Notes: generated by a model from the letters alone, not told the origin. Counted from the stretch's first letter, positions 1 through 64,000 are shown. The stretch: DNA of 64,000 bases from Pseudomonadota bacterium (GCA_014382245.1 JACNKC010000077.1:7395-71394); one strand, 5' to 3'. Program-made: numbers and translations.

Positions 1-98
1 AAATGGTGAGCCAGAGACGCAAGATGCTCGACTACCTCAAGCGAACGGCCTACGACCGCTACCTGTCATTGATCGAGCGGCTGGGCCTGCGCAAATAA
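1..98 (+). CDS. rpsO: 30S ribosomal protein S15, C-terminal end (partial at the window edge)
   Basis: The frame-3 translation ...[31 protein letters not shown] matches the conserved S15 C-terminus. Stop TAA is at 96-98. Confidence 0.85.
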
Positions 99-119
99 CT
101 GCACTACGCTGTATGGTGC

Positions 120-219
120 GAGGCTGGTGGTCCTGGCGGAATGATGGGGCGGGGGCGCCTCACTTCAACGAATTTTTTTGACTACTGTAATTCCCGGGAG
201 GGGAAAGGAGAGCTCTGTA
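120..219 (+). promoter_or_regulatory. rpsO-pnp intergenic leader
   Basis: A GC-rich segment (GGGGCGGGGGCGCC) is followed by a T7 run at 170-176. A strong Shine-Dalgarno sequence (GGAAAGGAG) ends about 8 nt before the pnp ATG. By analogy, E. coli pnp has a structured autoregulatory leader; the exact structure here is not resolved. Confidence 0.3.
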
Positions 220-2331
220 ATGATTAAAAAAGTAGAACTGGAACTGGGTGGCAAGACACTCACACTTGAAACCGGCCGCATAGCCAGGCAAGCCGATGGC
301 GCTGTGTTCGTAACCTACGGGGATACAGTGGTCCTCGTCACAGCGGTTTCAGCACACCGGGTTCGAGAGGGTATTGATTTTTTTCCACTGACAGTTGAGT
401 ACCAGGAAAAGACAGCCGCCGCCGGTAAAATCCCGGGTGGCTTCTTTAAGAGGGAAGGGCGCCCCAGCCCTGCCGAGATCCTGACCTGTCGCATTATAGA
501 CCGGCCCATACGTCCGCTTTTTCCCAAGGGCTATGGCTTTGAAACACAGATTATCGCCACCGTGCTGTCTTATGACCGCACTGCGGGTCCCGATGTGGCC
601 AGCCTCATCGGTGCCTCGGCGGCGTTGACAATTTCGGATATTCCCTTCGCCGGTCCCCTGGGTGCTGTCAGGCTCGGCCGTGTCGACGGTAAGGTTGTCA
701 TCAATCCCGGTGTTGACGAGATGGAGAACAGCGACATCGATATCCTGATGGCCGCGAGTCGCGACGCCATAGTGATGGTGGAGGGCGGAGCCAGCGAAGT
801 GCCCGAAGACGAGATTCTCGAGGCCCTTTACGAGGGACATGAGGCCATACAGCCCATACTCGATGCCCAGGACAAGCTGGCTTCGGAGGCCGGGTGCGAA
901 AAGCGCAGCTATACTCCGCCGGAGCGCGATGATGAACTCATCGAGAAGGTGCGTGAACTCGCGACCACGGGACTTGAGAAAGCTTATTCCGTAAAGGAAA
1001 AGCTTGAGCGTTACGCCGCGCTTGACGCCTTCAAGGCGGAGTTCATGGATCAGCTTCCCGAGGACCTGGCCGAGCGCGGTGGCGATGTCAGCTCTGCCCT
1101 GGGAGTCGTTAAGCAGGAAATGGTTCGGGGTGCGATCACCAAGGACCACAAGCGCCTCGATGGTCGCGGCCTGGCTGACGTACGCTCCATATCGGTAGAG
1201 ACCGGGGTGCTTCCGCGCACCCATGGCAGCTCCCTGTTTACGCGTGGTGAAACGCAGGCCCTGGTCACGGCGACGCTTGGTACAGGTGCCGATGAACAGC
1301 GAATCGATTCGCTGGCCGGTGATCACTTCAAGCGTTTCATGATGCATTACAACTTTCCCCCTTACTGTGTTGGTGAAGCCAAGATGCTGCGCAGCGCCGG
1401 CCGCCGGGAAATTGGCCACGGTATGCTGGCCGAACGGGCCCTCATCCCGGTATTGCCCGATCCTGAGGATTTTCCGTACACCTTCCGTGTCGTGTCAGAG
1501 ATCACAGAATCGAATGGTTCGTCGTCGATGGCCTCGGTCTGCGGCGGAGCCCTTGCCCTGATGGACTGCGGGGTGCCGATCAAGGCTCCTGTCGCGGGCA
1601 TAGCGATGGGTCTTATTCGCGAAGACGGTGAGCACACTGTGCTTTCCGACATACTGGGTGACGAAGATCACCTGGGCGACATGGATTTCAAGGTCGCGGG
1701 TACGGAGAAGGGTATAACCGCGGTGCAGATGGACATCAAGATCGACGGTATCCCCCGGGACGTAATGCGCGACGCGCTCTACCAGGCTCGGGACGGTCGC
1801 CTGCACATCCTTGGCGAGATGGCCAAGGGGCTTGCAGCTCCTCGGGAAGAAGTCTCCGAATACGCGCCGCGAATCGAAACGATGAAAATCGATCCTGATA
1901 AGATCCGTAACGTCATCGGCGCCGGCGGCAAGGTGATACGCGGTATAGTGGAGCAGACCGGATGCAAGATAGACGTGCAGGATGACGGCACGGTGCTGGT
2001 AGCCTCGTCGGACAGGGACTCCCTGCTCAAGGCGATGGACATCATCGAAGGGCTGACAGCTTCGCCGAAGATCGGCCGCATCTACGACGGTACGGTACGC
2101 AAGATCATGGCGTTCGGCGCTTTCGTCGAAATACTGCCAGGCACCGATGGACTGGTTCACATCTCGCAACTTGCCGAAGAGCGAGTCGAAAACGTGACCG
2201 ACGTTGTCAAGGAAGGCCAGCAGATCCGCGTCAAGGTGCTGGAGGTCGATCGGCAGGGTAAGATTCGCCTTAGCCTCAAGGAAGCCTTGGGGGATCAAGA
2301 CGGGGAGGCCGAAGCCAGCGTTGGCGCCTGA
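220..2331 (+). CDS. pnp: polyribonucleotide nucleotidyltransferase (PNPase)
   Basis: About 703 aa. The N-terminus [29 protein letters not shown] is typical, followed by two RNase PH domains plus KH and S1 domains. ATG 220 sits behind a strong SD. Stop TGA is at 2329-2331. Confidence 0.95.
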
Positions 2332-3580
2332 AGTTCGCTCTACCCGGCTCGAGAACGGCCTGCGGGTCGTTAGCGAGTCGGTGCGCGATGTCCCTTCTGT
2401 GTCCCTCGGCGTTTGGCTCGAAACCGGTTCGCGCCACGAGGGCCAGTCGACCAACGGCTTATGTCATTTTCTCGAGCACTTGTTTTTCAAGGGCACCGAG
2501 AAGAGAACCCCGCGACAGATCGCCGAAGAGATCGAAGGTGTCGGTGGCACCATCGATGCCTTCACCGACAAGGAGCAGACCTGCTTTTTGACGCGCACTC
2601 TCGCGGAACATCTGGAACTATCGGTAGATGTCCTTGCCGACCTGTTGCTCAATTCTACTTTTCTCCCGGAGGATATCGAACTCGAACGGGAAGTGATCAT
2701 ACATGAAATCCAGGACGCGGAAGCGATACCCGAGGATTACATCTACGATTTCTATCTCCACTCGTGGTGGCCCGGCCATCCGCTGGGCTTACCGGTGGCG
2801 GGTACGGTTGCCAGTGTCGCGGCTATCAGCCGCGATGAAATACTTGCACAGGCACGAAAGGCTGTTCGTTCGGACCACATCGTAGTGTCGGCCGCGGGCG
2901 CGGTTGACCATGAGCAGCTGGTGGACTGGTGCCGCGAGAAATTTGCAGGGCTCGTTCCCGCCGTCACAGAAAGTGAAACCGACCGACCGGATTACAACCC
3001 GGGGGTGTTTGTCTGCGAGCGCGAGCTGGACCAGGCCCACCTGCTTCTCGGCTTGCCCGGCATATCGGTAACCGATCCTCGTTACGCCGCAGCCGAGGTG
3101 CTCGTATCTGCGCTGGGGGGAGGAATGAGCTCGCGGCTCTTCCAGTCAGTGAGGGAGGAGCGGGGTAAGGCTTACTCGGTGTACGCGTTTCTCTCGCCTT
3201 ACCGCGACATAGGCTACACGGGCATCTACGCGGCCACTGGTGGAGGCGACGTCGAGGAAGTGCTGGACCTCGTTTTCAAGGAGCTCAAGGCGATCAAACA
3301 GCAAGGCCTGGACCCCGGCGAACTCGCCCGCACGCGCGAGCAGATCGCGGGGGCTTGCCTGCTGTCCCTGGAATCGATGGAGAGTCGGATGGGCCGAATT
3401 GCCCGTAACCAGCTCTATTTCGGCCGCGAGATTGCAGTAGAAGAGGTCGTGGCCGAAGTCCGCGCGGTGAGCAACCAACAAGTAATGGAGATTGCGCTCG
3501 ATATACTCAGCACTGACCGGGCCGGGCTGGCCCTGGTGGGCGATGCCGGCGTGGGCACCGTCTCTTTGCCCCTGGCCTGA
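2321..3580 (+). CDS. M16-family zinc peptidase (insulinase/PqqL-like)
   Basis: Carries the [11 protein letters not shown] inverted zinc motif (HxxEH) and the ...RLENGLRVV... N-terminus typical of M16 proteins. The likely start is TTG 2321, overlapping the pnp stop by 11 nt. The start is uncertain. Confidence 0.8.
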
Positions 3581-3592
3581 GTGCTACCCTGT

Positions 3593-4039
3593 ATGGGGTT
3601 GAAAATTGCTATAACGCGGGTTGGAGACGTAAGTGTCGATCTGCCGCAACGCATGACCGAGGGCTCCGTGGGAATGGACCTTCGCGCGGCCCTCGAACTC
3701 GCGCTGGAGCTGGCGCCCGGCGAACGCGCAGCAATACCCTGTGGGTTTGCGATTGCCATACCCCGGGGATACGAGGGCCAAGTAAGGCCGAGAAGCGGTC
3801 TCGCTCTCAAGCAGGGATTATGCGTCCCTAACTCTCCGGGGACCATAGACCCGGATTACCGGGGCGAGGTGGCGGTTATCGTTGCCAACTTCGGCAACGA
3901 GACGGTCTGCATAGAGCCGGGACAGCGTGTTGCGCAGCTGGTGATTTGTCCGGTCGCGGTAGCGGATTTTGACGAGGTCGAAGAGCTCGAGCCCTCGGAC
4001 AGGGGTTCTGGTGGTTTCGGCCATACCGGGAGCGCCTGA
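3593..4039 (+). CDS. dut: dUTP diphosphatase
   Basis: KIAITRV...GSVGMDLRA...GTIDPDYRGEV...RGSGGFGHTG matches the Dut motifs. ATG 3593 is preferred; GTG 3581 is also in frame. Confidence 0.9.
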   Translation: MGLKIAITRVGDVSVDLPQRMTEGSVGMDLRAALELALELAPGERAAIPCGFAIAIPRGYEGQVRPRSGLALKQGLCVPNSPGTIDPDYRGEVAVIVANFGNETVCIEPGQRVAQLVICPVAVADFDEVEELEPSDRGSGGFGHTGSA

Positions 4040-4096
4040 CAGCACCGGGTCTGTTTACACTGGGAGCTAGTCGGCTGAACCGGCCTTACTGGAGAT

Positions 4097-5386
4097 ATGA
4101 TACCTCGTTACACCAGGGATCGAATGGGGTCGACTTGGTCGGACCAGCATCGCTACGACCTCATGCTCGAAGTCGAGATCCGCGTTTGCGAGGCCCTCGC
4201 CAAGCGCTCGGTTATTCCGGCCGAAGCGGTCGACCGCATCCGCGCGAAAGCCAGTGTCGACGGCTCACGGGTGGCTGAAATCGAAGCCGAAGTGCATCAC
4301 GACGTGATAGCCTTCGTCAGCGCCGCCGCCGAAAGCGTGGGTGAAGACGGCCGTTACCTGCACTACGGTATGACGTCCTCGGACGTTCTTGACACCGCTT
4401 TTGCCCTGCAGCTGGTCGAAGCCGCAGACCAGCTGCTCGAAGGCGTCTCAACCCTGATGGAGGCCCTACGCTCGAGGGCGAGGGAGCATCGAGACACCCC
4501 TACTGCTGGTCGTTCTCACGGTATACACGCGCAACCCACGACGTTCGGACTCAAGTTGGCGGGTTGGTACGCCGAGCTCCAACGAGACCGATTCCGGCTC
4601 CTCACCGCACGAGAGACCATAGCCAGCGGCAAATTATCGGGTGCCGTCGGTACTTACGGTGTAAATGGCCCGGACATCGAGGCCGAGGTTCTCGACGGAC
4701 TTGGCCTGGAGGTCGAGCCGGTGGCGACACAGGTGGTTCCGCGGGACCGGCACGCTGAATTCTTCTGTACCCTTGCTGTATTGGCGGGTGGGTTGGAACG
4801 TTTTGCGACCGAAATCCGTCACCTGCAGAGAACCGAGGTGGGCGAAGTCCTCGAATCCTTCAGTAAGGGCCAGAAGGGCTCGTCTGCCATGCCCCACAAG
4901 CGCAACCCCATTCTGACCGAGAACATAAGCGGACTGGCGCGCCTGGTTCGTGCCAATTCACTGGCCGCACTTGAGAACATCGCCCTGTGGCACGAACGCG
5001 ACATCTCGCATTCGTCGGTGGAGCGGGTGATAGCTCCCGACTCGACCATTGCTCTGGATTTCATGCTCGCGCGCATGACCTCGGTGGTTACCGGCATGGA
5101 GGTTCGGCCCGAAGCAATGGCCGCTAACCTGGAGCGTACCGGCGGCAGGATGTTCTCCGAGAAGATCCTCCTGGCACTGGTAGAAAACGGTATATCCCGC
5201 GATGAAGCCTACCGCTGGGTTCAGCGTTGCGCACTGGCGGAAGGCGACTTCCGCACCAACGCCCAAAAAGATACCGATATAAGCCGCGTACTCGACGCAA
5301 GCAGGTTCGAGAAGGCGTTTGATATACAGGCCGCCCTGGGCCATGCGCACGAAGTATTTGACCGCGTTATAGAGGAGGGAACATAA
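4097..5386 (+). CDS. purB: adenylosuccinate lyase
   Basis: 429 aa. The sequence is lyase class I (fumarase/ASL family) with the ...GSSAMPHKRNP... signature. Confidence 0.93.
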   Translation: MIPRYTRDRMGSTWSDQHRYDLMLEVEIRVCEALAKRSVIPAEAVDRIRAKASVDGSRVAEIEAEVHHDVIAFVSAAAESVGEDGRYLHYGMTSSDVLDTAFALQLVEAADQLLEGVSTLMEALRSRAREHRDTPTAGRSHGIHAQPTTFGLKLAGWYAELQRDRFRLLTARETIASGKLSGAVGTYGVNGPDIEAEVLDGLGLEVEPVATQVVPRDRHAEFFCTLAVLAGGLERFATEIRHLQRTEVGEVLESFSKGQKGSSAMPHKRNPILTENISGLARLVRANSLAALENIALWHERDISHSSVERVIAPDSTIALDFMLARMTSVVTGMEVRPEAMAANLERTGGRMFSEKILLALVENGISRDEAYRWVQRCALAEGDFRTNAQKDTDISRVLDASRFEKAFDIQAALGHAHEVFDRVIEEGT

Positions 5387-5388
5387 CC

Positions 5389-6099
5389 ATGGCAACAAGC
5401 GGAAAAATGATTGCGGAGGGTAAGGCCAAGCGCATTTACGAGACCGATGATCCGGAATTCCTGATGTTTTATTTCAAGGACGACGCGACCGCGTTCAACG
5501 CGCAGAAAAAAGGCAGCATCGAGTCCAAGGGAATACTCAATAACAGGATATCTCGCCGCTTCTTTGAACTACTGCGGGAGAATGGAGTCGACAATCACTT
5601 TGTTGACTGTCCGTCGGAGCGCGAAATGCTGGTACGCAAGGTCGAGATCATTCCGGTCGAGACCGTGGTGCGCAATATCATAACCGGCAGCCTGCAGAAA
5701 CGCTGTGGGCGGCCGGAAGGCGAAACGCTACCGCGCCCCATAGTTGAGTATTTCTACAAGGACGATGACCTCGGCGATCCCATGATCAACGACGAGCACA
5801 TCCTGATCTTCTCATGGGCCACGCGCGAGGAACTCGACGAAATACACCGGCAGGCCCTGGCCGTGAACGCAGTCCTGGAACCGTTCATGCGCGAGAGGGG
5901 GGTTCTGCTGGTTGACTTCAAGCTGGAGTTCGGACGGGACTCTTCGGGCAATGTGTTGCTCGCTGACGAGATCTGTCCTGATACCTGCCGTTTCTGGGAT
6001 ATCGAAACCCGCAAGAAGCTGGACAAGGACAGGTTCAGGCAGGACATGGGTGGAGTTGAAGACGCCTACCAGGAAATTGCACGGCGAGTTGCCGGCTGA
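5389..6099 (+). CDS. purC: phosphoribosylaminoimidazole-succinocarboxamide synthase (SAICAR synthetase)
   Basis: 236 aa. The N-terminus GKAKRIYETDDPEFLMFYFKDDATAFN is characteristic of PurC. Confidence 0.93.
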   Translation: MATSGKMIAEGKAKRIYETDDPEFLMFYFKDDATAFNAQKKGSIESKGILNNRISRRFFELLRENGVDNHFVDCPSEREMLVRKVEIIPVETVVRNIITGSLQKRCGRPEGETLPRPIVEYFYKDDDLGDPMINDEHILIFSWATREELDEIHRQALAVNAVLEPFMRERGVLLVDFKLEFGRDSSGNVLLADEICPDTCRFWDIETRKKLDKDRFRQDMGGVEDAYQEIARRVAG

Positions 6100-6109
6100 A
6101 GGGGGAGAA

Positions 6110-6382
6110 ATGGATTTCGTTGCCAGGGTGTACGTGACTCCCAAGAAAGCGATTCTGGACCCGCAGGGTAAAGCCGTGGCTTCGTCTCTGCAGGCCCTTG
6201 GCTATGACGGCGTCGATGATGTTCGCCTGGGCCGTTACATTGAGCTGCAATTGAGTGGCGTTGCTGGAAGCAAAGCTGCAGAAAATCGCGTTGACGAAAT
6301 GTGCCGTCGCCTGTTGGCCAACGACGTGATCGAGGACTACCGCTTTGACATCGAGGAGAAGCTCGAGGAGCAGCGAGCCTGA
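6110..6382 (+). CDS. purS: phosphoribosylformylglycinamidine synthase subunit PurS
   Basis: About 90 aa, starting MDFVARVYVTPKKAILDPQGKAV... The ATG at 6110 lies inside a longer six-frame ORF, from which I trimmed it. Confidence 0.88.
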   Translation: MDFVARVYVTPKKAILDPQGKAVASSLQALGYDGVDDVRLGRYIELQLSGVAGSKAAENRVDEMCRRLLANDVIEDYRFDIEEKLEEQRA

Positions 6383-6384
6383 TC

Positions 6385-7065
6385 GTGACCTGGGGCGTAA
6401 TAGTTTTTCCTGGTTCCAACGATGATCGGGATACCCGGCGCGTGCTCGCGGATGTGATGGGCGCCAAGGTGCGAATGCTCTGGCACAAGGACACCGACCT
6501 CAAGGGAGTGGACGCGATCGTTTTGCCGGGTGGATTTTCTTACGGCGACTACCTCAGGGCAGGAGCCATCGCCAGGATCTCGCCCGTGATGGAAGAAGTT
6601 TCTCGATTTGCGAACGCAGGCGGCCCGGTGCTCGGAATCTGCAACGGCTTCCAAGTGCTATGCGAAGCAGGACTGCTGCCCGGCGCCCTCATACGCAACA
6701 GCGGCCTGCGCTTCGTTTGCCGGGATGAGCCGATCGAGGTTGCGAACACCGCGACCGCGTTCACCGCTTCCTGCTCGGGCGGCGAGGTTTTGCGCATCCC
6801 GGTAAAACACGGCTGCGGTTGTTATGTGCTCGAGAAAAACAGGCTCGAAGAACTCGAAGGACGAGGCGGGGTTGCCTTTCGTTACGCGGACACGGCGCCA
6901 AACGGCTCGGTTAACAACATAGCGGGCGTCTGCAACGAGCGCGGTAACGTTGTTGGGCTGATGCCGCACCCTGAGCACGCCGTCGATCCTGCTCTTGGCT
7001 TGGTGGATGGGCGCGTCTTGTTTGAGTCGGCCGCGGACTGGGCCGTTAACGGTGTAGCCGCGTGA
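6385..7065 (+). CDS. purQ: phosphoribosylformylglycinamidine synthase glutaminase subunit PurQ
   Basis: It has a class I glutamine amidotransferase fold (GGFSYGDY..., ...MPHPEH). Start is GTG 6385. Confidence 0.9.
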
Positions 7066-9320
7066 TTCACGGCAGCGACAGGACCATAGATGAAGCCCTG
7101 GCTGCCGAACACGGCCTCAGCGCTGAAGAATACGCGGCCATACTAGAGCATCTCGGGCGCACGCCGACGATAGAAGAGTTGGGCGTATTTTCGGTGATGT
7201 GGTCCGAGCACTGCAGCTACAAGAGTTCGCGGGTGCATCTCAAGAGGTTTCCGGTCTCGGGTCCGGCGGTGCTGCAGGGGCCTGGTGAGAACGCTGGAGC
7301 CGTGGACATCGGCGGTGGGATGGCTGCTATCTTCAAGATCGAGAGTCACAACCACCCCTCTTACGTCGAGCCCTACCAGGGGGCGGCGACAGGCGTGGGC
7401 GGAATACTTCGGGACATTTTCACCATGGGCGCGAGACCTGTGGCTAACATGAATGCCCTGTTTTTCGGCGAGCCCGAAGACGAACGCACCTCCTACCTCC
7501 TTTCCGGCGTGGTCTCAGGCGTAGGCGACTACGGCAACAGTGTCGGTGTGCCAACCGTTGGCGGGCAGGTCAACTTCGACGCCGCTTATAACGGCAACAT
7601 ACTCGTCAACGCTTTTTCGCTGGGCATAGCCAGGGCCGACAACATCTTCAGCGCGGTAGCGAGCGGCGAAGGAAACCCGGTACTTTACGTGGGCTCGCGC
7701 ACCGGTCGTGACGGTGTTCACGGCGCCAGCTTGCTCGCATCCTCCGAGTTCAAAGAAGAATCAGAGCAGATGAAGCCCACCGTGCAGGTAGGCGACCCCT
7801 TCGCAGAAAACCTCCTGATAGAGGCTTGCCTCGAAGTACTCAAGGGCGATGATGTGGTGGCTATACAAGACATGGGTGCCGCTGGCTTGACGAGTAGCTC
7901 GGCCGAGATGGCCGGTCGGGGCGGAGTGGGCATTTCTCTTGACCTCGACAAGGTTCCGCTACGCGATTCTTCGGTGAGTCCTTACGAAATACTGCTGTCG
8001 GAATCGCAGGAGCGAATGTTGCTCGTTGCCAGGCAGGGACGCCAAGGGGCCGTCGCCGAACTCTTTTCTCGCTGGGACCTCGAGTGCGTTGAAGTAGGAG
8101 TCGTCACCGGTGACGGAAGGTTGCGTGCGAGCTGGCGTGGCGAAGAGATACTCTCTATCCCCGTTGCTGCGCTTACCGACGACGCCCCCGCTTACCAGCG
8201 CCCAATCAAAGAACCAGCCACCCGGCCAGTCAGTAGTGGAGGGGTGCTCGGCGATGGTGAACTCTGCGAACCGGCTTCCGTGTTGTTGGAGATGTTGGCT
8301 TGTCCGGAACTTTGCAGCCGACGCTGGGTTTTTGAGCAATACGACTCCTGGGTAGGGGCCAATACCGTGATCCACCCGGGTGGCGATGCCGCCGTGATAA
8401 GGGTGGCCGAAACGGGTGCTGGACTGGCGATGACAGTGGATTGCAATCCTAACTACGTGGCAAGCGATCCATACCTGGGCGCCCAACACGCAATAGCCGA
8501 GGCGGTGCGAAATATATCAGTCACCGGCGCGACACCGCTCGCGGTGAGCGACTGCCTGAATTTCGGGAGCCCCGAAAAGCCCGAGGTGATGTGGCAGTTC
8601 AGCCAGGCGGTCGACGGGATGGCAGCAGCCTGTCGTCATTTCTGCACGCCGGTTATCTCGGGCAACGTGAGCTTTTATAACGATACTCGGGGCGAATCGA
8701 TCCCGCCGACGCCGGTGATCGCAATGGTCGGCCTGATGGCCGATTCAACCACTGCGGTGGGCTGTGCGGCCATCGGCCAAGGCCGCAGGATTTATCTACT
8801 CGGTGGCGGTGTGGCAACTCTTGAAGGCAGCGTTTTCGAGCGCCTTTACGCCAATAACCCCGTGGGTGGGGTACCCGCACTCGATCTCGATGCCGAGAAG
8901 GATTGCTCGGCTTTGTGCGTGGACCTGGTCCAGCAGGGTCTCGTCACCGCAGCCCACGATCTGTCGGAGGGCGGCTTGGCTGTCGCCCTTGCCGAGATGG
9001 TTGTACAGGAGGGCTCATGCGGCATTGTCGCCCGGGTACCCGATCATGGCCGCCTGGACAGTTCCATGTTCGGCGAGAGCGCTACGCGAATCCTGGTTGT
9101 TGTTGAAGCTGGGGATACAGATGCCGTCGAAGCTGCGGCATCGGCCAGCGGCGTGCCCTGTCGATTGCTCGGCGAAACCGGCGGCGATCGTTTCCGCCTG
9201 GAGCGCGACGGTGAGACGGGTGAGCGGCTGCTCGATCTCGAATTGGCACAGCTACGGGCAGCCCGCGAGCAGACCCTACCGACGATCGCTGCAGGCCTGA
9301 AGGATTTTGAAGCGGCATGA
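7062..9320 (+). CDS. purL: phosphoribosylformylglycinamidine synthase subunit PurL (FGAM synthase II)
   Basis: 752 aa with AIRS-like domains. The start GTG 7062 overlaps the purQ TGA (GTGA). Confidence 0.93.
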
Positions 9321-9348
9321 CGTCGAACAGCGCAGAGGCGGTGGCTTT

Positions 9349-10809
9349 GTGATTTACGACCGTCGCGAAGATCGCTTTAACGAAGAGTGCGGGGTCGTAG
9401 GGGTCTACGGCCGTCCGGAAGCCGCGAACCTTGCGTACCTGGGCCTGTATTCCTTGCAGCACAGGGGACAGGAGGGCGCCGGCATTGCCTCGAGCGACGG
9501 TAGCTCGCTGGTCCAACACAGGGGTCTTGGCCTGGTGGCCGATGTGTTTGACGAGGACGTCATACGGGCACTGGGCGGCGATATGGCCATTGGCCACAAC
9601 CGCTATTCTACCAGTGGACAGACGATGCTGCGTAACACCCAGCCTTTCGTGGTGGAGTACGCCCTGGGCCCCCTGGCGGTTGCCCACAACGGTAATTTTG
9701 TTAATACCGAGCTGCTCAGGGCTAACCTCGAGGCTCACGGGTCTATTTTTCAGTCGACGGTGGATACCGAGGTCCTCATACACCTCATCGCCAGCTACAA
9801 TCGTTCTACGCTGCTCGAGCGCACCATAGATGCGCTGAAGGTCGTTGAGGGCGCCTACTCGGTCTTGTTCATGTCTGACCGGGAAATGATTGCCGCCAGG
9901 GATCCAAACGGTTTCAGGCCCATGGTCATAGGCCGTTTCGAAGGCGGGGGCTACGTCGTGGCATCGGAAACCTGTGCCCTGGATCTCATGGAAGCCGAGT
10001 ACGTCAGGGAGGTGGAACCGGGAGAGCTGATTCATTTCAGGGACGGCAGCATGAAAAGCATACGTCCCTTTGAAAAGCGTGAGCGCCACGCCTGCATTTT
10101 TGAGCATATTTACTTCGCTCGCCCTGACAGCATGGTTTTCGGCACCCACGTTTACGGCAACCGCAAGGAGTTCGGCAGGCAACTGGCGCGCGAAGCACCA
10201 GTGGAAGCGGACATAGTGATACCGGTACCCGACTCGGGTGTGCCGGCAGCCCTGGGTTACGCCGAGGAATCAGGCATTCCCTTCGAGATGGGCCTCATCC
10301 GCAACCACTACGTGGGCAGGACATTCATCGAGCCGCAGGATTCGATCCGGCACTTCGGTGTAAAGGTCAAGCTCAACCCTCAGCGCGAAATCCTGACGGG
10401 GAAACGGGTTGTCATCGTTGACGACTCGATTGTGCGTGGTACCACGAGTCGTAAGATCATCCGCACGATACGCGCCGCAGGCGCGCGCGAGGTGCACTTC
10501 AGGGTGAGCGCCCCGCCCACTACCGGGCCCTGCTATTACGGGGTGGACACACCTACCCACGGGGAGCTGGTGGCCAATAACCATACCCTGGAAGAAATCC
10601 GCCAGTACATACTCGCCGATTCGTTGGCTTACCTGAGCGAAGCAGGTATGTACTCTTTTCTTGGCGGCAAAGATCCTGGTTTCTGCGACGCGTGTTTTAC
10701 GGGTCGCTATCCGCTGGGCGCAGCCGATACCGCCGCCGGTGGGCAAATGCACCTGTTCCAGTCCGGCGATAAGAAACGCGGTCCACGCCTGCGTGTCGTG
10801 AAAGAGTAA
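9349..10809 (+). CDS. purF: amidophosphoribosyltransferase
   Basis: Contains ...NEECGVVGVYG... with the Ntn-hydrolase catalytic Cys preceded by a propeptide, as in B. subtilis PurF. A PRTase domain follows, and the C-terminal Cys cluster suggests a 4Fe-4S type. GTG 9349 gives a 13-aa propeptide. TTG 9307 is an alternative start. Confidence 0.88.
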   Translation: MIYDRREDRFNEECGVVGVYGRPEAANLAYLGLYSLQHRGQEGAGIASSDGSSLVQHRGLGLVADVFDEDVIRALGGDMAIGHNRYSTSGQTMLRNTQPFVVEYALGPLAVAHNGNFVNTELLRANLEAHGSIFQSTVDTEVLIHLIASYNRSTLLERTIDALKVVEGAYSVLFMSDREMIAARDPNGFRPMVIGRFEGGGYVVASETCALDLMEAEYVREVEPGELIHFRDGSMKSIRPFEKRERHACIFEHIYFARPDSMVFGTHVYGNRKEFGRQLAREAPVEADIVIPVPDSGVPAALGYAEESGIPFEMGLIRNHYVGRTFIEPQDSIRHFGVKVKLNPQREILTGKRVVIVDDSIVRGTTSRKIIRTIRAAGAREVHFRVSAPPTTGPCYYGVDTPTHGELVANNHTLEEIRQYILADSLAYLSEAGMYSFLGGKDPGFCDACFTGRYPLGAADTAAGGQMHLFQSGDKKRGPRLRVVKE

Positions 10810-10833
10810 ACGCTGCGATTCGCGCGGCCCTTT

Positions 10834-12426
10834 TCAGATTACCGTCGGCCGACGCCAGGTACTGTTGTCGAGGTCAGGACAGTCTACATTGTAGTGCAGG
10901 CCGCGGCTTTCTCTCCTTACCCTGGCACATTGAATCAGCAGGTCGGCTACCAGTGCGAGGTTGCGCAGCTCGAGCAGGTCCCCCGTTATCCTGAAATCCC
11001 AATAGTACTGCTGGATCTCGTCGCGCAGCATGCTGATGCGCTTGGCCGCTCGCTCGAGCCTCCTGTCACTGCGCTCGATGCCCACGTAGTTCCACATGAG
11101 CCGACGGATCTCGTCCCAGTTGTGCTTGATGACCACCAATTCGCCTTCGTCGCTGGCATCACCCGTCACCCAGCTCGGAAATACGGGCGGGGCGATGTCG
11201 TCTTCGCTCGTCATTTGCCTGGCGTGTTCAGCCGCACGGTGGGCAAAGACCAGTGCTTCGAGAAGGGAGTTAGAAGCGAGCCGGTTTGCTCCGTGCAGGC
11301 CCGTCATGGCTACCTCGCCGATCGCGTATAGCCGGTCGAGATTGGTCGCACCCACAGAGTCGGTAACCACGCCTCCACAGAGGTAGTGGGCGGCGGGAAC
11401 CACGGGCACTCGCTCCGAAGGTACGTTTATGCCGAGTGAGCGGCACTTATCGAGTATTCGCGGAAAGCGCGTTCGCATGAAATCGTCGGCGAAACCCGTG
11501 AGGTCGAGGTGCACGTATTCCAAGCCTTCTTTTTTCATCTGGTGGTCAATAGCTCTCGCAACTATGTCCCGCGGCGCCAGTTCGGCGCGGTGATCGTAAG
11601 CCTCGAGGAAATAGTTCCCTGCCGGCGTACAAAGTTTTGCTCCTTCGCCGCGCAAGGCTTCGGTCACGAGAAATGACTTGGCGCTGGGGTGGTACAGGCA
11701 GGTTGGATGAAACTGCATGAACTCCAGGTTAGCAACGCGACAGCCTGCGCGCCTGGCCATCGCGAGGCCGTCTCCGCTGGCCACGTCGGGGTTGGATGTA
11801 TAGAGGTAGACCTTACCGGTTCCGCCGCTCGCGAGTACGGTGCGGCTGGCGACAATCGTGCGTACTTCGCTGCCGTCGGCATCGAGTACGTAGGCTCCCC
11901 AGCAGGAGGCTGCACCTTTGGACAATCCGAATTTTTCGTCGACCAGCAGATCGACGGCGTGGTGGCCTTCGAAGACATCGATTGACGCGTGATCCCGTAC
12001 CCTTAGCACCAACGCGCGTACAAGCTCGGCACCCGTTTGGTCGGCAGCGTGCAGTACACGCCGATGCCCATGCCCCCCCTCAAGGCCGAGAGCAAGCTCG
12101 CCAGAATCGCCCGCCATTGTCGAAAAACGTACTCCCAGCTCCAGGAGTTCCGCTATCCTCGCCGGACCCTCCGCCACGACATCACGAACTATATCTTCGG
12201 CGCACAGGCCCGCTCCTGCTGATATGGTGTCCGCAGCATGGCTTTCGAGGGAATCGTCGCTGTCCCATACCGTCGAGACACCCCCCTGGGCCATGGCCGT
12301 GTTGGAATCCAGCAGGGAGCGCTTGGTAACTAACGCAACCCTGCCATTATCCGCGACTTTGAGCGCAAAACTCAGTCCAGCGAGACCACTGCCGATAACA
12401 AGATAGTCGTAGCTTGTCAGATTCAC
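10834..12426 (-). CDS. nadB: L-aspartate oxidase
   Basis: FAD-binding N-terminus DYLVIGSGLAGL in a succinate dehydrogenase/fumarate reductase flavoprotein-like fold. The likely start is GTG 12426 (VNLTSYDY...). Confidence 0.88.
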   Translation of the reverse strand: MNLTSYDYLVIGSGLAGLSFALKVADNGRVALVTKRSLLDSNTAMAQGGVSTVWDSDDSLESHAADTISAGAGLCAEDIVRDVVAEGPARIAELLELGVRFSTMAGDSGELALGLEGGHGHRRVLHAADQTGAELVRALVLRVRDHASIDVFEGHHAVDLLVDEKFGLSKGAASCWGAYVLDADGSEVRTIVASRTVLASGGTGKVYLYTSNPDVASGDGLAMARRAGCRVANLEFMQFHPTCLYHPSAKSFLVTEALRGEGAKLCTPAGNYFLEAYDHRAELAPRDIVARAIDHQMKKEGLEYVHLDLTGFADDFMRTRFPRILDKCRSLGINVPSERVPVVPAAHYLCGGVVTDSVGATNLDRLYAIGEVAMTGLHGANRLASNSLLEALVFAHRAAEHARQMTSEDDIAPPVFPSWVTGDASDEGELVVIKHNWDEIRRLMWNYVGIERSDRRLERAAKRISMLRDEIQQYYWDFRITGDLLELRNLALVADLLIQCARVRRESRGLHYNVDCPDLDNSTWRRPTVI

Positions 12427-12539
12427 GGGAAGGTATGATAGACATTGGAAGCGAAGGAACAAGCCGCGCACCGGGTACCCGCTCTGCTACGTGCTGCGGC
12501 GTGGTTATTTGAAACCATGGCTGTCCAGGAGATGGGACG

Positions 12540-13151
12540 ATGACCGGTAATTGGCGGCAAAGATCCGACAGGGGAGCTTGGGTTCCCCACGCTCAAGTAC
12601 CAAACGTGCTGAGCGTGGCGCGAATCTGCGCGGTTCCCTTGTTGGTGTGGTTGTTGGACCGCCCCTCGCAGGGCTACGCGCTGACGGCCTTCGGGCTTTA
12701 TTTCATCGCGTCCATGACTGATATCCTCGACGGCTACCTGGCCCGTAAGTATGATCTGGAAAGCCCGCTCGGCAAGCTACTCGACCCCCTCGCCGACAAG
12801 TTACTCGTGGTTTCCGCCCTTCTGATGCTGGCCTTGATCAATAGGGAGCCAGGGATACCAGGCTGGTTCATGGTGATCGTAGTCGGCAGGGAAATAGCTG
12901 TGACCGGACTACGAAGTATCGCTGCCAGTGAGGGCCTGGTGCTCGGAGCCGAAGCCAGCGGCAAAATGAAAATGATCCTGCAGACGGTAGGCATCCACGC
13001 CCTCATACTCCACTACACCTATTTCGGGGTTAATTTTTATCTCCTGGGCATGGTGATGTTATCCATAGGTACGGTGGTCGGCCTGTGGTCGGCTGCTGGG
13101 TATCACTTGTCAGTATTCAGGCAGCTGGGTGGCCGACGTCTATTGGATTGA
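12540..13151 (+). CDS. pgsA: CDP-diacylglycerol--glycerol-3-phosphate 3-phosphatidyltransferase
   Basis: The CDP-alcohol phosphatidyltransferase motif DGYLARKYDLESPLGKLLDPLADK is present, and the protein is multi-TM. The true start may lie downstream of 12540. Confidence 0.78.
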   Translation: MTGNWRQRSDRGAWVPHAQVPNVLSVARICAVPLLVWLLDRPSQGYALTAFGLYFIASMTDILDGYLARKYDLESPLGKLLDPLADKLLVVSALLMLALINREPGIPGWFMVIVVGREIAVTGLRSIAASEGLVLGAEASGKMKMILQTVGIHALILHYTYFGVNFYLLGMVMLSIGTVVGLWSAAGYHLSVFRQLGGRRLLD

Positions 13152-13218
13152 GGCGACAAAGCCGAGGCGCACTTGCAAAGTGCATCGGGCGTGGTCAACA
13201 TATGGGTTCGCGTTTGAC

Positions 13219-13295
13219 GCGGGTGTAGCTCAGCTGGCTAGAGCATCTGCTTGCCATGCAGAAGGTCGTGGGTTCGAATCCCATCACCCGCTCCA
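13219..13295 (+). tRNA. tRNA-Gly (anticodon GCC)
   Basis: 77 nt. Acceptor arms GCGGGTG / CACCCGC, then T, then CCA. Anticodon stem-loop TCTGC-TTGCCAT-GCAGA, T-loop GGTTCGAATCC. Closely resembles E. coli tRNA-Gly3. Confidence 0.85.
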
Positions 13296-13462
13296 TTGAA
13301 TACGACGCTATTTCAGGTAGTTAAGCGCAGCTTCCCGCCGCCGTTGCTCATTGTTATCAGTGTCACTTTAGCACTGGACAATACTATTGATGGAGTAGTA
13401 GCATCATGGCAGGTAACGACGGCTGCCACGTCAGGGAGCTGCCGGTCACCGGGAGATAATGC

Positions 13463-14056
13463 GTGGAATCTACAGCTGAGAAAATACTCAACGTTGCAAC
13501 CGAATTGTTTGCCCGGGTTGGTTACGATGGCGTAGGGATACGAGACGTTGCGCGCGAAGCAGAGGTTACTCCAGGTGCCATCAACTATTACTTTGGTCGC
13601 AAGGAAGTGCTCTTCCGGGAGTGTGTAAGCGAACTGGTAAGAAGATACGTCGGGGACGCGCAAGGCTATATCGACCGCGACGACCTTTGCGGTCTCTACT
13701 TGAATTTTCAGGCTTGGGCCACGCGAAATCCCCAGCTACTCCGGCTTTGGGTCAGCGCTGAAATTTCTGACAACGAAGATCGGCGCGAGTTTATTCACGA
13801 CCACGTGGCTATGCCGATCTGGAAGATCCTCGCTAAAGAGATACCAGGCGATGCCCCGCCCGAGGACCGGATGATGTTGCTCACTTTTATTGGCAGCGTG
13901 CTGATGGCCGAAGTAGTGGACGACAATCTTCTGTGTAACATGATCGGGGGCGACGGCGTGAGAACCGATGAAGCCTGGAGCAGGATGAGGCTCGACATGC
14001 TGAGTCTCTGGGCCATGCGTGGGATAAACCAGAAAAGCACCGACATCGCTGTTTGA
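13463..14056 (+). CDS. TetR/AcrR family transcriptional regulator
   Basis: The N-terminal HTH ...ILNVATELFARVGYDGVGIRDVAREAEVTPGAINYYFGRKE is classic TetR. A CAGTG-N9-CACTG inverted repeat lies upstream, around 13360-13383. Confidence 0.8.
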   Translation: MESTAEKILNVATELFARVGYDGVGIRDVAREAEVTPGAINYYFGRKEVLFRECVSELVRRYVGDAQGYIDRDDLCGLYLNFQAWATRNPQLLRLWVSAEISDNEDRREFIHDHVAMPIWKILAKEIPGDAPPEDRMMLLTFIGSVLMAEVVDDNLLCNMIGGDGVRTDEAWSRMRLDMLSLWAMRGINQKSTDIAV

Positions 14057-14279
14057 TAGACCCCCGACCCGGCCCCACAGAAAGGACGTTCATTGGACCC
14101 CGGTCAGAGCGTGCACACAATAGGCAGATCGCAATCCCTGGCACTTGCAGAGGACGCCGTAGTTGGCGTCCCGGAACACTGACCGCCAGGCCGTCGGCTG
14201 ATCAGCCACGGGGCGTTGTAGCGACGCTATGCAAGTGGCTGCAGCTGGTGCTTCAGCGCCGGGCCGGCGTTAAAAAAAG

Positions 14280-14372
14280 TTAATTAATCCACCTGGGGGG
14301 GATTGTTCCCCGCTGGGGGATAGGTCAGTTTTGGAGTCAACGCGGCCCCCCGTACGGGGCCACGGGGGTCAT
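14280..14372 (+). promoter_or_regulatory. G-rich repeat/palindrome block immediately upstream of the FG-GAP gene
   Basis: TTAATTAA palindrome at 14281-14288. Two direct CTGGGGG(G)AT repeats. Perfect palindrome CCCCGTACGGGG at about 14346-14357. There are four or more G-runs on the + strand. The block ends at the ATG at 14373. Confidence 0.35.
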
Positions 14373-16838
14373 ATGGTTCAGAAAAAGACTAGGTTTTCTT
14401 ACTCGACGCTGCTCTTTGCTGGCCGCAACCTCGCGGTTGTCGTGATACTGTTCTGCGCTGCCGGGACAGCAAGTGCGCAAAAGGATGGGGATCTTCCATT
14501 CGATTGCGCTCCAGGTGACGGTTACGGGCGTACCGTCGTTTACGGTGGCGATTTCAACGGTGACGGTGTAGCCGATTTCGCCATAGGAGCGCCTTGCGCT
14601 TTCGTCAACGGTAAACTCGAGGCCGGCTACGTAGAAGTACGGTCGGGTGTTGACGGGCGCAGGTTGCTCAAGCGCAAAGGCAAGCAGGAGCGCCAGTTTT
14701 TTGGCAAGTCAGTGGCGTTTACTCACGACATCAATGGTGATGGCAAAGATGAGGTTGTGGTCGGTTCGCCGGGCTGGGACCGTCGCCCCTTGCCGGATCC
14801 CCTCACAGCTGAAGCGGTCCTACGACCCAACTACGGCGCCTTCCACGTATTTGAATCGCGGCGCGGTATAGCGTTGAGAGTTTTCGGCACTGCGCGGCAG
14901 GGCTACTTCGGCGAGACGGTGGCTGGTCTTGAAGACACCAACGGAGACGGAGTTGCTGACCTCGTTATCGGCGCTCCCGGTGAACGAAACACCGAGGGTA
15001 AGCGTTCGGGCGTGGTTTACGTGTATTCCGGGCAGCGCAGGAAAGCTTTAAGGAAAATAGAGGGCGAGCGGCTCGGCGATCGATTCGGACGTACTCTCGT
15101 TGCCGGCGGCGATCACGACGGCGACGGGGTAGCCGATTTTATCGCCGGGTCGCCAGTTCTGAGGGGTTTAGCCGGCGAGGAAAGCGGCGTACTCCGAGTG
15201 TACTCCGGCATTTCTCCCCAGGAGCTAATCCTCGATCTGCAGGGTGCCCGGCGTGACCACCTGGGTATATCTGCCGCGTCAGTTGGCGATGTAAACGGCG
15301 ACGGGCTTGACGACATTGCTTACGGATCCGAACTTGCCGACGATGTTGCGGTTAAAAAAGCGGGGACGGCTTCTGTGGCCAGTGCTTCAAATGGTTCGAG
15401 AATCCTGGGTGTAGTAGGTAGCCAACCGCAGAAAAATGCGCGTTTCGGTAGCTCGATTGCCGGTACTGGCGATATCAATGGCGACGGAGTGCCCGATGTT
15501 GTAACGGGTGCACCGCTGGCCGACTCGGCCGACGGCTTCACCCGGTTAGCGGATGCGGGACGCTTTCTGCTTTTTTCCGGCAGTGATGGGTCGCCGCTCC
15601 TGGAAGTCGAAGGGTCGCGGCATTCGCTGCTGCTCGGCCAGGCAGTAAGCGGGGGCCCGGATCTTGATGGAGACGGGGTGAGTGAAATCCTGGTGGCGGC
15701 GCCCGGCGCTGCCCCCCGGCAACGCAGGGGCGCGGGCTCAGTTACTGCCTGGTCACCGGTCAGCGGAGAACCAGTCCAGGTGTTCAAAGGCCGCCGCGGT
15801 CTCGAAACACGGGTGATAACCGTTGGCGTGGAGCCGAGAGAGGGGCGCTCGGGTTTCGCGGTTTTCGGCTTTCTGCCTGACCGCCGGCAGCGAGGACTCC
15901 GTGCCAATATCTTTGCGGGAACCCGCCCCGGTGTGATGTCGATTGATCTCATAGATGACAAGCCGAAGGCGGCGCCAGGCACACTGAAAGTGGTGGTAGG
16001 CTCCGGTGCTGGAGCCAAGCATGGCCTCGTTGCGGTAATCGATTCGGCAAGGCGAAATTCAGTTACAGCGGTATTCGACGGTATGCAGGGCGTGGTGGGC
16101 CTCGTGGGCTCCAACGCTGCTGGTGGCCACTTCCAGGATGAAGACACCTTGCAGATAATCGCAGTGCAGGCCGGTTCCCGTAACGGGGACGTCGTGGCCC
16201 AGGTCTTCGAGAGGTTCCACGGCCCAGAAGGTACGTGGAACCCGATTCGCCGTTTCAGGGTGTTTTCCCGCCTGGAAGAAGTTCTCAATAATGTGAGGAT
16301 AGACGCTGGGGGTGCGACTGCTGCTGCCGGCGAGCTGATTTCAAGCAGCGGAAAGCGCGATGAATTGTTAGTTGGTACGGAAAGTGGAGTCTCCGTTGTC
16401 AGGATATATTCAGGGACGGGGTCCCTACTGGAACAGTGGGTCGCCTACTCACCTAGCGACGGTCATCGAGGAGCCAGTGTAGCCATCGGTGATGTTAATG
16501 GCGACGGCAGTAACGACGTTGTTACAGTACCGCGTTACGGCGGTGCCCAGGTCAAGGCTTTTTCAGCAGATGGCGATCCGTTGATCATGCCCGGCCAGAT
16601 TGAACCGGTGCGCTTCGAAGCTTTCGGACCGGATTTTACCGGCGGCGCGACCCTGGCATTGGCCGACATTGATGACGATGGCGTACTGGAGGTTCTCCTG
16701 ACCCCTTTCCAGGTTAAGGGCGGCGCTGTGTCAGCCTACGAGTTCGACGGCAGCCTCGTCGAAGGTTGGGTCGACCTCAAGCCTTACACGACCGGCTACA
16801 CTTCGGTCGGGGGCACCGACGCTTTCCAGAGACTCTAA
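14373..16838 (+). CDS. secreted FG-GAP (integrin-alpha-like beta-propeller) repeat protein
   Basis: Signal peptide MVQKKTRFSYSTLLFAGRNLAVVVILFCAAGTASA. There are at least 10 repeats of the form DxNGDGxxDxxxGAP (for example DFNGDGVADFAIGAP and DINGDGKDEVVVGSP). Total length is about 822 aa. Confidence 0.8.
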   Translation: MVQKKTRFSYSTLLFAGRNLAVVVILFCAAGTASAQKDGDLPFDCAPGDGYGRTVVYGGDFNGDGVADFAIGAPCAFVNGKLEAGYVEVRSGVDGRRLLKRKGKQERQFFGKSVAFTHDINGDGKDEVVVGSPGWDRRPLPDPLTAEAVLRPNYGAFHVFESRRGIALRVFGTARQGYFGETVAGLEDTNGDGVADLVIGAPGERNTEGKRSGVVYVYSGQRRKALRKIEGERLGDRFGRTLVAGGDHDGDGVADFIAGSPVLRGLAGEESGVLRVYSGISPQELILDLQGARRDHLGISAASVGDVNGDGLDDIAYGSELADDVAVKKAGTASVASASNGSRILGVVGSQPQKNARFGSSIAGTGDINGDGVPDVVTGAPLADSADGFTRLADAGRFLLFSGSDGSPLLEVEGSRHSLLLGQAVSGGPDLDGDGVSEILVAAPGAAPRQRRGAGSVTAWSPVSGEPVQVFKGRRGLETRVITVGVEPREGRSGFAVFGFLPDRRQRGLRANIFAGTRPGVMSIDLIDDKPKAAPGTLKVVVGSGAGAKHGLVAVIDSARRNSVTAVFDGMQGVVGLVGSNAAGGHFQDEDTLQIIAVQAGSRNGDVVAQVFERFHGPEGTWNPIRRFRVFSRLEEVLNNVRIDAGGATAAAGELISSSGKRDELLVGTESGVSVVRIYSGTGSLLEQWVAYSPSDGHRGASVAIGDVNGDGSNDVVTVPRYGGAQVKAFSADGDPLIMPGQIEPVRFEAFGPDFTGGATLALADIDDDGVLEVLLTPFQVKGGAVSAYEFDGSLVEGWVDLKPYTTGYTSVGGTDAFQRL

Positions 16839-16858
16839 GCGCAGCTGCCAACCAGAAA

Positions 16859-16895
16859 GGCCACCCACGGCTGTGTTCTATTGTCCGTTGTGGCC
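16859..16895 (+). terminator. imperfect inverted repeat after the FG-GAP gene stop (candidate terminator)
   Basis: GGCCACCCACGG ... CCGTTGTGGCC arms with about a 14-nt loop, sitting 20 nt after TAA 16836-16838. No U-tract follows. Confidence 0.3.
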
Positions 16896-16922
16896 GCAAA
16901 CCGGCGAGTCTATTCTGCGCCT

Positions 16923-18125
16923 ATGAGCGAGCGCGAGCGGCGGCCTCTTGACGGTATCAAGGTCCTTGATTTCAGCCACGTCCTGGCTGGCCCATACTGC
17001 GGCCGTATACTCTGCGACCTCGGTGCCGAAGTCGTTAAGGTCGAAGCCCCGGCGGGAGACGTCTCGCGGAGGCTCGGAGCGCGAAGGGCGGGTATAAGCG
17101 GTTACTTCATGCAGCAGAACTGCGGCAAGCTGAATATCTCCATTGATCTCAAGACCGATGACGGGTGCTCCCTCGCTGAACGACTGGTGAAGACAGCCGA
17201 CGTGCTCATTGAAAATTTCAGGCCAGGGGTGATGCAGCGGGCGGGTTTGGGCCCGGAGGCGTCCCTGGCTGTTAACCGCGGGCTGGTCTATTGCTCGATA
17301 AGCGGCTTCGGCCACCAGAGCAGTTTGCGCGACAGGCCTGCCTTTGCCGGCATTGCGCACGCCACGACCGGAACTTTGTATCGGCAAGGCAAGTTCCACA
17401 GCCATGACCCCGAAGACTCGGTGCTGGCGATCGGCGACACGGTCAGCGGCATGCATTCTGTTATAGCCATACTGGCGGCCCTTCGGCTTCGCGAAAGCAG
17501 CGGGGAGGGGCAGTTCATCGACATGGCCATGCACGACGCGCTGCTTTCCATACAGGAGTGCGCACACTCTTATCTATTTGGAGAAGACGGAACAGGAGAC
17601 GACGTTTTCTGTTCCTGGATCTACCGCTGCGGGGATGAGTTCGTGGCCATGCCTTCTGATCCACGTGCTAACTGGGACCAACTCACGGTCGTTATGCAGC
17701 GACCGGAACTCCTGGCCGACAAACGTTACTTGACTCTCGGGCAGCGCAACGCCTGCCTTGATGAACTCGAAGCCCACGTGCAGGCCTGGGTTGCCGATGA
17801 GGGCAGCGCCGACGTCGTGGTTGATAAACTCTCAGCGGCGGGATTGCCGGGTGCTCGTGTACTGAGCCTGGCCGAGGCTCTCGATTCCGGGCAGGTGGCC
17901 GAACGCGCCATGGCGCCGGAAATGGACGACCGCAGTGGCTCGACTTGCCGGGTACTCAACACGCCGTATCGTTTTTCTAACGCGCGGGCCGGCGTAAGGG
18001 GGCGGCCAGCCTACAGGGGCGAGCACAACCGCGAGGTGCTTGAGCGCTGGCTCGCTGCGGAGTCCGACGAGGTAGATGCTTTGCTGGAGGCGGGGGTGCT
18101 GTCCGACCGCCTGCCGAGCGATTAG
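16923..18125 (+). CDS. CoA-transferase family III (CaiB/BaiF-like)
   Basis: RPLDGIKVLDFSHVLAGPYCGRILCDLGAEVVKVEAP is the hallmark N-terminus of this family. ATG 16923 is preferred over the upstream extension. Confidence 0.85.
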   Translation: MSERERRPLDGIKVLDFSHVLAGPYCGRILCDLGAEVVKVEAPAGDVSRRLGARRAGISGYFMQQNCGKLNISIDLKTDDGCSLAERLVKTADVLIENFRPGVMQRAGLGPEASLAVNRGLVYCSISGFGHQSSLRDRPAFAGIAHATTGTLYRQGKFHSHDPEDSVLAIGDTVSGMHSVIAILAALRLRESSGEGQFIDMAMHDALLSIQECAHSYLFGEDGTGDDVFCSWIYRCGDEFVAMPSDPRANWDQLTVVMQRPELLADKRYLTLGQRNACLDELEAHVQAWVADEGSADVVVDKLSAAGLPGARVLSLAEALDSGQVAERAMAPEMDDRSGSTCRVLNTPYRFSNARAGVRGRPAYRGEHNREVLERWLAAESDEVDALLEAGVLSDRLPSD

Positions 18126-18129
18126 CCGC

Positions 18130-18741
18130 TCAGGCAGGCTTTATCGCGGTTCCCCTGTATACGGGCAGCACTGTCCAGTCTTCCCTGCCGCAGGGTTTGA
18201 CCTGCAGCTCCTCGTAGCCGCTGTCACGAATCAGGTCTACCGAGTTGCGATTCAGGTTGCAGCCGCCCGCGATGCGGTTCCACAAGGGATTCAGCCTGTC
18301 CTGCATCTGTTGCGCTCTCGGGCCGCGGCTACGGGTATGTTCCACGTAAAGCAAGCGACCGCCGGGCTTAGTGACGCGACACATCTCCTCGAGCGCAGGC
18401 GCGGGCTCAGGTATCGTGCACAGAACCCAGGTGGCCACTACCGTGTCGAAGTAGTTGTCAGGCCAGGGCAGGTCTTCTGCACCCGCGTCTACCAGTTCGA
18501 TCGGCAGGTCTACTTCCAGGGCGCGTTGCTGCGCTCGCTTGAGCATGAAGGGGTCCGGCTCTACGCCGTGGAGAATCTCGATGTCCCCGTAACGCGCAAA
18601 GTTCATGCCGGTGCCGACACCGATCTCGAGCACCTTGCCACTTGCTTCTCCCACCACCTTGCCGCGCAGGTGGCGCAGTGGAAACATCATGAGGTCGAGC
18701 CCAGCGGCAACCCACGGATGCCCTTTGCACGCAGTAGTCAT
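18130..18741 (-). CDS. class I SAM-dependent methyltransferase (Methyltransf_11/UbiE-like)
   Basis: VLEIGVGTGMN is SAM motif I, and ...TKPGGRLLYVEH is motif III. Length 203 aa. Confidence 0.82.
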   Translation of the reverse strand: MTTACKGHPWVAAGLDLMMFPLRHLRGKVVGEASGKVLEIGVGTGMNFARYGDIEILHGVEPDPFMLKRAQQRALEVDLPIELVDAGAEDLPWPDNYFDTVVATWVLCTIPEPAPALEEMCRVTKPGGRLLYVEHTRSRGPRAQQMQDRLNPLWNRIAGGCNLNRNSVDLIRDSGYEELQVKPCGREDWTVLPVYRGTAIKPA

Positions 18742-18789
18742 GCAGCCAACCTATACCAGCCCGGTATTTAATTGTAGGTCAGCACGGCA

Positions 18790-18820
18790 GGGCGGCGACC
18801 CCGTAGGGGAATCGCCGCCC
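18790..18820 (-). terminator. strong GC hairpin after the membrane-protein gene (candidate intrinsic terminator)
   Basis: GGGCGGCGA-CCCCGTAGGGGAA-TCGCCGCCC: perfect 9-bp arms with an inner CCCC/GGGG stem. It sits about 35 nt downstream of the stop of the 18854-19615 gene. No U-tract follows. Confidence 0.4.
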
Positions 18821-18853
18821 GCAGTACTGGAAGGCCAGTGCAATTGGGAAGTT

Positions 18854-19615
18854 TCAGGCTCCTTCGACCTTGGCCGATCGAGCGTAGAGCTGAAACACCA
18901 GGTGCCAGCCCACCAGGATGATGACCAGCAAGCCGACGACACCGGCCCCCGCGAAGGCGCCCGTGTGGGTGTTGATCATGGTCCAGAGCAACGGCACAGA
19001 CATGTAGGTGTTGTGGCGCGACCGACCACCGGCAAGTGCGGGCAGCGCCGCGTCCGGGGCCTCGCCAGCCTTCACGGCCGCAATGATCTGTTGCTGGGCC
19101 GGCCAGATGCGGAACCATACGTTGAAAGCCATCGCCGTGCCGAACATCGAGCCGATGTGAATAGACATGCCTCGGTAACCGTAACCTGCCCATTCGGTCA
19201 TCAGGTAAGCCACGACAGCGGTAAAAACGAAGCCCACTGAGTAGGCCACCCTGAGGTTGCCAGCGGCCGGGCTCTTGAACCAGGCGTCGTAAATAAATAC
19301 GCCGAGAAGTGTAACCCCCAGCATTACCAGGTTGGCGGTGGTGAGCAGCTCGCCTTCACCGTCGAGCAAGGCGCCGCCGTGATAGAAAACCAGCAGTAAC
19401 AAGAGGACACCGGTCACCCAGGTCCAGGCCGCTCCCCAACGAAACCAGAACAGCGCCCTCGGCATCAGCTCGGGCACCACGGTGCCGGCCGCACCCGCTT
19501 CTTTCATCTTCGCTGCGAAGGGGATGTTGACGAAGTTAAAAAACCAGAGCAGGCCGATCCAGAGAACGCCTGCGATCACGTGTATCCAACGAAAGAGCGG
19601 CTCAAGGTATTCCAT
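18854..19615 (-). CDS. polytopic membrane protein (HemJ/CopD/PuuD-N-terminal-like; function unknown)
   Basis: MEYLEPLFRWIHVIAGVLWIGLLWFFNFVN... with several TM helices. A strong SD (AAGGAG) lies 7 nt upstream of ATG 19615. The family assignment is tentative. Confidence 0.5.
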   Translation of the reverse strand: MEYLEPLFRWIHVIAGVLWIGLLWFFNFVNIPFAAKMKEAGAAGTVVPELMPRALFWFRWGAAWTWVTGVLLLLLVFYHGGALLDGEGELLTTANLVMLGVTLLGVFIYDAWFKSPAAGNLRVAYSVGFVFTAVVAYLMTEWAGYGYRGMSIHIGSMFGTAMAFNVWFRIWPAQQQIIAAVKAGEAPDAALPALAGGRSRHNTYMSVPLLWTMINTHTGAFAGAGVVGLLVIILVGWHLVFQLYARSAKVEGA

Positions 19616-19744
19616 CGTTTTCTCCTTTTGTATGGGCCCGTAAAAGGCCAACCCCGATTGTAGTTGCGCAGCGGGGGGGAATCCAGACCCGGAAGGTCGA
19701 TAATGCGGCTAACAATCGCCTTGCCGGCTGGATAAGTCGGCTTA

Positions 19745-21115
19745 TCAGCGGCCTGTCGAGATGATGTAAGAAAGGGAAAAGACGTTCTCGCTGGTGCCCT
19801 GGGCGTCACCGAAGTTGAAATACCAGCCTTCTTCGCCCGGGTACTCGCGCGAGGGCAAGGTGCAGTAAGTGGCGTGGTCCAACAGCATGTCGAACATGGT
19901 TACGGCGGGCAGGAACTGCTGCTCGTAATCGTACACAGCTGTTTTTGCGCCGGGAAACGGTCGACGGCCTATCTTCCACTGGTTGAACCAGGCCTTCCAC
20001 AGCTGTTCTTCATGGTCGTACATCTCGGCATAGGGGATGACAAAACTCTGTTGGTCGAGATAGACGATGCGCCGGGAGTAGGCATAACCCGGAAGCCGCG
20101 AACGTCCTTCTATAATCCACAAGTCGCGCAGTTCCCAGGTATCGTCAAAAATAAAATCAGCGGTGCCGGTGGCCCTTCGCCCTGGAAAGTGTCGCGTGTG
20201 CATGGGCGCGAGCATTTTTTTTCGACCCAACAAACTCCAATCCATCCATGCAACGCTACCAGCCCAACCGGCGTAACTGTCCAGATCAGTGTCCTGGCCG
20301 AAGAGGGCTTCCGATCTTTGCGCGGTAGATAGCCTGCGTACTCGCTTGAGCAAAGGGTAGTACAGCCAACTGTCGTCTTGCCTCGCCGGATCGAGGTAGC
20401 GGTTGTAGCTCAGTCCCACACCCTTGAGGTCGAAAGGCTCTATTATTGGATGCAGGGACTCTCGGTAGCGAATACCATCGGGGGTGGGCCAGCCGGGCTT
20501 CGGCTCGTGGTAAAGGCGCCCGACGTGGTACAAACGTCTGAAGTGGCCGAGCACGAAATGTCGTTCCACCAGCATGCCGCGGTCGCTGCGTAAGCTGCCA
20601 GTGTCGCAGTCAAAATTACGGATGTCGAGGTCGTCCACCAGGATGCGGTTTTCGTAGTTGAACATCAGCTTGACCGCGAGGTCCGGGTCGTCGTCAGAAA
20701 GCGAAGGAAAGGGGAGACCCGCAACGTAGTTTTCAAGCGCCAATCCGTCGGCGGAAAGCTGCACCTGCGCAGAGTACTTTTCAGTAGCCGCGAGGCGGGC
20801 GGGCTCCAGTGGTATGAGACGGCTTTCCACCACCTCGATGGGAAGATCTCGGCCCAGGGCCCAGTTTGCCGACGGGGGCAACCAGCGGCCGTAGACCTTC
20901 GCATCTGCCGCAGAAAGAAGCTGGCCCGGCGCAGGCGGCTCGGCGTCAAGTATCGAGGGCGGTGTGCTCTTCTCCCCCTGATTGGCCCTCAACTCCGCGG
21001 TAGCCGGGCTGCTCAAAAGCGACGAGAAAGCCAGGGCTGAAACCGTGGCAAACAGTTTCAGACTGAAGTCGGGCGGGCTATACTTATCGACTGACAAAGG
21101 ACTTTCCTCGGCCAT
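19745..21115 (-). CDS. DUF1329 family protein (LolA-like outer-membrane lipoprotein-sorting fold), secreted
   Basis: Contains the conserved WLYYPLLKRVRRLSTAQRSEALFGQDTDLDSY block (the WxYxPxLRRVRR motif of DUF1329). Predicted signal peptide KLFATVSALAFSSLLSSPATA. I trimmed the start to ATG 21115; the long N-terminal extension in the ORF track is low-complexity and overlaps metH. Confidence 0.65.
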   Translation of the reverse strand: MAEESPLSVDKYSPPDFSLKLFATVSALAFSSLLSSPATAELRANQGEKSTPPSILDAEPPAPGQLLSAADAKVYGRWLPPSANWALGRDLPIEVVESRLIPLEPARLAATEKYSAQVQLSADGLALENYVAGLPFPSLSDDDPDLAVKLMFNYENRILVDDLDIRNFDCDTGSLRSDRGMLVERHFVLGHFRRLYHVGRLYHEPKPGWPTPDGIRYRESLHPIIEPFDLKGVGLSYNRYLDPARQDDSWLYYPLLKRVRRLSTAQRSEALFGQDTDLDSYAGWAGSVAWMDWSLLGRKKMLAPMHTRHFPGRRATGTADFIFDDTWELRDLWIIEGRSRLPGYAYSRRIVYLDQQSFVIPYAEMYDHEEQLWKAWFNQWKIGRRPFPGAKTAVYDYEQQFLPAVTMFDMLLDHATYCTLPSREYPGEEGWYFNFGDAQGTSENVFSLSYIISTGR

Positions 21116-24100
21116 GATAACAGACCGCCAAAAACAACTTAAAGCCCTGCTTGAACAGAGGATCCTGGTGCTCGACGGCGCCACCGGCACAAGCCTGCAG
21201 GAAATAGAGCTCACGGCCGAAGACTTCGGTGGGCCGGCGCTCGAGGGCTGTAACGAGAACCTGGTAGTCACGCGCCCCGACGTCGTAGAGGCTGTCCACC
21301 GCGGCTTTCTCGAGGCTGGAGCCGATATCATCGAAACCAATACTTTCGGCTCAAGCTCGGTTGTACTCGAGGAGTACGAGCTCGCCGACCGCGCCCGCGA
21401 ATTGAGCCGCCTGGGTTCCGAAATTGCCCGCAAGGCAGCCGACCAGGCGTCCACCAGCGGACAAACGCGCTTCGTCGCGGGTTCGATGGGGCCCACCACC
21501 CGGGCCCTGTCTGTCACCGGGGGCATAAGCTGGGAAGAACTCGCCGCATCTTACCAGGAACAAGCCGCCGGCCTGCTCGAGGGCGGATCGGATTTCCTGC
21601 TTGTCGAAACCTGCCAGGACACCCTCAACATCAAGGCAGCACTGGAAGGCATAGACCGGGCAGAAAAAGAACTGGGCGTCGAAGCGCTGGTGGCCGTGCA
21701 GGGCACCGTTGAAACCATGGGTACTCTCCTGGCCGGCCAGGACGTTGAAGCCTTGTACGTTTCGTTGGAGCACAGGGAGCTTTTATGGATGGGGCTCAAC
21801 TGCGCGACCGGCCCTGATTTCATGACCGACCACCTGCGAACTCTGGCCGATATCTCGCGCTTTCCGGTTGCGTGTATTCCCAACGCCGGGCTTCCCGACG
21901 AGGAGGGCAACTACAACGAAGACCCCGAGCGCCTCGCAGGCAAGTTGCGGCAGTTTGCAGAGCAGGGCTGGCTCAATGTTGTGGGTGGGTGCTGTGGCAC
22001 CGTGCCCGAACACGTGCGCGCAATTGCAGAGGCTGTTAAGGACTGCAGCCCGCGTAAAGCGGCTCCTCGACTACGCAGCGTCGTGTCGGGTATCGAGGCC
22101 TGCGAAATAAGCGATGAGAAGCGACCAGTGCTCGTTGGCGAGCGAACCAACGTGCTGGGTAGCCGCCGTTTCAAGCGGCTGATAGCAGAGCGCAAGTTTG
22201 AAGAAGCAGCCGAAGTCGGCCGCGGGCAGGTGCGACGCGGAGCCGCGATCATGGACGTCTGCCTGCAGGACCCTGACGGAGACGAGTTGAATGATCTTCC
22301 GGTGTTCCTTGAGCTCCTGGTCAAGAAGATCAAGGTTCCCATCATGGTCGACACCACCGACGTGGAGGTGCTCGAAGCGGTTCTCCCGGTTCTCCAGGGA
22401 AAGTGCGTCATAAACTCGATCAACCTCGAAGACGGAGAAGAAAAGTTTGAGCAGGTCGTGCCCCTTCTGCGCCGCTTCGGCGGTGCCGCGGTGGTGGGTT
22501 GTATAGACGAGGACCCCGAACAGGCCCAGGCTGTTACCCGTGAGCGCAAGCTCGAGGTGGCCCGGAACTCCAGTGTACTGCTCACCGAAAAATACGGGCT
22601 CCCGATCGAGGACATATTTATTGATCCCCTGGTGTTTCCGGTAGGAACCGGCGACCGCAACTACGTGGGCTCGGGCATAGAAACCATCGAAGGCATACGC
22701 CTGATCAAGCGCGATCTGCCTGGATGCAAGACCATACTGGGCATTTCCAATGTCTCCTTCGGCCTGCCCACCGCCGGTCGCGAGGTGCTCAACAGCGTGT
22801 TTCTACACCACTGCGTAGAGGCGGGCCTTGATATGGCCATAGTCAGCACCGAGTCACTGGCTCCTTACAGCCGCATACCTCACGAAGAACGACGACTGTG
22901 CGACGATCTCCTCGAAGACCGGGGAGATGATCCGATCGCGGCTTTTGCCGCTCACTTCAAGGACGTACAGCCGGTCGTTTCCGAGGACGAACGGGCGGCC
23001 CTGTCTGCCGAAGAACGCATCAGCTTGTGCGTTCTCGAGGGCAGCAAGCAGGGGCTTGAAGAATCACTTGAAGAATTCCGGCAGGGCAAGGAAGCCCTCG
23101 ATGTCATAAACGGCCCCCTGATGGCCGGCATGGACGAGGTCGGCAAACGTTTTTCTGCAAACGAAATGATCGTCGCCGAGGTCCTGCAGTCCGCCGAGGC
23201 CATGAAGGCCGGTGTCGGCTACCTCGAACAGTTCATGGACAAGAACACTACCGCGAGCCGGGGTCGCATTCTCCTTGCAACGGTAAAGGGCGACGTACAC
23301 GACATCGGTAAAAACCTGGTAGACATTATTCTCTCCAACAACGGTTTCGAGATCATCAACCTGGGTATTCGAGTTCCGCCCGAGGACCTTCTCGCGGCCT
23401 GCCGGGAACACTCACCCGACCTGATCGGCTTGTCGGGGCTGTTGGTCAAAAGCGCCAGGCAGATGGTCACCACAGCCACCGATCTCGCGGCAGCTGGCGT
23501 AGATGTCCCCTTGCTCGTAGGCGGCGCGGCATTGTCCAATCGCTTTACTCGACTCAAGATCGCACCGGAATACCCGGGGCCGGTCGTATACGCCCGCGAT
23601 GCCATGCTTGGACTCGAACTGGCCGGACGGCTTCGTAACGAAGACGAACTGCCCAGCCTGGTTTCCGAGTTGGAAGCGGAGAGGCAGCAGCTCGAAGAAT
23701 CAGAGCAACGTAGTGCTGCGCGTCGACGCAGCGAAGGCGACCGCGAATATGCGCCGCCGAAACTGGCCCCTCCAGGGGAACTTCCGCGAGCGCCGGACTA
23801 CCGGCTGCACGTTGAACGCGACCGCGATCCAGCCGAGTTATTTGACTGGATAAACCCGGCTATGCTGTACGGTCGGCACCTGGGTTTCAAGGGCAATTTT
23901 GCAAACGCCCTTGCCGCTGGAGATGCAAAAGCGATCGAGCTGCGCAGCGAAGTAGAAAAAGTGCAGGACTGGACCTGTTCACTTGAGGATGTCGCTGCGT
24001 CTGCCGTGTATCGCTTCTTCTCGGCCCGCGGCGATGGCGAGAGCCTCGTAGTATATCCTTCGGGGCCACAATCGGAGAGCTCGACTTTCGTTTTCGGCAG

Positions 24101-24623
24101 GCAGCAGCGCGACGGGGGATTGTGCTTGTCTGACTACGTTTCGCCCTGCGGGGACGACAACATCGCGATGTTCGTCACCAGTTTCGGTCCTGGTGTGCGC
24201 GGGCATGCCGATAAACTGATCAAGGATGGCGAATTTCTCAAGGCTCATATTTTTCAGGCACTGGCACTGGAGACAGCAGAGGCTTACGCGGAGTTTCTTC
24301 ACTCCCGCTTGAGAGCCGCCTGGGGTTTTGCCGACCCCGCTGAACTCAGCCGAGCCGACCTGTTCAAGGCCCGTTACCACGGCAAGCGATATTCCTTTGG
24401 TTACCCGGCCTGTCCTCGACTCGAAGACCAATCCCTTCTTTTCGAGTTTCTTGAGGTCTCTGCAAGCCTGGGAGTGGAACTCACCGAGGGTTTTATGATG
24501 GAACCCGAATCGTCGGTAAGCGCGGTGGTATTTCACCACCCCGAGGCGAGTTACTTCAGCCTGAACGAGGCAGATTCCGAGTTGCTGGACCGAAACCTGG
24601 GGGAGCCTCCTCCCGGCGCTTGA
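21114..24623 (+). CDS. metH: cobalamin-dependent methionine synthase
   Basis: About 1169 aa. The N-terminus MITDRQKQLKALLEQRILVLDGATGTSLQ is typical. Includes the Hcy-binding domain, a pterin-binding (GCCGT) domain, a B12-binding domain (DVHDIGKN) and an AdoMet reactivation domain. Confidence 0.95.
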   Translation: MITDRQKQLKALLEQRILVLDGATGTSLQEIELTAEDFGGPALEGCNENLVVTRPDVVEAVHRGFLEAGADIIETNTFGSSSVVLEEYELADRARELSRLGSEIARKAADQASTSGQTRFVAGSMGPTTRALSVTGGISWEELAASYQEQAAGLLEGGSDFLLVETCQDTLNIKAALEGIDRAEKELGVEALVAVQGTVETMGTLLAGQDVEALYVSLEHRELLWMGLNCATGPDFMTDHLRTLADISRFPVACIPNAGLPDEEGNYNEDPERLAGKLRQFAEQGWLNVVGGCCGTVPEHVRAIAEAVKDCSPRKAAPRLRSVVSGIEACEISDEKRPVLVGERTNVLGSRRFKRLIAERKFEEAAEVGRGQVRRGAAIMDVCLQDPDGDELNDLPVFLELLVKKIKVPIMVDTTDVEVLEAVLPVLQGKCVINSINLEDGEEKFEQVVPLLRRFGGAAVVGCIDEDPEQAQAVTRERKLEVARNSSVLLTEKYGLPIEDIFIDPLVFPVGTGDRNYVGSGIETIEGIRLIKRDLPGCKTILGISNVSFGLPTAGREVLNSVFLHHCVEAGLDMAIVSTESLAPYSRIPHEERRLCDDLLEDRGDDPIAAFAAHFKDVQPVVSEDERAALSAEERISLCVLEGSKQGLEESLEEFRQGKEALDVINGPLMAGMDEVGKRFSANEMIVAEVLQSAEAMKAGVGYLEQFMDKNTTASRGRILLATVKGDVHDIGKNLVDIILSNNGFEIINLGIRVPPEDLLAACREHSPDLIGLSGLLVKSARQMVTTATDLAAAGVDVPLLVGGAALSNRFTRLKIAPEYPGPVVYARDAMLGLELAGRLRNEDELPSLVSELEAERQQLEESEQRSAARRRSEGDREYAPPKLAPPGELPRAPDYRLHVERDRDPAELFDWINPAMLYGRHLGFKGNFANALAAGDAKAIELRSEVEKVQDWTCSLEDVAASAVYRFFSARGDGESLVVYPSGPQSESSTFVFGRQQRDGGLCLSDYVSPCGDDNIAMFVTSFGPGVRGHADKLIKDGEFLKAHIFQALALETAEAYAEFLHSRLRAAWGFADPAELSRADLFKARYHGKRYSFGYPACPRLEDQSLLFEFLEVSASLGVELTEGFMMEPESSVSAVVFHHPEASYFSLNEADSELLDRNLGEPPPGA

Positions 24624-25584
24624 AAATAATTCCCGCTACCACGCCTGCCAACAGGCCGCCGAGGTGCGCGGTGTTGTCGCGGCCCGGACCGAAACCTATC
24701 GCCATGCCGTAAATAGCGGCCATAGCGCCGATTACCTGCCAGGATGGCCTTGAGCCTGAGCTGCGCCGCCCGGGCAAGGACAGGCCCGCCAGTGCCCCGA
24801 GAATACCAGCCACGCCCCCCGAGGCACCTGCCTTGACCGCCATGGACGGGGTCAGAATATGGCTCGCAACGTTGCCCGCAATACCCGCAACCATGAAAGT
24901 GAGAAGGAAAGGCCAGGCTCTCATCTCACGGGCCAGGTGGGGTCCGAGTATCCACAGCATGACCATGTTCGACATGATGTGGCCAAGGTCGAAGTGTAGA
25001 AAAACGGCGCTGAGCAACCGCCAGTACTCGCCCGCTTCGACCAGGCTCCATGTTATGGCACCCATTTGGATCATGCGCGCTTTTCCCACCGGGTCGAGGC
25101 CACCGTGGGTGAAGAAAAACGCGGCCAGGCAGGCAGCGGTGATGGCAATTACTACGCCGAGTTGTTCAGGGCGTGAATCCGACACCGTTTCGGCTCCCTC
25201 CGGATCGTCGGACTGCAGTATTTCGGGGTATTCTTCGGCCAGCAGCTCGTTGGCCCGCTCGAGCTGCTCGGCCGGGACGAGCACGGTGAACGAATTCTTT
25301 GAACGGGCTTGCAGCCGGGAAGCGAGACCCATTGAAGCAAAAAGTAACGCCAGTGCGTCGGCTTCCGCTTTCGGGAGGCCGCTTCGTACGGCAACCGAAG
25401 CCATGGTTTCGCCGCTGGACGAGGAGCCTGCCTTGCTCATGGGGTAAGACTGCCACAAGCTGCCCTTCGGGGATACAGGCCGGGTGGCGGATTGCAGAGC
25501 CCAGCCCGTATCGAAGGTGAACCAAGGCGTGGACAACAAGCAAGCGACCGAGGGGACAGGCTCCAGCGATACCGAGATCTTCAT
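24556..25584 (-). CDS. rhomboid-family intramembrane serine protease with an N-terminal soluble extension
   Basis: The C-terminal half has the rhomboid motifs ...WRLLSAVFLHFDLGHIMSNM... and ...GASGGVAGILGA... (GxSG) plus a conserved His. Its 3' end overlaps the metH 3' end convergently by 68 nt. The start is uncertain; ATG 25584 is chosen, and 25632 and 25608 are alternatives. Confidence 0.7.
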   Translation of the reverse strand: MKISVSLEPVPSVACLLSTPWFTFDTGWALQSATRPVSPKGSLWQSYPMSKAGSSSSGETMASVAVRSGLPKAEADALALLFASMGLASRLQARSKNSFTVLVPAEQLERANELLAEEYPEILQSDDPEGAETVSDSRPEQLGVVIAITAACLAAFFFTHGGLDPVGKARMIQMGAITWSLVEAGEYWRLLSAVFLHFDLGHIMSNMVMLWILGPHLAREMRAWPFLLTFMVAGIAGNVASHILTPSMAVKAGASGGVAGILGALAGLSLPGRRSSGSRPSWQVIGAMAAIYGMAIGFGPGRDNTAHLGGLLAGVVAGIIFKRREEAPPGFGPATRNLPRSG

Positions 25585-26338
25585 GACCGCGGTAGCGGGG
25601 CTCTGCATGGTTTTCGTTTTCGGTGGGATCATCTTCGAGGGATTAAAAGCCGGCGGCGATACGTCGGGCTACGTTACCTTGCTGGCCCTCATTGCACCCG
25701 TTGAATCGGTGCGGCCACTGTACTTTGCCTTCGTAATGCTGCCCGCCCTCGTGGCCTTTCTCGCCGTCGGCGTACCCGTGCTGGTGAGGATCCTGCTCAG
25801 AATCAGGCAGGCCCAAGCCGGTGACCGGGCATTTCTTTTTGCGTTGGCGCTCTGTTGCCTCTTGCTCTACGTCGACGGAGCGGCCGGTAACGCGTCACTT
25901 CTGGGCCAGCTGTTGGCGCTTGGCATTGGCCTGCGTGGGGGTTCAAGAACGATAAAGCGGCTTGCTACAAAACTAGCGGGAGGCCTGTGCCTGCTGACGG
26001 CCTCCAGCCTGGCACTTTTGATTTGGATGGGAGCCAGGGTTCAAGCCGGGGCCCCCCCGGGGGTAGCGGTGCTTCCGACGCTGGTCATGCTCACTTGTTT
26101 TCTATTGCTGTTGAGCATGGTCTCGGCGGCACTGGCCCAGCGGGGGCGGCTGGCAAGCCTGGCAGCCATCCTGCTGTGGTGTGCGGCCCTGGGATGGTAT
26201 CCACTGGCCGTGACCGGCACGGAACTACTGGCAGCGGCAGTTGATATGCAGGCGGCGGCCGGGCTCGTCGTGATCTTTGTACTGCTGGCCGACGGGGCCC
26301 TGCTCGTTGTTGCAAGGCGTTCCATGGGCCAGGCCTGA
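25583..26338 (+). CDS. hypothetical multi-pass membrane protein
   Basis: Hydrophobic, Ala/Leu-rich ORF with about 7 TM segments and no recognisable family. The ATG at 25583 shares a TCATGA palindrome with the divergent rhomboid start. Confidence 0.4.
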   Translation: MTAVAGLCMVFVFGGIIFEGLKAGGDTSGYVTLLALIAPVESVRPLYFAFVMLPALVAFLAVGVPVLVRILLRIRQAQAGDRAFLFALALCCLLLYVDGAAGNASLLGQLLALGIGLRGGSRTIKRLATKLAGGLCLLTASSLALLIWMGARVQAGAPPGVAVLPTLVMLTCFLLLLSMVSAALAQRGRLASLAAILLWCAALGWYPLAVTGTELLAAAVDMQAAAGLVVIFVLLADGALLVVARRSMGQA

Positions 26339-26399
26339 CCTCCCGGCTGCAGGCGGACGAGCGCTTCCCTTTGACGTCTCCGTCGTTCATTTTACGGCG

Positions 26400-27635
26400 G
26401 TGTCCGAGCAGGTACTCAAAAACAGTGAAGCCCTCTACGACCGGGCTCGTCGGGTTATTCCGGGTGGGCTCTATGGCCACCAGGCCCGCGGCCTGCTCAC
26501 CCGCGGCAGTCACCCGGTTTTTCTTGAGTCTGCGTCGGGCTGCCGTCTCAAGGACGTAGACGGTAACGAGTACATCGATTTTCTCTGCGCCTATGGGCCG
26601 ATGGTCGTCGGGTACGGAAACGAGGCTGTAGAGCGAGCAGCGGCCTTGCAGAGAGAGGCCTGCGACACCATGAACGTGCCTGCGCCCGCGATGGTGGAAC
26701 TCGCCGAGAAACTCGTCGGGCTGACTCCCGGCGCCGACTGGGCGCTTTTTGCCAAGAACGGCTCAGACGTTACGACCTGGTCGCTGGCCGTCGCGCGCGC
26801 GGCAACCGGGCGTGACAAAGTGGCCATGGTGGCGGGCACCTACCACGGGGTGCACGGCTGGTGCAACCAACTCGAAAAGGGTTTTCCGGGCAGCGAACGC
26901 TCGGCTGTCGTCAACTTTGATTGGAACGACCTCGATTCGCTCGATCGTTGCCTGGCGGTAGAGGGTGGGTTGGCCGCGGTCATGGTAACACCGTTTCGTC
27001 ACGAGGCATTCAGTGATTCGCAGCTACCCACCGACGGCTTTCTCGAGGGCGTCCGGCAGCGCTGCAGCAAACACGGGGCCGTGATGATAGTGGACGACGT
27101 TCGCGCCGGTTTCCGCCTTCACCTGGGTGGCTCAAGCCAGTTGTGGGGTGTGACGCCCGACCTGTTGCTCTACTCCAAGGCGCTGGCCAACGGCTACCCC
27201 CTGTCGGCCATGCTGGGTACCGACAGCCTGCGCTCGGCCGCCCGTGAAGTCTTCTACACCGGTACTTTCGGCACGCAGGCTGTACCCCTGGCAGCCGCCC
27301 TGGCTACACTGGAACTCCTCGAGGCCGCGGACGGCCCATCGGTCATGCGAGGGCGAGGAGAGAGCCTTTGCTCGGGCTTGCGGGAGCAGGCGCAGGCGGC
27401 TGGTTTCGGGGTAACTATCAGCGGCCCGGCCGCCATACCTTTCATGACTTTTAACGACGACAGCGAATTCGACCTGTCGCGGCGCTTCGCGGGACTGTGC
27501 GCCGACGGGGGTGTCTTTATTCACCCACTTCATAACTGGTTCCTGTCTACGGCCCACCGCGCCGAGGATGTTGAACAGGCACTTTCCATAACAGCGGAAG
27601 CCTTCTCCAGGCTCGCGCAGGAAAGGGGAGGGTGA
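26400..27635 (+). CDS. class III (omega) aminotransferase, HemL/GSA-aminomutase-like
   Basis: ...RARRVIPGGLYGH...YIDFLCAYGPMVVGYGN... belongs to the PLP-dependent AT-III family. The likely start is GTG 26400. Confidence 0.82.
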   Translation: MSEQVLKNSEALYDRARRVIPGGLYGHQARGLLTRGSHPVFLESASGCRLKDVDGNEYIDFLCAYGPMVVGYGNEAVERAAALQREACDTMNVPAPAMVELAEKLVGLTPGADWALFAKNGSDVTTWSLAVARAATGRDKVAMVAGTYHGVHGWCNQLEKGFPGSERSAVVNFDWNDLDSLDRCLAVEGGLAAVMVTPFRHEAFSDSQLPTDGFLEGVRQRCSKHGAVMIVDDVRAGFRLHLGGSSQLWGVTPDLLLYSKALANGYPLSAMLGTDSLRSAAREVFYTGTFGTQAVPLAAALATLELLEAADGPSVMRGRGESLCSGLREQAQAAGFGVTISGPAAIPFMTFNDDSEFDLSRRFAGLCADGGVFIHPLHNWFLSTAHRAEDVEQALSITAEAFSRLAQERGG

Positions 27636-27952
27636 GCACCATTACCCTGCTCCACCGGGGGCGTAAAAGCGGCGAGCTCTACGAGGTGCAGGTCTGGGCA
27701 GCTACACTCGATGGAACGCTGTACGTTGCCAGTCTCGATGATTCGCGCAACTGGGTTCGCAACCTTCGGGCCGCGGGATCGGTCGGGTTGTTGGAGGCCG
27801 AGCAGGAGCGCGCTTATACCGTGACCGAAGTGAATGACGACGCGTTGTTATTAAGATTCAGAAGACAGACGCGCAGGGATCATCCCTTCGCGGCCAGGCT
27901 GTTGCCGTTATTCAACCGCGGATCTCGATCCGTTTTATTCAAACTCACCTAG
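27632..27952 (+). CDS. F420H2-dependent reductase family protein (Ddn-like, DUF385/PF04075), short
   Basis: LLHRGRKSGELYEVQVWAATLDGTLYVAS...SRNWVRNLRAAGSV parallels the Ddn motifs TTGRKTGQPR...VIVAAS...NPMWYLNLKANPKV. The start GTG overlaps the upstream stop (GTGA). At 106 aa it may be C-terminally short. Confidence 0.55.
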   Translation: MSTITLLHRGRKSGELYEVQVWAATLDGTLYVASLDDSRNWVRNLRAAGSVGLLEAEQERAYTVTEVNDDALLLRFRRQTRRDHPFAARLLPLFNRGSRSVLFKLT

Positions 27953-27968
27953 AGCAGGGAGAGCGACT

Positions 27969-28301
27969 GTGCCGATACCTGAGAAACATTTTTTCGTATG
28001 TACCAACCGTCGCCCCCCGGGCGTAGAAGTTCCATCCTGTGGAGTCCAGGATGGTTTCGAAATACTTGCCGCCCTGCGCGAAGAACGGGACCGGCGCGGC
28101 CTGGCGGCCAGCGTTTTTATCACCGCCACCGGCTGCCTCGGACCCTGTCCTGCCAACGGGGGTACCGTCGTCGTCTACCCCGATGGCTCCTGGTACACCG
28201 GCCTCAGCACCACTGATGTTGCCGAAATAGGAGAACAGCACATGGCTGGTGGCAAGCCGGTGTCGCGGCTCCTCGATAAAGAGTTTTCCCGCGTCGAGTA
28301 G
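27969..28301 (+). CDS. thioredoxin-like [2Fe-2S] ferredoxin
   Basis: HFFVCTNRR...SCG...TGCLGPCPANGGTVVVYPDGSWY shows the Cys pattern and fold signature of Trx-like 2Fe-2S ferredoxins. Confidence 0.72.
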   Translation: MPIPEKHFFVCTNRRPPGVEVPSCGVQDGFEILAALREERDRRGLAASVFITATGCLGPCPANGGTVVVYPDGSWYTGLSTTDVAEIGEQHMAGGKPVSRLLDKEFSRVE

Positions 28302-28323
28302 CTGTCGGCCGTAGGCCGGCAGC
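28301..28323. terminator. hairpin between convergent stop codons (possible bidirectional terminator)
   Basis: GCTGTCGGCC-GTA-GGCCGGCAGC, a 9-10 bp stem with one mismatch. It lies exactly between the ferredoxin TAG (28299-28301) and the reverse TGA (28324-28326). Confidence 0.35.
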
Positions 28324-29379
28324 TCAGCTGACGAGTTCGGCCACCATGTCTCCGGCTTCTGACGTGCTGCAGCCCATCGCGCCGGCCGACATGGATTTCA
28401 AGCGCTTTGAAAGCACCTCGGTGATGGCCTTTTCCACGCGCACCGAGGCGTCTTTCTCGCCGAGGTGACTGAGCATCATCTGGCAGGCCGAGATCGCCGC
28501 CATGGGATTGATCACTCCCTGGCCGGTGTACTTGGGCGCCGAGCCCCCGATGGGCTCGAACATGGAAACGCCTTCGGGGTTGATGTTGCCTCCGGCAGCA
28601 ATACCCATCCCCCCCTGGATCATGGCACCGAGGTCAGTGATGATGTCGCCGAACATGTTGTCGGTCACTATGACGTCAAACCATTCCGGGTTCTTGACCA
28701 TCCACATACAGGTAGCGTCCACGTGGGCGTAGTCCCGCTTGATGTCGGGGAACTCGTTCTCGCCCAACTCGTTGAAAACCCGCTCCCACAGATCAAACGC
28801 ATAAGTCAGCACGTTGGTCTTCCCGCAAAGCGTCAAGGTGTTGTTCTTGCCACGGTCCCGGGTCGCCTCAAAAGCGTATCGCAGGCATCGCTCGACACCC
28901 TTGCGGGTGTTGATGGATTCCTGCACGGCGACTTCGTCTGGAGTACCTTTTTTCAAAATACCACCCGCACCCGCGTAAAGTCCCTCTGTGTTTTCGCGCA
29001 CGACCAGGAAGTTTATGTCTTCCGGCCCCTTGTCCTTCAAGGGTGTTTCCACGCCGGGGTAAAGTTTTACCGGGCGGAGGTTTATATACTGGTCCAGCTC
29101 AAAGCGCAGGCGCAGAAGTATACCTTTTTCCAGTATTCCTGGTTTGACTTGGGGGTGGCCAATCGCGCCGAGTAATATCGCATCCAGGCCACGGAACTCC
29201 TCGACGACGGAGTCCGGAAGGATCTCGCCGGTTGACAGGTACCGCTCTCCCCCGATGTCGTAGTTTGTGGTTTCGTATTGAAATTCGCACCCTTGTGCCG
29301 CCGCCTGCAGCACCTTGAGCGCTTCCGCCGTAACCTCGGGCCCGGTACCATCTCCTGGAATAACACCGATCTTGTACAA
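28324..29379 (-). CDS. isocitrate/isopropylmalate dehydrogenase family enzyme (LeuB/tartrate dehydrogenase-like)
   Basis: YKIGVIPGDGTGPEV...NLRPVKLYPG... matches the family. The likely start is TTG 29379, with a GGAGGA SD 6 nt upstream. The ORF-track N-terminal extension was trimmed. Confidence 0.82.
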   Translation of the reverse strand: MYKIGVIPGDGTGPEVTAEALKVLQAAAQGCEFQYETTNYDIGGERYLSTGEILPDSVVEEFRGLDAILLGAIGHPQVKPGILEKGILLRLRFELDQYINLRPVKLYPGVETPLKDKGPEDINFLVVRENTEGLYAGAGGILKKGTPDEVAVQESINTRKGVERCLRYAFEATRDRGKNNTLTLCGKTNVLTYAFDLWERVFNELGENEFPDIKRDYAHVDATCMWMVKNPEWFDVIVTDNMFGDIITDLGAMIQGGMGIAAGGNINPEGVSMFEPIGGSAPKYTGQGVINPMAAISACQMMLSHLGEKDASVRVEKAITEVLSKRLKSMSAGAMGCSTSEAGDMVAELVS

Positions 29380-29565
29380 TGGTCGTCCTCCATTGGTCGC
29401 TCTTGAAGAGCGATAATCCCGAACTATTGCAGCAACGTGGGTCCTGAACAAGCTAGAATGGTTTCAGCGTAGTACAGGTGGCTAAAAGCGCGAAACGGGG
29501 TTGAGAACCTGTTGGGGCGCTGCAATACTTTATGAGTAGCGTACCGAGCCACGCTAAACGTTTCA

Positions 29566-29641
29566 GGCGGCGTGCCCAAGTGGTTAAGGGAGAGGTCTGC
29601 AAAACCTCCATTCAGCGGTTCGAATCCGCTCGCCGCCTCCA
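29566..29641 (+). tRNA. tRNA-Cys (anticodon GCA)
   Basis: Acceptor GGCGGCG / CGCCGCC, then T, then CCA. Anticodon stem-loop GAGGT-CTGCAAA-ACCTC. T-arm AGCGGTTCGAATCCGCT. Confidence 0.85.
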
Positions 29642-29696
29642 TCCTTATTCTGATGAGCCGCAGTGGCGGCTTGGTTTCTGCAGTGACGGGCAGGAC

Positions 29697-30443
29697 TCAA
29701 GCTCGGGCAACGACCGCGTCGTCGCTCCAGACCGGCCTGTATTCGGGAGCAACTTCTACTCCGAGCCGTTGACGAACTTCAGTCAGTGGCCGCGCGAGCA
29801 GGGCCTCCCAGTCCTGGGCCGGTAGCAGGCCGGCCTCTAGGCCACTGCGGCGACCGCGCCGCACGACCGCCGGTACCCAGAAGTGTCTCATCTGAAGACT
29901 TTTCAAAGTAGCAAGAAAAACTATAAGGCGAATGCCCCGGTTTCGCGTCTGTGCCCATGTGAAGGCCAGCAGCGCGTCCTCGCCGACGAGATCGCAGCCG
30001 TAGCCGGTGACCACGTGCCACAGATCGTGCATGTCGCGCAGCCGTGTACTAAGTGTTTCGGCCCGTGGGTCGATAAACTCGATTACCTGCGCTTTTTGCT
30101 TGCTGGCTTCTGGGAGGCCGTTGGCCGAAAGCTGTTCGGTGTTTACGAAGTCAAGGTAGGCTCGCCCCAGGCTGCCTTCTGGCAGGCCCGCAAGCATTCG
30201 TTTGTCGCGTAGGACCTCGAGCAGGGCCTCCGGGTGGCGGGTTATGACTCGGCGACCCACCTCGTCCGCTTCCACCCGCCGAAACAGCCGCTCGAAGCCG
30301 GAGCCCGAAAGGGCGCTGATGATGATAAACACCTGGCCGGTGTCGTCCGGGTCAGCGAAGAGTTTCCTGATGGCTCTCCACGCCACCAATGGCTTGAGTT
30401 TCACGTCGTTTGTTATGCGCTGTCTGGCCACCGGGAGCTCCAA
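29697..30443 (-). CDS. Coq4-family protein (ubiquinone biosynthesis Coq4 homolog)
   Basis: HDLWHVVTGYGCDLVGEDALLAF is the Coq4 HDxxH-x11-E zinc motif. Confidence 0.65.
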   Translation of the reverse strand: MELPVARQRITNDVKLKPLVAWRAIRKLFADPDDTGQVFIIISALSGSGFERLFRRVEADEVGRRVITRHPEALLEVLRDKRMLAGLPEGSLGRAYLDFVNTEQLSANGLPEASKQKAQVIEFIDPRAETLSTRLRDMHDLWHVVTGYGCDLVGEDALLAFTWAQTRNRGIRLIVFLATLKSLQMRHFWVPAVVRRGRRSGLEAGLLPAQDWEALLARPLTEVRQRLGVEVAPEYRPVWSDDAVVARA

Positions 30444-30504
30444 CAGCTATTGTCATTTGCTGTGGTCGGTGAGTCAACGCTGGCTGGCAAAACAGGCACC
30501 CCAG

Positions 30505-30591
30505 GCCGGGATGGCGGAACTGGTAGACGCAGGGGACTTAAAATCCCCTGGGCGTAAGCCCGTCCGGGTTCAACTCCCGGTCCCGGCACCA
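30505..30591 (+). tRNA. tRNA-Leu (anticodon TAA)
   Basis: 87 nt with a long variable arm. Acceptor GCCGGGA / TCCCGGC, then A, then CCA. Anticodon loop CTTAAAA in a GGGGA/TCCCC stem. Confidence 0.85.
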
Positions 30592-30600
30592 TTATTTCAA

Positions 30601-30985
30601 TGACTGACTGGACTTCCCCCGGTTCTGTGGACAGAAGGATGGTATGCCCCGGGTTTCCCGGAGTCCGATTATTGGAATTTGGTGCTGCTCTCCATAGGAG
30701 GGCACCATGGGCAGACGGGGATATACATCGGAGTTTCGGCGTCCCGTACTCGAGTTGATCGGTACCGGGCGACCAGTGCGAGAGGTCGCCGGCGATCTCG
30801 GGATCAGCGAGCAGACGATCTACACGTGGAGGCGCCAGGATCGGATCGACCGGGGGTTGGAGCCGGGCCTGGCCTCGACCGAGCGTGCAGAATTGGTCGC
30901 CGCCCGAAAGCGTGTGCGCGAGTTGGAGACCGAGCTGGCAGTGCACCGACGCGCAGCCGAGTTGCTCAAGGAGAAGGCCCGCCCA
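30601..30985 (+). mobile_element. IS3-family insertion-sequence remnant (left end plus orfA only)
   Basis: A putative left inverted repeat TGACTGACTGGACTTCCCCC sits at 30601-30620, directly after tRNA-Leu. The 30707-30983 ORF encodes an IS3 OrfA-like HTH/leucine-zipper protein (MGRRGYTSEFRRPVLELIG...DLGISEQTIYTWRRQDRIDRG...RKRVRELETELAVHRRAAELLKEKA). There is no orfB and no right inverted repeat. Confidence 0.6.
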
Positions 30986-31621
30986 AAAGCAGGTACGCGG
31001 CAGCAGCCATACTCGGAGGCATTGTCAGGCGATCCGGCAGCTGATGGCTACGTGCTGCTGGTGGATCAGAAGGGCCCACGTATTGTAGCCGACAACATTG
31101 CACTCACCAACGAACTTCGAATTGATCCGACCGGGCAGTACCTCTACCTTGCTGAGTCGATGGCGAGCCGTATCCTGCGATTTCCGATTCTGGAAGATGG
31201 AGGCCTCGGTGAGAGAGAGATTGCCGGCCCGGATGTGTTCGGCCCGGCTGACTGGCCAGACGGTATCGCATTCGATGCCGAAGGTAACCTCTGGATTACA
31301 TTTTTTACCACCAATGAATTGAAGATATTAACGCCCGGGGGTGACGTACATACGGTTTTCAGTGACCGGCAGACTGAGGCCGTTGAACTCGTGGCCAGGG
31401 AATTCGCTGCGAGAGACATGTCCATCCCGGACGTGTTTGCCTGTGCCGGTCCACGCGTCGGACTGTGCGCCAGCGTAAATTTTGGTGGCCCGGACCTGCG
31501 AGATGTCTACATCGGTTCGCTGGCCATGGACCGGGTACTCACGTTTCGCTCACCCGTTCCCGGTCATCCCATGCCGCATTGGAATCGGTATATTAATATG
31601 GAGAAAACCCCGGTGGCGTAA
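30986..31621 (+). pseudogene. 5'-truncated SMP-30/gluconolactonase/LRE-like gene fragment
   Basis: The C-terminal SGL motifs DGIAFDAEGNLWIT and GGPDLRDVYIGS are present, but the N-terminal roughly one-third of the family is missing. It is read in-frame with the IS3 orfA fragment as a single 304-aa chimeric ORF (30707-31621). Confidence 0.55.
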
Positions 31622-31740
31622 CCGTAGATCAGCAATTCGACGACAAAGCGTGCCAAGTGATCTTCAGGAAGCCAGTCCTGCATAGAGGGAGGAAACAAAT
31701 AGTCTGTTTCTCTATCAGCGGTTATGAAATTTCCCATCAC
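31564..31740 (-). mobile_element. IS5/IS1182-family (DUF772) transposase N-terminal remnant
   Basis: A 58-aa minus-strand ORF, VMGNFITADRETDYLFPPSMQDWLPEDHLARFVVELLIYGYATGVFS..., carries the DUF772 signature (LxPxSLDDWLPEDHxxRF ... LLYGYATGV), then diverges and stops. The local sequence is more AT-rich than its surroundings. Confidence 0.55.
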
Positions 31741-31810
31741 CTTATTCCTGTCTCTCCAGCTAGCCGTGATTATCTCACTTTGATCCAGTTAGGTTAAGTC
31801 CGACAGGCTG

Positions 31811-33262
31811 CTAGTAGCGATAGTGGGCAGGCTTGTATGGCCCTTCCACCGGGATTCCCAGGTATTCGGCCTGCTCCGGAGTGAGCTCGGTGAGTTGCAC
31901 GCCGAGTTGGCCGAGATGAAGGCGGGCGACTTCCTCGTCGAGGGTCTTGGGCAGCATGTAAACATTGTTCTCGTAGTTGCCAGCGTTCTCGTGCAGCTCG
32001 ATCTGGGCCAGCACCTGGTTGGTGAAGGAAGCACTCATCACGAACGAAGGGTGGCCCGTGGCGCAACCCAGGTTCAGCAACCGGCCCTCGGCCAGGATCA
32101 TTACGCTGTGGCCGTCGGGAAAGATCCACTCGTCGTATTGGGGCTTGATGGTAACGTTCTTGATACCCGGTATCTTTTTCAGCCCGGCCATATCGATCTC
32201 GTTGTCAAAGTGGCCGATGTTGCCCACGATCGCCTTGTCCTTCATGCGCGCCATGTGGTCGGCGGTAATGATGTTGAAGTTGCCCGTGGTGGTGACGAAT
32301 ATATCCGCTTGCCCTACCACGTTCTCGAGGGTGTTGACTTCGTATCCTTCCATCGCGGCCTGGAGTGCGCAGATAGGATCAATCTCGGTGACGATTACCC
32401 GGCAGCCCTGGCCCCGCAGGCTCTGGGCGCTACCCTTGCCCACTTCTCCGTATCCGCAGACCAAGGCCACCTTGCCGCCGAGCATCACGTCCGAGGCTCG
32501 CATCAGCCCGTCGGGCAGGCTGTGGCGACAGCCGTAGACGTTGTCGAATTTACTCTTGGTGACCGAGTCGTTGACGTTGATGGCGGGAAAGAGCAGTTCG
32601 CCCTTCTCGGCCATCTGGTAGAGGCGGTGCACACCGGTGGTGGTTTCCTCGGACACGCCGCGCAGGCCTTCGGCGATGTTCGTCCAGGTGCCCGGGTGGG
32701 CGGCGAGGGTGCGGCTGAGCAGTCCGAGGATCACTCCGTATTCCTCCGAGTCGGTTTCGGGGTTAAAGGCGGGCACCTTCCCGCTCTTTTCGAATTCGGC
32801 AGCCTTGTGAACCAGCAGGGTGGCGTCGCCTCCGTCGTCGACGATGAGGTCGGGACCACCGCCATCGGGCCACATAAGGGCAGCCTCGGTGCAGTCCCAG
32901 TATTCTTCGAGGCTCTCGCCCTTCCACGCATACACGGGTATGCCCCTGGGCGCGTCCACGCTGCCATCCGGGCCCACCACCACAGCGGCGGCGGCATGGT
33001 CCTGGGTGGAGAAGATGTTGCAGCTCACCCAGCGCACGTCGGCCCCGAGATCCACCAGGGTCTCGATCAGCACCGCGGTCTGAATGGTCATGTGGAGGCT
33101 ACCCATGATCCTGGCGTTGGCGAGGGGCTTCTTGCCCGCGTAGCGTTCGCGCAGGGCCATCAACCCCGGCATTTCGTGCTCGGCCAGGCGAATTTCCTTG
33201 CGGCCGAATTCGGCCTCGTTAATGTCGGCTATTTTGAAAGGCTGTTCGGTCAATTTGATCAT
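31811..33262 (-). CDS. ahcY: adenosylhomocysteinase
   Basis: About 483 aa, starting [35 protein letters not shown], with an NAD-binding domain. I trimmed it to ATG 33262, which has a GAGGGGAA SD. The antisense six-frame ORF at 31823-33331 is an artifact. Confidence 0.93.
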
Positions 33263-33734
33263 GAGTTCCCCTCGCGTGGTGTTGCGCCCCAGGTCGGCCG
33301 GGTCTGGGCCGCGGTTGAAACGCGGCATTGAGATATGTTGAGCTGCGTTTCGTCGAAGAAATACGCCCAGACGCGGGTTCAAAGCGGGCTGGACCCGAAC
33401 TGAACCTTTGCATACGGACGCAGTCTTCCGGGATCTCGGCTGCGTGTCAAGGCGAATACCCTGCTTTGACGGGCGTTTCGGACCCGTGCCTCTCTGGACC
33501 TCAAGTTACTCAGCCCGGTCTCAACACCCAACAAAGCCGTAGAGGGTAACCGAGTCGAAACGCCGTTGCGCAGGTAAAAGGTCGACAGGGCAGGGGGATA
33601 GATCCCTCGATCTCAAGTTCGGCGACATCGATCTCGTCTCCGACCGGGACGAAGCTGCTCTCTAGAAAACTGCTACCGAGTTTGTTTGCAACCAGCTCAT
33701 GGGTTCCCCCTTTCGTGTAGAGCCCGCTGTGAGT

Positions 33735-35813
33735 TCACGCCCGGTCTTCGAGCCTGTAGTCTCCATCATCGTCAACAACAGCCCTCCATCCCGGATAGAC
33801 GACAATGGTCGTGAAATCAGCTTCGATTATGGCCGGTCCTTCAATGGCGTGCCCGGGCAACAAGTCTGTATCACTATATATCGCTGTCTCCGCGAAACCT
33901 TCGCCGAGGTTGGCCCGCCTGCTCTCGCGAACAGGAGCTGGACCCTCAGCTGGCTGAGCCTTGCTGCCGAACTCAAGCCCCGGAACATCGGTGGAGGTCT
34001 GCAGCCTCACACCCGTGATTTCTGGAGTCTCTCGTTCCCTGTGGTGACCGTATTCTTTCTCGTGGACAGCGTGAAACGCCTCGCAGCTCCTTCGGGGTAA
34101 CTCAGCGTCTACGAAAGCCGCGCCGCTGTTGCCCCTCTCTTCGTGTACGACTACCGAGAGACTCCAGTTTTGGCCGGGATAGCGGAGGTTGAGAAGATAC
34201 CTGCTCTGCACCTGTCCCGGTGCAAAACCTGCAGCTGCAAAATAAGCAAAGGACTTGTCCAGCAACTCCCGCCACAAGCCGCTGAGTCTGGCCAGGTCAA
34301 TATCGGGCAACGGGCTGAGCAGTGCGCGCTCTTCGTCAATGGCCGGACGGGCGACCAGTGCTCCAAGGGCCGAAAAAGCCGGCGAGAAGCGGGGAATGAG
34401 CACGCGTTTGATTCCAAGGGCACGGGCTTGCACGCCGGCAAAGACCGGGCCGTTGCCGCCGTAAGCGAGCATCGTGAGCTCACGGGGATCCACGCCCCGG
34501 CCCGCGGTGGCCCGGCGGACAGCCTGGGTCATCGTAGCGTTAACAAGGCGCCAGCAGTCGTGGGCCGCTTGCTCGACGTCGAGGCCAAGGGGGCCAGCCA
34601 CGTGGGCTCGCATGGCTTCTTCGACGCCCTCGCGACTGAGCTGAAAGCCACCCCCCGCGAAGGTAGCAGTCTCGGACAACAGGCCCAGCAGGAGATTGGC
34701 ATCGGTGACCGTGGGCTCTCTTCCTCCACGGCCATAGCACACCGGGCCGGGGTCGGACCCTGCGCTACCCGGGCCAACGCTAAGCGAGCCGCTTCGTGCA
34801 CTGCACAACGACCCGCCACCGGCTCCCAGGGTTTCGACTTTCACCATGGGAGTGGCCACAAGGTAGCGATGGTGCCAGTTCCAACCGGCCTCGGCTGGCG
34901 CGGTGCCAGCCCGCACCAGTGCCACGTCGTAACTGGTCCCGCCCATGTCGACACAGAGCAGATCGGGCTCGTCTTTTCTTGCGGCGATGGCGGCGGCGCC
35001 GACCACTCCACCCGCAGGCCCGGAAGCTAATACACGTACCGGGCTACCGCGAAGGTAGTCCCTGGTCATCACTCCGCCACTGGACTGCATCACCAGGAGG
35101 TCGTTCTGGTAGCCGCCCGCACGCAATTGTTGCTCAAGTCGATCGAGATAGCCGCTCACCCGTGGCCCTATGTAAGCGTTTACCACCGTGGTGCTCGTTC
35201 GCTCGAATTCCGGTGCTCTCGGCAGGACCTGGTGAGACAGTGATTGTTCGGCTCCCGGCATCTCTTCTGAAATGATCTCGGAAAGTCTGAGCTCGTGAGC
35301 GGGGTTTACAAACGAAAACAGCAGGCTCACTGCCACCGACTCAACACCCTGGGATGCCAGGCGTTTTACGGCGAGTCGGGCGGTACTTTCATCCAGCTCC
35401 TGGTAGACCGAGCCGTCGAACAGCACCCGCTCATCGATTACCAGTCTTCGACGCCTTGGTACCAGGGGTATGGGTGGGGGAAGGCGGACATCCCAGATGT
35501 CTTCTTTGAAGCCTCTCCTCAGCTCGATCTCGTCTCGAAAACCGCTGGTCGTAAGCAGGCCGGTGAGGGCACCGCTGCCTTCGATGAGCGTGTTGTCGCC
35601 AACCGTAGTGCCATGAACTACCGCGTCGAGACGGCCCAGCAGTGAAGCCGTGTCGAGATCGAGGCGCCGGGCGAGTTTTTCCAGGCCGTTGATAACCGCA
35701 TTAGAGCGGTCGCCTGGCGTACTGAGCACCTTGTCGAGAATCAGTCCCCGGTCAGTCTGCAGGGCGAAATCGGTAAAGGTCCCGCCAATGTCGATTCCAA
35801 CGCGCCAGCCCAT
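33735..35813 (-). CDS. hydantoinase/oxoprolinase family protein, subunit A (HyuA-like)
   Basis: MGWRVGIDIGGTFTDFAL... is the Hydantoinase_A N-terminus. Its start overlaps the hyuB stop (TGATG). Confidence 0.88.
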   Translation of the reverse strand: MGWRVGIDIGGTFTDFALQTDRGLILDKVLSTPGDRSNAVINGLEKLARRLDLDTASLLGRLDAVVHGTTVGDNTLIEGSGALTGLLTTSGFRDEIELRRGFKEDIWDVRLPPPIPLVPRRRRLVIDERVLFDGSVYQELDESTARLAVKRLASQGVESVAVSLLFSFVNPAHELRLSEIISEEMPGAEQSLSHQVLPRAPEFERTSTTVVNAYIGPRVSGYLDRLEQQLRAGGYQNDLLVMQSSGGVMTRDYLRGSPVRVLASGPAGGVVGAAAIAARKDEPDLLCVDMGGTSYDVALVRAGTAPAEAGWNWHHRYLVATPMVKVETLGAGGGSLCSARSGSLSVGPGSAGSDPGPVCYGRGGREPTVTDANLLLGLLSETATFAGGGFQLSREGVEEAMRAHVAGPLGLDVEQAAHDCWRLVNATMTQAVRRATAGRGVDPRELTMLAYGGNGPVFAGVQARALGIKRVLIPRFSPAFSALGALVARPAIDEERALLSPLPDIDLARLSGLWRELLDKSFAYFAAAGFAPGQVQSRYLLNLRYPGQNWSLSVVVHEERGNSGAAFVDAELPRRSCEAFHAVHEKEYGHHRERETPEITGVRLQTSTDVPGLEFGSKAQPAEGPAPVRESRRANLGEGFAETAIYSDTDLLPGHAIEGPAIIEADFTTIVVYPGWRAVVDDDGDYRLEDRA

Positions 35814-37651
35814 CAGTTCGAAGATTCAGGTTCGGGATCTGTAGACCGTTCGGCAGTGAGAAGTTGGCGAAGGTCGTTGGTGGCGGGCAAGTCGATTTCG
35901 AGGTCCCCCTGCTCCAGCGTTCCGGTCAGCACGACACCGTACCGGGAGCGCGCTCCTTCCGGGCTCACGTACTCGTCGAGAATGTCTTCTAAAACGGCGG
36001 CGGGGTCGCGTAGAAGCGGGTTCTCAAATCCACCGCCACCGCCATACTGGTACGCTATCACCGCGCCCGCAGGCAACTGGGCGCGAAGCGAATTTTCTAC
36101 CTCGTACTCCTCGGGTGTGCCCACGCAGAAACGGTTGCCGTAGGGGCTGCCGGGGTCTCCACCCCTGAGGCCGTTGAGCGGATGCTTCTGCGAAACCATC
36201 CAGGCAATCGCCATGGTTGGTTCAAGAACTTTCTTGCTGTTGAGCGTGCCAGGTTGCCCGCGCCAGCGCCCGGCACCGCCCGTGTCAGTAGTCATTTCAC
36301 GCGACAGGTTGATAACCGGGAAACGGCTCTCTGCGTCTTCGGCTTGCGCGAGCACGAGATTGCCAAGACCGCTGCACATCGACCCCCATCCGTCGACACC
36401 CTGGGTTGCCGACGCGTCGGAAGCCCTGACGTCAACGCCCTGGTCCATCCACATGTTGCCGTGTTCGTCGACACCAACCACGGCGTTGGGCATGCCGAGC
36501 TTGTACACCTGCGGAGAGGAGCGTTCCGGAAGAATCTCGGACAGGGCCACGCAGATAGCTTCGGCGATCTCGCAGGCCGGGTGAAAAGCTCCCAGCGCTG
36601 CTGGCTTGTTGGGCGGAGGCTGCAGGATGGTGCCGTATGGAATGACCAGGTCGACCGCGTTGAACAAGCCCTCGTTCTTGGCGATGGTCGGGTCAACCAT
36701 CGATGCCAACTGGGCCATGGCATAACCTCGGCTGTTGGAGAAAGTATTCCATACGTTGGAGAGCTCTGGCCTGTCGTCGCTGCCCGTCATGTCGACGGTC
36801 AATTGGTCGCCGGCAACAGTACAATTAACGTGAACGTGCACGTCCGGGTTGCCCGCCGTGTCCTGGTCAATGAAGACATCGGCTTCGTAGGACCCATCGG
36901 GCCAGCTCTCCACTTCGGTCCTGAAACGTCGCTCGGTCTCGTCGATGTTGTAGTTGATCGCTGCCTTGATGCGGTCGTCGCCTTCGCGGTCAACCAACTC
37001 GCCCAGCAGGCTGGCACCGAGTTGCGCCGCGGCGATCATCGCCGAAATGTCGCCCTCGAAAGAGGGGAGGCGGTTGTTGCGCACCAACATGTCCACTGCG
37101 TCACCGCGCTTGCGGCCGCGGTGAACCAGCTTGAGGCGGGGAATGGCCATGCCTTCCTGGAAAATATCGACAGCGTCGGGCGAAAAACCACCGGGGTCCT
37201 TGCCCCCGGTGTCGCCCTGGTGGGCTTGCAGTGCAGCGATGAGCAACACCTTGCCGTCACGGTCGAATACCGGCGCGTAAACCGTGTAATCGGGTAGGTG
37301 GCCTCCGCCGTAGTCGGGGTCGTTGCCGACGAAGACGTCCCCCGCTCCCCAGTCATCTGCTTCGTGGTTCTCGAGTCCCCACCTCACAGCCATCGGTGAA
37401 ATGAAGAGTAGCTGGGGAATGCCCACCGAAAGCCCGGCGAGCCTACCGTTTCCGTCCATGATGCTACCGTTGCGCTCGTTGGACTGGTTGATGATAGCCG
37501 AGGAAGCCGATCGCCCCAGCAGCGTCGCGGTCTCAAAGCATACTGTTTCGAAGGCGCCGCGTATTATGTCCGCGCTTACTGCGTCTATCTGGCCCGCGCC
37601 ATCCAGGGCTGCCCGCCTGGCAGCCAACCTGAAGTTTAGCTCTTCGCTCAA
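35813..37651 (-). CDS. hydantoinase B/oxoprolinase family protein (HyuB-like)
   Basis: Hydantoinase_B homology runs from ...IDAVSADIIRGAFETV... through the C-terminus. The start is uncertain; TTG 37651 is a candidate, and the ORF-track extension to 37963 would overlap the divergent TetR. Confidence 0.8.
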   Translation of the reverse strand: MSEELNFRLAARRAALDGAGQIDAVSADIIRGAFETVCFETATLLGRSASSAIINQSNERNGSIMDGNGRLAGLSVGIPQLLFISPMAVRWGLENHEADDWGAGDVFVGNDPDYGGGHLPDYTVYAPVFDRDGKVLLIAALQAHQGDTGGKDPGGFSPDAVDIFQEGMAIPRLKLVHRGRKRGDAVDMLVRNNRLPSFEGDISAMIAAAQLGASLLGELVDREGDDRIKAAINYNIDETERRFRTEVESWPDGSYEADVFIDQDTAGNPDVHVHVNCTVAGDQLTVDMTGSDDRPELSNVWNTFSNSRGYAMAQLASMVDPTIAKNEGLFNAVDLVIPYGTILQPPPNKPAALGAFHPACEIAEAICVALSEILPERSSPQVYKLGMPNAVVGVDEHGNMWMDQGVDVRASDASATQGVDGWGSMCSGLGNLVLAQAEDAESRFPVINLSREMTTDTGGAGRWRGQPGTLNSKKVLEPTMAIAWMVSQKHPLNGLRGGDPGSPYGNRFCVGTPEEYEVENSLRAQLPAGAVIAYQYGGGGGFENPLLRDPAAVLEDILDEYVSPEGARSRYGVVLTGTLEQGDLEIDLPATNDLRQLLTAERSTDPEPESSN

Positions 37652-37798
37652 TTTGATCGCCTGGCTGCAGAACCGTGAACTCGTGAAAGGGATTATAATC
37701 TTGGCGACAATCCTGCAAGAGCCCCCGTGACCGTCTGAACTGCAACAGGCGGAATGTAACAGATTGACGAAGTGTGTCCAATTTGTTAGATTCAGCAC

Positions 37799-38476
37799 GT
37801 GGACGGGAAACCAGGCTTCTTGAAGGAGAATCCCGCGGCGCCGGGAAATCGCTTGCTGCCGACCGAGGGCCAGCTGCGGACCGGCCCCTTCGCGCGCGGG
37901 ACCGTACGCGAGGCTACACGGGAACGTATTCTTGAGGGCGCCATGAAAGCAGTGTCCAGCCACGGACTCTCCAAGCTAGAAATGACCGATGTCAGCGCCA
38001 GCGCCGGGGTTTCCCGGGGCACGCTGTACCGATACTTCTCGAACCGGGAGGAGTTGCTTCACAGCCTCACTATTCGCGAAGCCCAGGACTTCTGGAAGCG
38101 CTGCGTGGAGGCGCTGGAGGCCTGCGAGAGGGATGACGAGCGCCTGAAGTTGCTGATGCTTCACGCCACCCGCTACGTCAGTGACCACGCCGCCCTGCAA
38201 CGCTTACTTGAGACCGACCCGGCCTTTGTCCTTTGCTCGCTCAGGCAGAGTTTTACCTCGGTGCGCGACGAGCTGGGGAGACTGCTCGCGCCGGCCCTGG
38301 AGAACAGCGGGCCGGTAAAAGCAGGCGTTGTTTCGGTGGACCAGCTGGTGGATTGGCTGACACGCATTCTCGTCACCACTTACCTCTTTCCGATCGAAGA
38401 CAGCGCTGCCATGGAGAGCGCCATGGAGTCCATGCACGGCCTGCTGGTCGGGCTGAGAGGATCTGATGAAGCGTGA
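37799..38476 (+). CDS. TetR/AcrR family transcriptional regulator (head of the oxidative cluster)
   Basis: HTH ...GLSKLEMTDVSASAGVSRGTLYRYFSNREEL. The start may be downstream of 37799. Confidence 0.78.
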   Translation: MDGKPGFLKENPAAPGNRLLPTEGQLRTGPFARGTVREATRERILEGAMKAVSSHGLSKLEMTDVSASAGVSRGTLYRYFSNREELLHSLTIREAQDFWKRCVEALEACERDDERLKLLMLHATRYVSDHAALQRLLETDPAFVLCSLRQSFTSVRDELGRLLAPALENSGPVKAGVVSVDQLVDWLTRILVTTYLFPIEDSAAMESAMESMHGLLVGLRGSDEA

Positions 38477-39419
38477 CTTTCCTTTTCCGCTGCCGAACGG
38501 TTGGTTCCAGGTAGCGTGGTCGGACGAACTTGCTCGCGGTGAGCTCAAGCGACTGAAGTACTTCGGGAAAGAACTCGTGCTTTACCGTGGCGAAAACGGC
38601 AACGCGCACGCGCTTGACGCCTACTGCCCCCATCTCGGTGCCGACCTTGGTTGCGGGGGCAGGGTCGTGGGCAACAACCTCCGCTGCCCATTCCACCACT
38701 GGGAATTCGACGGTGACGGAGCATGTGTCGAGATACCTTACGCGAACAGGATTCCACCGAAAGCGTCGCTGAAATCCTGGCTGGTAGTAGAGAAAAACGG
38801 CATGATATACGCCCACTACCACCAGCAGGGAGAGGCTCCCGTCTTTGACGTACCCGACCTGCCCGAGTTTGGTGATGAGCAGTGGACCCCGTTTATCAAG
38901 CGGGACTTCATCGTCCGTAGCCGCAACCAGGAGCTGGCCGAGAACACCTGCGACCCGGCTCACTTCAAGTACGTGCACGGCACCGCCGGGCTGCCTACCG
39001 CCGAAGCCGATTTCGATGGCCCACTGCTCAAGGTCAAGCTGGACTACCCCATAGAAACCCGGAGCGGTGAGAAGCACGGTGAGGTTTCGATCTGCAGCTG
39101 GGGCTACGGCATAGGCATCACGCGCTTCACCGGCATAGTAGAAACTACCGTGTTCGTCGGCGGCACCCCGGTGGACGACGAATACGTCCACAATCGCATG
39201 TCTTTCACCCTCAAGAAACTGGACAGCGACGAAGCGACGAAGGCTGTGGGTGAAGCTTTTGTCAACGAGATCTCGCGGCAGTTCACCGAGGACATCCCGA
39301 TCTGGGAAAACAAGATTTACCTTGACCGTCCACTACTCTGCGACGGCGACGGCCCGATAGCCGTCATGCGCAGGTGGGGGCAGCAATTCTATTCGCCGTC
39401 GCCCGGGAGCTCCACGTGA
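38466..39419 (+). CDS. Rieske [2Fe-2S] non-heme iron oxygenase, alpha-subunit-like (KshA/phthalate-dioxygenase-like), copy 1
   Basis: Rieske site CPHLGADLG...CPFHHW (CxH-x17-CxxH). Mononuclear iron motif DPAHFKYVHG (D-x2-H-x4-H). Length 317 aa. Overlaps the TetR 3' end by 11 nt. Confidence 0.83.
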   Translation: MKRDFPFPLPNGWFQVAWSDELARGELKRLKYFGKELVLYRGENGNAHALDAYCPHLGADLGCGGRVVGNNLRCPFHHWEFDGDGACVEIPYANRIPPKASLKSWLVVEKNGMIYAHYHQQGEAPVFDVPDLPEFGDEQWTPFIKRDFIVRSRNQELAENTCDPAHFKYVHGTAGLPTAEADFDGPLLKVKLDYPIETRSGEKHGEVSICSWGYGIGITRFTGIVETTVFVGGTPVDDEYVHNRMSFTLKKLDSDEATKAVGEAFVNEISRQFTEDIPIWENKIYLDRPLLCDGDGPIAVMRRWGQQFYSPSPGSST

Positions 39420-40411
39420 GCAATGAAGACCGATGTTCTTCCCGCGGGCGTGATTCCAACAGGTACCCTTTTCCGGCTTATCCCAACGGCTGGTTTCGCG
39501 TCGCCTATTCGGACGAACTTCGTGCGGGACAGGTCCTATCGCTGGAGCTGTTCGGCACGCGGCTGGTGGCCTTCAGGACCGTGCAAGGAACCCCGTTCGT
39601 GCTGGACGCTTATTGCCCGCACATGGGAGCCGACATGGGGGTGGGCGGTCGCGTAGACGGTGAGGCCCTGCGCTGTCCTTTCCACGACTGGCTGTGGAGT
39701 GGCGACGGCCGTTGCCTGGAGGTCCCTTACGCCAGTCGTATCCCGGCCAGGGCCATGACCAGGGCCTTCGAGGTTGTCGAGAAAAACGGCATACTCATGG
39801 CCTGGTGGCACTCTGAAGGCGAAGCGCCGCAGTGGCAGGTGCCCGACGTGGACGCGTTCTCCTCGTCCGGATGGCGCGAGCCCGTAGTAAAACACTGGAA
39901 AGTAAACGCCCGCTGGCTGGACATGAACGAAAACTGCGTTGACCAGGCCCACTTTCGCTACATACACGGCACCCTGGCTATTCCCGCCACCCAGGCCTCT
40001 CATGACGGTCACGTCTTCAGGGCGGAGTCTCACATTCGCCAGAAAGCCCCGGGGGGAGAAGCCGAGGGCTGCCTGGTCACCGTCGACCACGGACCCGGAT
40101 TCCAGGTCGTCACCCTCGCCGGGCTTATCGATACAGTGCTCTTGAACACCGCCACCCCCATGGACGAGGAAACCACCGACGTCAGCTTCATGTACACGGT
40201 GAAAACCGAGGGGCACCCGCGTAAGGAAAAACTGGCCGCCGCGGTCGTCGATGACCTCGTAACCCAGTTCCACAACGACCTGCCCATATGGGAAAACAAG
40301 TCATACTGGAGCCGGCCTATGCTCTGCGACGGTGATGGCCCCATAGGCGAATACCGGGACTGGATGAAGCAATTCTTTACAGAAGCGCCGGGAAAGGAAA
40401 AAACGCCATGA
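39416..40411 (+). CDS. Rieske [2Fe-2S] non-heme iron oxygenase, copy 2 (tandem paralog)
   Basis: The N-terminus NRYPFPAYPNGWFRVAYSDE parallels copy 1. Motifs CPHMGADMG...CPFHDW and DQAHFRYIHG. The start GTG 39416 overlaps the upstream TGA (GTGA). Confidence 0.83.
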   Translation: MSNEDRCSSRGRDSNRYPFPAYPNGWFRVAYSDELRAGQVLSLELFGTRLVAFRTVQGTPFVLDAYCPHMGADMGVGGRVDGEALRCPFHDWLWSGDGRCLEVPYASRIPARAMTRAFEVVEKNGILMAWWHSEGEAPQWQVPDVDAFSSSGWREPVVKHWKVNARWLDMNENCVDQAHFRYIHGTLAIPATQASHDGHVFRAESHIRQKAPGGEAEGCLVTVDHGPGFQVVTLAGLIDTVLLNTATPMDEETTDVSFMYTVKTEGHPRKEKLAAAVVDDLVTQFHNDLPIWENKSYWSRPMLCDGDGPIGEYRDWMKQFFTEAPGKEKTP

Positions 40412-41526
40412 AAGATTACAAGGTCATTGACTGTGACCAGCACGTCATCGAACCGCCCGAGCTCTGGGAAGAGTGGCTGCCGAAGGAATTCGCGGACCGG
40501 GCGCCGCGCCTGGTCAAGGACGAGGACGGCGGGGACGCGTGGTTGCTCGGCGAGCACAAGGAGGCGATCGGCTTGGTAGCGGCCAAGGGTGTTTCGCCCA
40601 AGGATCTCAAGTGGACCGGCACCCGCTACGCCGATTTGCACCCTGGCATATTTCGCTCGGCCGAACGGCTCGAACTGATGGACGAGGACGGCATTGACGC
40701 GGCGGTTTTCTTTCCCCCCCAACGCACGATGATCTACTTCATGACGCTGAAAGACGCCGAATTCCATCTAGCGGGCATGCGCGCGTATAATGATTTTATA
40801 AGCGACTGGGTATCGGTAGACCGGAGCAGGCTCGGGGCTATCTGGCAGATGCCGGCAACGGGTGCCGACGACGCGGCAGCCGAGCTACGCCGGGCTGCCG
40901 CTGCCGGGGCCGTGGGTGTGGGGCTGGCTTCCTGGCCCAGTGGTGAAATGGTTCTCTCTGCTGCCGACGATCCGTTCTGGGCTGTCGCCGACGAACTGAA
41001 GATGCCGGTGCACGTCCACATCGGCCTCACGCCGGCGAGGCAACCGGTAAAGCGCGTTGCCGCACGCAAAGGTGGGGCCGCGCAGCTCGTCCTGTTGGCA
41101 GGCACGATGTCACGTATGCCCTTGATAATCGCCGAGATGATATTCAACGAAGTATTCGACCGTTTCCCGGGCCTGGTCATGGTCGGTGGGGAAGTCGGAG
41201 CGGGCTGGGTTCCTTACCTTCTCAGTGAAATGGATGACCGTTACCGGCGTAACCGTTACTGGTGCGATGTAAACCTGGAACTGGAGCCGAGCGAATACTT
41301 CCAGCGTAACTGGAAGGTGGGTTTCCTGAGGGATCCCTACGGCGTGCGCAACTGTCGCGACGTTGGTGTTGAAAACATGATGTGGTGCAGTGACTTCCCC
41401 CACCACATCAACGACTGGCCCAACTCCGGCCAACTTATAGCTGAAATGAGCAAAGGCGTAGACGCGGATGACGCCAGGAAGTTATTCTGCGAAAATGCAG
41501 GTCGGCTCTACGGCTTTACCACCTAG
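40408..41526 (+). CDS. amidohydrolase-2 family protein (ACMSD/LigW-like metal-dependent hydrolase/decarboxylase)
   Basis: MKDYKVIDCDQHVIEPPELW at the N-terminus and ...WCSDFPHH... at the C-terminus are typical of PF04909. The ATG overlaps the upstream stop (ATGA). Confidence 0.8.
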   Translation: MKDYKVIDCDQHVIEPPELWEEWLPKEFADRAPRLVKDEDGGDAWLLGEHKEAIGLVAAKGVSPKDLKWTGTRYADLHPGIFRSAERLELMDEDGIDAAVFFPPQRTMIYFMTLKDAEFHLAGMRAYNDFISDWVSVDRSRLGAIWQMPATGADDAAAELRRAAAAGAVGVGLASWPSGEMVLSAADDPFWAVADELKMPVHVHIGLTPARQPVKRVAARKGGAAQLVLLAGTMSRMPLIIAEMIFNEVFDRFPGLVMVGGEVGAGWVPYLLSEMDDRYRRNRYWCDVNLELEPSEYFQRNWKVGFLRDPYGVRNCRDVGVENMMWCSDFPHHINDWPNSGQLIAEMSKGVDADDARKLFCENAGRLYGFTT

Positions 41527-41554
41527 GCTCGATAGCAGAAGGATATACAGAAAA

Positions 41555-42763
41555 ATGGCTGGAAATGATTTCGATCCTGGCGAGCTGAGTCTTTTCGACC
41601 CGCGTTTCATAAGCGACCCCCACCCGGTGTACCGAAAGGTTCGCGCGCAATGCCCGGTGGCGGTCGACCCCTTTGCAGGCAACCCCATGCTGACGCGACA
41701 CGAAGACATCGCCGATGCCCTGCGCACGCCCGGTGTCTACTCCTCGGGTATGGACGCCACTGCGCTGGGCAACCAGCGCCCGCTGATCCCGCTGCAGGTC
41801 GACCCCCCGTTGCACACCGAATACCGTAAGCTGCTCGACCCCCGTTTTTCGCGGGCGCGCGTGCGCGAACTCGAAGGAGACGTCCGTCAGCTCGCCGGCC
41901 GCTTGGTCAATGACTTTGTTGAAAACGGACGTTGCGAATTCAACAGCGAATTCGCGATCCCGTTTCCCTGCTCCGTGTTCCTCGGCCTCATGGGGCTGCC
42001 CTTGGAAGATCTCGACACCTTCCTGGCGCTGAAAAACGGTATTATCAGGCCGCCGGCTACGGACCAGCAAGACGCCGAGGCAGCGCGTGAAAGAGCAGCC
42101 AGGAAGATAGACGATTACTTCACCCGCGCGCTGGCCAGGAAGAAAAAGAACCCCGGCGAAGATCTCATGAGTTGGTTCCTTGGCGCTGAGATCGAGGGAC
42201 GCAAGCTCACCCACGACGAGGTACTCGGGATTTGTTTTCTTTTCCTGCTGGGCGGCCTCGACACTGTCACGGCAACCCTGGGTTGCTCGGTTGAGTGGTT
42301 GGCGCGTAACCCGGTGGATCGCGCAAGGTTGGTCGCCGACCCGTCGCTGCTACCCGGGGCTGTTGACGAGTTGTTGCGTTTTCACACGCCGGTGGTCGGC
42401 GTAGCCAGGGTCCTGCGGCGGGGGGTTACCCTGGGCGGTCACGAGTACGAAGCGGGACAACCCATCACCCTGTTGCTGGGCTCAGCTAACACAGACAGCG
42501 ACGCCTTCAAGGAAGGCGACAGCGTAAAATTTGACCGGGAGCCCAATCCCCACCTGGCCTTCGGTGCCGGACCCCACCGTTGCCTGGGCTCCCACCTGGC
42601 TCGAATGGAATTAAAAATAGCTCTCGAAGAACTGCACAAGCGTATTCCCTCCTACGCTATAGCCGACGGCGAGAAGGTTCGCTTCGGCTTGGCCATTCGC
42701 GAAGTAGAATGCCTCCCGTTGGTGTTTCCTCCCGGAATCCGAACCCAGGCCGATGCGTCCTAG
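41555..42763 (+). CDS. cytochrome P450
   Basis: Heme-thiolate loop FGAGPHRCLGSHLARMELKIAL. I-helix and ExxR are present. An AAGGA SD precedes ATG 41555. Length 402 aa. Confidence 0.9.
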   Translation: MAGNDFDPGELSLFDPRFISDPHPVYRKVRAQCPVAVDPFAGNPMLTRHEDIADALRTPGVYSSGMDATALGNQRPLIPLQVDPPLHTEYRKLLDPRFSRARVRELEGDVRQLAGRLVNDFVENGRCEFNSEFAIPFPCSVFLGLMGLPLEDLDTFLALKNGIIRPPATDQQDAEAARERAARKIDDYFTRALARKKKNPGEDLMSWFLGAEIEGRKLTHDEVLGICFLFLLGGLDTVTATLGCSVEWLARNPVDRARLVADPSLLPGAVDELLRFHTPVVGVARVLRRGVTLGGHEYEAGQPITLLLGSANTDSDAFKEGDSVKFDREPNPHLAFGAGPHRCLGSHLARMELKIALEELHKRIPSYAIADGEKVRFGLAIREVECLPLVFPPGIRTQADAS

Positions 42764-44028
42764 TGCGGCTGTTGCTGGACCAAACCCGTTGCGTGGGGCA
42801 CGGCCGCTGCTACGAACTCGCGTCCGGCCTGTTCGGCGAAGACGATCGCGGGCACTGCGTGTTGCTGGCGAGCGAGGCCGACTGCGATGACGAGGGGGCC
42901 AGGAAAGCGATCGCCAATTGCCCCGAGGGCGCTATATCCATGGCCCAGGATGGTCACGCTGAAGCAGACACCTGGGACCTCTTCTGCGATCGCCTCAAGG
43001 AAGCCGGAAAGGTCATCAGCGAGGCTCGCGCGCCCGGCGACGAGCTGACAAGGGCCGAAGGATATCGATACTTGTCCCGACTGACCCGGCTCGCGCTTGA
43101 AAAACACCTTGAGCACGCCGATCCGGCAGCGCCGACTTTCTACAGTCTCAGCCACGAAACGGCCAAGATCGGCTGCGATAACCCGGATAGTTTTTACCAG
43201 AATGCCGTACTCGATGGGCAATTCGAATACCGAGTCAGCGGCACGCGCGGCACGGCCGCCTACCTGGGCATAGGCGCTTATTATGGCAACTACGGCAGCG
43301 ACGCGCCGTCCGGCTGCAGCGGCTATCTCGAAGGAGCGCAACTGGAATTGGATGAGCAGGGCGGTTTCGAGCTTTTACTGGGTGGCGAGAAGAAGCCTGG
43401 CAACTGGATCGCCTTGCGCCCGGACAGCTCAATGCTCATCGTCAGGCAGGTGTTCCTGGATCGGGTCAACGAGGCCGCGGGCAATCTGGCCATTGAGCGA
43501 ACCGGCGGCAATTCACCGCGCATGCTGGACATAACCGCGTTGGAAGATGGATTGGATGCCGCCGCGGCTTTTGTTAAAGGCACCGCGGTGATGTTTGCCG
43601 AGTGGGCCGAGGAGTTCGAACGCTGCCCCGGGGAGCTCATCGCCATGGACAGTGCCCGTACCGCGGGTGCCCACGGGGATCCAAACATTTCGTTTTACAT
43701 GGGCGCGTGGCAACTGGAAGAGGGCGAAGCGCTGCTGGTCGAGCTAGTCGCACCGCCTTGCCTGTACTGGAACTTCCAGTTGAACAATCACTGGATGGAG
43801 TCGCTCGATTACCGTTGGCAGCGCATCCACGTCAACTCGCATGATGCAGTAGAAGACTCGGACGGGGTAGTCCGGATCGTGATCAGCCCGAGCGACCCCG
43901 GTTTGCCTAACTACCTGCACACCAGCGGCCACGGTCACGGAACCATGGGTTTAAGGTGCATCAAGGGGCGAGCTCCGTTCTCGATCCAGACGAAACGCTG
44001 CCGTATTTCCGAGCTCGGGGGTGTTTAA
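42763..44028 (+). CDS. ferredoxin (3Fe-4S/4Fe-4S type) fused in-frame to a DUF1254/DUF1214 domain protein
   Basis: GTG 42763 overlaps the P450 TAG (TAGTG). The first roughly 65 aa, VRLLLDQTRCVGHGRCYELASGLFGEDDRG...DCDDEGARKAIANCPEGAI, match the C-x5-C...CP P450-partner ferredoxins. No stop precedes the roughly 350-aa DUF1254 (DNPDSFYQNAVLD) and DUF1214 (GNWIALRP...LIVRQVF; GLPNYLHTSGHG) part. Confidence 0.65.
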   Translation: MRLLLDQTRCVGHGRCYELASGLFGEDDRGHCVLLASEADCDDEGARKAIANCPEGAISMAQDGHAEADTWDLFCDRLKEAGKVISEARAPGDELTRAEGYRYLSRLTRLALEKHLEHADPAAPTFYSLSHETAKIGCDNPDSFYQNAVLDGQFEYRVSGTRGTAAYLGIGAYYGNYGSDAPSGCSGYLEGAQLELDEQGGFELLLGGEKKPGNWIALRPDSSMLIVRQVFLDRVNEAAGNLAIERTGGNSPRMLDITALEDGLDAAAAFVKGTAVMFAEWAEEFERCPGELIAMDSARTAGAHGDPNISFYMGAWQLEEGEALLVELVAPPCLYWNFQLNNHWMESLDYRWQRIHVNSHDAVEDSDGVVRIVISPSDPGLPNYLHTSGHGHGTMGLRCIKGRAPFSIQTKRCRISELGGV

Positions 44029-44112
44029 AAAACCCCTGACTTTACAGATGCTTATGGCCTTACTGGCGACTGACTACCTGACTTGTTAGTGCTGGCCACA
44101 GCCCGGGAGTTT

Positions 44113-45225
44113 TCAGTTCTCCTGCGAAAAACCCGTCCGTCCCTCACCGGGAGGCGCGAGGTCGAGAAGCCCGGCCAAAAGATTAGTGCAGGTATTATTC
44201 AGCTCGAAAGCGTAGCCAGCGGCTTCATCCATCAGCTCGTAGCGCACCAGTTGTTGAGAAATCCGCATCATGATCACCGAAAATCGAAAACCCGCAAACA
44301 CCTCCCAGTAGTGGAGGTCTCCCAGTTCTCTGCCCGCGCAGCGCTGGTAGTATTCAAGCGATTCTTCGTAGGAGCAGAAACCCTCGAGCCGCGGGGTAGA
44401 GATGCCCTCGCTGTGATGACGGTCCAGGAAGATACCCCAGGCCACGTCCTGCTCCGCGGTGCCGATGCAGGCCATCTCCCAGTCGAGTACGGCGGCGGGG
44501 CGACAATCGTCATCGAAAATAACGTTGCCGATACGGGCATCTCCCCAGGACACAACGGGGTGATCAACCGCTGGGGCGTTCTTTCGTAACCACTCACGGG
44601 CCACCTCCACTACTGGTTGCTCTCGGCCGCGCGAGGCCCAGTGAAAAAAATCATCGTAGTTGTCCAGCTGTGCCTGCAACACGTCCGATGAGCCAGCACC
44701 CGCGAGAAAATCGAAGCCCATGTTTTTCCAATCGAGACTGTGCACCCCGGCCATGCACTCAAAGCCCCCCAGCCATACCTGGTTGCGTTCTTTCGGCGAG
44801 AGTTCATGCAACCAGCCTTCGCTGTGGTAGGGCGGGTTATCACCAGGGACACGGCCTTTTACGTGTCGCATCACGTAAAACGGAGCGCCGAACACCGACT
44901 GGTCGTCGTTTTCGGTCCACAAGACCGACGGCACCGGCACCGGGCTATCGGCGAGCTTTTGCATACACAAATATTGCAGCGAGAGGTCGTAGTCCGGAAA
45001 CACAGTGAAGCCTTGTGGCTGAATGCGTACAACGCAGCTTTCACTCTGCCTGCCATCGTCCCAGGTGACATCGCAGAGCAGCGTGTCGTTCGAGAAGCCA
45101 GAAGAAGCGGGCGAAACGAGTTCACTCACTAACAGTTTTTGGGGGCGATCCAGCTTGCGATCCAGCCAGCCATAAAATTGCGCCCGGTCTCGGTCGAGAT
45201 CTCGCTGCCACATGGTCGGCATCGC
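44113..45225 (-). CDS. phosphotransferase family protein (APH/choline-kinase-like fold)
   Basis: Brenner/catalytic region ...VVSWGDARIGNVIFDDD...AVLDWEMACIGTAEQDVAW. The start is uncertain (ATG 45225 or 45216; ORF-track start 45276). Confidence 0.72.
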   Translation of the reverse strand, partial: AMPTMWQRDLDRDRAQFYGWLDRKLDRPQKLLVSELVSPASSGFSNDTLLCDVTWDDGRQSESCVVRIQPQGFTVFPDYDLSLQYLCMQKLADSPVPVPSVLWTENDDQSVFGAPFYVMRHVKGRVPGDNPPYHSEGWLHELSPKERNQVWLGGFECMAGVHSLDWKNMGFDFLAGAGSSDVLQAQLDNYDDFFHWASRGREQPVVEVAREWLRKNAPAVDHPVVSWGDARIGNVIFDDDCRPAAVLDWEMACIGTAEQDVAWGIFLDRHHSEGISTPRLEGFCSYEESLEYYQRCAGRELGDLHYWEVFAGFRFSVIMMRISQQLVRYELMDEAAGYAFELNNTCTNLLAGLLDLAPPGEGRTGFSQEN

Positions 45226-45235
45226 GGTAGCTTCC

Positions 45236-46039
45236 TCAGCGGTCCCAGGCGATGTTTTGACCCCACGAGGAGCCAAGCATCGCCGCCGGCGTGTTCTTGT
45301 TTATGTGGCCGATAAGGCCGCCGTAGATTCCGTATCCCACGAGTTCCTGCAAGCGCGGATCAAAGTCGCGCACCCTCTCCCGGGGAATGCCCAGTTGTTG
45401 GTTTTCCTGCTGCCGTATGTAGCCGGCACAATAGTTCATGGCGACCCCCAACCTGGCCCCATCGCTGGCGTTACGTCCACCACCGTGCCACATGGAACCG
45501 TTCCACAGCAACACGTCACCCCGCTTCATTTCCGCGGCAACGGTTTCAAGCGGGACGCCGTACTCCGGAACGTCCTCGCGCAGGTGAGAGCCCGGTATGA
45601 TACGAGTGGCCCCGTTCAGCTCGGTAAACTCGGTCAGTGCCCACATGGTGTTACAGACCAGGGCCGGGTGGGGACGCGCAATAGGAATGAGCTGGTCATC
45701 GGCGTGCAGGGGTTGGGCTAATTCACCGGGTAGTATTTTGATCGACGACAAGGACGACACCAGGCAGCCGCTGTCGAGGACGCCTTCAACGACAGGCAAC
45801 ACGGCTGGGTGTACTGGTATTTTCTCAAAAACCGGGTCAAGGGCCAGCAAGTTGTAGATTCTCAGCGTGTTGACACCTTCGAAATCGTTACCGGCGGGCT
45901 CGACAGATAATTCCTTCTCGAGGCGGCTGACGGCGGCTTCAATTTCGTCTATCAACCCTGGATCAACCGAGTCTTCAACAACGGTGTAACCCTGCTTTTC
46001 TACCCTCGCGAGGTGCGCAGCTATTTCGGTTTCGCTCAA
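45236..46039 (-). CDS. phytanoyl-CoA dioxygenase (PhyH) family Fe(II)/2-oxoglutarate oxygenase
   Basis: PhyH motifs ...PLHADDQ... (H-x-D), ...IIPGSHLRE... and ...GSMWHGGGRN. The proposed start TTG 46039 overlaps the TGA of the DIO-like gene (TTGA); GTG 46087 is an alternative. Confidence 0.75.
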   Translation of the reverse strand: MSETEIAAHLARVEKQGYTVVEDSVDPGLIDEIEAAVSRLEKELSVEPAGNDFEGVNTLRIYNLLALDPVFEKIPVHPAVLPVVEGVLDSGCLVSSLSSIKILPGELAQPLHADDQLIPIARPHPALVCNTMWALTEFTELNGATRIIPGSHLREDVPEYGVPLETVAAEMKRGDVLLWNGSMWHGGGRNASDGARLGVAMNYCAGYIRQQENQQLGIPRERVRDFDPRLQELVGYGIYGGLIGHINKNTPAAMLGSSWGQNIAWDR

Positions 46040-46785
46040 CTGGCCACTGCCTGTTCGCGAGAATAGGAGGAGATAGCCTCTTCCCACTCGGCCGGTAGGA
46101 AGAACATGGGACCGGGCCCGCTCTTGTAAACCACGCTACCGTCCAATCCGACCAGCGCCAGGCGTTCGGGAATCGCGTTCCACGCGTTCGATACGGCATT
46201 GTCCATGCCATCAACGAGGGCTGGCGGCTCAAGCGCGGTTTGTAACATGCACGCCTGGCCAGCGTCTATCCTCTGGTCGATGCTCGTGGGTTGGGTAAAA
46301 ACTACACCGTCTGCAAGGTTCTCGTCCACCTGCCAGCCATCGCTCGGGTGAATTTCCTTGATGTAAACAACGTAAAAATCGACCTGGTCTTTCCAGCGAC
46401 GGTAGATCTCGTTAACGGCACCAGCCTGGTACCGGAAGGGCGGTCAAGTGTAGCTGCCAAAAACGAGAGCGACCGGCCGTTTGCCGAAATGATCTGAGAG
46501 GGTGACCGCCGGACCGTCCTTGTCGTTGAGCCGAGCGAGAGTGAAGTCAGTCGCAGCCTGTCCGGCCTGCAGCGATCCCGGCTCGGCCGCCATGGATTCG
46601 GTCAGGTGCTGGGCCGACAGGGGATTCTCCATCGCCGCGGCCAAGCGCCCCCAGCCTTCTTCGCCCAGCTCTGCATCTACGGCCTTGAAATTGAGTCCCT
46701 GCTGTTCTGCCAGGGCCTGGACCAGTTCCCGAATTTTTGCTGTTTCCATGGGGCCTAATCTGAGACAGGGGTCGGCCTCTTGCAA
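46036..46785 (-). CDS. iodothyronine-deiodinase-like thioredoxin-fold selenoprotein (in-frame UGA = selenocysteine)
   Basis: Two same-frame ORFs (46444-46785 and 46036-46329) are separated only by TGA 46444-46446. Reading through gives ...KRPVALVFGSYT-U-PPFRYQAGAVNEIYRRWKDQVDFYVVYIKEIHPSDGWQV...VDGMDNAVSNAWNAIPERLALVGLDGSVVYKSGPGP..., collinear with the vertebrate deiodinase core (FGSxTUPPF; VYIxEAHPSDGW; DRMDN...YG; GGKGP). The start is TTG 46785 or ATG 46749. Confidence 0.72.
46416..46434 (-). other. candidate bacterial SECIS hairpin downstream of the UGA
   Basis: The mRNA reads UGA-CCGCCCUUC-[CGGUACC-AGGCU-GGUGCCG]. This is a 7-bp stem (one G-U pair) with a 5-nt loop, starting 10 nt after the UGA, within the positional window of bacterial SECIS elements. 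Confidence 0.4.
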
Positions 46786-46814
46786 GCAGAATCCCTGGCG
46801 GTGGCGCCGGCGCG

Positions 46815-47792
46815 TCAGGCTGTTTCAGCCTGGGCGCTGATGCCCGCTACAGTCAGACCTGCCTGCTCGAGCAAGCGGCGGTCAGCGCCGGTGTCGGGAT
46901 TACCGGTGGTCAGCAGTTTCTCGCCAAAGAAAATCGAATTTGCGCCCGCCATGAAGCACAACATCTGGGCTTCTTCTGAGAGGCGGCTGCGGCCTGCTGA
47001 CAGCCTGACCACTGAAGCCGGCATCAGCACCCTGGCGCAGGCCACCATGCGCACCAACTCCAACGCTTCCACCGGTTCGCGGTCGCCCAGGGGTGTGCCC
47101 TTTACCGGCACCAGCGCGTTGACCGGCACGCTCTCCGGGTGCCTGGGCAGGTTGGCCAGTTCGACCAGCATGGCGCAGCGATCGTTGATGCTTTCGCCCA
47201 TCCCGATTATGCCGCCGCAACACACGTTAATACCGGCTTCGCGAACGTGGGCTAGTGTTTCGAGTCGTTCATCAAAGTTGCGGGTCGTGATGATCTTGTC
47301 GTAGTACTCGCGGGAAGTGTCGATGTTGTGGTTGTATGACGTAAGTCCGGCATCCTTGAGCTCGCCCGCCTGCTCGGCGTTGATCATGCCCAGGGTCACG
47401 CAGCTCTCCATGCCGAGGGAGTTGACCCCACGCACCATGTCGAGGACCGAGTCGAACTGGCTGCCCGAACGTACGTCCCGCCACGCGGCCCCCATGCAGA
47501 AACGGGTTGCGCCGGCGTCCCTGGCCTCCGACGCCGAGGCCAGGACAGCCTCTACGTCGATCAGCGCCTCGTTCTCAACGTCGGCCTCGTAGTGAGCGCT
47601 CTGGGGACAGTAGGAACAGTCCTCGGGGCAACCGCCCGTCTTGATTGAAAGCAGCGAACAGAGCTGAACCTGCCTGGGGTCGTGGTGCTGGCGGTGTATG
47701 CCCTGGGCCAGGTAGAGCAGCTCGCTCAGGGGCGTGTCGTGGATCTCGCGGGCTTCGGCCACCGCCCAGTCGTGTCTAAGTCCTTCGGTCAT
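46815..47792 (-). CDS. bioB: biotin synthase
   Basis: Radical-SAM CPEDCSYC plus the BioB-specific C-terminal region. Length 325 aa. Confidence 0.93.
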
Positions 47793-47848
47793 CCTCCTTT
47801 TTTAGGCCGAGTCCCTCGCTGCTTCAAACCCACGAAGTGGGGGCGGGC

Positions 47849-49057
47849 TCAGCTGGGTGGGTGACCGGACAGCGTGATCACAGTGATTTCCCTTGGGGTC
47901 GCGATGCGTACCGGCTGCCCGGTCATCCCCAGGCCCCGGTTCACGTGCAGGCAGGACCCCTCGCTGTGGTAAGTACCGCGTGGGTACCTGGTCATAAAAC
48001 GCGCCAGGGATAACCGTACCCGCCCGGGCAGAGGCAGTGACAATTGCCCGCCATGGGTGTGGCCAGCCAGGACGAGATTCAAGCCAAGTTCGGCCGCCTG
48101 GGGAAACAAGTCGGGGCGATGCGCGAGAAGAATACTGGGCTCCCCGGCCGGCAGCGCGACTGCGAGTTCGCCGAGGACCGGGTCTTTTAACAGGCCCCTG
48201 GCCCAGTCCTTGCCACGATCGTCGAGACCAATCAGGTGCAGCCGGGCCCCGCCAACATCCACCACTGTGCCCCTGTCGCGCAACACCTCGAAGTCGGTCC
48301 AGGAGTGGAGGGCGGCCGTCACGGCATCGGCGCCGGTCGCTCGATCATGATTGCCCAGTATGGCGTAAACACCATGACGAGCGCGGAGATCGCCCAGTGC
48401 GGGAAATGTCTGCGGGGCATGTTGAAGGCCATCGGTGATGTCCCCGGTAATACACAGAAGGTCGGGTTCAAGAGCGTTTATGATCGAAACGTAACGGCTG
48501 ATGCGTTCAGCCGACATGAAGCGCCCGAGGTGGATATCACTCAGTTGCACCAGGCGCAGGCCCTCGAGATTCGTAGCGAGGTCGGGAACCGCGACCGATA
48601 TCTGGTTGATGTGCAGCTCGGCCTGCCCACGCGTGTACCCCCAGGCCATGGCCGCGAATACCGCGAGCAGTCCCGCGGTGGTGAGTTGCCGAGCGATTTC
48701 GTGTGCGCCGGGCGAAAGCGGCAGTGTGGGCGATGCTCCAAGCGCGTACAGCACAACACCGGTAAGGGAGCCTACGACCCACGCGAAAACGAGGAAGGAG
48801 GAAGCGAAGATTGAGCTGAACGCCAGCCCTGTCCAGGCTCGCTGTATCCGCGCAGTGATCTTACCGCGCGGCGAAAGAGACAGCAGCGACCGGTTAACTA
48901 AGAAAAAACTCAGCGGAGCAGCCAGGTGCACCAACCAACCGCCTGTGAATCGGGGACCGAACAACCACGAAATCAGCCACCAGGCACAAGCCCACTGCGA
49001 AAGAGCTACGAAACCCAGCAGTAGTGAAAAGAAATGTCTCCAGAAAAAGGAGACCAA
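47849..49057 (-). CDS. membrane-anchored metallophosphoesterase (calcineurin-like)
   Basis: N-terminal TM helices, then LVQLSDIHLG..., ...CITGDITD... and ...GNHD/GHTHGGQ phosphoesterase motifs. Confidence 0.8.
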   Translation of the reverse strand: MVSFFWRHFFSLLLGFVALSQWACAWWLISWLFGPRFTGGWLVHLAAPLSFFLVNRSLLSLSPRGKITARIQRAWTGLAFSSIFASSFLVFAWVVGSLTGVVLYALGASPTLPLSPGAHEIARQLTTAGLLAVFAAMAWGYTRGQAELHINQISVAVPDLATNLEGLRLVQLSDIHLGRFMSAERISRYVSIINALEPDLLCITGDITDGLQHAPQTFPALGDLRARHGVYAILGNHDRATGADAVTAALHSWTDFEVLRDRGTVVDVGGARLHLIGLDDRGKDWARGLLKDPVLGELAVALPAGEPSILLAHRPDLFPQAAELGLNLVLAGHTHGGQLSLPLPGRVRLSLARFMTRYPRGTYHSEGSCLHVNRGLGMTGQPVRIATPREITVITLSGHPPS

Positions 49058-49059
49058 TG

Positions 49060-49329
49060 TCAGGCAGGCATACGCCGAACCAGCTTGTCTCGCATGCGCT
49101 CGCAGTGCCGGTCAACGGTGGCCCGCAGCGCACTCAGACTTTCGTCATCAGAGTCGCCGTGGAGGCTCTCGATCCTGTTGACCAGCGAGTCCAACCTCAT
49201 GCGCACCTCGTTGAGCTCGCACACCATGCTCGAGAGTTGTTCGGTTTTTTTTATACGCTCTCGCGCACTGCTTGTTTTGATTGTCGATTCCACTGCGACT
49301 GTTCCCCCCGCTGCCGGTTGTGTACCCAC
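49060..49329 (-). CDS. small hypothetical protein (possible coiled coil)
   Basis: An 89-aa ORF directly abutting the downstream gene (3-nt gap). No recognisable family; coding status is uncertain. Confidence 0.3.
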   Translation of the reverse strand: MGTQPAAGGTVAVESTIKTSSARERIKKTEQLSSMVCELNEVRMRLDSLVNRIESLHGDSDDESLSALRATVDRHCERMRDKLVRRMPA

Positions 49330-49410
49330 ACCTCATTAAAGGCCGATGGCCACAAGAAGTCCACGCCCGATGGTGCGTAAGTCGGCAGGGCGCGTCGGGG
49401 CCCTGCGTGT

Positions 49411-50160
49411 TCAGGTGAACAGGTCGTCTTCGGGCGGCCGAAGGAGCTCAATGGCACTGCCGGCACCCAGTTCGGCGCCGCTACCTCGCACCAGTACGGC
49501 CGGCACTCCAGCATCCTTTTTCATGGCAATACCGGCTGCGGCAGCCAGCTGGTCGGCGACCGCGAGGGATGTGTGCTCGAGGGTTCTTCCCGTCCAGTCA
49601 CGGCCGCCCTCCCTGTTGTCGACGGGCAACAAGCCCGCGCAGCCTATGGCCAGGTCGATCTGCCCCAATCTCCAGGCGCGGCCGAAGGTATCCGAAATGA
49701 TCACGCCGACCTGCGCTTCGTAGTGGACAGCAAGCCGCGACATCAGTCGGAGCGCCGACTTGTCCGAATCTTCGGGCAGGAGGGTAGCGTCGCCCTCGAC
49801 GGCCTGGTTTGAGCAGTCAACGCCCGAGTTGGCGGCAACAAAGCCGGGACCGGTGCGAGTGATGAGATGCCCGTCCTTCTTGCGCAGGATTTGGCTCGCT
49901 TCGAGTAGCGCCAGCTCTACGACGGCCGGGTCCTTATCGTGCGCATTGGCAAACTCAAGGGCCTCGTCCGAGGGCTCGACCTCGGACAGCTTGCGTACCC
50001 TTCCTTCGGCCCGTGACACGACCTTCTGGCATACGACCAGGACGTCGCCGGATTTTACGCCGACCTTCTGCTTGTCGATAGCATCGATGAGCAAGGCGGC
50101 GAGATCGTTCCCAGGCAGGACCATGGGGACGCCTTCGATGGGTATCAACATGGTTACCAT
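49411..50160 (-). CDS. cofE: coenzyme F420-0:L-glutamate ligase
   Basis: 249 aa. ...GVKSGDVLVVCQKVVSRAEGR..., ...VAANSGVDCSN... and ...IISDTFGRAWRLGQIDLAIGCAGL match the F420_ligase family (PF01996). Confidence 0.8.
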   Translation of the reverse strand: MVTMLIPIEGVPMVLPGNDLAALLIDAIDKQKVGVKSGDVLVVCQKVVSRAEGRVRKLSEVEPSDEALEFANAHDKDPAVVELALLEASQILRKKDGHLITRTGPGFVAANSGVDCSNQAVEGDATLLPEDSDKSALRLMSRLAVHYEAQVGVIISDTFGRAWRLGQIDLAIGCAGLLPVDNREGGRDWTGRTLEHTSLAVADQLAAAAGIAMKKDAGVPAVLVRGSGAELGAGSAIELLRPPEDDLFT

Positions 50161-50161
50161 T

Positions 50162-51130
50162 TCAGCGTTCCGTCCCGCCGAGCGGTATCTTCAAGAGAAA
50201 CCGCGCGAGTGCCAGCGAACGCCGCTTACTATTCAGCAGGGTGTTGCGCTCAAGCAGGCGGGGCCAGGTGGCTTCAGGCCGCCGTGGTGCGTCCCCGGGC
50301 GAAACGACCAGCGACGTCGCGAGGCCCTCGTAAAAGTCTGCTATGCCAGCGCTTCCTCGACCCGCACCAAGGCTTTTCATCATAGCGACCAAGGGGCCCT
50401 TCACCGCCCGACCATTGACCAGTGGACTGACCGCAATGGTCTTGCGGCACACGGCCCCCAGCGCTGCGCGTAGACCCGGAATCGCAAGCATGGGCGCAAT
50501 GCTTACGTAGGGGTTGCTGGGAGCGATTATTACCTTGTCGGCCGATGCCAGGGCCTCGCTGACCCCGGGCGCCATGCTGGCCCCGGACGCGCCCTTGTAA
50601 GTGATGCCGTCCACCCTCGGGCGGGCGCCTTGCTTGACGAACCACTCCTGGAAGGCAAAACGGCGTCTACCCGACCTGAGCACGGTACGCACCGGGTCGT
50701 TGCTCATGGGCAATACCGAGGTCCGAATACCCAGTTGTGTGCAGATTCGCCGGGTAGCCTGGGCAAGAGAGGAGCCCTCTCTCAACAAGTGGCTACGGTA
50801 AATGTGAAGGGCGAGGTCCTGGTCGCCAAGCGAGAACCATTGGTCACCGAAATAACGACCCAGCCAGGGCAGGGCGTTCCGGGTATCGCCGCGTATACCC
50901 CAGCCCCTCTTGATCGGGGCAAGCCCGGCCAGTGTGTACGCCACCGTGTCGAGGTCCGGAGATACCTGCAGTCCATAAAAACTCTCGTCGTCTCCCGTGT
51001 TGACGATCACGGTCAACCTGCGGGGATCAACGACTTCAGCGAGTCCCCTAAGGAGTCGGCAGGCTCCCACTCCACCCGCCAGCAGGGTGATTCGTGGGTT
51101 GGCCGGCAAGGCGTCCATCATCGCTTTCAT
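50162..51130 (-). CDS. cofD: 2-phospho-L-lactate transferase (LPPG:FO transferase)
   Basis: ...ITLLAGGVGACRLLRGL...VIVNTGDD... matches the CofD/UPF0052 N-terminal motif. The annotated start overlaps the cofH 3' end by about 80 nt; the real start is unresolved. Confidence 0.78.
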   Translation of the reverse strand: MKAMMDALPANPRITLLAGGVGACRLLRGLAEVVDPRRLTVIVNTGDDESFYGLQVSPDLDTVAYTLAGLAPIKRGWGIRGDTRNALPWLGRYFGDQWFSLGDQDLALHIYRSHLLREGSSLAQATRRICTQLGIRTSVLPMSNDPVRTVLRSGRRRFAFQEWFVKQGARPRVDGITYKGASGASMAPGVSEALASADKVIIAPSNPYVSIAPMLAIPGLRAALGAVCRKTIAVSPLVNGRAVKGPLVAMMKSLGAGRGSAGIADFYEGLATSLVVSPGDAPRRPEATWPRLLERNTLLNSKRRSLALARFLLKIPLGGTER

Positions 51131-52304
51131 CCAACAGCTCGTACAGGGTGTTCCGTTGCCGGGGTTCTCTACCCCGCGACATGATCATGCTCCTGAGTTC
51201 ATCGGCCGAAGTGTACTCTCCTGAATCCGCACCCGCTTCGCGCGAGATGCTCTCTTCCATCAGGGTGCCGCCAACATCATTGCAACCCGCGTCGAGACTC
51301 AGGGTTGCCAACTCGCGACCGAGCTTGACCCAGGAACTCTGCAGGTTATCAACCAGCCCGTCCAGCATCAGTCGGCTGGTTGCGTACACGGCTATGTCGA
51401 GACGCCCCTGTGGCACCGGGGATACCAGGCCCTCGGCGTAAAGCTGGGTGTTCTGCCAGATAAAACGCAAGGGTACGAACTCGCTGAGTCCACCGGTGTT
51501 GCGCTGGATGCCGCGCAGTACCTCGATGTGTTCGGCCATGTGCCGCGGTGTTTCCAAGTGGCCGTAGAGCATGGTGGAGGTCGTAGGCAAACCCACCTCG
51601 TGGGCGGTGGTCACGATCTCTATCCAGCTGTCGGTGTCGAGCTTGTCGTGGGTAAGGACCTTGCGGATCTCCGGGTCAAAAATTTCCGCGGCGGTACCGG
51701 GCATGGTATTCAACCCCGCTTCGAGGAGTAGCTCGAGATACGGCCGGTAGGCCAGGTTCATTCGATGGGCGCCGTACTGGATCTCCATCGGCGAAAACGC
51801 GTGAATATGAAGGTCGGGGTAGGCCCCGCGCACCGCTCGGAGCAGTTGCAGGTAGCCGTCGTCGGGCATAACCGGGTTGAGTCCACCCTGCATGCATACC
51901 TCGGTAGCTCCCAGCGCCACGCCCTCGCCGATACGGTGGAGAACGTCAGAGACATCGCGGTCGTAAGCCCGGGGACTGTTCTTGAGGTGGGCGAAGGAGC
52001 AGAACTTGCAGCCCACGAAACAAACGTTAGTCCAGTTCACGTTGCGGTTGATGACATAGGTCACCGTATCGCCTACCGCGCGCCGCCTCAGCTCGTCGGC
52101 GACTCCCACGAGGGCGGCCAGCGAATCGCCTTGCAAAGCAAACAGCTCGCTAGCCTCGTCTACGGTCGGCGCTCGGCCGGCCAGCGAACGCTCGAGGATG
52201 GCCGCCAGGCCGGGCGGAGTGGCCGCCAGGCGGTTTTCGAGATCCCGCTGGTCCGCAAAGAGGTACTCGACTCTCTCGGGTGACTGTTCGGTCTGGTAAC
52301 TCAC
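51048..52304 (-). CDS. cofH: FO synthase subunit 2 (7,8-didemethyl-8-hydroxy-5-deazariboflavin synthase), radical SAM
   Basis: CFVGCKFC radical-SAM cluster motif and the CofH-type C-terminal domain. It is a gene separate from cofG. Confidence 0.83.
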   Translation of the reverse strand: MSYQTEQSPERVEYLFADQRDLENRLAATPPGLAAILERSLAGRAPTVDEASELFALQGDSLAALVGVADELRRRAVGDTVTYVINRNVNWTNVCFVGCKFCSFAHLKNSPRAYDRDVSDVLHRIGEGVALGATEVCMQGGLNPVMPDDGYLQLLRAVRGAYPDLHIHAFSPMEIQYGAHRMNLAYRPYLELLLEAGLNTMPGTAAEIFDPEIRKVLTHDKLDTDSWIEIVTTAHEVGLPTTSTMLYGHLETPRHMAEHIEVLRGIQRNTGGLSEFVPLRFIWQNTQLYAEGLVSPVPQGRLDIAVYATSRLMLDGLVDNLQSSWVKLGRELATLSLDAGCNDVGGTLMEESISREAGADSGEYTSADELRSMIMSRGREPRQRNTLYELLDESDDGRLAGQPTNHPAGGWSGSLPTP

Positions 52305-53515
52305 AGGGTTGCACCCCCCTGGGCCGTGATCGCCGCGGGCAGCTCCGCAAAGCGTTCAACCGCCAATCGCATGTCAGGATCCAGGAACTCGTCGTTCACG
52401 TACTCAGGATAAACCGGCAAGCGGGGCTCGAGTTCGAAACCCAGCCCGGAACAGGTCTGCGCCAGGTCTTCTAGATGAGGCCAGGGGTCGCCGGGGTTAA
52501 CGTAGTCCGCGGTCACCGGAGAGATGCCACCCCAATCGTTTATACCGGCATTAACCAGGCGCGCGTGCCCCTGGGGGCTGAGGTTGGGCGGTGCCTGGAT
52601 GTTCATAGCTGGTCCCAGGATCAGGCGGGCGATCGCCACGCAGCGTATGAACTCGTCTTCTGTCGGTTCCGGAAATCCGCTCATCGGCGTGGAGTCCTTG
52701 TGCCTGAAGTTCTGTATGATGACTTCCTGCAGGTGACCGTACTGCTCGTGTAATCGGCGCAATTCGAGGAGGCTCGCGATTCTTTCAGCCTCGGTTTCAC
52801 CAATGCCCACGAGGATGCCGCTGGTGAAGGGTATCCGGAGCTCGCCCGCGTCGGCGATCATGCTGACCCTTGCCGCCGGATCCTTGTCGGGCGCAAACTG
52901 GTGAGGCATTCCTCGTGCGCGCAAACGGGGGCTGACATTCTCGAGCATCAAGCCGAAGCTCACGTTCAGCGGTCGCAGGTTGCGCATCTCATCGTGCGAG
53001 AGCAGCCCCGCGTTGGTGTGCGGCAGCAGATCTGCTTCGAGGGCCAGCGAGCAGGCAAGGCCCACGTACTCGGCCGTGCTCGCGGCTCCCCATCGTTCGA
53101 GCTCGGCACTGAACCCGCGAAAAGCGATCTCGGGTTTGTCGCCAAGGCACATGAGGGCTTCTATGCAGCCGGCTGCTTTACCCCGTTCAGACCACTGGCG
53201 GATCTCGTCAGGGGTCATGGTCCATTCGCCTGCCTCGCCGGGATCCCGGCGAAAGGTGCAGTACGTACACCTGTCCCGGCATAGATTGGTCACAGGGAGA
53301 AAGACCTTCGGGGACCAGGTGAGCACTCGGTCCCGATCGCGGTCGCGCTGCCGGCAGGCCAGCTCACAGATTTCTGCGGTCAGGGACCACTCGCGGTCGC
53401 CGTCAGCACTCCCGCGGGGACTGCCAGCGTGCAGAAGGGCATAAGCATCGTCGTCGCCCAGGCGCTCAAAAGCGCGGGCCCTGGCGAGCGCCCTGTCTAG
53501 AGGATTACCGACCAT
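52301..53515 (-). CDS. cofG: FO synthase subunit 1, radical SAM
   Basis: Motifs ...VFLPVTNLCRDRCTYCTF... The start overlaps the cofH start region by 4 nt. Confidence 0.83.
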   Translation of the reverse strand: MVGNPLDRALARARAFERLGDDDAYALLHAGSPRGSADGDREWSLTAEICELACRQRDRDRDRVLTWSPKVFLPVTNLCRDRCTYCTFRRDPGEAGEWTMTPDEIRQWSERGKAAGCIEALMCLGDKPEIAFRGFSAELERWGAASTAEYVGLACSLALEADLLPHTNAGLLSHDEMRNLRPLNVSFGLMLENVSPRLRARGMPHQFAPDKDPAARVSMIADAGELRIPFTSGILVGIGETEAERIASLLELRRLHEQYGHLQEVIIQNFRHKDSTPMSGFPEPTEDEFIRCVAIARLILGPAMNIQAPPNLSPQGHARLVNAGINDWGGISPVTADYVNPGDPWPHLEDLAQTCSGLGFELEPRLPVYPEYVNDEFLDPDMRLAVERFAELPAAITAQGGATL

Positions 53516-53588
53516 CTCGGTCGCTGATAGTAGAGCAATCCGCTGCTCTTGCCCAACCCCGAAAGCCCTGCCGGGAGCCGATCGGCTG

Positions 53589-54983
53589 CTACTGCGCGTC
53601 GGGCTGCTCTATGCCGAGCTTGTCCATGCGGTATTTCAGAATCCGCCTGGTCGTGCCCAGGGTCCGCGCGGCCCGGGTCTGGTTGTGCCGGGCCCGGCTG
53701 AGGGCCTCTTCGATGATGTCCTTTTCAAACTCGTCCACGGCGAGGTTGAGGCTCTTGCGTCCATCGAGCACCATCTGCCGCGTGCCCGGTCCCGCAGTAG
53801 AGGGCCCCGCCGCCATGTCAGGCGGTAGGCTGTTGACCCCGATCTCATCGCAGTCCGGCGCCAGTACCAGGGTTCTCTCGATCACGTTCTCCAGTTCGCG
53901 CACGTTGCCCGGCCAGGGATAGCCGAGCAGCTGCTCCACTGTCTCCTGGCCCAGCGTCCTCGAAGGCAGACCGTGCTCCCTGGTTTTCTTTTCGACGAAG
54001 TGGCGAATCAGCAGCGGAATGTCTTCAGGCCTGTCGCGCAGGGGAGGGAGGGTCACCGTGACCACGTTCAACCGGTAGTACAGGTCTGCCCTGAACGCGC
54101 CTTCATCAATCAGCTTGCGCAGGTCCCTGTGGGTGGCAGCCACCACGCGCACGTCCACTTGCAAGGGGCCCGAGCCGCCCACCCGCATGATCTCGCCTTC
54201 TTCGAGCACCCTCAGCAACTTGGCTTGCAAGGACGGGCTCATCTCTCCTATTTCGTCAAGGAACAGGGTGCCCTTGTCAGCGATTTCGAACTGGCCGGTC
54301 TTTTTTGCCGACGCGTCGGTGAACGAACCTTTTTCGTGACCGAACAGTTCGCTCTCGAGCAGGTTGTCGGGAATCACCGCGCAATTAATAATGACCAGGG
54401 TCTCACTGGCCCTCGGGCTGTTGTAGTGAATAGCCTTGGCGATGAGTTCTTTGCCGGTGCCTGACTCGCCGCTGATGAGCACCGTGGTTTTGAGCGGGGC
54501 CACTCGACCCACGGTATTGAAGACGTCCTGCATAAGGGAGGATTCGCCGATCATGTTGTCCACGGAGTAGTGAGAACCAACTTCACTGCGGAGTTGGTCA
54601 ACCTCGCGAAGCAGGGCGGCATTTTTGATTGCACGCGAGGCGACCATGCGCAGCTCGTCGACATCGAAGGGCTTGGTGATGTAGTCAAAGGCTCCCAGTT
54701 TCATGGCCTTCACTGCCGTGCGCACCGTCTTGGTGGCCGTCAACATGACTACTGGTAGGGCAGCATCACCCTCGCGGATGTGCTCGAGCACTTCGAGCCC
54801 ATCGATACCCGGCATGAGTATGTCGAGAAAGGCGAGGTCGGGACTGTTGTCCTTCAACCACTCGATGGCGTCTTCGCCACAGGGCTGGGTCACCGTCTCC
54901 CAATCGTCCTTGAGTACCATGCGCACCGATTCGCGCACGCCAGCCTCGTCATCAACTATCAGAACTACCGGTTTGCCTGTCAT
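53589..54983 (-). CDS. sigma-54-dependent Fis-family response regulator (NtrC-type)
   Basis: Receiver domain VLIVDDEAGVRESV...D. AAA+ sigma-54 activator domain with GESGTGKE, GAFTDA-type and LYYRLNVVTVTLPPLRDR motifs. C-terminal Fis HTH. Length 464 aa. Confidence 0.9.
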   Translation of the reverse strand: MTGKPVVLIVDDEAGVRESVRMVLKDDWETVTQPCGEDAIEWLKDNSPDLAFLDILMPGIDGLEVLEHIREGDAALPVVMLTATKTVRTAVKAMKLGAFDYITKPFDVDELRMVASRAIKNAALLREVDQLRSEVGSHYSVDNMIGESSLMQDVFNTVGRVAPLKTTVLISGESGTGKELIAKAIHYNSPRASETLVIINCAVIPDNLLESELFGHEKGSFTDASAKKTGQFEIADKGTLFLDEIGEMSPSLQAKLLRVLEEGEIMRVGGSGPLQVDVRVVAATHRDLRKLIDEGAFRADLYYRLNVVTVTLPPLRDRPEDIPLLIRHFVEKKTREHGLPSRTLGQETVEQLLGYPWPGNVRELENVIERTLVLAPDCDEIGVNSLPPDMAAGPSTAGPGTRQMVLDGRKSLNLAVDEFEKDIIEEALSRARHNQTRAARTLGTTRRILKYRMDKLGIEQPDAQ

Positions 54984-56667
54984 CTACCTCATCCTCCACC
55001 GCCCTTGGCAGTTTCCACGTCAGTCTCGATCCATCCTTGGTATTGGTCACACCGAGGTCACCCCTGTTACGCCTGCTCAGTTCACGGGCCAGCGCCAGTC
55101 GCCATGAAGCCGGCGGCCCACCTCCCGAAGTCATGCCAGCCAGGGCCGCGAGTTGCCCTGAACTACCCGGCACGTCGACCACCATCGCTCCGTCTTCGCT
55201 TACGGTCACCATCGCCGCGGACCCGCGTGGCAGGGTTTCAACAACGGCGTCCACCATGCAGTCGATCGCAAAACAAAGCTGTTGCAGGTCGGCTTCTACG
55301 CGCCACCCCCGCGGCAGATCAATGTGTACCGCTGCGCGGGCCTCATCGCCCCGGTCGATGAGCGCGTGCTCAAACAACTCAGCCACGTCGGCCGTTATCG
55401 GGTCGGGAAGCGAGAACCCCTCGTACTCGACAAGCGTGTCAACGATGCCGCTCAAGCGATCGCAGGCCCCCCTGGCCAGGCGCGCGAGCTCGTTGTCTTC
55501 AGGCGCAATAGAACTGAAGGTTTTCAGTGTCGTCAGCGGATTTCGCAGGTCATGGGCCAGGTGAGCAAGCAGCTGTTCCAGGGGGAGAGGCTCGCCAATA
55601 TCCTCACCGCCATCGCTCTCCGCAACAACGCGGGCCGGAGCGGGAATCGACTGCAAGGTCGGACGGGTCACGCGCTCGACTCCGAACACGATGTCTTCGG
55701 CCTCCAGCTCACGACGCCCGCCGGGTTCGCAGAGCAACAACGCACGACTCCTGCGCAGCACGACTTCGAGCTCGGTAGTGTTGCCCGGCCAGGCGTAAGC
55801 CTGCAGGCGTTCGGCAGCCGAAGCAGCAAGGCAGAACGGAGAGCTGCCGGAGTTCTCGAAAGCGGCGAGCATTGCCCGCGCTAGCTCCGGGATGCAGAAG
55901 GCCTGTTCCCTGAGTGGAGGCAGCAGGGCCGTGAGGCCAGCCACCCTGTAGTACAGTGCCCTTACGAGTCGGCCGTCGGTAGCGAGGCTCTCGGGGCCTT
56001 CGGCCATGCCGGCGACCACGCTGCAACCTGAAACCGCCAGCAGAACCGCCAGTTGTTCTTGCTCGGCGTGGCTGCGCAGCTCGATATCTGGAAGGTAAAC
56101 CACACCCCGCTCGCAAGCAGCTATGAGGCCGGCCGCATCCGCAGCAGCCGTGACGACGATGAACTCGCTGTCGGGGCCTCGCAAAGCAGCCAACGCCGCG
56201 GCCACGTTTTCTTTTCCAACACCTGGCTCACCCACCAGCACGAGCGGGACCTGGCCGGCCGCGGCTTGCTTGAGGACGGGTTCGGCGTGGGCCGGAATCC
56301 AGGGAAAAGTGAGCCACGCGGCTGGCAATGCTTCTTCGCCTACACGGCCACCCGAGCAAAGCCTGGCCACGGCCGCGCTCAACTCAAAGAGGGCAAAAGG
56401 GTGCGGCAGCACTTCCCGACCGGGGCCTTCCAGCGAGCCGCCCCGGGCTGCGCTATCAACCAGGAGCAGCGACGGCGCCGAGCTGCCGATTTCGACAGCG
56501 GCAGAGTCACAGCAATTGACCACCACGGCGTCGGCCTTCGCCAAAGCGGCGGGATCGGCTGATCTGCTCAAGGTCCAGCCCTCGGGCAATACTTCCTCCA
56601 CGGCAACCACGAAACGCCCAAGAGAGTCCAGGAGCAGCAGCTCAGGCATGGATGAGGCCCTCGGCAT
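54952..56667 (-). CDS. atypical regulatory protein: degenerate sigma-54-activator-like AAA domain fused to a histidine-kinase-like module
   Basis: Walker A GEPGVGKE, ...LYYRVAGLTALLPPLRE... and ...YAWPGNTTELEVV... resemble EBP central domains, but the GAFTGA region is deleted. The C-terminus has a HisKA H-box (LAHLAHDLRNPLTT) and a degenerate HATPase_c. The start may be ATG 56649 (an 8-nt overlap with the upstream gene). Confidence 0.55.
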   Translation of the reverse strand: MPRASSMPELLLLDSLGRFVVAVEEVLPEGWTLSRSADPAALAKADAVVVNCCDSAAVEIGSSAPSLLLVDSAARGGSLEGPGREVLPHPFALFELSAAVARLCSGGRVGEEALPAAWLTFPWIPAHAEPVLKQAAAGQVPLVLVGEPGVGKENVAAALAALRGPDSEFIVVTAAADAAGLIAACERGVVYLPDIELRSHAEQEQLAVLLAVSGCSVVAGMAEGPESLATDGRLVRALYYRVAGLTALLPPLREQAFCIPELARAMLAAFENSGSSPFCLAASAAERLQAYAWPGNTTELEVVLRRSRALLLCEPGGRRELEAEDIVFGVERVTRPTLQSIPAPARVVAESDGGEDIGEPLPLEQLLAHLAHDLRNPLTTLKTFSSIAPEDNELARLARGACDRLSGIVDTLVEYEGFSLPDPITADVAELFEHALIDRGDEARAAVHIDLPRGWRVEADLQQLCFAIDCMVDAVVETLPRGSAAMVTVSEDGAMVVDVPGSSGQLAALAGMTSGGGPPASWRLALARELSRRNRGDLGVTNTKDGSRLTWKLPRAVEDEVDDRQTGSSDS

Positions 56668-58930
56668 AAAGGTTGTCGGTCGCCTGTTCGAGAGCCGGGG
56701 AATCGACAGGCAGGGTTATGGTAAAGGTCGTACCACTGCCCGGCGTGCTGTCGACAGCGACCGAGCCACCGTGATTGAGTACCAGCTGCCTGGCGATGGC
56801 GAGTCCGAGCCCGGTGCCCTCTGTCCTGGTAGTAAAAAACGGTTCGAAGGCCTGTTCGACCTGCTCTTCGCTCATGCCGCAGCCATCGTCAGAGATCGTA
56901 AGCGTGGCTGCGTCGGATCCGTTGATCCAACCCCGCCCGGTGCTCACCGTGACACAGCCCTTGCTCCTGCCTTCGCAAGCCTGGATCGCGTTGTGAACTA
57001 TGTTGACGAGGACCTGGTTGATCTTATCCTCGTCGGCGATAACGGGAGGAACCGACGCGTCGGTTTCGATACTCAGCGATACTCCGCTCTTTCGCGCGTG
57101 GCTGTCCAGCAGCGTCGCCACCCGTTCGACCAGCTCGTCGAGGTTCAGCGGGTTTCGTTCGTGCGTGGCCGGGCGCGCAAAAGTAAGAAGCTCGTTAACC
57201 AGGGCAGTTATCCGATCGACCTCGGACAAGGTCAGGTCAAGAAAGGATTCCCGGTACTCTTCGTCGAGGTAACGTTCGGGTAATAGCTGCGTAAAGGTTC
57301 TTATCGAAACCAGCGGGTTGCGAATTTCGTGCGCAAGCACGGCTGCCATGGTGCCGATGGTGGCCAAACGCTCGGAGTGTTGCAACACCTCGTTGCTGCG
57401 CGACAGCGCTTCGTTCAAGCGGACGCTGAGAACGGCCACGGCCAGTTGCCCGGCCAGGGCATCGAGCAGCTCCAGGTCGTGGCGAGAAAATATCCGCGCG
57501 TCGCGTCGCGGACCGAGCAGCATCAAGCCCACGAACTGTTCCCGCGCGACCAGTGGCACCACCACGTCGCTCTCGTAGCGCTCCATTTCGAGGCAACCCT
57601 GCGCGGCCAGCGAAAGCGGCGCGGCGGCCTGTTCGGCTTCTTCGCGCACAGTCGGGGCGCGCAATGACAACGCCCAACCTGCCACCGGGTTGCCGGTTTC
57701 CAACTCCTCGGGCCAGTGTCCCCCGTGAGGCCGGGCCCCGTGGAGGACGTAGTGACCCTTGCCTTTCTCCAGGTAGATCGCGCAGGAAGCCACGCCGTGC
57801 CGCGACGCCAGGGTGCGGGCAACCCGCGACACCATCTCATCGGTGTCGCGAAGCAGGCAAAGCTCCCGGCTCAACTCCAAGACAGCGTCGCGATGCCCGC
57901 GACCATCTTCGAGCAGCGATTCCTCTATACGACTGCCGGCACGTTGCGAGAGGCGGGGGTAGAGGAGAATGCCGCCCACCAGCAGTCCACACGCGAGCAG
58001 CGAGAAGCGGGGTGATACCTGCCCGAAGCTTGCCTCCTGGCCCAGGGCGAGCAGCACCCAGCAAACAGAGCCCACCGCGGCCAGCACCGCCGAGTTGGCA
58101 AGAGTTCGCGCGAGGGCCTGGTCGAGGTCCATCAAGCGGTGGCGAAAAAATGCAAACGACATCAACCACGCCAGGGCGATGCTGCCCGTAGACCCCACGA
58201 GATAGCCGGAAGCCCAGGACGCGGTCCAGTCTGCCGGCGCTGAAAAACGCAAAAAGCCATGCGCAGCACAAACCCAGGCCAGGCCCGCTCCCAGGCGCAG
58301 GTAGCGGGCCTGGTTGCGCTTGAGACCCACGTTTTCACCAGCGGCAGTATGCAGCGAGAGAAACAACACGGCGACCACCAGCATCACGTAGACGGGAACC
58401 AGGCCGCCCATGGGCCCGGCCACCAGGGTCCAGCGAACTTCACCGCTGCCGGCGGTCACCGCCTGTACACCTCCCACGGTGGCCGCGGCGTAGGTACAGG
58501 CCACCAGGGCGACTGCCCCCGCGTAAGCAGCCCTGAGAGTCGGTTTTTCGGGCGTACCGAAGAGCAGCCGTACCGTGTGGAGGAAAAGCAGCGGCGCCAG
58601 TATCGTTCCAAGCAGGAGCTGTTCCGACCAGGCCCTGGCAGCGAGTTCAGAAAGTGGCCGCGTAAGGGCAAAGGCAGCTACGTTGGCGATCACCATTGCC
58701 AGGCAGAAGGCAAAGAAAAGCTGGTGAAGAAGCCGACCGGGCCGACGCGCGAATACAAGCACGCCCAGGAACAGGTGGAATGCCGCCGCTGCAAGGGGGA
58801 GTGCGCTGACCGCGGTCACCCGCGTTCCTCCCTGCTCGCGACCAATGCCGCTGTTGCATTCAGCTTTACGCCCACCCAGACCCCTCAGCGGCTTACCGAC
58901 CAGCCTGTCGGCAACACCCAGCGGCCCCAA
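56642..58930 (-). CDS. sensor histidine kinase (polytopic membrane sensor + GAF + HisKA + HATPase_c)
   Basis: About 7 N-terminal TM helices and a GAF-like region. H-box MAAVLAHEIRNPL. N/G boxes ...HNAIQA...DDGCGM...GTGLGLAIARQLV...GSGTTFTITLP. The start is possibly downstream of 58930. Confidence 0.85.
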   Translation of the reverse strand: MGPLGVADRLVGKPLRGLGGRKAECNSGIGREQGGTRVTAVSALPLAAAAFHLFLGVLVFARRPGRLLHQLFFAFCLAMVIANVAAFALTRPLSELAARAWSEQLLLGTILAPLLFLHTVRLLFGTPEKPTLRAAYAGAVALVACTYAAATVGGVQAVTAGSGEVRWTLVAGPMGGLVPVYVMLVVAVLFLSLHTAAGENVGLKRNQARYLRLGAGLAWVCAAHGFLRFSAPADWTASWASGYLVGSTGSIALAWLMSFAFFRHRLMDLDQALARTLANSAVLAAVGSVCWVLLALGQEASFGQVSPRFSLLACGLLVGGILLYPRLSQRAGSRIEESLLEDGRGHRDAVLELSRELCLLRDTDEMVSRVARTLASRHGVASCAIYLEKGKGHYVLHGARPHGGHWPEELETGNPVAGWALSLRAPTVREEAEQAAAPLSLAAQGCLEMERYESDVVVPLVAREQFVGLMLLGPRRDARIFSRHDLELLDALAGQLAVAVLSVRLNEALSRSNEVLQHSERLATIGTMAAVLAHEIRNPLVSIRTFTQLLPERYLDEEYRESFLDLTLSEVDRITALVNELLTFARPATHERNPLNLDELVERVATLLDSHARKSGVSLSIETDASVPPVIADEDKINQVLVNIVHNAIQACEGRSKGCVTVSTGRGWINGSDAATLTISDDGCGMSEEQVEQAFEPFFTTRTEGTGLGLAIARQLVLNHGGSVAVDSTPGSGTTFTITLPVDSPALEQATDNLYAEGLIHA

Positions 58931-59059
58931 GACGCCGCCCTAGAGACAAGATACAGTCCAAAGCTGTACACGGCAATAGCGCCGCGAGAGTAAGACACCG
59001 TTCAGGTGTTGTTTTTTGTGGACATTCGCGGGGTCGAGCCTACAACTATCGACCGCACA

Positions 59060-59389
59060 CTAACGAACAGGCACCAACCAGCGGCGAAGCAACGCCGCCG
59101 AGGAGAGCAGTAGCCCAAGGAGCACGAATAACTTGCCGCCACTGGCGACCACCCTGTACTGTTCGCGCTTGCCCAGGGCGTTTTCGTAGACGGCGTCGCT
59201 TTCATCCGAATCGTGTAGAAGCGAAGCGGTGTCGGTAGCAGTGACCCGTACTGCCTGGTTGAGCGTCCGTACCGCGGTAATGTCATCGCCGTACTGGGAG
59301 ACCTTGGAAAGACCCATCCACCAGTTGCCCGCTCCGAGGAGGAGAAGCGCGACGCCCAGCGCCAGTACCCGGGATGACCTGCGTTGCAC
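59060..59389 (-). CDS. small two-TM membrane protein (hypothetical)
   Basis: A 109-aa ORF with two hydrophobic segments (ALGVALLLLGAGNWW; LFVLLGLLLSSAALL). No recognisable family. Confidence 0.35.
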   Translation of the reverse strand: MQRRSSRVLALGVALLLLGAGNWWMGLSKVSQYGDDITAVRTLNQAVRVTATDTASLLHDSDESDAVYENALGKREQYRVVASGGKLFVLLGLLLSSAALLRRWLVPVR

Positions 59390-59402
59390 AGGGTAATATT
59401 AG

Positions 59403-59414
59403 CCTCTCGAGAGG
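59403..59414. promoter_or_regulatory. perfect 12-bp palindrome CCTCTCGAGAGG in the divergent intergenic region upstream of lipB
   Basis: The sequence is its own reverse complement. It sits between the divergent starts at 59389 (reverse) and 59486 (forward). Confidence 0.3.
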
Positions 59415-59485
59415 GTTTATACCAAGGCCCGGACCGGCGAACAGCCGCGCTTGAGAGCCAGAAACGGGCGGGCTAGGTTTGGACG

Positions 59486-60154
59486 GTGAAATCAAACAAA
59501 AATGGCTGCCGTGAGCAGGATTGGGGGAGGCTCGACTACGCAGCTGCCATGAAGCGACAGCGCGCGCTCGCCAGTCTCCGTGCGGCAGGCAGATGTCGCG
59601 ACACCATCGTCAGGGTCGCGCATCCGCCAACGATCACCCTGGGTCGACACGCCCCCCTGGACGACCTGCTGCTGGACAGCAAACAGCTGCAATCGAGGGG
59701 TATAGCGCTGCAGCGCAGCGACCGCGGCGGCAGGGCCACCTGGCACGGCCCGGGGCAGGCCGTGGTCTACCCCGTGGTGTCCCTGTCCGAGTTGCAGATG
59801 GGTGTAGCCGCCTGGGTGTGCCTGCTCGAGTCGGCGGTCATAGAAGTGCTGCAAGGCTACGGCGTAGACGCTGAGCGCCGAGGAGGTTCGCCGGGCATAT
59901 GGACCCAGCTGGGCAAAATTGCGTCGCTGGGCCTCAGGGTGAGCAGGGGCGTAAGTTACCATGGCGTGGCACTCAACGTCGGCTTGGATGTCAGTGGATT
60001 TGAGGTTATTGTCACCTGCGGCGTTGAAGGCGAGCGGGTGACCAGCCTCGAAGCTCACGGCGCTTCGGCCCTTGAACCCGCCGTTGTATCGCGGCAACTG
60101 AGCGCCGCTGTTTCGACCCGATTACACGGCTCGGCTCCATATGAAAAAGAATGA
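59486..60154 (+). CDS. lipB: lipoyl(octanoyl) transferase
   Basis: ...RVAHPPTITLGR... with RGG..TWHGPGQ catalytic motifs and ...KIASLGLRVSRGVSYHG..., matching the BPL/LPL catalytic domain. GTG start at 59486. Confidence 0.85.
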   Translation: MKSNKNGCREQDWGRLDYAAAMKRQRALASLRAAGRCRDTIVRVAHPPTITLGRHAPLDDLLLDSKQLQSRGIALQRSDRGGRATWHGPGQAVVYPVVSLSELQMGVAAWVCLLESAVIEVLQGYGVDAERRGGSPGIWTQLGKIASLGLRVSRGVSYHGVALNVGLDVSGFEVIVTCGVEGERVTSLEAHGASALEPAVVSRQLSAAVSTRLHGSAPYEKE

Positions 60155-61136
60155 ACGCGACGGCCAGTCTCTCACCAGCGCCATGCTCGAAGGCGACAGG
60201 GTTGCCCTTGCGCGCCTGATAACAGCGGTCGAAAACCGCGGCAGCGACACGGCCGCTATAATGTCGAGGGTCTACGCGCGCTGCGGCGACACCTTCATCA
60301 TAGGAATCACGGGTCCGCCGGGCGCGGGTAAATCAACCATCACCAGCTGCCTGGTCCAACACCTGAGGGCGAAAGACCAGTCGGTCGGGGTAGTTGCAAT
60401 TGACCCGTCGAGCCCTTTTTCCGGCGGCTCGGTACTGGGCGACCGCATTCGCATGCAGGATCACTTTCTTGACCCCGAGGTGTTCATCCGCAGCCTTTCC
60501 ACGCGCGGTAGCCACGGTGGACTGGCGAGGGCCGGCCGAGACGTCGCACGTATCTTCGGCGCCTATGGCAAGGACGTGGTCATTATCGAAACCGTCGGGG
60601 TAGGCCAGACCGAACTCGACATCATGGAAGTAGCCGACACGGTGGCCGTCGTGCTCGTGCCCGAGTCAGGGGACACCGTGCAGGTCATGAAAGCCGGCCT
60701 GCTCGAAATCGCCGACCTTTTCGTGGTCAACAAGGCGGATCGTGAAGGCGCGGTGCGCATGAAAACCGAACTGCAGACCATGCTCTCGCTGAGAGCCGGA
60801 AACGGCGGGGAAAACTCCTGGGAAGTTCCGGTTCTGCTCACCGAAGCCCACAACGGCAAGGGAACAGAGGAAATCCTCAACGGCTGCCTGGCCCATCATG
60901 AACGCCCCGGAGACGAGGAGCGGAGCCGCAATCGCGGAGAACGCCTGCGTGAAGAAGTAATTGAGATCTGCACCGAGGAACTGGTCAGGCGTCTCCACGA
61001 ACGCAGCGATGATGCGCCTCTGGCGCCGGTACTCGAGCGCGTGGCCAGTGGAGAGCAGGACCCCTACGCCGCGGCCCTGGAAATTATCAACGACGATGGC
61101 AGTCTCGCCCGGGTGCTGTCGGGGGGAGACGAGTAG
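60141..61136 (+). CDS. meaB: methylmalonyl-CoA mutase-associated GTPase MeaB/ArgK
   Basis: P-loop GITGPPGAGKST, plus ...DPSSPFSGGSVLGDRIRM... and ...NKADR..., belonging to the G3E family. Confidence 0.88.
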   Translation: MKKNERDGQSLTSAMLEGDRVALARLITAVENRGSDTAAIMSRVYARCGDTFIIGITGPPGAGKSTITSCLVQHLRAKDQSVGVVAIDPSSPFSGGSVLGDRIRMQDHFLDPEVFIRSLSTRGSHGGLARAGRDVARIFGAYGKDVVIIETVGVGQTELDIMEVADTVAVVLVPESGDTVQVMKAGLLEIADLFVVNKADREGAVRMKTELQTMLSLRAGNGGENSWEVPVLLTEAHNGKGTEEILNGCLAHHERPGDEERSRNRGERLREEVIEICTEELVRRLHERSDDAPLAPVLERVASGEQDPYAAALEIINDDGSLARVLSGGDE

Positions 61137-61189
61137 GGTCAAGGCTGCTTGACTTCGGAACAGCCCATTTTCATCCTGCACGATTCAGT

Positions 61190-61266
61190 GGCGAGGTAGC
61201 TCAGGCGGTTAGAGCGAGGGTCTCATAATCCCTAGGTCGTGAGTTCGAGTCTCACCTTCGCCACCA
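61190..61266 (+). tRNA. tRNA with CAT anticodon (elongator Met, or Ile2 read via lysidine)
   Basis: Acceptor GGCGAGG / CTTCGCC, then A, then CCA. D-arm GCTCAGGCGGTTAGAGC. Anticodon loop CTCATAA. T-arm GTGAGTTCGAGTCTCAC. It lacks the initiator features (C1:A72 and the three G:C pairs adjacent to the loop). Confidence 0.78.
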
Positions 61267-61349
61267 TTTTTTCCTTCAAGTACGAATACTTGGGGCAGTG
61301 TCTCTGGCCCGCTGCCGATTATGGGGTGATGGCTCGCCGCGAGGAAACG

Positions 61350-62828
61350 TCAGTCCCGGCCGAAGGCACTGTCGTTGAGGTCAACGGCGATTTCCCAGGC
61401 CGTGTCGCCCAGGCAGTCAGTGTCCAGCGGATCCGTGACCAGGCAGTAGCCCAGGCCCGTCTGGTCGTCACAGCGCGCAGGCTCAGCGTTAACCCTGGCC
61501 CTTAGCTTGTCGGTACTTGCAGCCGTGTCAGCCAGGCAATCGGTTTCCAGGCCGGCGGCGAGGGCCTTGACCTCGCAGCGCGACAGCAGCCTGGCCATAC
61601 GGGTGACCGCACGGGCGACTTTTCGCGCCAACAACTGCTGGCAGCGGCTCGCAGAATCAGTGCCTGCCAGGACGGCGGGCAGGTCGGGCGGGCTATCGCC
61701 GATGACGCCGGATAGAAAATCTCCGGTGAACACATCCTGGCGACAACGCTGGCAATCAGCCGAGTCTGACATCGTCGCCAACTCAATATCTTCGCAGGGC
61801 GAAGCGCACGTAGCTTGCCAGTTCATAGAGTAGGGGGTCAGCCCCTTGCCGGCACAGGTCCTATCGTCGCTACCACCGATCCGCTTGTCCAGGCGAAGGT
61901 CTGCTCTCGCAACGCCGAGGTCACGCGCGCCCGAGTCGCAGGCCAGCCCGTCAACCTCGTCGGTGTAACACTCACTCCATTCCTTGATTACGTTCTTCGA
62001 GTATCTGAAAAATGATCTCGCCGTACGTGCCTGGCAGGACACCCGTTGATCGATGGGTGCCAGGTCTCTCACCGTCGCCAGTACCAGCACCTGTATAGAA
62101 ACCACGGGCTCGTCGGGGTCGTTGCTGCTGACTTCAAGATCAACGAACTGGAATACGTCTGAAAGCGGAATGAAGTCCAGCTGCAGATCCACCGATTCGC
62201 CCACCTGGACGTCAAACGGCAGGCCCGGTCCGCTCACAACCAGGTCGGCCGGGCCTCCCGGCGCGAGGCCGTAACCAGACACCGTCAGGGCCTGGCTGGA
62301 GCCATTGTTGTATACCGTCAGCACCGCGGAACTGCTGTCGCCCACCTCGGCCGACATGCTGATAGAAACTGGCGACAAGCGAATGTCTAGCGGCTCAAGG
62401 CAAGTGGCCACCATGGGTGTTATCCACTGGTCATAGCCGCTGGGCGCGTCGAGAGCTGTAAAGTAATCAGCGCAGGAGTATCCGGGCAGGGTCTCCCAGG
62501 TCAGTAGTTCGTCGAGATTGCTGAACCCATCCCCATCGCTGTCTATCGCCTCGACGTCATCCAGCGACTGCTCGATGCTCTTGCCCAGGTAGAGGTGCTG
62601 CTGAACTGAAGCTCCATATAGATTGCGAGCGCCGGTTCCTGCCCACTTTAAATGGCAAACCCCACAGGCGTCGAGCTTAGATTCATCGGCGATGGAATAC
62701 CGGGCCTTGAGAGTCTCAAAGTAGGTAGGCCTGGCCTCAACGCCGCCGACACTGGCCAGCAGGAAAGCTCCAGCCGCCGCAAGCATAGCGACTTTTCCCG
62801 CCAGTAATCTTTTGCATAGCGCGATCAT
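61350..62828 (-). CDS. secreted cysteine-rich protein, paralog A (unknown function)
   Basis: Signal peptide MIALCKRLLAGKVAMLAAAGAFLLASVGG. A single CGVCH motif. A Ca-binding-like DSDGDGFSNLDEL motif. A C-terminal Cys-rich module (…ADCQRCRQD…) is shared with the upstream paralog. Confidence 0.55.
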   Translation of the reverse strand: MIALCKRLLAGKVAMLAAAGAFLLASVGGVEARPTYFETLKARYSIADESKLDACGVCHLKWAGTGARNLYGASVQQHLYLGKSIEQSLDDVEAIDSDGDGFSNLDELLTWETLPGYSCADYFTALDAPSGYDQWITPMVATCLEPLDIRLSPVSISMSAEVGDSSSAVLTVYNNGSSQALTVSGYGLAPGGPADLVVSGPGLPFDVQVGESVDLQLDFIPLSDVFQFVDLEVSSNDPDEPVVSIQVLVLATVRDLAPIDQRVSCQARTARSFFRYSKNVIKEWSECYTDEVDGLACDSGARDLGVARADLRLDKRIGGSDDRTCAGKGLTPYSMNWQATCASPCEDIELATMSDSADCQRCRQDVFTGDFLSGVIGDSPPDLPAVLAGTDSASRCQQLLARKVARAVTRMARLLSRCEVKALAAGLETDCLADTAASTDKLRARVNAEPARCDDQTGLGYCLVTDPLDTDCLGDTAWEIAVDLNDSAFGRD

Positions 62829-62829
62829 G

Positions 62830-64000
62830 TCAGGGCCTCAGCTCCGCAAATGACGGAGAAACCATCGCCGGCGCCAGGTCCGAGACCGCGGTTTCAACAC
62901 AGGCCGCCGCCGCTGCTGCGTCGTTGCCCTCGGCGCAGCCTGGTAGCACACCCGTGTCATCACAGCGCTTGACGATCTTGCGCGCCGATTTTTCAATCGC
63001 CCGGGCTATGCGTCCCTCCGGGTCGGTGTTGCAGTCGAGCGGGCCTCCGCCCGGGTTCTTGAGCTTTTTCTTTTCACAGCGCGCGAGCTCTTTGGTCCAA
63101 CGCCGGGACAATGACGCCGAAGCTGAAGCCAGCGCCCGCTGGCAGACGTCGGGTACACCCGGTCCGCTCGCAGCGGGGAGCGAGGGCGGTATCACGCCGT
63201 AAGCCGATTCCATGGTCGCGCCAACGAGTTGGTCGGCCAGGCAGCGATTGCAGTCGGCAAGGTCACTAGCGTCGAACAGCAACTCGCCGGCACAGGGAGC
63301 AGGACACCAGCCGGGGTGCCCGAGCGAGGCCGGGGTTAATCCCGCTCCTGCGCAGAACCTGTCGCCGGCGCCGCCCAGCTTGGATTCCAGCCTGTCCCTT
63401 GCCGTGGCCACCTTGGCCGAGAGCAAGGCCCCATCGCAAGTCAGACCACCGGCTTCGAGATAGAAACACTTGCGCCATTGTCGCAAAACGTTCTTGAAAT
63501 AACGCGAGCCGGCCTTCCACGAATTCAACGAACAACCTGCGAGTTTATCCTCGTCGGTCTCTACCACGACCCGCGCCATCTCTACCGGCAGGGATCGATT
63601 GTAGGTGTTCCAGAGGTCGTAAAGTATCGGTCCGGCTGCGTTGGTTACGTTTTCGTCACGCAGAAACTCTATGTATTCACGCGTCGCGGTCTGGTAGAAA
63701 AGCGACACCTCGGCCTTCACTGCGCCTGCACCCACGGGGTAGACTATGTCTTCCCAGTACTGCCCCTCGGGATAGTCATCGGGCACCGGCGTGGCATCCA
63801 CCGCGTCGTACTGGGCCTTGACCCAGCCCCTGGGTGGAATGCGATTGTCGTGCTCCCTCACGTTAGCCAGGGCGAGGTGCTGGGTGGGACCAGGCACAAT
63901 TCCCAGCAGGGCGGCAAGCGCCGGGGAGGTGCCGTGCAGGGCTTCCCATGTGTGCAATGAAGCGTCGTAGTCTGGGTCGCCCAGCTCCGCGTGAACACCC
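62830..64000 (-). CDS. cysteine-rich protein, paralog B (5' end beyond the window)
   Basis: The frame is open to the window edge. The C-terminal module (...RYFKNVLRQWRKCFYLEAGG...ADCNRCLADQ...) is collinear with paralog A. The stop lies 1 nt before the paralog A start. Confidence 0.5.
   Translation of the reverse strand, partial: GVHAELGDPDYDASLHTWEALHGTSPALAALLGIVPGPTQHLALANVREHDNRIPPRGWVKAQYDAVDATPVPDDYPEGQYWEDIVYPVGAGAVKAEVSLFYQTATREYIEFLRDENVTNAAGPILYDLWNTYNRSLPVEMARVVVETDEDKLAGCSLNSWKAGSRYFKNVLRQWRKCFYLEAGGLTCDGALLSAKVATARDRLESKLGGAGDRFCAGAGLTPASLGHPGWCPAPCAGELLFDASDLADCNRCLADQLVGATMESAYGVIPPSLPAASGPGVPDVCQRALASASASLSRRWTKELARCEKKKLKNPGGGPLDCNTDPEGRIARAIEKSARKIVKRCDDTGVLPGCAEGNDAAAAAACVETAVSDLAPAMVSPSFAELRP

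Follow-up and report, generated by a model that had tools for sequence, protein, structure and literature searches.

The 64,000-nt stretch of Pseudomonadota DNA analyzed here (the window) encodes a three-protein sensory module whose middle member, a hybrid labeled MID, joins an inactivated NtrC-like receiver-AAA+ module (REC-AAA+) to an inactivated NtrB-like DHp-CA kinase core. Both halves have clear domain homologies to the products of the flanking genes. The hybrid has lost its catalytic motifs, conserves its H-box, is under purifying selection and is obligately adjacent to the regulator gene. All of its ATP-using sites are lost and only the phospho-histidine site is kept, so the protein most likely tunes the activator encoded next to it rather than acting as a kinase or an activator. 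The reading tentatively preferred on the sequence is that the hybrid would be an ATP-independent phosphatase or His-phosphotransfer adaptor for that activator, serving as a catalytically inert accessory of the kinase-regulator pair. Possibly, it also acts as a NifL-like anti-activator.

Organization of the locus

The module is formed by three ORFs on the minus strand, the strand of every feature described below. The ORFs and their Pfam matches agree with the original prediction of a polytopic sensor kinase, a degenerate hybrid and an NtrC-type regulator. The sensor histidine kinase gene (56642..58819, 725 aa) was delimited by Pfam, start analysis and a hydropathy scan that detects 7-8 hydrophobic segments. 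Its start is most likely the GTG at 58819, which is preceded by a GGAGG ribosome-binding site; the mechanical ORF runs on to 58930. The hybrid gene (54952..56649, 565 aa), characterized by Pfam, hhalign, AF2, Foldseek and dN/dS analysis, starts at ATG 56649 and shares 8 nt with the kinase stop (ATGCCTGA). The gene for the NtrC-type response regulator and sigma-54 activator (53589..54983, 464 aa; Pfam, NCBIfam) starts at ATG 54983 and has 32 nt in common with the 3' end of the hybrid gene. The overlaps expected at 8 nt and about 30 nt thus measure 8 nt and 32 nt, and the gene calls of a relative are concordant with these starts and overlaps.

The kinase has Pfam matches to HisKA_7TM (weak), GAF, HisKA and HATPase_c (intact), and its core matches NCBIfam models of the AtoS/ZraS type. 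The regulator matches Response_reg, Sigma54_activat (237 bits) and HTH_8 in Pfam and has the features of a sigma-54 response regulator, namely a receiver with D54, a complete AAA+ site, a GAFTGA-type loop and HTH_8. Its loop reads GSFTDA, not GAFTGA, so the earlier description of a genuine enhancer-binding protein (EBP) is borne out by the domains and the promoters near its orthologues but not by the exact loop sequence. GAFTDA-type loop variants are considered functional (PMC4641369). At other loci, clear -24/-12 promoters lie downstream of and next to regulator orthologues, which supports sigma-54 dependence of the regulator.

The kinase also aligns end to end with PrsK (NCBIfam TIGR02916, 142.9 bits against a cut-off of 300) and the regulator with PrsR (TIGR02915, 397.9 bits against 502.6), the regulators of PEP-CTERM/exosortase systems. 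Identification of the flanking pair as PrsK/PrsR was rejected, as both scores are well below the equivalog cut-offs. No PEP-CTERM/exosortase genes were seen in the part of the window examined.

Domain analysis of the hybrid

The N-terminal 350 residues of the hybrid are homologous to the receiver, AAA+ and lid domains of the adjacent regulator (hhalign probability 100, E 8.6e-46, 344 columns). In Pfam, Sigma54_activ_2 (53.8 bits, E 3e-14) and AAA_lid_14 (33.6 bits, E 3e-8) score above their gathering scores and Sigma54_activat (22.3 bits) above its cut-off. Residues 1-100 (56350..56649), delimited by hhalign column mapping, the AF2 model and an omega of 0.41, form a five-strand alpha/beta, receiver-like fold in the AF2 model. 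When aligned to the regulator by hhalign, the acceptor Asp falls on Asn45, the Thr on Asp65 and the Lys on His83, although the acceptor assignment is not absolute because Asp40 and Asp48 flank Asn45 and a shifted register is possible. Response_reg is sub-threshold or absent in the window hybrid and eight relatives, and a canonical receiver domain was rejected for this N-terminus, with the acceptor Asp, the Thr/Ser and the Lys all replaced in the window protein. The presence of a degenerate receiver nevertheless makes the anatomy of the hybrid stronger than originally proposed, since the entire REC-AAA+ part of an NtrC-like protein is then joined to the DHp-CA core of an NtrB-like one.

Residues ~117-312 (55714..56301; BLASTP, hhalign and family alignment) correspond to an EBP-type AAA+ core and lid. 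BLASTP against the regulator shows that Walker A is kept (GEPGVGKE versus GESGTGKE), together with LYYRV, LPPLRE and WPGNTTELE. Walker B is lost (VYLPD versus LFLDE), and a 24-residue gap falls exactly at the regulator's ELFGHEKGSFTDA, deleting L1/GAFTGA; an AAA core with these retained motifs and no GAFTGA is what had been predicted. The hhalign alignment puts a Val where the first Arg finger is expected and a Thr in place of the sensor II Arg, the residue roles being taken from PspF R162, R168, R227 and E108 (PMC4132715). Pfam detects neither an HTH/DNA-binding domain nor a PAS domain in the hybrid. Foldseek searches with the AF2 model (pLDDT 84.6) return NtrX, NtrC1, LuxO and VpsR, with TM 0.6-0.67 to EBP AAA+ domains; NtrX and VpsR are the best structural matches of the REC/AAA+ part. 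Classification of MID as a bacterial EBP was rejected, given that AAA+/lid homology is present but the GAFTGA loop and the catalytic ATPase site are not.

The C-terminal 200 residues are homologous to the DHp and CA core of the adjacent kinase (hhalign probability 99.8, E 2.9e-30, 208 columns). The DHp domain (residues 356-412, 55414..55584), defined by Pfam HisKA, family conservation and an omega of 0.02, scores 36.4 bits for HisKA against a cut-off of 26.9 (E 5.5e-9), and its H-box reads LAHDLRNPL with the His366 codon at 55552-55554. Helix 1 of the hybrid's DHp looks much like that of the cognate kinase throughout most of the family, as at locus L009 (AHELKNPMVTIKTFAQLL.DRY in the hybrid, AHEIRNPLVAIRTFTQLLPERY in the polytopic kinase), and is unlike that of the other kinase type at these loci (SHELRTPL). 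The window hybrid is more derived in this domain, having a helix 1-helix 2 loop ~8 residues shorter.

The remaining alpha/beta domain (residues 413-548, 55006..55413) is CA-like by hhalign against cognate kinase cores and by AF2 (pLDDT 90-96). The second N-box Asn is replaced by Ala, the G1 motif DxGxG by GxSxQ, and the F and G2 boxes are lost. HATPase_c has no Pfam match in any of the nine members scanned, that is, the window hybrid and eight relatives. Foldseek matches the C-terminal half to the kinase cores of ZraS, CpxA and RetS. MID was rejected as a HisKA-family histidine kinase, having the DHp and H-box but not the ATP-binding CA boxes despite its kept fold and homology. Both the fused H-box dimerisation domain and the degenerate ATPase domain of the original prediction are therefore recovered, and domain HMMs and alignment reveal neither of the outcomes that would have told against it, an intact GAFTGA with Walker B or a lack of HisKA similarity.

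Conservation and selection

The hybrid family comprises ~256 cluster representatives of 560-680 aa with a stable architecture, mostly from Binatia-type MAGs. NCBI names relatives 'hybrid sensor histidine kinase/response regulator' or 'hypothetical protein'. The family is conserved but previously undescribed, in that a REC-AAA+-DHp-CA fusion was found in no paper and is covered by no curated model of Pfam or NCBIfam. Motif counts were taken over 151 hybrid sequences, with denominators that vary with the aligned positions. The H-box is near-invariant (His in 147 of 148, E/D at H+1 in 143, Asn at H+4 in 143, Pro in 146). On the AAA+ side the GExGxG, LPPLRE and W(P/F)GN..ELE framework is kept, while the Walker A Lys occurs in 49 of ~126 members, Walker B is variable, the sensor II Arg is found in 13 members and 4 of 150 have anything like GAFTGA. 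No member has the second N-box Asn. At the receiver acceptor position (~109 aligned) the residue is Gly in 41 members, Asp in 30 and Glu in 16; Asp occupies it in many members of the sub-clade nearest the window (e.g. P0040-P0046).

Comparison of the window hybrid with that of L001 gives an overall omega of 0.15, with values of 0.02 for the DHp, 0.05 for the AAA+ core and 0.41 for the receiver-like part, where constraint is relaxed. In each of the 21 loci examined in addition to the window, the hybrid gene immediately precedes a regulator orthologue, frequently with overlap, and the regulator orthologues downstream of MID homologues are 51-69% identical. The polytopic kinase gene is absent beside the hybrid in about half of the family loci, all of which have the regulator, and many relatives carry a sigma-54-driven REC-kinase gene in its place. 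The hybrid architecture is thus a family trait and not decay.

Genomic neighborhood

A conserved island, ATTGCCGTGTACAGCTTTGGACTGTATCTT (58948..58977), lies ~130 nt upstream of the kinase start and is the only block that stands out as well conserved when the distant locus L085 is aligned. It includes the near-palindrome GTACA-N4-TGGAC (58956-58969) and was not flagged as a promoter in a sigma-70 scan. Similar GNNCA-N4-TGNNC palindromes occur in relatives 50-160 bp upstream of sigma-54 promoters, and the island is a candidate operator for the regulator. Also upstream of the kinase gene is a gene for a small two-TM protein of 109 aa (59060..59389) with no Pfam family. This protein shares 98% of its residues with its L001 counterpart and 50% with that of L085, a locus whose MID shares only 36%, and it is a possible fourth component of the module.

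Directly downstream are the F420 biosynthesis genes cofG, cofH, cofD and cofE (49411..53515; Radical_SAM, CofH_C, CofD and F420_ligase). This synteny is kept in L001, L002, L005, L085 and L086, and the F420 genes also occur in L006, L014 and L024 after two inserted genes. As originally noted, the 73-nt spacer between the regulator gene and cofG has no TGGCAC-N5-TTGC-like sigma-54 site; the 60 such sites in the whole window show no enrichment over the 72 expected. The noted proximity to F420 genes therefore holds as adjacency and as conserved synteny within one lineage only, with no demonstrated regulatory link. The locus of another relative, L003, sits among exopolysaccharide genes.

Comparison with known systems

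The flanking kinase and regulator are of the kind found in NtrB/NtrC, AtoS/AtoC and ZraS/ZraR, and both hybrid halves derive from these families; those systems, however, have two components and none includes a fused, inactive REC-AAA+-DHp-CA third protein. NtrX, VpsR, TyrR and Rhodobacter NtrC are likewise EBP-like proteins that lack the GAFTGA sigma-54 contact loop, but these have retained their DNA-binding domain and work as transcription factors dependent on sigma-70, whereas in the hybrid a kinase core replaces the HTH, and Walker B and sensor II are also lost. Spo0B (Bacillus) and ChpT (Caulobacter) combine a DHp-type bundle bearing a phosphorylatable His with a CA-like domain unable to bind ATP, and shuttle phosphate between receivers. 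MID has the same combination of a DHp His and a CA-like domain without ATP-binding motifs, but the resemblance is architectural only. The hybrid has no Pfam matches to the Spo0B/ChpT families, neither of which has an EBP-like REC-AAA+ module, and their systems use a separate single-domain receiver or a hybrid-kinase receiver upstream. RetS (with GacS), DivL and RedE (Myxococcus RedCDEF) are kinase-fold proteins that act by partner binding or as a phosphatase or phosphate sink, not by autophosphorylation; they have other input domains and no AAA+ module, and no specific sequence relationship to the hybrid was found.

In NifL-NifA (Azotobacter/Klebsiella), the gene for a kinase-like protein without kinase activity lies just upstream of that for the EBP it controls and is coupled to it (PMC12998190); for the hybrid, such control is proposed. 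The NifL2:NifA2 complex requires the two proteins to be expressed stoichiometrically (PMC12998190). NifA, in contrast to the receiver-bearing neighbor of the hybrid, is not a response regulator. NifL has PAS sensors and a GHKL domain that binds ADP, and it works without its His. The hybrid instead has a pseudo-REC/pseudo-AAA+ N-terminus, a CA-like domain without ATP motifs and a near-invariant H-box.

Proposed function and alternatives

The hybrid would have originated in a fusion, with a regulator paralogue contributing the NtrC-like REC-AAA+ part and a kinase paralogue contributing the NtrB/AtoS-like DHp-CA core. It is predicted to be unable to hydrolyze ATP at either nucleotide site or to contact sigma-54, and the parts that selection has preserved best are the DHp four-helix-bundle element, the phosphorylatable His and the E/D-x-x-N phosphatase motif. 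Which protein the hybrid partners, which way phosphoryl groups flow and what the pseudo-AAA+ domain does are inferred. The DHp would dock the receiver domain of the adjacent regulator, a view favored by the likeness of its helix 1 to that of the cognate kinase in most of the family, though less so in the window hybrid. The phosphoryl group would then be removed or shuttled by the hybrid without ATP, setting the level of phosphorylated activator. The pseudo-AAA+/lid module would provide a surface by which the hybrid docks on the regulator's AAA+ domain or senses its oligomers, and translational coupling through the two overlaps would hold the three proteins in fixed proportion. In HisKA domains the E/D-x-x-N/T motif beside the His determines the phosphatase activity of bifunctional kinases, and Spo0B and ChpT, which pair a DHp with a pseudo-CA domain, are ATP-independent phosphotransferases. 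In many bifunctional kinases the phosphatase activity is stimulated by nucleotide on the CA domain; the CA-like domain of the hybrid cannot bind such a nucleotide, which speaks against a phosphatase. The conserved H-box would also fit mere receiver docking or heterodimerisation with the kinase. The strong constraint on the pseudo-AAA+ core points to a function that matters no less than that of the DHp; this function could be a steric one, NifL-like or as part of a ring, and not phospho-chemical. The replacement of the polytopic kinase by a REC-kinase in many relatives implies that the circuit may differ between lineages.

The roles raised by the original prediction, a phosphorelay intermediate or an anti-activator of the downstream EBP, may be regarded as the two leading hypotheses. 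With some doubt, the hybrid could be a NifL-like stoichiometric anti-activator or ring poison that binds the regulator AAA+ domain and blocks the open complex without phosphoryl chemistry, either through its DHp/CA-like surfaces or by co-assembly of the dead AAA+ domain in the regulator hexamer. The gene order is the same, with the modulator upstream of and overlapping the EBP gene, the pseudo-AAA+ core is tightly constrained (omega 0.05) with its sequence framework kept, and NifL clamps the NifA AAA+ domain with its DH and GHKL domains without phosphorylation activity (PMC12998190). A purely steric mechanism leaves unexplained the near-invariant His, E/D, Asn and Pro in ~150 divergent members as well as the tracking of the cognate kinase by DHp helix 1. 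The NifL His is dispensable, whereas that of the hybrid is near-invariant. A NifL-like mechanism could operate alongside phosphatase or phosphotransfer activity. A positive co-activator role, with an obligatory hybrid-regulator hetero-oligomer needed for activation (cf. HrpR/HrpS, FleQ/FleT and inactive clamp-loader AAA+ subunits), would also suit the conserved AAA+ scaffold and the fact that the hybrid strictly co-occurs, and is translationally coupled, with the regulator. Hetero-hexameric EBPs are known, but this role is improbable for the hybrid: known co-activating partners keep GAFTGA and ATPase motifs, the hybrid has neither of these nor a DNA-binding domain, and its DHp and pseudo-CA half would be roleless.

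Inhibition of the RetS-GacS type, with the hybrid DHp pairing with the kinase DHp and blocking autophosphorylation, would account for the similarity of DHp helix 1 between hybrid and kinase in most loci, and RetS kinase-region structures are among the fold matches. These matches are no better than those to ordinary kinases, and with about half of the loci lacking an adjacent polytopic kinase and all having the regulator, such a mechanism has little likelihood. A classical four-step phosphorelay, from the kinase His to the hybrid receiver Asp, the hybrid DHp His and the regulator receiver Asp, would suit the REC...DHp domain order, which recalls a fused Spo0F-Spo0B arrangement, and the Asp at the acceptor position in many members of the nearest sub-clade. 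A relay through the window hybrid's own receiver is quite unlikely because the acceptor Asp aligns to Asn45, and the Lys and Thr positions hold His and Asp; the relaxed constraint on this domain, the Gly acceptor in 41 members and the sub-threshold or absent Response_reg match also count against it. The commonness of the individual Pfam domains and the NCBI labels of relatives would accord with a fusion pseudogene in decay or with an EBP or histidine kinase of the ordinary sort, all hardly credible given the absence of GAFTGA, the loss of Walker B and ATP-lid motifs, the lack of an HTH, the architecture that is stable across the family, and the purifying selection.

Within the preferred phosphatase or phosphotransfer reading, a more specific and rather unlikely arrangement is that the dead AAA+ domain inserts into or caps the ring of the phosphorylated activator, placing the DHp His beside the receivers and yielding an assembly-sensing phosphatase or phosphotransferase. 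If so, assembly of the activator would be coupled directly to its own dephosphorylation or phosphate hand-over, a feedback built from inactivated copies of both system partners, and the hybrid family would represent a previously unrecognized class of two-component accessory protein.

Gene organization

An ORF scan of the window places three open reading frames on the minus strand at 53589-58930. The polytopic histidine kinase (725 amino acids) runs from a GTG start at 58819, preceded by a GGAGG site, to 56642 and is followed by the hybrid protein (56649-54952, 565 amino acids, ATG start) and an NtrC-type response regulator (54983-53589, 464 amino acids). The kinase stop and the hybrid ATG overlap by 8 nt (ATGCCTGA), the hybrid and regulator genes overlap by 32 nt and the G+C content is even throughout. 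Gene starts were set from start-codon context together with gene calls on L001, a metagenome contig with 92-96% identity to the window, and because both sources give these genes, the coordinates and overlaps (8 nt and about 30 nt) of the original prediction are correct.

Both genes flanking the hybrid are ordinary two-component genes. The kinase has 7-8 hydrophobic segments in a hydropathy scan and carries GAF, HisKA and intact HATPase_c domains in Pfam. By NCBIfam its core resembles AtoS and ZraS, and its whole length resembles PrsK with a score far under the curated cut-off. The regulator carries Response_reg, Sigma54_activat (237 bits), lid and HTH_8 domains (Pfam), and its sigma-54 contact motif reads GSFTDA (residues 219-224, window 54314-54331). 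The form G(S/A)FTDA is common to the regulator orthologues of the related loci L001-L003, with GAFTDA in L003. A survey of Desulfovibrio sigma-54 activators (EBPs) holds GAFTDA-type variants to be compatible with activation (PMC4641369); for VfmH this compatibility is presumed only (PMC10714721). The regulator is identical to a protein of a ‘Proteobacteria bacterium’ MAG, and its close relatives are labeled Candidatus Binatota or Deltaproteobacteria.

Domain composition of the hybrid

The original prediction described an EBP-like AAA core fused to an H-box dimerisation domain and a degenerate ATPase domain, and proposed domain HMM searches as a check. Those searches find Sigma54_activ_2, AAA_lid_14 and HisKA above threshold in Pfam, so HisKA similarity in the C-terminal part is real, and return no HATPase_c or Response_reg match. 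In profile–profile comparisons using a 15-member hybrid-family alignment as the query, the regulator alignment is matched with a probability of 100% (E 8.6e-46) over 344 columns spanning receiver, AAA+ core and lid, and the cognate kinase cores with a probability of 99.8% (E 2.9e-30) over 208 columns spanning the DHp and CA domains. The ATPase domain is thus degenerate, as described, yet homologous to the kinase CA domain. Judged by these homologies, the hybrid is a chimera of the neighboring regulator and kinase.

An AlphaFold2 model built with 64 family sequences has a mean pLDDT of 84.6; an earlier model from 4 sequences only was poor (pLDDT 58). In its N-terminal part the 64-sequence model folds into a five-stranded receiver-like domain, an AAA+ core and a lid. 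A disordered linker of ~40 residues then leads to a DHp of two helices and a CA-like domain of the alpha/beta type. Foldseek matches the first ~390 residues to the REC-AAA+ structures of NtrX, VpsR, LuxO, NtrC1, NtrC4 and FleQ, and the last ~215 residues, taken from the poorer pLDDT 58 model, to the kinase cores of ZraS, CpxA, RetS and CusS.

Functional sites were judged against the regulator, with residue roles taken from PspF (PMC4132715). The hybrid retains a Walker A motif (GEPGVGKE). When aligned to the regulator, it lacks the 24-residue stretch holding the GAFTGA loop, as originally predicted, and another 13 residues at the sensor I region. Walker B is YLPD where the regulator has FLDE, which leaves no intact GAFTGA and Walker B pair of the kind that would mark an ordinary EBP. 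The first arginine-finger position is Val, and the sensor II Arg is replaced by Thr (GNTTELE versus GNVRELE). An assignment of sensor II to the Arg of LPPLRER was rejected, as PspF R227 numbering leads to the Arg of GNVRELEN, which is absent from the hybrid. At the receiver positions, profile–profile alignment gives Asn45 for the acceptor Asp, Asp65 for Thr and His83 for Lys; Asp40 and Asp48 lie close to Asn45, and the register is possibly shifted. The CA-like domain has Ala for the Mg-ATP Asn and GxSxQ for the DxGxG of the G1 box, and it has lost the F and G2 boxes. The H-box is intact (LAHDLRNPL) and includes the E/D-x-x-N/T element needed for the phosphatase activity of HisKA kinases. This comparison shows a protein predicted to be incapable of sigma-54 activation, because it has no L1 (GAFTGA) loop, catalytic site or DNA-binding domain, and incapable of autokinase activity, because it has no ATP site.

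Conservation of the hybrid family

A word-indexed search found three hybrid relatives only. When 1.84 billion cluster representatives were searched exhaustively with a HMMER profile, 256 family proteins had E <= 1e-30, and among the best 150 of them most are full-length, single-stretch matches of 560-680 amino acids. By these searches the hybrid belongs to a family conserved in a few hundred sequence clusters from uncultured bacteria of the Binatia type and is not a case of one-off decay. The H-box His is present in 147/148 members. Among 151 aligned sequences, 143 carry E or D at H+1, 143 carry Asn at H+4 and 146 carry Pro at H+5; the PLRE Arg and the Trp of W(P/F)GN occur in 136 and 142, respectively. 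The same alignment has the Walker A Lys in 49 sequences only (R in 24, Q in 18, A in 14, T in 10), a variable Walker B, the sensor II Arg in 13, the second N-box Asn in none, and Gly (41), Asp (30) or Glu (16) at the receiver acceptor position. A GAFTGA-like motif occurs in 4/150 members. Eight further members have the same three Pfam domains as the window hybrid, with HATPase_c absent and Response_reg sub-threshold at best.

Computed between the window and L001, dN/dS is 0.15 for the whole hybrid gene, 0.085 for the kinase gene and 0.067 for the regulator gene. Within the hybrid, it is 0.41 for the pseudo-receiver, 0.05 for the AAA+ core, 0.02 for the DHp and 0.13 for the CA-like domain. These values mark the hybrid gene as functional; the dead AAA+ core and the DHp are its constrained parts.

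Gene neighborhood in relatives

Gene order was compared across 21 loci from metagenomes and GTDB genomes, whose records are labeled as Binatia, Deltaproteobacteria, Thermodesulfobacteriota, Myxococcales and Eisenbacteria MAGs. In 21/21 loci, the hybrid gene lies directly upstream of a regulator orthologue (51-69% identical to the window regulator), often overlapping it. Roughly half of the loci (L001, L002, L009, L010, L012, L013, L015, L016, L017, L085 and L086) carry the polytopic kinase directly upstream of the hybrid, and L087 has a shorter, 415-residue kinase in this position. In most family members, DHp helix 1 of the hybrid is strikingly like that of the polytopic kinase (for example, AHELKNPMVTIKTFAQLLSDRYQDENFR versus AHEIRNPLVAIRTFTQLLPERYDDAEFR) and differs from the SHELRTPL-type DHp of another kinase present in many loci. 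The DHp of the window hybrid is more derived, with a loop between helices 1 and 2 that is ~8 residues shorter.

The F420 genes cofG-cofH-cofD-cofE directly follow the regulator in the sub-clade of the window, and this direct synteny reaches down to 31-36% hybrid identity (L002, L085, L086). In L006, L014 and L024 two genes are inserted between regulator and cofGHDE, and the block is missing from other hybrid loci; the F420 association of the module is therefore a lineage-specific synteny. In L085, whose hybrid is 36% identical to that of the window, a gene of the F420H2-dependent quinone reductase family (PF04075, 446-997) lies a few kb from the operon and cofGHDE, which fits an F420-rich lineage and is silent on regulation.

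Just upstream of the kinase, a minus-strand gene at 59060-59389 encodes a 109-residue protein with two predicted transmembrane segments, no Pfam family and 50% identity in L085, possibly a fourth member of the module. The lipB-meaB genes lie divergently upstream in several hybrid loci. Several relatives also carry, divergent from the hybrid, a gene for a second REC-AAA+ EBP. It is on the minus strand in locus coordinates, at L003 7644-9041 and, by tblastn, at about L006 5515-6681, L007 1154-2512, L014 5663-6790 and L051 5452-6645. This EBP has about 40-46% identity to the regulator and, unlike the regulator orthologues, a canonical GAFTGA. HTH_8 was not found in the L003 copy, which adjoins AAA_16/SPOR, NusG-like, sulfatase and polysaccharide-export genes.

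Promoters and candidate operators

Matches to TGGCAC-N5-TTGC with <=2 mismatches are not enriched in the window (60 found versus 72 expected), and a stricter GG/GC-anchored -24/-12 scan gave two matches. A looser match at 46196 was rejected since it lies inside a coding region. No -24/-12 element precedes the module operon in the window. The region upstream of cofG holds no sigma-54 promoter in the window, as the original prediction stated, nor in L001, L002, L085 or L086. A search for the RpoN box found no rpoN gene within the 64-kb window. Putative sigma-70 promoters 5′ of the kinase gene and of cofG scored under the scan threshold and were set aside.

In 12 relatives' loci, a clear sigma-54 promoter, TGGCA(T/C)(G/A)-N4-(C/T)TGC(T/A/G), lies 3′ of the regulator gene (L006 11140, L007 8766, L008 11083, L009 12096, L011 10581, L012 about 4180, L013 12086, L014 11333, L015 12067, L017 3932, L024 10482 and L054 5985). 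It is 30-70 nt upstream of a REC-HisKA-HATPase_c gene and a conserved gene for a protein of ~230 amino acids, whose N-terminal part bears a CxxC motif and which belongs to no obvious family. These are the two genes followed by cofGHDE in L006, L014 and L024. The placement is not due to chance, because the scan yields ~1 match per 15 kb elsewhere and 11/12 matches fall at this precise place, and it supports the view that the G(A/S)FTDA regulators depend on sigma-54. Neither the REC-kinase gene nor the CxxC gene has an orthologue in the 64-kb window, where their promoter is also missing.

A palindrome, GNNCA-N4-TGNNC, is found 50-160 bp upstream of the relatives' sigma-54 promoters, and this motif shows no enrichment in the window. 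An intergenic island 5′ of the kinase gene (58948-58977, minus strand) is the only conserved block in the window, L001 and the distant L085, where it reads GTACAGCTTTGTAC. It contains a near-palindrome, GTACAGCTTTGGAC (58956-58969), closely similar to those of the relatives. Among the palindrome matches of the window, only this site is credible; it is a candidate binding site of the regulator, and binding there would imply autoregulation.

A probable split deiodinase-like gene

Elsewhere in the window, two same-frame ORFs on the minus strand (46036-46785) are parted by a single TGA at 46444-46446. Its read-through gives the active-site motif of iodothyronine deiodinases, FGSYT-U-PPFRY, and the 249-residue product with Cys at the TGA matches Pfam T4_deiodinase (94.5 bits) across that position. 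An 8-bp hairpin (GGUACCAG-GCU-GGUGCC) begins 12 nt past the UGA, where a bacterial SECIS is expected; its fold z-score is not significant. The locus is probably a deiodinase-like selenoprotein gene split by ORF callers.

Proposed function and significance

What the hybrid preserves is a DHp with its His and phosphatase motif and a dead but constrained AAA+ scaffold, and its family keeps an obligate link to a single regulator. Most economically, and tentatively, the hybrid is proposed to serve as an ATP-independent phosphatase or His-phosphotransfer adaptor for the adjacent regulator. It would dephosphorylate the regulator or pass a phosphoryl group through its His without ATP, and its EBP-like module would dock to, or sense, the AAA+ assembly of the regulator. 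The main rival, itself rather unlikely, is a steric anti-activator or ring poison like NifL. NifL resembles a kinase but has no phosphorylation activity; its DH and GHKL domains clamp the AAA+ domain of NifA, and it requires stoichiometric co-expression (PMC12998190). This rival and the phosphatase or phosphotransfer model can be combined.

For the window protein, with its Asn45, a classical relay by way of the hybrid receiver is unlikely; in sister clades that retain the receiver Asp it is possible. A heterodimer inhibitor like RetS, one of the Foldseek matches, or a positive hetero-oligomer partner of the regulator is less likely.

Every single domain of the hybrid is already known. Precedents include the kinase-like modulators NifL, RetS, DivL and RedE, the DHp and dead-CA phosphotransferases Spo0B and ChpT, and the GAFTGA-less EBP relatives NtrX, VpsR and TyrR. 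The searchable literature yielded no account of such a REC-AAA+-DHp-CA fusion, and no family-level Pfam or NCBIfam model covers the hybrid. Public names are ‘hypothetical protein’, ‘histidine kinase dimerization/phospho-acceptor domain-containing protein’ and ‘hybrid sensor histidine kinase/response regulator’, the last of which is misleading because the protein is predicted to be neither kinase nor activator.

The finding is of interest to two-component and sigma-54 specialists. In textbooks, a two-component system with a sigma-54 activator is a circuit of two proteins; here a third, obligately linked protein is made of inactivated copies of the kinase and the activator. Should its proposed action be correct, this protein would tune an AAA+ transcription activator in a new way, joining in one polypeptide the principle of a kinase-like anti-activator (NifL) and that of a DHp and dead-CA phosphotransferase (Spo0B/ChpT), and would be a natural case of pseudo-enzyme domains recruited as specificity modules.
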